A DNA stretch of 21,071 bases from Candidatus Bathyarchaeia archaeon. GTDB taxonomy: Archaea; Thermoproteota; Bathyarchaeia; Bathyarchaeales; Bathycorpusculaceae. Below, one piece after another: positions 1 to 21,071 of this stretch. A program made the translations under genes and the position numbers. The stretch spans positions 1 to 21,071 of the forward strand of contig JBMFMB010000019.1 in NCBI GenBank assembly GCA_049970895.1, given 5' to 3'. Below the pieces are notes generated by a model. It made no database searches. It saw only the letters and a program-made list of their open reading frames with translations, and was not told where the DNA came from. Position 1 is the stretch's first letter. Each line of letters begins with the position of its first letter.

Positions 1-77
1 AGCGTTTTCAATAAGCCTTCGCAAGGATTCTTGCCTTGCCTTCTCACACTCCGAAGTGTAGGCGGTTACCTCACCTC
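1..77. repeat. Exact 77-bp direct repeat of an internal ybjQ segment (second copy at 6357-6433)
   Basis: 1-77 (agcgttttca...tcacctc) is identical to 6357-6433; the copies diverge at 78 (g) vs 6434 (c). The left end is the window edge. Confidence 0.95.
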
Positions 78-90
78 GGCCACTTTTTTG

Positions 91-110
91 GTGACTTCGG
101 TTACTTTTTA
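91..110 (+). terminator. Terminator-like cUUCGg hairpin followed by a T-tract
   Basis: GTGAC-TTCG-GTTAC (91-104) then TTTTTT (105-110); another T6 run lies at 84-89. Confidence 0.35.
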
Positions 111-122
111 CGTTTGCCTTGC

Positions 123-251
123 TCATTTCCTTTTCCTTAGGAAGACTAATCCGTCTTTTTGGCATACGTAGTCGAAGCCTACTTCCAGAAGTGTTTTAAT
201 TTCTTCGTCTGTCTCCCATTCCAATTTAAATTCGTCTCCGCGTGGCATCAT
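123..251 (-). pseudogene. C-terminal remnant of an archaeal tyrosine integrase (42-aa mini-ORF)
   Basis: Translates MMPRGDEFKLEWETDEEIKTLLEVGFDYVCQKDGLVFLRKRK*. The EEIxxLLExGF(D/E)YVCxxDGxxFxRKRK tail resembles the C-terminus of Bathyarchaeia-type integrases (recalled). No catalytic domain upstream. Confidence 0.6.
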
Positions 252-491
252 CGCTTTTCACTTCACCAAGTTCTATTATTTTTAGTGTACTTAATTTTTG
301 CCAGAAGAGATAAAGCTTCACGGAAAAATGGCTGTGGCCTATTCAACATGAACTATGCTCTGCTGATAATATCATAACACGCGGAACGGAACAAGGTTCA
401 CGAAAAGAACTTAAGCAATAAGCCACCACTAAAACATATGCCGTGAGCTGACGTCATACTTCGGCTCTAGGCATGCATGAGGGGGAAACGA

Positions 492-1240
492 TTGAAGACC
501 ATCTTCACTCCCTTAGACACAATTCGATACGTTGCAGAGAAAAGAAAAGTTCCAATAGAAGCCCTAAGGATTCCAAAAAGATTGCTGATAATCTATTAGA
601 GGAGGACTTACGGAAGCGCAAACAATCTGATAAGCGGAAACTTTGTTGAATGGATTTACGGCGAATTTGCACCATTCTGTATTGGGCAGTATAATGATGT
701 GGAAATTGGTGTTGGACGCCACTGTATTAGCGCACCCGCTGCCACCATGATATTTGAGGAGGCAATTGCTTGTGGTGCAGCTAAGGTGTTTGAAGTTGGC
801 TTATCTGGAGGGTTACAGACGTTCCTAAAACCTGGCGACATGGTGGTTGTTACCAAGGCTATCCGAGATGAGGGGACCTCTTATCATTACCCTCCGCCAG
901 GAGTGAAAGTTGAATCTTCCACGAGACTAAGAGAGTTGCTAATTAAATGCTCAAATGAGGGGAAAATCAGGCATTTCGTTGGTCCCGTTTGGTCAACAGA
1001 CGGCGTATATAGAGAAACGCTTAACAAGTTCCGCCAATTTAGGGATGGGGCGTCTTAGCCGTTAACATGGAAACTTCAGCCATATTCGCCGTTGCTAAAT
1101 ATAGAGGCGTTGAGGTTGCCTCAGCGCAAATCATATTTTCTAACCGAAGATGGATGGTTACAAGCCTTCCATGAAAAATCTGTCAGAAGAACACCGAGAT
1201 TTTATTAAAGGCCGTGCTAGAAGCCCTTTCTAAAAGCTGA
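492..1240 (+). pseudogene. Nucleoside phosphorylase (PNP/UDP family) pseudogene
   Basis: TTG492 MKTIFTPLDTIRY..., in-frame TAG at 597-599, then GLSGGLQ, AIRDEGTSYHY, VWSTDGVYRET. After a frameshift at ~1047-1050 it continues VLAVNMETSAIFAVAKYRG, with further shifts before TGA 1238-1240. Confidence 0.85.
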
Positions 1241-1597
1241 AAATCATTAAATTCTAAAACCCTACACTAACGAAATGCAGTTACAAAATTTTGCCAAATT
1301 TCTTATCATTCAATCTTGTCTCCCCGCTTCCCCGTCTTCGGGACACTCCCAAATTCTGCTTCAGCTTCTTAGCGTCTTTCGGAATTGGCGCTTTAGGCCA
1401 ACATTATGTAAAAACGCGGCTATGAAATCATTAAGGAGACCACCAATAGAATGCATAATCAAAAAGAAAATTCCAGCTATATATTTTCGAGAAAAATGAA
1501 GTAACAATAAAGATTTTAGACGCTTTAAAGAAATTTAAAGTTGGGTGATAAGAATTAGCAGAGCAATATTAAATGCAATCCTTAACGAGATGCAGAT

Positions 1598-1794
1598 TTG
1601 TTAAACGAAATCGATAGAGAACAGCTTTACCATGAGCTGACAGCCTATTTTGGGCTAATAGGAGCAACAAACGAGTGCACAGCCTATGAAGCTACATGGA
1701 AAGATCCGTACAACCGCCACGAAATAGAAGAATTCATAAAAGCATGGCTAAAAGAAGACGTAAGAGTGTTGAGAAAATAGAAGGAGTTGTATAG
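1598..1794 (+). pseudogene. Small hypothetical protein, probably frameshifted near its 3' end
   Basis: ORF 1598-1780. Adding one A at 1750-1753 gives ...AWLKRRRKSVEKIEGVV ending at TAG 1792-1794, directly abutting ATG 1795, which has AAGGAG upstream. Confidence 0.45.
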
Positions 1795-2054
1795 ATGGTT
1801 AAAGTTATTCCGCTCCAGGGCTTTTATCGCATATAAGAAAGAGTATCATTGAAGGCATTCCGCTGAAAGATCTGACAATTAAAGATAGTCCTTAAACGAA
1901 TTTGTTTAACGTTATTATGCCTCGGCGAAGGTTTACATTATGGGATTTTAAGGAAGCGTTTAAGGGTTTATGGTGTAAAACAAAACCAGAAGATTATGTA
2001 TTATTTTATCATGCTGGTATGTTTCCATACATTAGCAAAATCTCGTTTTCATAA
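1795..2054 (+). pseudogene. Disrupted hypothetical gene
   Basis: SD-preceded ATG1795 (MVKVIPLQG), then a frameshift to HIRKSIIEGIPLKDLTIKDSP*TNLFNVIMPRRRFTLWDFKEAFKGLWCKTKPEDYVLFYHAGMFPYI. Family not recognised. Confidence 0.3.
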
Positions 2055-2149
2055 GCCGAAAAGCGTGGGGGGTAAATGAAAAGGATATGGGTAGGTTTAG
2101 AATGCCAAATAAGAAGTGCATCGTGAAGATAGGTGAAACGGTCATCCGG

Positions 2150-2307
2150 ATAAAGAATCTGTGCGAAGTTAAAACTCAGGAGCTTGCAAGGCTTAAGGGC
2201 TTAGCCAACGGCGTCTTCCTCGTCTCTTCATAGACCACCTTATGGCGCTTGGGCTTTCCTGCGGGATGGTTGCGGAGTACGCGAACCACTTGTGCTCATT
2301 GATGAGA
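2150..2307 (+). pseudogene. N-terminal (SAM-like domain) remnant of a tyrosine integrase/recombinase
   Basis: ELARLKGLANG, frameshift, RLFIDHLMALGLSCGMVAEYANHLCSLMR. Resembles the FxDHLxALGLSxxRVxKYAxHL N-terminus of archaeal integrases (recalled). Confidence 0.45.
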
Positions 2308-2440
2308 AACAAAAACAGCAATAGAAAATGGAAACGCTTGAAGACCTCGCAAAAATAGCAGAAATCCTTGCAAAACCAATACTCCACAACAACAGGCAAA
2401 GAACACACCTTCTACATAATAGACTACAACACGAAATAGC

Positions 2441-2787
2441 CTCGAAGTCGGAAACCTCGTCAACGTTTAAGGAGTCCCAGCGTCAGAAATAAAAGAAGGA
2501 GACATAATCGTTTTCAACAGGTCAGGCGAAAAACCTACAATCCACAGAGTAACCACAATAGAAACCTTAGCAAACGGAACAATCAAATTCAAAACTGAAG
2601 AGACGCAAACCCAACCGAAGACCCATGGACAATAACACATCATAACATACATGGAAAACTCCTATACCGAATACCATACATAGGATACATGGCGCTCTCA
2701 CCAGCAATACCCATAACCACAGCCATACTCATAATAATCATAATACTACTTTGGCCAGGAAAAACCAAAAGATTCCGCCACAAATAA
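2441..2787 (+). pseudogene. Signal peptidase I (S26B/SEC11-type) remnant
   Basis: LEVGNLVNV*GVPASEIKEGDIIVF...PTIHRV...KFKTE, frameshift at ~2600, DANPTEDPW...IHGKLLYRIPYIGY plus a TM tail to TAA 2785-2787. The catalytic-Ser N-terminus is missing; TAA at 2468-2470. Confidence 0.8.
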
Positions 2788-2824
2788 GGAGAACCTCGCG
2801 CCCATTAAAACAGGTGGCCAAATT

Positions 2825-2872
2825 ATGTCGGAGCTTAGGGTCGATGTGTCCGATTTGAAGGGTGAAGGCAGT
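2825..2872 (+). pseudogene. Possible 5' fragment of a ribosomal protein L22e-like gene
   Basis: AGGTGG upstream, then ATG MSELRVDVSDLKGEGS followed by unrelated sequence. Resembles the N-terminus of Bathyarchaeia L22e homologs (recalled; only 16 aa). Confidence 0.35.
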
Positions 2873-2936
2873 TCACCACTTCGGCGGGAAGCCTTATAAA
2901 AAGGCAGAGAGCTGCTTCATTAGGGATGAGAGAATT

Positions 2937-3321
2937 ATGGCCAGCCTTGAAAGGGTTAAACTCATCGAGCGCTTACTCAGCGAAGCCAACGGTTATCTGG
3001 AGAAAGGCGACGCTGTCTAGTCGTCTGAGAAGCTCTACAAGGCAGCTGAGGAGTGCATAAAAACCCTTGCAGAGCGCCTAACAGAGCGCCTAAAACTAAA
3101 AGAGGTTAAGGAGGCCGAAGAGAAAGGCCGATGGACAGTGACGCTTTTCGAAAAAGCCGTTGGAAAACTCGCAGACAAATTAGGCATGGACGTGGAAATC
3201 GGATGGGACGCAGCAAACTACCTCCATATGGGGGTTCCATGAAACAAAGCTTGACGCGGAAGACGTTAAGAGAAGACTGCCCATAATAATAGGACTTAAA
3301 GAGCTGGCACAGAAAACCTAA
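2937..3321 (+). pseudogene. PaREP1 family (HEPN-like) pseudogene
   Basis: LEKGDAV*SSEKLYKAAEECIK...GRWTVTLFEKAV...GWDAANYLH, frameshift, GFHETKLD. TAG 3018-3020 replaces the usual Gln; in-frame 12-bp tandem duplication at 3070-3093. Confidence 0.85.
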
Positions 3322-3711
3322 GCCAAAATGCAAAATGGTGGACCACACCTCGTTTCGCCACTAAACCAGAACATACTTAATATCAGAATATGCTTTTTAT
3401 TAAAGGGTCACGTTGAAATGCCGAGAAATTAAGCCTTTTTCAGCTGAAAATTGTTTATATCCGCCTTCTATTATTTTAGAGCCAAAAACGGAGTTAGCGA
3501 GTTTGGAAGCTTTTCGGCTGACCGGGTTAGTGTTAGGCTTGGCATAAAACGAGGAGGGAGGGGGTAGGTCTGAAATGCCTGATTTTTAGTTTAAAATTTT
3601 ATATTAAAAAATTTGTAAAAAGAGGCGCAAAAATGTTTAAAAACGCTTTGTGAAAGCCTTAGATTGCACACCCACAACACAATTATAGCTGAAAACTTAA
3701 AGCCCACTTAA

Positions 3712-3885
3712 ACCGCCAACAAAACTGAACCACTAGTTGGCTTCAAAAGCCCGCAAAGAATGTTTATAGTTGTGGTCTTACCTGCACCATTAGGACCAAG
3801 CAAGCCGAAAAGCGCGCCCTTAACACTTTAAGGCTAACATTATTCACGGCAACAATATTTTCCATTACAACGCAAATTCGCCCAT
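3712..3885 (-). pseudogene. ABC transporter ATP-binding protein, N-terminal remnant
   Basis: MGEFA / [13 protein letters not shown] / [32 protein letters not shown]. Walker A intact; frameshifted and truncated. Confidence 0.8.
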
Positions 3886-3960
3886 GACCAAGCATCCAAC
3901 ACCGCGCCATTACTTTGGACTAAAGCATACCTATAAAATTTTCACAAAGAAAGTTTTTGT

Positions 3961-4064
3961 TGGCGGGCCCGCCGGGAATTGAACCCGGGACCCCCGGGTT
4001 TCTTTAACCAAGCGTTTTATGGCTTTAAAAGCCCGGTGCTCTATCCTTACTGAGCTACGGGCCC
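3961..4064 (-). tRNA. tRNA-Lys(UUU) with a 26-nt intron at 37/38 (4000-4025) and encoded CCA
   Basis: GGGCCCG acceptor stem, GCTC/GAGC D-stem, CCGGG-CT-TTT-A[intron]A-CCCGG anticodon arm, TTCAATT T-loop, G-CCA end. Bulge-helix-bulge formed by CTTT/AAAG with two 3-nt bulges. Confidence 0.97.
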
Positions 4065-4135
4065 GTGTGTTTCGTTTTAGAGAATTTGGGAGGATGCTAT
4101 TTAGTATTTCGTTTAATCTTGATTTACTCTTCTCC

Positions 4136-4279
4136 GTCAAAGCATTAATGCGGGGGTATAACTGTAATTTTGAAGAAGCCTATATGTTTGCAAGCCTCGT
4201 CGTCGACTTCAAAATTAATCAGGTTGTAGACCTAAAAAGGGGGGTCATGGTAACGATTCCAAAAGAATTTGTTTCACTC
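4136..4279 (+). pseudogene. Acetamidase/formamidase family C-terminal remnant
   Basis: VKALMRGYNCNFEEAYMFASLVVDFKINQVVDLKRGVMVTIPKEF matches the EAYMxxSxxxDxxIxQVVDxxxGVxxxIPK C-terminal motif. The upstream part of the ORF is just antisense tRNA. Confidence 0.7.
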
Positions 4280-4481
4280 AGGGATCACGTAGCAGATTTG
4301 AGAACAGACATGTTAAAATTTCAAGGTTGTAGTATCTTTGATGAATTTTAAGCTGAAATTTTCATGTTTATTTTTCATTTATTTTTGTTGAAAAAGGCTT
4401 ATTCTAACAGTTAGCGATATCTCTACATATTAAAAAACGTTATTTTCTTGCATTGCCTCTTTTAGGGCTGGTGTTTGGGAA

Positions 4482-5048
4482 GTGTTCTCGTGGAAGCGTT
4501 CCTTTGAGAGGTTAAACAGCGAATATGAAACTGTTGTGAAAAAGAGGCAGGCTTTGAACAGTTTACTTGAAAGCGGAAGGATATCGCGGCCAACATATGA
4601 GCTTTTTGAGAGTGAGATGAACGAGGCCATAGCCGAGATTGAGAGGCAGAGGAAGGCTTTGTTGGATAAGATGGCTGTTAAGGCGAGGGAGCTTGAGGAG
4701 CAGATTAAGACTTTGGAGAAGTTGCTGGCGAATTTTGAGATTCAGCATGTTGGCGGCGAAATAGATGAAGACGTTTACCAAAGGGAAATGCCCCTCCTCT
4801 CTATGGGACTTGAAAGCACAAGGCAAGAGTTAAACATTATCAAGGAAATCATAGAGAAGCTCACAAGCCCACAGGTGGCTGAAAGCCCACCACAACAAAA
4901 AATGGAACAAAAACCCGCCGAAAGCGGCGGCGAAACAGGTAATCTTGAAGTGGCTGTTGTGGAGCTCACCCAAAAAGTTGAAGCTGAGGGCACAAGCGAG
5001 AACTTGCAGCAAACCCGAGGGGAGGCAGAACCTAAAAGCGAAGCATAG
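4482..5048 (+). CDS. CdvA-like coiled-coil protein
   Basis: KRQALNSLLESGRISRPTYE...LANFEIQHVGGEIDEDVY pattern of the CdvA helical domain; no N-terminal PRC barrel; acidic low-complexity tail. Confidence 0.75.
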   Translation: MFSWKRSFERLNSEYETVVKKRQALNSLLESGRISRPTYELFESEMNEAIAEIERQRKALLDKMAVKARELEEQIKTLEKLLANFEIQHVGGEIDEDVYQREMPLLSMGLESTRQELNIIKEIIEKLTSPQVAESPPQQKMEQKPAESGGETGNLEVAVVELTQKVEAEGTSENLQQTRGEAEPKSEA

Positions 5049-5137
5049 TCTAGACCCCCTCCCTTTCTTTTTAGGTCTCGCAATTTAAAGGGCAAGAGAA
5101 TTTTATATTTAAACAGCCCCCATCTTATTTTCGAGGC

Positions 5138-6220
5138 TTGCACTTGCAGAATGAGAATGTTTTGATGACCTTCCATGAAAAGTTTAAACAGTACGACCTT
5201 GGCGAGGGACACCCATTCAGGGGAGACAGATTCATAAATGCCATGAACTTCTTCAAAGAGCAAAGCCTACTCAGCCTACCACAGCTTAAAATAGTGGAGC
5301 CAAATCCAGCCTCAAAGGAAGACCTTTTGAGGGTTCACAGCAGGGACTACGTGAACCTAATTTTTCGGTTAGCGGAGGAAAGCAGACCCTACGACATTGA
5401 GACCCCGGTTTCTCCCACAATTCTTGAGGCTGCCCTGCTTATTGTTGGCGGCGCAATTGAGTGCGGAAGAGCAGTTTTCAGCGGAAAAGCGAAGCGTGCC
5501 ATATCTCTTGGCGGCGGCTACCACCACGCCGGGAGAGACTATGGTGGTGGTTTCTGCCTCTTCAACGACATAGCTGTCTTGGTTGAGTTTTTAAGGGCTG
5601 AAAAAGGCGTTAAGCGCTTTCTCATATTGGACTATGATGTCCATTTTGGAAATGGGACAAGCGACATCTACTATGCAGACCCAAGCGTTCTCTTCATTTC
5701 TTTGCATCAAGACCCAAGAACAATCTATCCCGGAAAAGGTTTCACTTGGGAAATAGGTGAGGGCGAAGGGGAAGGCTACAACGTTAATGTGCCACTACCG
5801 CCCGGAACTGGCGACGAAACGTACTTGCACGCTGTTAGGGAGATTTTTGTGCCCCTAGCCGAGGAGTTTAAACCCGAAATAATAATTGCTAATGGTGGTA
5901 GCGACTCCCACTTTGCGGATATGCTGGGCGACCTAAGCCTAACAGCCAGCGGCTTCTTTAGGCTTTCATGCCTAATTAGGGAGACAGCCCAAAAAGTATG
6001 CGACGGAAGACTTGTTTTGTTGCCGGGGAGTGGCTACAATCCAAAAGTTTTGCCCATATGCTGGTACGCCATCGTCGCTGGTGTGGTGGGCTTGGAGCGA
6101 ATCAATGTTAAGGAGCCTTACAATCCACCTGTTGAGCCTCCCTTTGTTAGGAAGAGGGTTGAAAGTGTAATTGACGAGTTGAAAGGCTTGCTGAAGAGAA
6201 AGTGGAAGTGCTTTAGGTAA
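5138..6220 (+). CDS. Zn-dependent histone deacetylase family protein (AcuC/HDAC-like)
   Basis: GHP, GGGYHHA, GFCLFND, DYDVHFGNGT, SLHQ, YPGKG, NVPLPPG, GSDSH and GSGY motifs. Confidence 0.93.
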   Translation: MHLQNENVLMTFHEKFKQYDLGEGHPFRGDRFINAMNFFKEQSLLSLPQLKIVEPNPASKEDLLRVHSRDYVNLIFRLAEESRPYDIETPVSPTILEAALLIVGGAIECGRAVFSGKAKRAISLGGGYHHAGRDYGGGFCLFNDIAVLVEFLRAEKGVKRFLILDYDVHFGNGTSDIYYADPSVLFISLHQDPRTIYPGKGFTWEIGEGEGEGYNVNVPLPPGTGDETYLHAVREIFVPLAEEFKPEIIIANGGSDSHFADMLGDLSLTASGFFRLSCLIRETAQKVCDGRLVLLPGSGYNPKVLPICWYAIVAGVVGLERINVKEPYNPPVEPPFVRKRVESVIDELKGLLKRKWKCFR

Positions 6221-6227
6221 AATTGCT

Positions 6228-6572
6228 TTACTCTTTCTTTTCCGCGGGTTTCACTATTACGGCTGTTCCATAGGCGGCGAAGACTGTGGCGGTTCCTTGA
6301 AGAATGTCGCTTGTTTCAAAATCTGCGCCTATAACGGCGTTTGCTCCCATCTTTCTAGCGTTTTCAATAAGCCTTCGCAAGGATTCTTGCCTTGCCTTCT
6401 CACACTCCGAAGTGTAGGCGGTTACCTCACCTCCAAAAATCCCTTCGATGCTGGCGACAATTTTTCCGCCAACACCCCTCGTCCTAACGGTTATCCCATG
6501 AACTGAACCCAAAACCTTGACTATCTCGTATCCGGGCAAGTCTGGTGTTGTAACCACCATTACTTCGCTCAT
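6228..6572 (-). CDS. YbjQ/UPF0145 family putative heavy-metal-binding protein
   Basis: TTPDLPGYEI, GGEVTAYT, ARKMGANAVIG and AYGTAV motifs. Confidence 0.92.
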   Translation of the reverse strand: MSEVMVVTTPDLPGYEIVKVLGSVHGITVRTRGVGGKIVASIEGIFGGEVTAYTSECEKARQESLRRLIENARKMGANAVIGADFETSDILQGTATVFAAYGTAVIVKPAEKKE

Positions 6573-6642
6573 TATGGCACCGTGAGAGCTTATAGGTTAG
6601 TGGCCAATTAAATTATCGCACAAGCATTTCGAGGGCTTAAAT

Positions 6643-7779
6643 TTGGAGAATATTAATGCAATTCGCGAGCTTTTCCCCATTGTTAAGAACAAAATTTTCT
6701 TAAATCATGCTTCCCAGTCTCCCCTTCCAAAGCCTGTTGCCGACGCCGTTAAAAGATGTGTGGAAGAATTTTCCATGTTTGGGAATGTTTCCACTTCAGA
6801 ATGGGATGACTGCGGGAAGGCTTTGTTTGCAAGGCTGATAGGCGCAAAGACTGATGAGATAGCCCTTGTTGAAAACACTTCTGTTGGCTTGAATATAGTT
6901 GCAAATGTGCTTGAATATCCGCCAGAAGCGAAGGTTGTGACAACGGATTTAGAGTATCCATCGGTGGTTTATCCGTGGCTTAAAAGAAGACTAGGCGTAA
7001 AAATCCACTATGTTAAAAACGTCGGCGGGAAGGTTCAGATTGAAGACTTTGAAAAGGCTGTGGATGATAAGACTGTTGCCGTTGCAGTAAGCCACGTCGA
7101 GTATGCCAATGGCTTTCGAAACGATTTGAAGGCTTTAAGCCAAATAGTCCACGAACACGGCGCATACCTAATCATTGACGCCATACAGTCGGCGGGCGTA
7201 ATACCAATAGACGTTAAACGCGACGGCATAGACTTCCTAACAGCAGCATGTTACAAGTGGCTCTTAAGCCCGCCTGGAGCAGCCTACCTCTACGTGCGGG
7301 AAGACCTAATCGAAAATTTTGAACCGCCATACGTCGGGTGGGCAAGCGTTAAACAAGAAATTTTTAAAACTGTGGATTTTTGGGACATTTGGAGTTTGAG
7401 GCTTTCAGAAACAGCAAGCCGCTTTGAGGTGGGCACTCCAAGCTTCTTAAGCTTTGTTGGCGCGGCTGAAGCCATGAAAATGCTATTAGGCTTTGGAATT
7501 GAAAGCATTGAAAAGCGCGTTTTGAAGCTCACCGACCACTTAATAGAGGCTGTTAAGGCTTTAGGCTTGGAGCTTCAAACACCAGAGGAACCGCAGTATC
7601 GCTCTGGAATTGTCAACTTTAAAGTGGGAAAGCCAAAAGAAATGGTGGACAACTTAAAATGCAATAACATAATTGTTTCTGCAAGAGCAAACGGGATAAG
7701 GGTTTCACCCCACTTCTACAACACAGAGGAAGAAATAGACAAACTTGTAAATGAAATTAAAAAGGTGCAACAAGGTTAA
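6643..7779 (+). CDS. Aminotransferase class V PLP-dependent enzyme (C-S lyase-like)
   Basis: FLNHASQSP, ENTSVG, DLEYPS, DAIQSAG, PLP-Lys in CYKWLLSP, RFEVGT, IRVSPHFYN. No SSGSAC/RxGHHCA desulfurase Cys loop. Confidence 0.9.
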   Translation: MENINAIRELFPIVKNKIFLNHASQSPLPKPVADAVKRCVEEFSMFGNVSTSEWDDCGKALFARLIGAKTDEIALVENTSVGLNIVANVLEYPPEAKVVTTDLEYPSVVYPWLKRRLGVKIHYVKNVGGKVQIEDFEKAVDDKTVAVAVSHVEYANGFRNDLKALSQIVHEHGAYLIIDAIQSAGVIPIDVKRDGIDFLTAACYKWLLSPPGAAYLYVREDLIENFEPPYVGWASVKQEIFKTVDFWDIWSLRLSETASRFEVGTPSFLSFVGAAEAMKMLLGFGIESIEKRVLKLTDHLIEAVKALGLELQTPEEPQYRSGIVNFKVGKPKEMVDNLKCNNIIVSARANGIRVSPHFYNTEEEIDKLVNEIKKVQQG

Positions 7780-7859
7780 AGCATCATTTTGACAAAAACT
7801 AAAGGGGTATCCAATTTTGCAGATACCGCCACCAACAAAAATTGAAATCGATGTGCGCT

Positions 7860-10322
7860 TTAGTCATATTCGCTTATGAAACTTAATTCTGGGTATTGGG
7901 GCACTTGTTTACCAACGCCTTTTTCTGGTAAAATCTCCAGCCTCAAGATTTTGCATGTACCAGTAATATCTTTCTTGTTCTCTTCGAGGATTCTTGCATA
8001 GTCGTTGTTACCGGCGTAAATTTTAACCAGCTTTATTGGTGCATTTAGGGGCTTACGCTTTTCAGCCTTCTCTCTCCTAATTTCCGATATAATTGTTATT
8101 AGCAAGTCACCCTCTTTTTCAGCTCTCTCGTCAATCTTGCTCGCGTCTGCCTGTGGCCATTGAGTTTTGTGGATGCTTTTCTCGCCTATGTGTTCGGCGT
8201 ACATGTGCTGGTAGATTTCCTCTGTTATGTGGGGTGTTATGGGTGCCAACAACTGCAGTATGCGGTATAAAACCTTGTATAGCGTGTGTTGGGCAGCCCT
8301 TCTTTTGGCTTCGCCGTAAACTTCTGGCTTATAGAGGCGGTCTTTCACAGCCTCAATGTATTGGTCGCAGAAAACATGCCACGCGAAGTTGCGGACCTCT
8401 TCGAGGGCTATGTTGAACTGGCACTTTTCTAAAGCCTCCGTAACTCTCTGCGTTAGCCTTTCAGCCTTGCTTAAAATCCACCTGTCCAGCAGTTGAAGTT
8501 CATAATCGCCGTTTCCGGGCTTGTAGTCGGCGAGTTGGCTGCCAACGAAGCGGGCGGCGTTCCAAAGCTTTGTTAGGAAACGCCTACCATACTCCACATC
8601 AGGCCAACGGAATGGAATGTCTGAGCCTGTGGCTCCCCCTCCAGCAGCCCATTGCCTTGCGGCGTCGGCACCATACTTGTCAAGGACTTCTGGTGTCGCC
8701 ACATAGTTCTTTAGGGATTTGCTCATTTTTCTGCCGTCAGCGCCTAGCACCATGCCATTGATTAGGCAGCTTTTGTAGGGCTTCTCATCGAAAAGTGCCA
8801 AGTGCCTAACCATGAGGTAATAGGCCCATGTACGGATAATGTCCACGCCAGACGGATGCAAGTCAGCTGGGAAAAGCCTCCTCCAGTCTTTGCGGTCTGG
8901 CCAGCCCGCGTGTACCGCGCATGTTATGGAAGAGTCCATCCATGTGTCCAGCACATCAGTTTCTGGAACGAACTCGCTGCATCCGCATTTTGGGCAGGCG
9001 TCTATCCTTGGTTTTTCAAGTTTTGGGTCTATTGGAACCCAGCTTTCTTCGGCTAGGATAGTTTCTCCACACTTTTTGCAGTACCATATGGGTATGGGCG
9101 TTGCAAATATGCGTTGGCGGCTTATCACCCAGTCCCAGTCCAGCGAGCGCGCCCAGTCTATTAGGCGATACTTCATGTAATCCGGATGCCAGACAACCTC
9201 GTTGGCTTCCTTCTCCACATGGTCTGTTAGGATGCGGGTTTTCATAAACCACTGTTTTCGCTCCAAAATCTCTATGGGTGTATTGCACCTATCGCAGACA
9301 CCTATCTCCTGCCTTATTGGCTCAACCTTTTCCAAAAGCCCAGCAGCCTTCAGGTCTTTAACTATGGCTTCTTTGGCTTCCTCAACCGTTAAGCCCCTAT
9401 ATTTCCCGCCGTTCTCATTTATCAGCCCATTCTCCGTAAGAATTGTAATCACTGGCAGGTTATGCCGCTTAACTGTGCGGACATCCTCCTTGTCGCCATA
9501 AGTGCAAATCATGACAACACCGGTGCCAAAAGATGGCTCAACACCTTCGTCTGGAATTATTTCCACAACACGGTTAACTATTGGAACGGTTATTCGTTTT
9601 CCAATGTATTGTGTGTAGCGAGTGTCTGTGGGGTTTACGGCTACTGCCACACATGCTGGTATAAATTCTGGACGGGTTGTGGCTATTAGAAGGTGCCCAC
9701 TTCCATCTGCTAATGGAAAACGTATGTAGTGAAGTTTGCCCTCTCGCTCCTCATAATCCACTTCAGCATCCGCAATGGCAGTTTCACATCTTGGACACCA
9801 GTTAACGGGATGCGTTCCCTGATAAATGAAGCCTTTCCGGTACAATATTATGAAGCTCAGCTGGGTTTTCCGCCAATAATCCGGATCCATTGTCCGATAC
9901 TCTGTTGTCCAGTCAACACTGCACCCTAAGCGGATGATGCCCTCCTTCATCATGGCAATATATTTTTCAACAAGCTTCATGCACAAACTGCGAAACTTGT
10001 CCGGTGGAAGGTCTCGCTTACGAATGTTGTGCTCCTTCTCCACTTGCACTTCTATGCCCAAGCCATGGCAGTCCCAACCCTGAGGAAAATAGACATTGTA
10101 ACCCCTCATACGCTTGTATCTGGCAACAATGTCAAAGTAAGTCCAGTTTAGGACATTCCCCATGTGGAACTCGCCGGAAGGATAAGGCGGAGGCGTGTCA
10201 ATGCTGAAAACTGGGCGTTTATAATCTGTCCAGTCGAAGCGGTATATGCCCCAATCTTCCCAAAGCTTCTGCCACTTGCGCTCAATGGCTAATATGTCAA
10301 ACTCTTTGGGCAAAGGCTTCAT
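7860..10322 (-). CDS. valS: Valine--tRNA ligase (archaeal type)
   Basis: IDTPPPYPSG, HMGN (HIGH), GWDCHG, ATTRPE, GTGVVM, DWVISRQR, DTWMDS, KMSKS. Likely start is ATG 10322 (MKPLPKEF). Confidence 0.97.
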   Translation of the reverse strand: MKPLPKEFDILAIERKWQKLWEDWGIYRFDWTDYKRPVFSIDTPPPYPSGEFHMGNVLNWTYFDIVARYKRMRGYNVYFPQGWDCHGLGIEVQVEKEHNIRKRDLPPDKFRSLCMKLVEKYIAMMKEGIIRLGCSVDWTTEYRTMDPDYWRKTQLSFIILYRKGFIYQGTHPVNWCPRCETAIADAEVDYEEREGKLHYIRFPLADGSGHLLIATTRPEFIPACVAVAVNPTDTRYTQYIGKRITVPIVNRVVEIIPDEGVEPSFGTGVVMICTYGDKEDVRTVKRHNLPVITILTENGLINENGGKYRGLTVEEAKEAIVKDLKAAGLLEKVEPIRQEIGVCDRCNTPIEILERKQWFMKTRILTDHVEKEANEVVWHPDYMKYRLIDWARSLDWDWVISRQRIFATPIPIWYCKKCGETILAEESWVPIDPKLEKPRIDACPKCGCSEFVPETDVLDTWMDSSITCAVHAGWPDRKDWRRLFPADLHPSGVDIIRTWAYYLMVRHLALFDEKPYKSCLINGMVLGADGRKMSKSLKNYVATPEVLDKYGADAARQWAAGGGATGSDIPFRWPDVEYGRRFLTKLWNAARFVGSQLADYKPGNGDYELQLLDRWILSKAERLTQRVTEALEKCQFNIALEEVRNFAWHVFCDQYIEAVKDRLYKPEVYGEAKRRAAQHTLYKVLYRILQLLAPITPHITEEIYQHMYAEHIGEKSIHKTQWPQADASKIDERAEKEGDLLITIISEIRREKAEKRKPLNAPIKLVKIYAGNNDYARILEENKKDITGTCKILRLEILPEKGVGKQVPQYPELSFISEYD

Positions 10323-10352
10323 ACAGCAACATCCTAACAAACTTCGACTTTA

Positions 10353-10368
10353 GGAAAGATAAATATAC
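10353..10368 (+). promoter_or_regulatory. Putative BRE/TATA promoter for the riboswitch-thiC transcript, possibly shared with divergent valS
   Basis: GGAAAG-ATAAATATA about 20-25 nt upstream of the aptamer 5' end; only 61 bp separate the valS ATG from the aptamer. Confidence 0.5.
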
Positions 10369-10383
10369 AAGTACATAACAATT

Positions 10384-10495
10384 ACTCCGCCTAAGGGTTT
10401 GGGGGAGCTGGGCGGTGACCCGGCTGAGAGGACCGCTGAGCGTGGTCGACCCCTAGAACCTGATCCGGGTAATGCCGGCGGAGGGAAAATGGAGT
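10384..10495 (+). promoter_or_regulatory. TPP (THI-box) riboswitch aptamer
   Basis: GGGG-AGC, P3 GCTGGG/CCCGGC, conserved CTGAGA (10424-10429), extra GACC/GGTC stem, ACCCC-TAGAACCTGAT-CCGG-GTAATG-CCGG-CGGAGGGA; closing ACTCCG/TGGAGT. Directly upstream of thiC. Confidence 0.95.
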
Positions 10496-10564
10496 GAACA
10501 GAAGTGCCTTCAAACTTCTCTAAAAAATCGATAACATACTATTCCAGTTCTTGGAGGTTTTGGT

Positions 10565-11866
10565 TTGACAACACAAATGGAGGCAGCTAAGAGAGGGCAG
10601 ATAACCGAGGAAATGCGCATAGTCGCCAAAGACGAGGGCGAATCACCTCAAGCTCTTTGCCAGCGCATAGCAGAGGGTACAGTCATAATAACCCGCAACA
10701 TTAAGCGGGAAAACGTTCAGCCAGTTGGGATTGGCAAAGGATTGCGGACAAAGGTTAACGCTAACATTGGCACAAGTCCAGATTTATGCGATTTAAAATT
10801 GGAGATTGAAAAGGCGAGGGTTGCCGTCAAATATGGGGCGGACACAATTATGGATTTAAGCATTGCCGGCGACTTGGATGAAATAAGAAGGTCTATAATT
10901 AGGGCTGTGAATGTGCCCATTGGAACGGTTCCAATTTATCAGGCAGCCATAGAAGTTGCAAAGAAGAAGGGCGCAATAATCCACATGACAGAGGACGACA
11001 TATTCAATATTATTGAGAAACATGCGAAAGATGGTGTTGACTTCATGACCGTCCATTGTGGCGTTACACGGCAGATAGTCGAGAAATTGGCAAGGCATCC
11101 TAGGCTCATGGGGGTTGTAAGCCGTGGAGGAACATTCTTGGCGGCATGGATACTCTATCACAAGAAGGAAAATCCACTTTACGCCAACTACGACTATCTT
11201 CTGGAAATAGCCAAAAAATACGATGTGGCGTTAAGCCTTGGAGACGGCTTAAGACCAGGCTGCATATTCGACTCAACAGACTGGGCTCAAATCCAAGAGC
11301 TACTCACCATAGGGGAACTTGTGGAAAGAACCAGAGCCGCCAACGTGCAAGTCATGGTTGAGGGACCTGGACACTTGCCATTAAACGATGTGGTTGCAAA
11401 CGTTCAGCTTGAAAAATCCATATGCAAGGATGCCCCATTCTACGTGCTCGGACCTGTTGTCACTGAAATTGCTCCAGGATACGACCACATTGTTGGAGCT
11501 ATAGGCGGAGCATTAGCTGGTTTAGCAGGCGCCGATTTTCTGTGCTATCTGACGCCAGCGGAGCATTTGGGCTTGCCAAGCTTGGAGGATGTTAAGGAAG
11601 GTGTAATAGCCACGAGGATTGCCGCCCACGCGGCGGATATTGCAAAGCTTGGAGTCAAAGCAGCTTCACGGGATTTAGCAATGGCGAAGGCTAGGGCAAG
11701 CCTAAACTGGAAGGAGCAGTTTGAAAACGCCATCGACCCGGACAAGGCCAGGAAAATTCACGGGCGGATAAAGCTGAAAAGCCCAGAGACATGCTCCATG
11801 TGCTCTGAATACTGCGCTATAAAAATTTTAAGAGAAGCCTTAAAAGCGGAGGGGCAGTGTCTATGA
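10565..11866 (+). CDS. thiC: Phosphomethylpyrimidine synthase
   Basis: [53 protein letters not shown]-terminal CSMCSEYC Fe-S motif. GGAGG at 10553-10557 before TTG. Confidence 0.96.
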
Positions 11867-13224
11867 AAAGCCAAATCCCAGTGGCAATAACAATTGCTGG
11901 GAGCGACTCCGGTGGCGGAGCTGGAATCCAAGCAGACTTAAAAACTTTTGCAGCTTTGGGCGTTCACGGAACTGTTGCCGTAACGTCTGTTACAGCCCAA
12001 AACACTTACGATGTTAGGGCTATTCAAGACTTAACACCGGAAATTGTCAGCGAGCAGATTAGGGCTGTCGCTGAGGATTTCGGCATTGACGCTGGAAAAA
12101 CGGGTATGCTCCACACAGAGGAAATCATAAAAGCTGTGGCTTCAGAAGTTTCCAAATACAATTTTCCACTGGTTGTAGACCCAGTGATGGTGGCGAAGTC
12201 TGGGGCACCTCTACTAAAGCCTGAAGCCATAAACGCCCTAAAGAAACACTTGCTTCCTTTAGCCACGGTTGTGACTCCTAATAAGTTTGAGGCTGAGAGG
12301 CTTTCAAGCGTGAAGATAAAGAGCCTTAAGGAAGTTGAAGTTGCAGCCGAAGAGATTTCTAAGATGGGACCTAAAGCCGTTGTGGTTAAGGGCGGACATT
12401 TGGAAGGCGTGGAAGTAACAGACATTCTCTATTATAAAGGAAAGTTTTGGCGGTTCACATCTCCAAGGTTGGATGCGAAAACCATACATGGGACTGGATG
12501 CAGTTTTTCGGCAGCAATAGCTGCTGGACTCGCCAGGAAAATGGATGTCCCGGAGGCTGTTAAAAACGCCAAAAATTTTGTAGCCTCGAGCATAAAGTTT
12601 GGCTTGAAAATTGGGAAGGGTTACGGTCCAGTTAATCCTATGGCTCACCTTTACCGCGAAACCTCAAGGTACGAGGTTTTGTTGAATTTGGAGGAAGCCA
12701 AAAACCTTTTAGAAATGCATCCGGAGGTTGCAGCCCTCATCCCAGAGGTGGGCATGAATATTGCCATGGCTGCTAGATATGCTGAAGGTATAGGCGATGT
12801 TGCAGCCATAGATGGAAGAATTGTCAAAACGTTAAGAGGTGTTAAAGCTGCTGGAAATCCAAAGTTTGGGTGTTCCCATCACCTAGCCAAGTACTTGGTT
12901 GAAGTTGTTAGACATGACGAGGATAAGAGGGCGGCAATAAACATAAAATTCTCAGAAGAAACGCTAAAAATTTTGGAGAGCCGTGGCTTAACCATCTCCT
13001 TCTACGACCGTACAAAAGAACCAGAGGAAATAAAAAGGGTTGAGGGGATGACCATACCTTGGGGCGTGAAGGAAGCCATAAAGAATGTTGGAAAAGTGCC
13101 TGACGTGATTTACCACAAGGGCGATTTAGGTAAGGAACCCATGATTGTTGTTTTTGGAGGAGACGCGGTTTCTTTAGCGAAGCTCGCAATAGAAATTGCC
13201 GGAGGGAGAAAAAGCGATGTTTAA
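11863..13224 (+). CDS. thiDN: Bifunctional HMP/HMP-P kinase (ThiD) fused to archaeal thiamine-phosphate synthase (ThiN)
   Basis: [40 protein letters not shown], followed by ThiN motifs [33 protein letters not shown] overlap with the thiC stop. Confidence 0.94.
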
Positions 13225-13447
13225 GTTATATTTGGCGTTTAAGCCAGTTTCTAGCCCATTTCTGCAAGCACTCTTCAGAGCAGAAAACGTAAAGCTTATT
13301 CACACAACATGTTTTCCGCACGACGGGTTTTCCAGTTATGATTTTTCCACAGACTTGACATCGCATGCTAGGCTACCTAATGAGAAAATGGTTTTAAGCA
13401 GTATAAAGCCTTTCCTAAAGGCTGGAGGCAGAATAGGATATGGCTGA
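13217..13447 (+). CDS. Hypothetical 76-aa ORF or gene relic between thiDN and thi4
   Basis: GGAGGGAG upstream of ATG13217; overlaps the thiDN stop and the thi4 start by 8 nt each. No recognisable motif. Confidence 0.3.
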
Positions 13448-14237
13448 GGAAATTAGAGAAGTTGAGGAAGAAGACATAACAAGGGCAATAATTCAGAAGG
13501 CCATGGAAGACTGGATAAAACTAGCGGAAACAGATGTTGTGGTTGTTGGAGCCGGCCCCTCTGGCTTGACTGCGGCTAGACACTTGGCTAAGGCTGGACT
13601 AAAAACAGTTGTTTTCGAAAGAAAGCTCTCCTTTGGTGGTGGGATAGGTGGTGGAGGCATGCAGTTCCATAAAATTGTTGTGCAGTCGCCAGCAGACAAA
13701 ATTCTTCGAGACGTGGGCTGCAAGATTGAGCCCTTTGAGAAGGGGCTTTTCATTGTGGACACGGCTGATATGATGGCTAAGCTGGCTTGTGGAGCTATAG
13801 ATGCTGGAGCAAAAATAATTTTGGGCGTGACGGTTGACGACCTCATATACCGCGATTCGCCTGCAAGAATTGTAGGCGTTGTTGTGCAGTGGACATCCGT
13901 CATAATGGCTGGAATCCACGTTGACCCATTAGCGGTTAAGGCAAAGGCTGTCATTGACTGCACTGGTCATGATGCAGAAGTTCTAGCAGTGGCTTCAAGA
14001 AAAATTCCAGAGCTTGGAATAGCTGTTCAAGGCGAAAAATCTATGTGGTCCTCTCGAGCCGAAAAGCTAACGGTAAAAAATACTAGGGAAATCTGCCCTG
14101 GACTTTTTGCTGCCGGCATGGCTGTCGCCGCCGTAGACCAGGCTCCACGAATGGGCCCGATTTTTGGCGGCATGCTGCTCAGCGGCGAAAAAGTTGCAAA
14201 ATTAGTCATTGAGAAGCTTAAGGGCAAGGGCGCCTAA
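13440..14237 (+). CDS. thi4: Sulfide-dependent adenosine diphosphate thiazole synthase (non-Cys Thi4)
   Basis: [24 protein letters not shown] (His at the position of the suicide Cys), [20 protein letters not shown]. Confidence 0.95.
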
Positions 14238-14242
14238 TATTC

Positions 14243-14374
14243 ATGGATTTTTGCGGCATTTGTAAAAGAAAAATTGCAAAATATACTTGCCGAAGATGTG
14301 GCAGACAGGTTTGCAGAGACTGCTATTTCCATCATGGAATTTGCGTTGAATGTGCCGAACTTCTAGGAAAGTAG
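14243..14374 (+). CDS. 43-aa zinc-finger microprotein (four CxxC, zf-HIT-like), absent from the ORF track
   Basis: MDFCGICKRKIAKYTCRRCGRQVCRDCYFHHGICVECAELLGK*. Starts 5 nt after the thi4 stop; overlaps the fdhD 3' end by 12 nt. Confidence 0.8.
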   Translation: MDFCGICKRKIAKYTCRRCGRQVCRDCYFHHGICVECAELLGK

Positions 14375-15139
14375 TATCCTTCCCGGGGCATTGTAAACGT
14401 TCATACGTTTACCACGAACAAAACCTATCAGCGTGATGTTCGCCTTTCTCGCGATTTCTATACCATAATCTAGAGCGGCGGCTATTGAGGCGATTATGGG
14501 TATGCCAACCCTCGCAGCTTTTAGCACTATGTCGGCTGTTAATCTGCCGCTTAAAGCCAGAAAACATTCACCGAAAGGCATCTTTTTTAGGGCGCATTTC
14601 CCAATAGCTTTGTCCACGGCGTTATGGCGTCCAACATCCTCAGCGAAAGCCACAAAAGAACTATCAGCCTTGTAAACTGCGGCGGCGTGCACTCCACCAG
14701 TTTTCCTGAAAGTTTCCGCCAGTCGATTTAGGCTGTTTACGCAATTTTGGATGGTTTCAGCCTTGACGGTTGTTCTTGAGCTGACTTTCCCGATCGTTTT
14801 TAAAATTTGGGGTTGGTAGGTTCCTCCACAAGCTGAGGGGATTATTCGGGAGAAAAGTTGCACAAGTTTTAGGCGGGATTCAAGGTTTACGTTTGGCTTT
14901 AATTTTATGTGGCATAGGCTGTTCTCTTTGACTGTTATTTTTTCTATTTCTTCAGCCGCCTTCACTATCCCTTCCGTTAGGAGATGCCCAATAGCCAACT
15001 CTTCAAGGTCTTTTGGCGTGCACATTATTGTGGCATAATGCCTTCTGTTTATGACTATGGTGAGGGGTTTCTCTTCAGCCACATAGTCCTCGGCTTTTTG
15101 GGCTTTTTTGGCTACGGTGTCAATTTTAACTATCTCCAC
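14363..15139 (-). CDS. fdhD: Formate dehydrogenase accessory sulfurtransferase
   Basis: EEKPL, MCTPKDLEELAIGHL, SACG, TGGVHAA, EDVGRHNAVDKAIG, SGRLT, LIGFVRG. Confidence 0.93.
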   Translation of the reverse strand: MEIVKIDTVAKKAQKAEDYVAEEKPLTIVINRRHYATIMCTPKDLEELAIGHLLTEGIVKAAEEIEKITVKENSLCHIKLKPNVNLESRLKLVQLFSRIIPSACGGTYQPQILKTIGKVSSRTTVKAETIQNCVNSLNRLAETFRKTGGVHAAAVYKADSSFVAFAEDVGRHNAVDKAIGKCALKKMPFGECFLALSGRLTADIVLKAARVGIPIIASIAAALDYGIEIARKANITLIGFVRGKRMNVYNAPGRILLS

Positions 15140-15162
15140 CTTTGCTAAATTGGATACCCCCT

Positions 15163-16041
15163 CTATTTTTTCAATTCTGAAAGCACAAAGTCAACTATTG
15201 CGTCGGCAATGTTAATCCGAGTGACGGATTGTAAGCCACGCCATCCAGGCTGGCTGTTAACCTCAACTATCAATGGTCCTCTTGGGCTTTCCAGCATATC
15301 CACACCTGCAATCTTACATTTTATTAGTTGGGCGGATTTTACGGCTAACTCTTCCAGTTGGCTGTCCAGCTTTATTGGTTCTGGGCGGGCTCCTTGGCTA
15401 TAGTTGGTTTTCCAGCTTTGGGCAACGCGGCGCATGGCGGCAACAACACGGTCACCAACAACAAACGCTCTAATGTCTGAACAACCATGGGGAACAAACT
15501 CTTGAATGTAGATTACGCCATGATAGAAGGTTATAGCCCTAAAGGCTGTATAAGCCACTTCAGGGTCTGTTATGCGTGTTGAGCCAATCCCCCTAGAGCC
15601 GAAAATGGGCTTTACAACCACGTCTCCGCCAAGCTCATGAAAAGCCTTTAACGCTTCGTCAGCATTTTCCGTGACAGCGGTTCTTGGCACCGGCATGCCA
15701 GCGTCTTCCAGAATCGCCAACAAATCGTACTTGTCAACACAGTGTTCAATGGCTTCTGGCGGATTAATAACATAAAAGCCGAGCCTTTCAAGCCTATAAA
15801 GCAAGTCCATACGGAAAACAATCTCCTCCAAAGAGCCCCGCCCAATTGGGCGGATTATTAGGGCATCTAAATCCTTTAGGATGTCGACGTTCCTGACGTT
15901 TAAGTATGGCTTATATCCAACACGGGCAACAAGCCATGGAAAACTAAAGCAAACATGAGGTATTCCACGCCTAGACAGTGCCTCACGAAGCTGAGTCGAA
16001 CTATAAGCATTCGAGTTTCGCGTAACAATTCCAAACTTCAA
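15163..16041 (-). CDS. RimK-family ATP-grasp alpha-L-glutamate ligase (tetrahydromethanopterin glutamate ligase/MptN-like)
   Basis: RPIGRGSLEEIVFRMD, VVKPIFGSRG, QEFV, DIRAFVVG, WKTNYSQG, GVD, EVNSQPGW. Likely start is TTG 16041 (MKFGIVTRN). Confidence 0.88.
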   Translation of the reverse strand: MKFGIVTRNSNAYSSTQLREALSRRGIPHVCFSFPWLVARVGYKPYLNVRNVDILKDLDALIIRPIGRGSLEEIVFRMDLLYRLERLGFYVINPPEAIEHCVDKYDLLAILEDAGMPVPRTAVTENADEALKAFHELGGDVVVKPIFGSRGIGSTRITDPEVAYTAFRAITFYHGVIYIQEFVPHGCSDIRAFVVGDRVVAAMRRVAQSWKTNYSQGARPEPIKLDSQLEELAVKSAQLIKCKIAGVDMLESPRGPLIVEVNSQPGWRGLQSVTRINIADAIVDFVLSELKK

Positions 16042-16226
16042 ATTGACCGCCTTTAACAGCCTACTAAAACGAGAAAAGCTCCACACAGAACTTTAAAGTT
16101 TCCCATAAGAGCTGTTTGCTCATTTGCGCGCATGAAGCCTATGCCCACCATTTCTTATGTAGATATGCTTCCGACTTTAATGTCTCCTAACGGAAAGTTT
16201 GCGGCTTAGCAAATGCAACCATTCTT

Positions 16227-17006
16227 TTATCTAGTGCTTAACAGGGTGGCGATATTTCTAACTAGTGTTGGTGTTTTTCTGTAGATTTTATTTTTCCTAA
16301 AGATGTCATGTTTGGGGATGTCGTCTACAAAGCTTTTATGCAGTATTGGGTTGTCGGAAACTATGTGGAGTGAGGAAGCCTTGAAGCCAGCCCTTTTAGC
16401 TTCCCGATATAGGTGGAAGATTTCCATATCAACCCCTAAAAAGTTCATCCGCTCAGCATAGGCATAAAATTTTGAATTTTCGCTGGTTATTGCGTCAATA
16501 GTGCAAATTGTCCCCTCATGAAGGGAAACCCCGTTTTTTATGCAAAAGTCTTTCAGCAAGTTTTTATAGATGGAATATAGCTCCTCTGAGTGTTTTACTG
16601 CTGCATTCATGTTTTTGGCATATGCTTGGATGGCTTGGACTGGCACTATTATGTCGCCTATCTGAACCTCCCTTTTTAAGGCTCCAGCTAACCCAATCCC
16701 TACAATTTTTTCGCATGAAAATTTTGTTAAAAGCCTAACAATGTCGACAACTTCTGAAGAGCCAGCACCAGCCGCAATCACAGTAGCATATGAACCATCA
16801 CATTTTATGACTGCAAGGTCCCACCAGCCTCGGCTCCTCTTGACCACAAATTTTTGCCTACCCATCTTTTTAAAAAGCCAATGAATGCCAAGAGTTAAAA
16901 ACACGGTTTCCTTCATGTCTTCTGGCATGCATCCAAAGAACACTCTAGCCAGCTTATCAGAACCATAATCCATAACCACACTCATTTTAACCAACACTTC
17001 CAACAT
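16227..17006 (-). CDS. Divergent nucleoside phosphorylase (PNP/UDP family)
   Basis: GAGSS, GIGLAGAL, IGDIIVP, GTICTID, LGVDME, IVSDNP motifs. Start uncertain. Confidence 0.8.
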   Translation of the reverse strand: MLEVLVKMSVVMDYGSDKLARVFFGCMPEDMKETVFLTLGIHWLFKKMGRQKFVVKRSRGWWDLAVIKCDGSYATVIAAGAGSSEVVDIVRLLTKFSCEKIVGIGLAGALKREVQIGDIIVPVQAIQAYAKNMNAAVKHSEELYSIYKNLLKDFCIKNGVSLHEGTICTIDAITSENSKFYAYAERMNFLGVDMEIFHLYREAKRAGFKASSLHIVSDNPILHKSFVDDIPKHDIFRKNKIYRKTPTLVRNIATLLSTR

Positions 17007-17007
17007 G

Positions 17008-17642
17008 CTATTTTTTGGCCAGTGCCATCATAAATACTTTGACTGTTCCAAATGCACGCCGCTCAACTTCAAAGGATTCAACATTCACAAACCCAGTCTT
17101 TTCTAATATTTTCTCCATAGTGGTTTTTAGGAGAAACCATTCAATCTTCGAAGTTACATGGCGAAACATACGCGTTAACACATCCATAACAGGGTTTGTT
17201 GAGAAAGCATCCATTATGCAAAGCAACCCACCATGTTTTAAAACGCGATGAAACTCTTCAACAGTCACCTTTCTAGCCGATAATGTTTTGATTTCGTGGA
17301 TTACGCCACTACAAAGAATTACTTCAAAGGCGGATTCTTTAAAGGGCAGTTGTTCAACCTTAGACTTTACAACATTGAAAGTTTCACTTATTCTCCTACC
17401 ATATTTTAAGGAAAATCATCGACATCCACACCCACCATTTCAAAGCTTTTGCGACACAGTCTTCGAAGACGTAGGATAAACCTTCCCCATCCGCATCCAG
17501 CATCCAGAACAATACTCTCACCGTCGATATGCTTATCAAACAACTCTTTAATTTTGAAGAACCAGTTTTGCTTCCTACTCAAAGTGTCAGCGTCCGGAAA
17601 AGAGTGCTTTACAAGTTCTTTGGGGCTTCCTAAGGTCTTCAA
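17008..17642 (-). pseudogene. Class I SAM-dependent methyltransferase split by a single frameshift
   Basis: VLDAGCGWG...VGVDVDD. One extra T at 17412-17415 joins it to FSLKYG...QLPFKESAFEVILCSGVIHEI...EFHRVLKHGG, giving a complete Methyltransf_11-like protein. Confidence 0.85.
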
Positions 17643-17664
17643 AGTTTTAGCAACATCACCCCCC

Positions 17665-17853
17665 TCAACAACTTTTGAACCTCTTTTTTATGGCAGCTTT
17701 AAAGCTGTGAAACCATATCTGGTTTTCAAGTTCGAAGAGCAAATTTTCTAAATATTCCGGTTTGACATCAAATTTTAAAACTTCGCATTCAAAATCCCTT
17801 AAGTAATTCCTAATGAGCCCTCCAGCCTTTTCATCAAAATCTAGCTGAAGCAA
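17665..17853 (-). CDS. Small hypothetical protein (62 aa)
   Basis: GGAGG SD upstream of TTG; fills the gap between co-oriented neighbours. Confidence 0.5.
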   Translation of the reverse strand: MLQLDFDEKAGGLIRNYLRDFECEVLKFDVKPEYLENLLFELENQIWFHSFKAAIKKRFKSC

Positions 17854-17870
17854 AAACCAGCCTCCATTAG

Positions 17871-18803
17871 TTAAAATTTATGGATATACCTTAACAATTC
17901 CACGGCGCTTTGAGTTTTCTGAGGAAGTTGCAACAACAAGTATGCACCATTAACGTTGAAGTATGGTGGTCCTTTTCTTGAGAATAACGTCAAAACTTTC
18001 CTGTTATGGTTTATTTTGTAGCCTTCCCCGCATGTCTCGTGCCCCCTTATTAGAACTTTTACGCCGAAGTTTTGCAGTACCGCCTCTGTGACCTTTTGCC
18101 CAAAGAGCTTTCCCGCTCCGCGAGGTGAGGCACAAGTTTCGCTTATGGCTTCGTTTGGATCGCTCCAGAGCAAGTCTTCCAGCAAGCTTTCTGTTGGATG
18201 CCTTTCATGGGCGTAGGCTAAATCCTCAAGGCTTTTTGCTTGTGGAGGCACGCCTCCATGAACCATTAGGTAGCGTTCCTCAACGATGACGGCGTTGTAC
18301 AGGCAATGGAAAAGTTTGAAAATTTCCCAGTAGGCTTCTTGCCACGCTTCGCCGAATTTTGCTTGGAACTGCCATGGCAAGTCGTGAGGTGAAGCCAAAA
18401 GGTCTTCTGGTCCTTCGTGATTTCCCCGCATTAGAATTATTTGCCTTGGAAATTTTAGCTTAAGCTTCAATATCGTGTAGTAGACTTCAGCGGATAAGGG
18501 TCCCCTATCCCCATAATCACCAAGGAAAATCATTATTGCATTGGCGTCTTGACTTATTTTGCCTAGAAATTTGCTGCTGGTTAAAATTTCTATTAGGCTC
18601 TCTAGGTCGCCGTGCAAATCCCCAACAACCAGTGCCTCGCCAACCGGTTGAAGCTTAACAAGCCTCCCGAAAACCTCAAAATTTCCAACACGCCCGTTTT
18701 CTTTGCATATTAATTCTCTTGCCTCTTGGACAACGTGGCAGAAATCCCCGCATGTGGCTTCGAAGGCTTCCCTGACAATTTGTTTAAGGTCTGGCTCCTG
18801 CAA
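17871..18803 (-). CDS. PPP-family serine/threonine protein phosphatase
   Basis: GDLHG, GDYGDRG, RGNHE, HGG, LLWSDP, SPRGAG, IRGHE, TLFS motifs. Confidence 0.93.
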   Translation of the reverse strand: MQEPDLKQIVREAFEATCGDFCHVVQEARELICKENGRVGNFEVFGRLVKLQPVGEALVVGDLHGDLESLIEILTSSKFLGKISQDANAIMIFLGDYGDRGPLSAEVYYTILKLKLKFPRQIILMRGNHEGPEDLLASPHDLPWQFQAKFGEAWQEAYWEIFKLFHCLYNAVIVEERYLMVHGGVPPQAKSLEDLAYAHERHPTESLLEDLLWSDPNEAISETCASPRGAGKLFGQKVTEAVLQNFGVKVLIRGHETCGEGYKINHNRKVLTLFSRKGPPYFNVNGAYLLLQLPQKTQSAVELLRYIHKF

Positions 18804-18813
18804 AGCCTTTTCC

Positions 18814-20067
18814 TCAAACTTCTATGGCTATTTCAACCCGCTTTCCAGAGAAGTTGAAGATGTTCTTCTCCATGCGACTTTTACAGTCAAAAATTTTTGC
18901 CACAACATCTCTCAAGCCTCCTTCAGCAGCCTCCATTTCGGCTTCTAGGCTTTCAGCCTTCTTCCTCAGCCGATCCATATGCTCGTTTAGTTTTGCCATT
19001 TCACTTTTTGCTTCAGTTAAAGCTGAGGATGCCAAAAGTTTGGCTCTAAGCTGGTTGGCATCCACGCATTTCTTGTGTAGGCTTGCAAGCCAATCCTTAT
19101 TGAGAATTTCGTCTATGGCTTGTCTTGCCTTACGCTCTTTATCCGGCTTAAGTTTAAGCTTGCCATCAGCCATAAGCCTCAAGGTTTTCTGCAAAATCTG
19201 CCTCAAAAGCGGGTAACCTTCATTTTCCATTGCAAAAGCTTCAAAGGAGTCTGCCAAATAATGGTTAAGCTTTTTCAACTCTTCTGATGTTAAACCGCTG
19301 CCCTCGCCGTGAGACGCCAAAGACTGAAGTTTTACGAGGGGTTTTTGGAGATGCCTTAGGCAATAATCAATATCCTTTCTTAAACCTTCAATTGTCTTGT
19401 CCAACTCTGCTAGGCGGCTTAATCCGCCGCTTTTCTCAAGTTCAAAAATTTTATGCCGGATACCAGCCAATTCTTCCTCAATTTTTCTCCTTTCAGCTTC
19501 AATCCTTTTCCTCTCCTCTTTTAGGTTTTCAACCCTCTCCTTCAAACGGTTAACATCATCTATCAGCTGGAAGGTCTCCTCTAAGACTTTGGCCTTAACA
19601 TAATCCTTTGTTAGAAAGTCGTTTAGCTCCTTAAGCGAGCCTTTTGCACTTTCAAAAGCCCTCAAGAATTTTCCTCTATCAATTATGAAGAAGGGCGAAA
19701 TCCTCGGAAACCAGTTTCTAACGTCAACATCCGTAACACCATAAGCCTTCTGGACAGAGTTAACAAAACCTTCAACATCCTTGTAGGAGGGCTTTTCAGG
19801 AACCTTAATCGGCTGCATTCTTTCCAAGAAAAGTTTTGCAAGCTTGTTTAGGGCTTGAGCCCTCTTAAAAGTGCGCATGTTACGCTTCTCGATTTCCTTT
19901 CGGCTGTTCTCCAAAAGCATGCGACAAGCATCCACTAGATCTTGGTGGGCTTCCCGCATCTCGCCAAGAAGCCTCTCAGTCTTTGCATGCACCGGAGCAA
20001 GAACCGCACCCGTTTCGCCCTCAAGCCAATCTTTAAGCTCGTTAAAGGGGATTTTGATTGTTGACAA
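18814..20067 (-). CDS. Hypothetical long coiled-coil protein
   Basis: 417-aa E/K/L-rich ORF with heptad segments; no Walker motif; 10 bp upstream of the phosphatase gene. Confidence 0.85.
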   Translation of the reverse strand: MSTIKIPFNELKDWLEGETGAVLAPVHAKTERLLGEMREAHQDLVDACRMLLENSRKEIEKRNMRTFKRAQALNKLAKLFLERMQPIKVPEKPSYKDVEGFVNSVQKAYGVTDVDVRNWFPRISPFFIIDRGKFLRAFESAKGSLKELNDFLTKDYVKAKVLEETFQLIDDVNRLKERVENLKEERKRIEAERRKIEEELAGIRHKIFELEKSGGLSRLAELDKTIEGLRKDIDYCLRHLQKPLVKLQSLASHGEGSGLTSEELKKLNHYLADSFEAFAMENEGYPLLRQILQKTLRLMADGKLKLKPDKERKARQAIDEILNKDWLASLHKKCVDANQLRAKLLASSALTEAKSEMAKLNEHMDRLRKKAESLEAEMEAAEGGLRDVVAKIFDCKSRMEKNIFNFSGKRVEIAIEV

Positions 20068-20205
20068 AGACTTCTCCCAGATAAGAATAGATAAAAGTCA
20101 TATTAATTTTTAAAGTGGGGCGGAGATTGTATACCCATTTTTAAGTAGAAACTTATATATGGGTACATCGGAAAGAGGAATCTCTTTGTAAAGGCGGTGG
20201 ATAAA

Positions 20206-20871
20206 ATGAGTACGACGGGGAATTCCAGAAAAATAGTTTTTCTGGCTCTTATGGCGGCATTAGGAAACGTCATGTTTGTGATTTCTCAAACAATTTTTAA
20301 AGTTACTCAAATAGCCCTAGATTTATCCCATATTGGGACTCTAATTGCAGCCGTGTATGCAGGCCCATTGGCAGGCTTGGTTGTTGGGCTTCTTGTAGGG
20401 ATAGGCCCCGGAATTTATTTTGGATATATAGGTGGAAATCTTGGGTGGCTTGGAGTCGTAGCTTTGCCTTTAGGGAAAGCGATGACTGGTGTTGCTGTTG
20501 GTTGCTTAGTGAAAATATTCAACGTGAAAAGTTCAAGGTACTCTTCTTGGAAAATGGCTTTCGCGACTTTGGTTGGGTATATTCCAGAGTGTATTTATAC
20601 AATTTTCGTCTTTGAAGTTCTTGTTACAATTTTGCTGCCGGATGTTGCTGCATTTTTTATATCTATTTTCGGTTCAATGTGGATATTAGTGCTTTCGATT
20701 TTAGCTAAAGCATGGGTTGAAATGTGTCTTCTAGGATTTTTCATGGGAGCACTAATTGGGAATAGCGGCTTTAACGATTTTGTAGGTCGTATCTTCGTAA
20801 AGTCCATTGAAACTTCAAAACCCCGGCAGAAGATAGAGAACTCAAAGCTTGACTTAAGCAATTCTTTATGA
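20206..20871 (+). CDS. ECF transporter S-component-like membrane protein
   Basis: ALMAALG AxxxA motif in TM1, DLSHIGTLIAAVYAGPLAGLVVG, about 6 hydrophobic helices. Alternative start GTG 20197. Confidence 0.7.
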   Translation: MSTTGNSRKIVFLALMAALGNVMFVISQTIFKVTQIALDLSHIGTLIAAVYAGPLAGLVVGLLVGIGPGIYFGYIGGNLGWLGVVALPLGKAMTGVAVGCLVKIFNVKSSRYSSWKMAFATLVGYIPECIYTIFVFEVLVTILLPDVAAFFISIFGSMWILVLSILAKAWVEMCLLGFFMGALIGNSGFNDFVGRIFVKSIETSKPRQKIENSKLDLSNSL

Positions 20872-20910
20872 AAGTTTTTAATAACAATGTAGGGCAAAAT
20901 AAAGAAAAAT

Positions 20911-21071
20911 ATGAGACATCTGCCAAAATTTAAGGCTGTACTCTCAATACTTTTGTTACAGTTTTGGCGTTTGTACTTAATTTTTATGGTCCGAAAATTC
21001 CAGCTCCTTATATGCCTTCACTTTTATACTATTTATGGGAAGTGCCCATTGTTGCGGCTTTCGTTTTATGC
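20911..21071 (+). pseudogene. 5' part of a second ECF S-component-like membrane gene, frameshifted and cut by the window edge
   Basis: MRHLPKFKAVLSIL, then a -1 shift at the T-run 20951-20954 gives FVTVLAFVLNFYGPKIPAPYMPSLLYYLWEVPIVAAFVLC. Confidence 0.5.

Follow-up and report, generated by a model that had tools for sequence, protein, structure and literature searches.

The window, the whole stretch of 21,071 nucleotides analysed here, carries what is by its sequence a bona fide TPP riboswitch aptamer, scoring above the Rfam threshold, in front of the thiamine biosynthesis genes thiC and thiDN in the genome of a hot-spring member of the Bathyarchaeia. In sister genomes the same promoter and aptamer stand in front of thiT, i.e. 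the downstream gene has been swapped. We consider it probable that the thiC-thiDN mRNA begins with this element and that the element works as a TPP riboswitch, exerting translational control by way of a short upstream open reading frame (uORF). Archaea are usually described as having few riboswitches, and Bathyarchaeia are an uncultured, globally abundant class.

The Rfam covariance model RF00059 (TPP) matched the window over the full model (1-105) with 70.0 bits (E 3.3e-12), compared to the gathering score of 54.3 bits that defines membership of the TPP riboswitch family. The full TPP aptamer that a preliminary description of this DNA had placed between an archaeal TATA-like box and thiC was thus confirmed, and the motifs it quoted are present:

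10391..10503, + strand: TPP riboswitch aptamer (RF00059; 70 bits and compensatory changes in relatives)
10424-10429, + strand: CTGAGA, motif in the aptamer
10458-10464, + strand: ACCTGAT, motif in the aptamer
10465-10478, + strand: CCGG-GTAATG-CCGG, motif in the aptamer (P5)
10480-10486, + strand: GGAGGGA, motif in the aptamer

Across 41 Bathyarchaeia aptamers the columns of the motifs CUGAGA and ACCUGAUC..UAAU..GCG.AGGGA, whose nucleotides we take to be TPP contacts, are invariant, and the window matches the consensus. RNAalifold gave 25 pairs for these 41 aptamers, nine of them with two-sided changes. All of P2, P3, P4 and P5 persist as helices, and compensatory changes occur in P2, P3 and P5; at one P5 pair 22 aptamers have GC and 18 have AU, and P3 pairs show 5-11 two-sided changes. 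The aptamer has the location of a leader element, 62 nt upstream of thiC on the same (+) strand. The 1.34-Mb genome contained no other TPP match when searched as a whole with RF00059, and a second TPP-like element sought in 13100-13600 was not found there, even at E<=1. An intron-bearing tRNA was found by Rfam; ARAGORN detected no tRNA.

Upstream of the aptamer a promoter-like sequence and the divergent gene valS were found, and downstream of it the two biosynthetic genes:

7860..10322, - strand: valS (valine--tRNA ligase; NF009687, 1020 bits), divergent from thiC
10353..10367, + strand: promoter-like BRE (GGAAAG, 10353-58) and TATA box (ATAAATATA, 10359-67), as read from the sequence
10565..11866, + strand: thiC (phosphomethylpyrimidine synthase; PF01964, 651 bits; TIGR00190, 654 bits)
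11857..13224, + strand: thiDN (HMP/HMP-P kinase fused to ThiN thiamine-phosphate synthase; PF08543, 326 bits; PF10120, 202 bits; NF006346, 625 bits)

The purine-rich box and the A/T-rich box following it lie about 30 nt upstream of the aptamer; in relatives whose promoter sequences are unrelated, an A/T box aligns with this position. From the usual archaeal spacing between TATA box and start, we infer a transcription start around 10390-10393, where helix P1 has its 5' edge. A pairing of CUCC (10385-88) with the thiC Shine-Dalgarno site or with GGAG (10491-94), proposed by RNAalifold, was not above controls and was set aside because the expected start (about 10390-93) probably excludes CUCC. 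A scan for bacterial promoters and terminators gave nothing above chance near the leader. The conserved start of valS is the ATG at 10322, as tblastn alignments with relatives begin at residue 7 of the long ORF; the longest ORF would extend to 10340. The synteny of valS, aptamer and thiC was seen again in many separately named MAG records, and the contig is therefore neither chimeric nor bacterial. The nearest ThiC loci (86-92 % identity) come from Bathyarchaeia/Bathyarchaeota MAGs of hot springs, in agreement with the lineage that had been named as probable.

Within the genus of the window, one valS-adjacent promoter and aptamer precedes either thiT or thiC-thiDN. ThiC and ThiN were not found in the thiT-type genomes of this genus, nor was ThiT found in its thiC-thiDN-type genomes. 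In the family designated f1, the aptamer is directly upstream of thiC in all nine genomes with ThiC and directly upstream of thiT in all 11 genomes with ThiT. Between the window and its thiT-type congeners, identity is 94-95 % over the stretch that begins at the valS start and includes the aptamer; in the next 70 nt it falls to 59-66 %. After such a swap the aptamer might be a leftover from the control of thiT that no longer regulates thiC-thiDN. The thiC gene has its own Shine-Dalgarno site 70 nt away, and P1 is weaker in thiC-type than in thiT-type leaders: the congeners have a perfect 5-bp P1 (GGUCU/AGACC), whereas that of the window, GGUUU (10396-10400) against AAAUG (10487-10491), has non-canonical partners at two of the five model pairs and amounts to four pairs, three being A-U. 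The weak P1 also counts against the riboswitch explanation that we prefer. However, at all 27 thiC loci that bear an aptamer its core is intact and its score above the Rfam threshold (60-75 bits), these loci span several genera with ThiC identities of 80-92 %, and one genome retains separate aptamers, one for thiT and one for thiC. As the persistence of a useless structured leader of 110 nt is not expected, we regard the loss of regulation as very unlikely.

Between the aptamer and thiC the leader contains the following elements:

10480..10484, + strand: SD1 (GGAGG), Shine-Dalgarno-like, 9 nt before the uORF start and overlapping the 3' strand of P4
10494..10523, + strand: predicted nine-codon uORF from GTG to TAA (MNRSAFKLL*), conserved frame
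10500..10519, + strand: putative hairpin AGAAGU / ACUUCU inside the uORF, its loop showing GCCUUCAA (alignment of 18 leaders)
10553..10557, + strand: SD2 (GGAGG), Shine-Dalgarno site of thiC, conserved in leader alignments

Where the uORF begins in the window, sister genomes have the start codon of thiT, and SD1 is also present at thiT-type loci, 8-10 nt ahead of that codon. In about 28 of the 49 aptamers examined, the start codon of the gene is within the 3' tail of the Rfam match. The uORF ends 41 nt before thiC, whose own start codon is a TTG 7 nt after SD2. Of 15 class-I thiC leaders, 13 retain the nine-codon frame, which begins with GTG, TTG or ATG and has its stop in place; in a variant group all three leaders retain a 14-codon uORF. 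Against the proposed role of the uORF, the frame is lost in the other two class-I leaders, the peptide is poorly conserved and an open frame of nine codons is not improbable by chance.

Translational repression by TPP is the likely mechanism, and when TPP is plentiful thiamine synthesis would most likely be turned down. By locking the aptamer, TPP would bury SD1, which overlaps the 3' strand of P4, together with the start codon that directly follows P1 on its 3' side. This start codon opens thiT in the sister genomes, and in the lineage of the window it would open the nine-codon uORF ahead of thiC with its own GGAGG. TPP would then act on the translation of the uORF and thereby on thiC, the link between the two possibly being the unmasking of the thiC ribosome-binding site or the protection of the transcript.

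The leader has three GGAG motifs and several CUYC motifs, and a direct switch that does without the uORF could be built from them: TPP would free a pyrimidine-rich anti-Shine-Dalgarno stretch (CCUUC, 10507-11, or CUUCUC, 10515-20) to pair with the thiC Shine-Dalgarno site (10553-57), and when TPP is absent the unfolded aptamer would hold this stretch by way of segments containing GGAG. CCUUC, in the region of the hairpin, is complementary to GGAGG, and the helix CCUUCAA : UUGGAGG is paired in 87 % of cells in the 18 leaders. When the aptamer was enforced in the fold model, the probability that SD2 is unpaired went down in 12 of the 18 leaders, up in five and was unchanged in one. The shifts were mostly small, however, the main partner of SD2 was inconsistent (the uORF region in eight of the 18 leaders, the spacer in four and the 5' end in three), the covariation was little above controls, and a direct switch would leave the start codon kept at the thiT position unexplained. 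We give it a rather low probability. The fold modelling also counts against the uORF-mediated control that we favour, in that it singled out no switch, and the proposed leader helices were barely above shuffled controls. Holding the uORF region single-stranded in the model did not free SD2. Support for the hairpin at 10500-10519 from the alignment is weak to moderate: in the 18 leaders 87 % of cells are paired, with some two-sided changes, and its covariation score was matched by two of 500 shuffles.

Blocked ribosome loading could also act on the transcript itself, if the untranslated leader were terminated early or degraded before thiC. A U-rich tract ahead of SD2 might be the site, or the archaeal termination factor aCPSF1/FttA might be responsible; such control would be analogous to Rho-dependent riboswitch control in bacteria. 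Archaea couple translation to transcription and FttA causes polarity, both of which would suit it, and in most class-I relatives a run of four to five T directly precedes SD2. The window, however, has TTCTT and not a T5 run, and the terminator-like scan gave no candidate between the aptamer and thiC. We find control at the transcript level improbable.

Among the known systems close to the window element is the bacterial thiC TPP riboswitch, e.g. that of E. coli, in which the same aptamer family precedes the same gene and TPP repression would be expected. The E. coli thiC riboswitch is described as combining translational control with a pause site (PMC5234074). Unlike the E. coli element as presented in that account, the window has GGAGG and a start codon inside and just after the aptamer, opening a short uORF; an archaeal promoter of the BRE/TATA type stands in front, and P1 is probably where the transcript begins. 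The fluoride (crcB) riboswitch of Thermococcus kodakarensis is referred to as the only natural archaeal riboswitch tested experimentally (PMC8241225). It, too, is natural and archaeal and is considered to act at the level of translation, but it has another ligand and fold, and the TPP element of the window is predicted from sequence. If functional, the latter would be a compact natural archaeal riboswitch with a ribosome site inside the aptamer, and thermophilic archaea would gain a useful genetic tool.

ThiR is a protein repressor composed of a DNA-binding domain and a ThiN-like domain. Rodionov and colleagues reportedly described in 2017 a ThiR regulon of archaeal thiamine genes, including thiC, thiDN/thiD, thi4 and transporters, i.e. 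the same target pathway as that of the switch described here. Among 41 genomes, those of the window and its relatives, no ThiR-like second ThiN gene was found and there was at most one match to PF10120 per genome, always in an open frame of 416-500 aa except for two cut by contig ends. In the window's own genome PF10120 matches ThiDN alone. A ThiR gene, which would mark the genes of the window as members of the regulon, was thus not found in this survey of ThiN domains. If functional, the riboswitch would offer a simple, RNA-based account of how thiamine is controlled where the search for a ThiR-like regulator was negative.

The TPP aptamer was present in 107 of the 151 Bathyarchaeia genomes sampled and is not a rarity in this class. 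A thiamine-related gene follows 46 of the 49 RF00059 matches examined: 23 are followed by ThiT, eight by ThiW, three by NCS1, ten by ThiC and two by ThiDN, the other three being unclassified. An aptamer precedes thiC in 27 of 80 thiC loci, limited to one sub-lineage. What emerges is a standard TPP aptamer that is common in one archaeal class and heads thiC-thiDN in one of its sub-lineages. The thiC arrangement from which RNA control of biosynthesis had been proposed for the lineage is confined to this sub-lineage and is not general in the class. Nor does the contrast drawn with the classic transporter cases stand, as most Bathyarchaeia copies also precede transporters (ThiT, ThiW, NCS1). In Thermoplasmatales (Thermoplasma, Ferroplasma), TPP riboswitches are described upstream of multi-transmembrane transporter genes (bioRxiv 10.1101/538918, citing Rodionov 2002). 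As far as that text describes them, they resemble the window element in belonging to the same Rfam family, in being archaeal and in lying in the 5' leader of a thiamine-related gene; the window differs in belonging to Thermoproteota, class Bathyarchaeia, and in having biosynthetic thiC-thiDN downstream. The riboswitch counts given by McCown et al. 2017 are 79 for Euryarchaeota, six for Crenarchaeota and one each for Korarchaeota and Thaumarchaeota (PMC5473149). Our literature search gave no relevant report on riboswitches in Bathyarchaeota/Bathyarchaeia, although Gupta & Swati 2019, the ThiR paper, Rfam species lists or supplements may list matches, and nothing relevant, judged by title and abstract, on thiamine and ThiC in Bathyarchaeia.

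A broader reading of these data, which we put forward tentatively and as a whole, is that the Bathyarchaeia TPP riboswitch could be a compact, portable unit of promoter, aptamer and built-in ribosome site. Recombination at the 3' edge of the aptamer would exchange the importer of thiamine-dependent strains for the synthesis genes of self-sufficient ones, and the former importer start codon would survive as a riboswitch-gated uORF relaying the TPP signal to thiC. With the aptamer in about 70 % of the sampled genomes, riboswitch control would therefore be the rule and not the exception in a major archaeal class. If true, it would add a so far undescribed type of expression platform to those of TPP riboswitches. 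If the switch is functional, the gene after the aptamer would also mark thiamine-making as opposed to thiamine-importing Bathyarchaeia strains.

The third thiamine gene, thi4, is separated from thiDN by further features:

13226..13366, - strand: gene of a 46-aa TRASH-domain zinc-ribbon protein (PF08394, 28.6 bits, cut-off 27)
13392..13409, no strand assigned: A/T-rich boxes (TTTTAAGC, GTATAAAG) between the TRASH gene and thi4, as read from the sequence
13440..14237, + strand: thi4 (sulfide-dependent ADP-thiazole synthase; TIGR00292, 336 bits; PF01946, 278 bits)

The presence of thiC, thiDN and thi4, as first described, was verified by the Pfam, TIGR and NF profile matches. RNA control of all three as one operon had also been claimed; it is probable for thiC-thiDN, which overlap by 10 nt, but is not supported for thi4, in front of which lie the opposite-strand TRASH gene, tail to tail with thiDN, and the promoter-like A/T boxes. 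The genes thus do not form a single contiguous operon, and since the TRASH gene intervenes, only thiC-thiDN are clearly behind the switch. The TRASH protein is nearly invariant in ten of 12 relatives with a long gap, the other two having a frameshift and deletions, respectively, and substitutions in the gap between thiDN and thi4 fall on wobble positions of its minus-strand frame. An 83-aa ORF on the + strand of this gap (13196-13447) was rejected as a gene: it is without a Pfam family, has 12-37 non-synonymous compared to 1-6 synonymous codon changes, and its substitutions peak at its own codon position 1, the real gene being on the minus strand. The A/T boxes are kept in relatives, including one with a short gap, and are candidate divergent promoters. 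Transcriptional read-through toward thi4 may occur, and thi4 is probably under its own promoter.

The window's TPP element belongs to a known riboswitch family. RF00059 (Rfam release 15), the score by which the preliminary description proposed to check it, matches 10391-10503 on the forward strand with 70.0 bits, above the gathering score of 54.3 (E 3.3e-12), over 105 of 105 model positions, and this is the sole match in the window's genome (1.34 Mb, 97% complete). All four motifs on which a complete aptamer had been claimed were located, between 10424 and 10486.

Features of the locus (window positions)
10322, reverse strand: conserved ATG of valS (NF009687, 1020 bits)
10353-67, forward strand: GGAAAG-ATAAATATA, archaeal BRE/TATA-like form, about 30 nt 5' of the aptamer
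10424-29, forward strand: CTGAGA, aptamer motif read in the sequence
10458-64, forward strand: ACCTGAT, aptamer motif read in the sequence
10465-78, forward strand: CCGG-GTAATG-CCGG, aptamer motif read in the sequence
10480-86, forward strand: GGAGGGA, aptamer motif read in the sequence
10565-11866, forward strand: thiC (PF01964, 651 bits; TIGR00190, 654 bits)
11857-13224, forward strand: thiDN (PF08543 and PF10120; NF006346, 625 bits), overlapping thiC by 10 nt
13229-13366 (also given as 13226-13366), reverse strand: TRASH-domain gene, 46 aa (PF08394, 28.6 bits, cut-off 27)
13392-13409: A/T boxes read in the interval between the TRASH gene start and thi4, candidate divergent promoters
13440-14237, forward strand: thi4, sulfide-dependent type (TIGR00292, 336 bits)

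The single weak point of the aptamer is helix P1, in which GGUUU (10396-400) faces AAAUG (10487-91) and two of the five model pairs are non-canonical. Covariation is seen in the helices of 41 aptamers: a P5 pair reads GC in 22 of them and AU in 18, and two-sided changes number 5-11 at P3 pairs, with core motifs that do not vary. The TATA-like box reported ahead of the aptamer has indeed the BRE/TATA form, and an A/T box lies at equal aligned distance from P1 in relatives whose upstream sequence is unrelated. The TATA centre of archaeal promoters usually lies near -26/-27 from the transcription start; by this spacing, transcription is predicted to start near 10390-10393, so that the RNA would begin essentially at P1. 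The valS-aptamer interval contains a block, GACTTTAGGAAAGATAAATATAC (10323-10370), that is strongly conserved family-wide and looks like two back-to-back promoters. Judged by spacing, the reverse-strand CCTAAAGT is a candidate promoter of valS, which would then be nearly leaderless, and the forward-strand ATAAATAT one of the riboswitch RNA.

The suspected Bathyarchaeia lineage was supported. Among the best 80 loci from GTDB species genomes, the nearest ThiC loci (86-92% identical) come from Bathyarchaeia or Bathyarchaeota MAGs, many of them from hot springs, and the order valS-aptamer-thiC-thiDN-thi4 was found again in many separately named records. Together with a tRNA gene (3964-4064, reverse strand; Rfam, 59.2 bits) interrupted in its anticodon loop by a 27-nt intron, and with the label hot springs metagenome on the DNA runs that contain the locus, this makes a bacterial or chimeric origin of the contig very unlikely. 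ARAGORN at its default setting missed this tRNA.

The family-model matches confirmed the presence of thiC, ThiDN and Thi4 genes. Of the proposed thiC-thiDN-thi4 operon, thiC-thiDN stood but thi4 did not. The thiDN-thi4 gap of 215 nt is as highly conserved as coding sequence. In the frame of a long forward-strand ORF in this gap, 190, 113 and 101 differences fall at codon positions 1, 2 and 3, respectively; position 1 of this frame corresponds to the antisense wobble position, so the excess there points to minus-strand coding, and the forward ORF was rejected because of this peak. The 46-aa TRASH protein is nearly invariant in 10 of 12 long-gap relatives (L026 is frameshifted and L046 has deletions) and its gene is missing in two short-gap relatives (L029 and L033). 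Since the TRASH gene lies on the opposite strand and A/T boxes separate its start from thi4, only thiC and thiDN can be placed clearly behind the riboswitch; separate transcription of thi4 is probable, with read-through possible. No aptamer was found at the ThiL gene, which sits on another contig. The stand-alone TRASH gene (CxxCG...FCSxxC), for a metal-binding protein, also separates thiDN from thi4 in most close relatives, meeting thiDN tail to tail. Thi4 is an iron- and sulfide-dependent enzyme. A Cys-rich 43-aa ORF (14243-14374, forward strand) lies directly 3' of thi4 and reaches into the 3' end of fdhD, a convergent gene; its match to a zf-HIT/B-box-like domain is weak (24.0 bits, cut-off 24.7). 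The best model for an ATP-grasp RimK-family ligase at 15163-16086 (reverse strand) is tetrahydromethanopterin:alpha-L-glutamate ligase (NF040720, 266 bits, under the cut-off of 350).

In the window's own family (f1) the aptamer lies immediately 5' of thiC in 9 of 9 ThiC-bearing genomes and immediately 5' of the importer gene thiT in 11 of 11 ThiT-bearing genomes. Only one genome, G018, has both, with an aptamer for each. The thiT-type genomes examined, two of them 97-98% complete, yielded neither ThiC nor ThiN, and ThiT was not found in the window's genome. Both types of locus adjoin valS in the window's genus. Between the valS start and the end of the aptamer, promoter included, the window shares 94-95% identity with thiT-type congeners and as much, 93-94%, with thiC-type ones. 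In the 70 nt 3' of GGAGGGA the values are 59-66% and 81-89%, respectively. Judged by these identities, the breakpoint of the swap is the 3' edge of the aptamer. In G018 the aptamer ahead of thiT is the one next to valS, and that ahead of thiC lies elsewhere; a G018-like ancestor could plausibly have recombined two such copies. This exchange of downstream genes is a neat feature of the element. The two G018 aptamers (L135 on G018:C51 and L007 on G018:C22) are identical across most of the core.

The preliminary description had contrasted the locus with transporter-linked archaeal cases, a contrast that does not extend to the Bathyarchaeia as a whole. For the 49 best-scoring matches with returned loci, Pfam classification of the first downstream ORF of 70 aa or more gave 23 ThiT (Thia_YuaJ), 10 ThiC, 8 ThiW, 3 NCS1 permeases, 2 ThiDN and 3 unclassified. 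Transporters thus follow most Bathyarchaeia TPP aptamers, likewise to those of Thermoplasmatales, which are described as preceding putative transporters (bioRxiv 10.1101/538918). Only 27 of 80 thiC loci have an aptamer upstream (19/20, 7/20, 1/20 and 0/20 by falling ThiC identity), all 27 with ThiC at least 80% identical to that of the window. It was absent from thiC loci labelled Brockarchaeota or Asgard (Promethearchaeota, Helarchaeota, Hodarchaeota), with little upstream flank available in a few loci.

About 28 of the 49 loci have the start codon of the gene within the 3' tail of the Rfam match. The order is GGAGG overlapping the P4 3' strand, P1 3' strand and, immediately after it, the gene start; thiT-type congeners, for example, read GGAGGGAAAGACC-GTG. 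In such loci the folded aptamer would itself mask the ribosome site, making a separate expression platform unnecessary. In the window, GGAGG (10480-84) and GTG (10494) open a 9-codon uORF ending with TAA at 10521-23, 41 nt before thiC. This frame is retained in 13 of 15 class-I thiC leaders, starting with GTG, TTG or ATG and with the stop unmoved (one exception is frameshifted, one lacks a start), and a 14-codon uORF in 3 of 3 leaders of a variant group. In the second leader class uORF length varies and some uORFs stop 1 nt before thiC. In three class-II loci (L034, L044, L080) a 24-27-codon uORF runs from beside the aptamer to 1 nt before the thiC ATG, by its layout the geometry of termination-reinitiation coupling. 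Our best reading is that TPP would repress translation at the ribosome site embedded in the aptamer, and the signal could possibly be relayed to thiC through the uORF. The uORF peptide is poorly conserved. One rival is an untranslated leader that is terminated prematurely or decays. A direct anti-Shine-Dalgarno switch is the other: in a hairpin within the uORF (10500-05 with 10514-19) the loop CCUUC is complementary to the thiC Shine-Dalgarno (10553-57), and enforcing the aptamer in folding made this site less accessible in 12 of 18 leaders and more accessible in 5, with no change in 1; the shifts were mostly small. Hairpin and CCUUC helix are each about 87% paired over 18 leaders, with only a modest margin over controls; in the fold models the predicted partner of the site is not constant among relatives, and keeping the uORF region single-stranded failed to release it.

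The proposed control without ThiR is consistent with the gene content of the window's genome and 40 relatives. ThiR carries a ThiN-like domain, and PF10120 (ThiN) occurs in at most one gene per genome, always ThiDN (open frame of 416-500 aa) save for two matches at contig ends; with no second ThiN-domain gene found, no ThiR-type regulator is apparent in the 41 genomes. Neither aptamer nor ThiR was found in seven ThiC-bearing relatives outside f1. These genomes (G025, G026, G028, G034, G035, G037 and G038, from families of the same order) encode ThiC and some ThiT.

Archaea are described as using few riboswitch classes sparingly, chiefly TPP and fluoride, with counts of 79 in Euryarchaeota, 6 in Crenarchaeota and 1 each in Korarchaeota and Thaumarchaeota (McCown et al. 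2017, PMC5473149), and the T. kodakarensis fluoride switch is referred to as the sole experimentally determined natural archaeal riboswitch (PMC8241225). Full-text literature searches on riboswitches in Bathyarchaeota or Bathyarchaeia, and on thiamin and ThiC in this group, gave no relevant paper. These elements may nevertheless be labelled in existing Rfam-based genome annotation, and the finding may already be in print. Within the class the riboswitch is not the rarity first supposed: RF00059 was matched in 107 of 151 genomes at least 80% complete (106 above the cut-off). It occurs in 26 of the 41 genomes comprising the window's and 40 relatives (19/24 in f1, G000 not counted) and in 31 of 151 of a phylum sample, where 21 matches outside the class are confined to four families (9/14, 8/15, 2/5 and 2/3). 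In the class sample, certain families are uniformly positive (33/33, 20/20, 14/15, 7/7) and certain others uniformly negative (0/11, 0/4, 0/4). It is this host distribution of a known-family element that is notable, and many class-sample genomes carry 2-4 aptamer copies.
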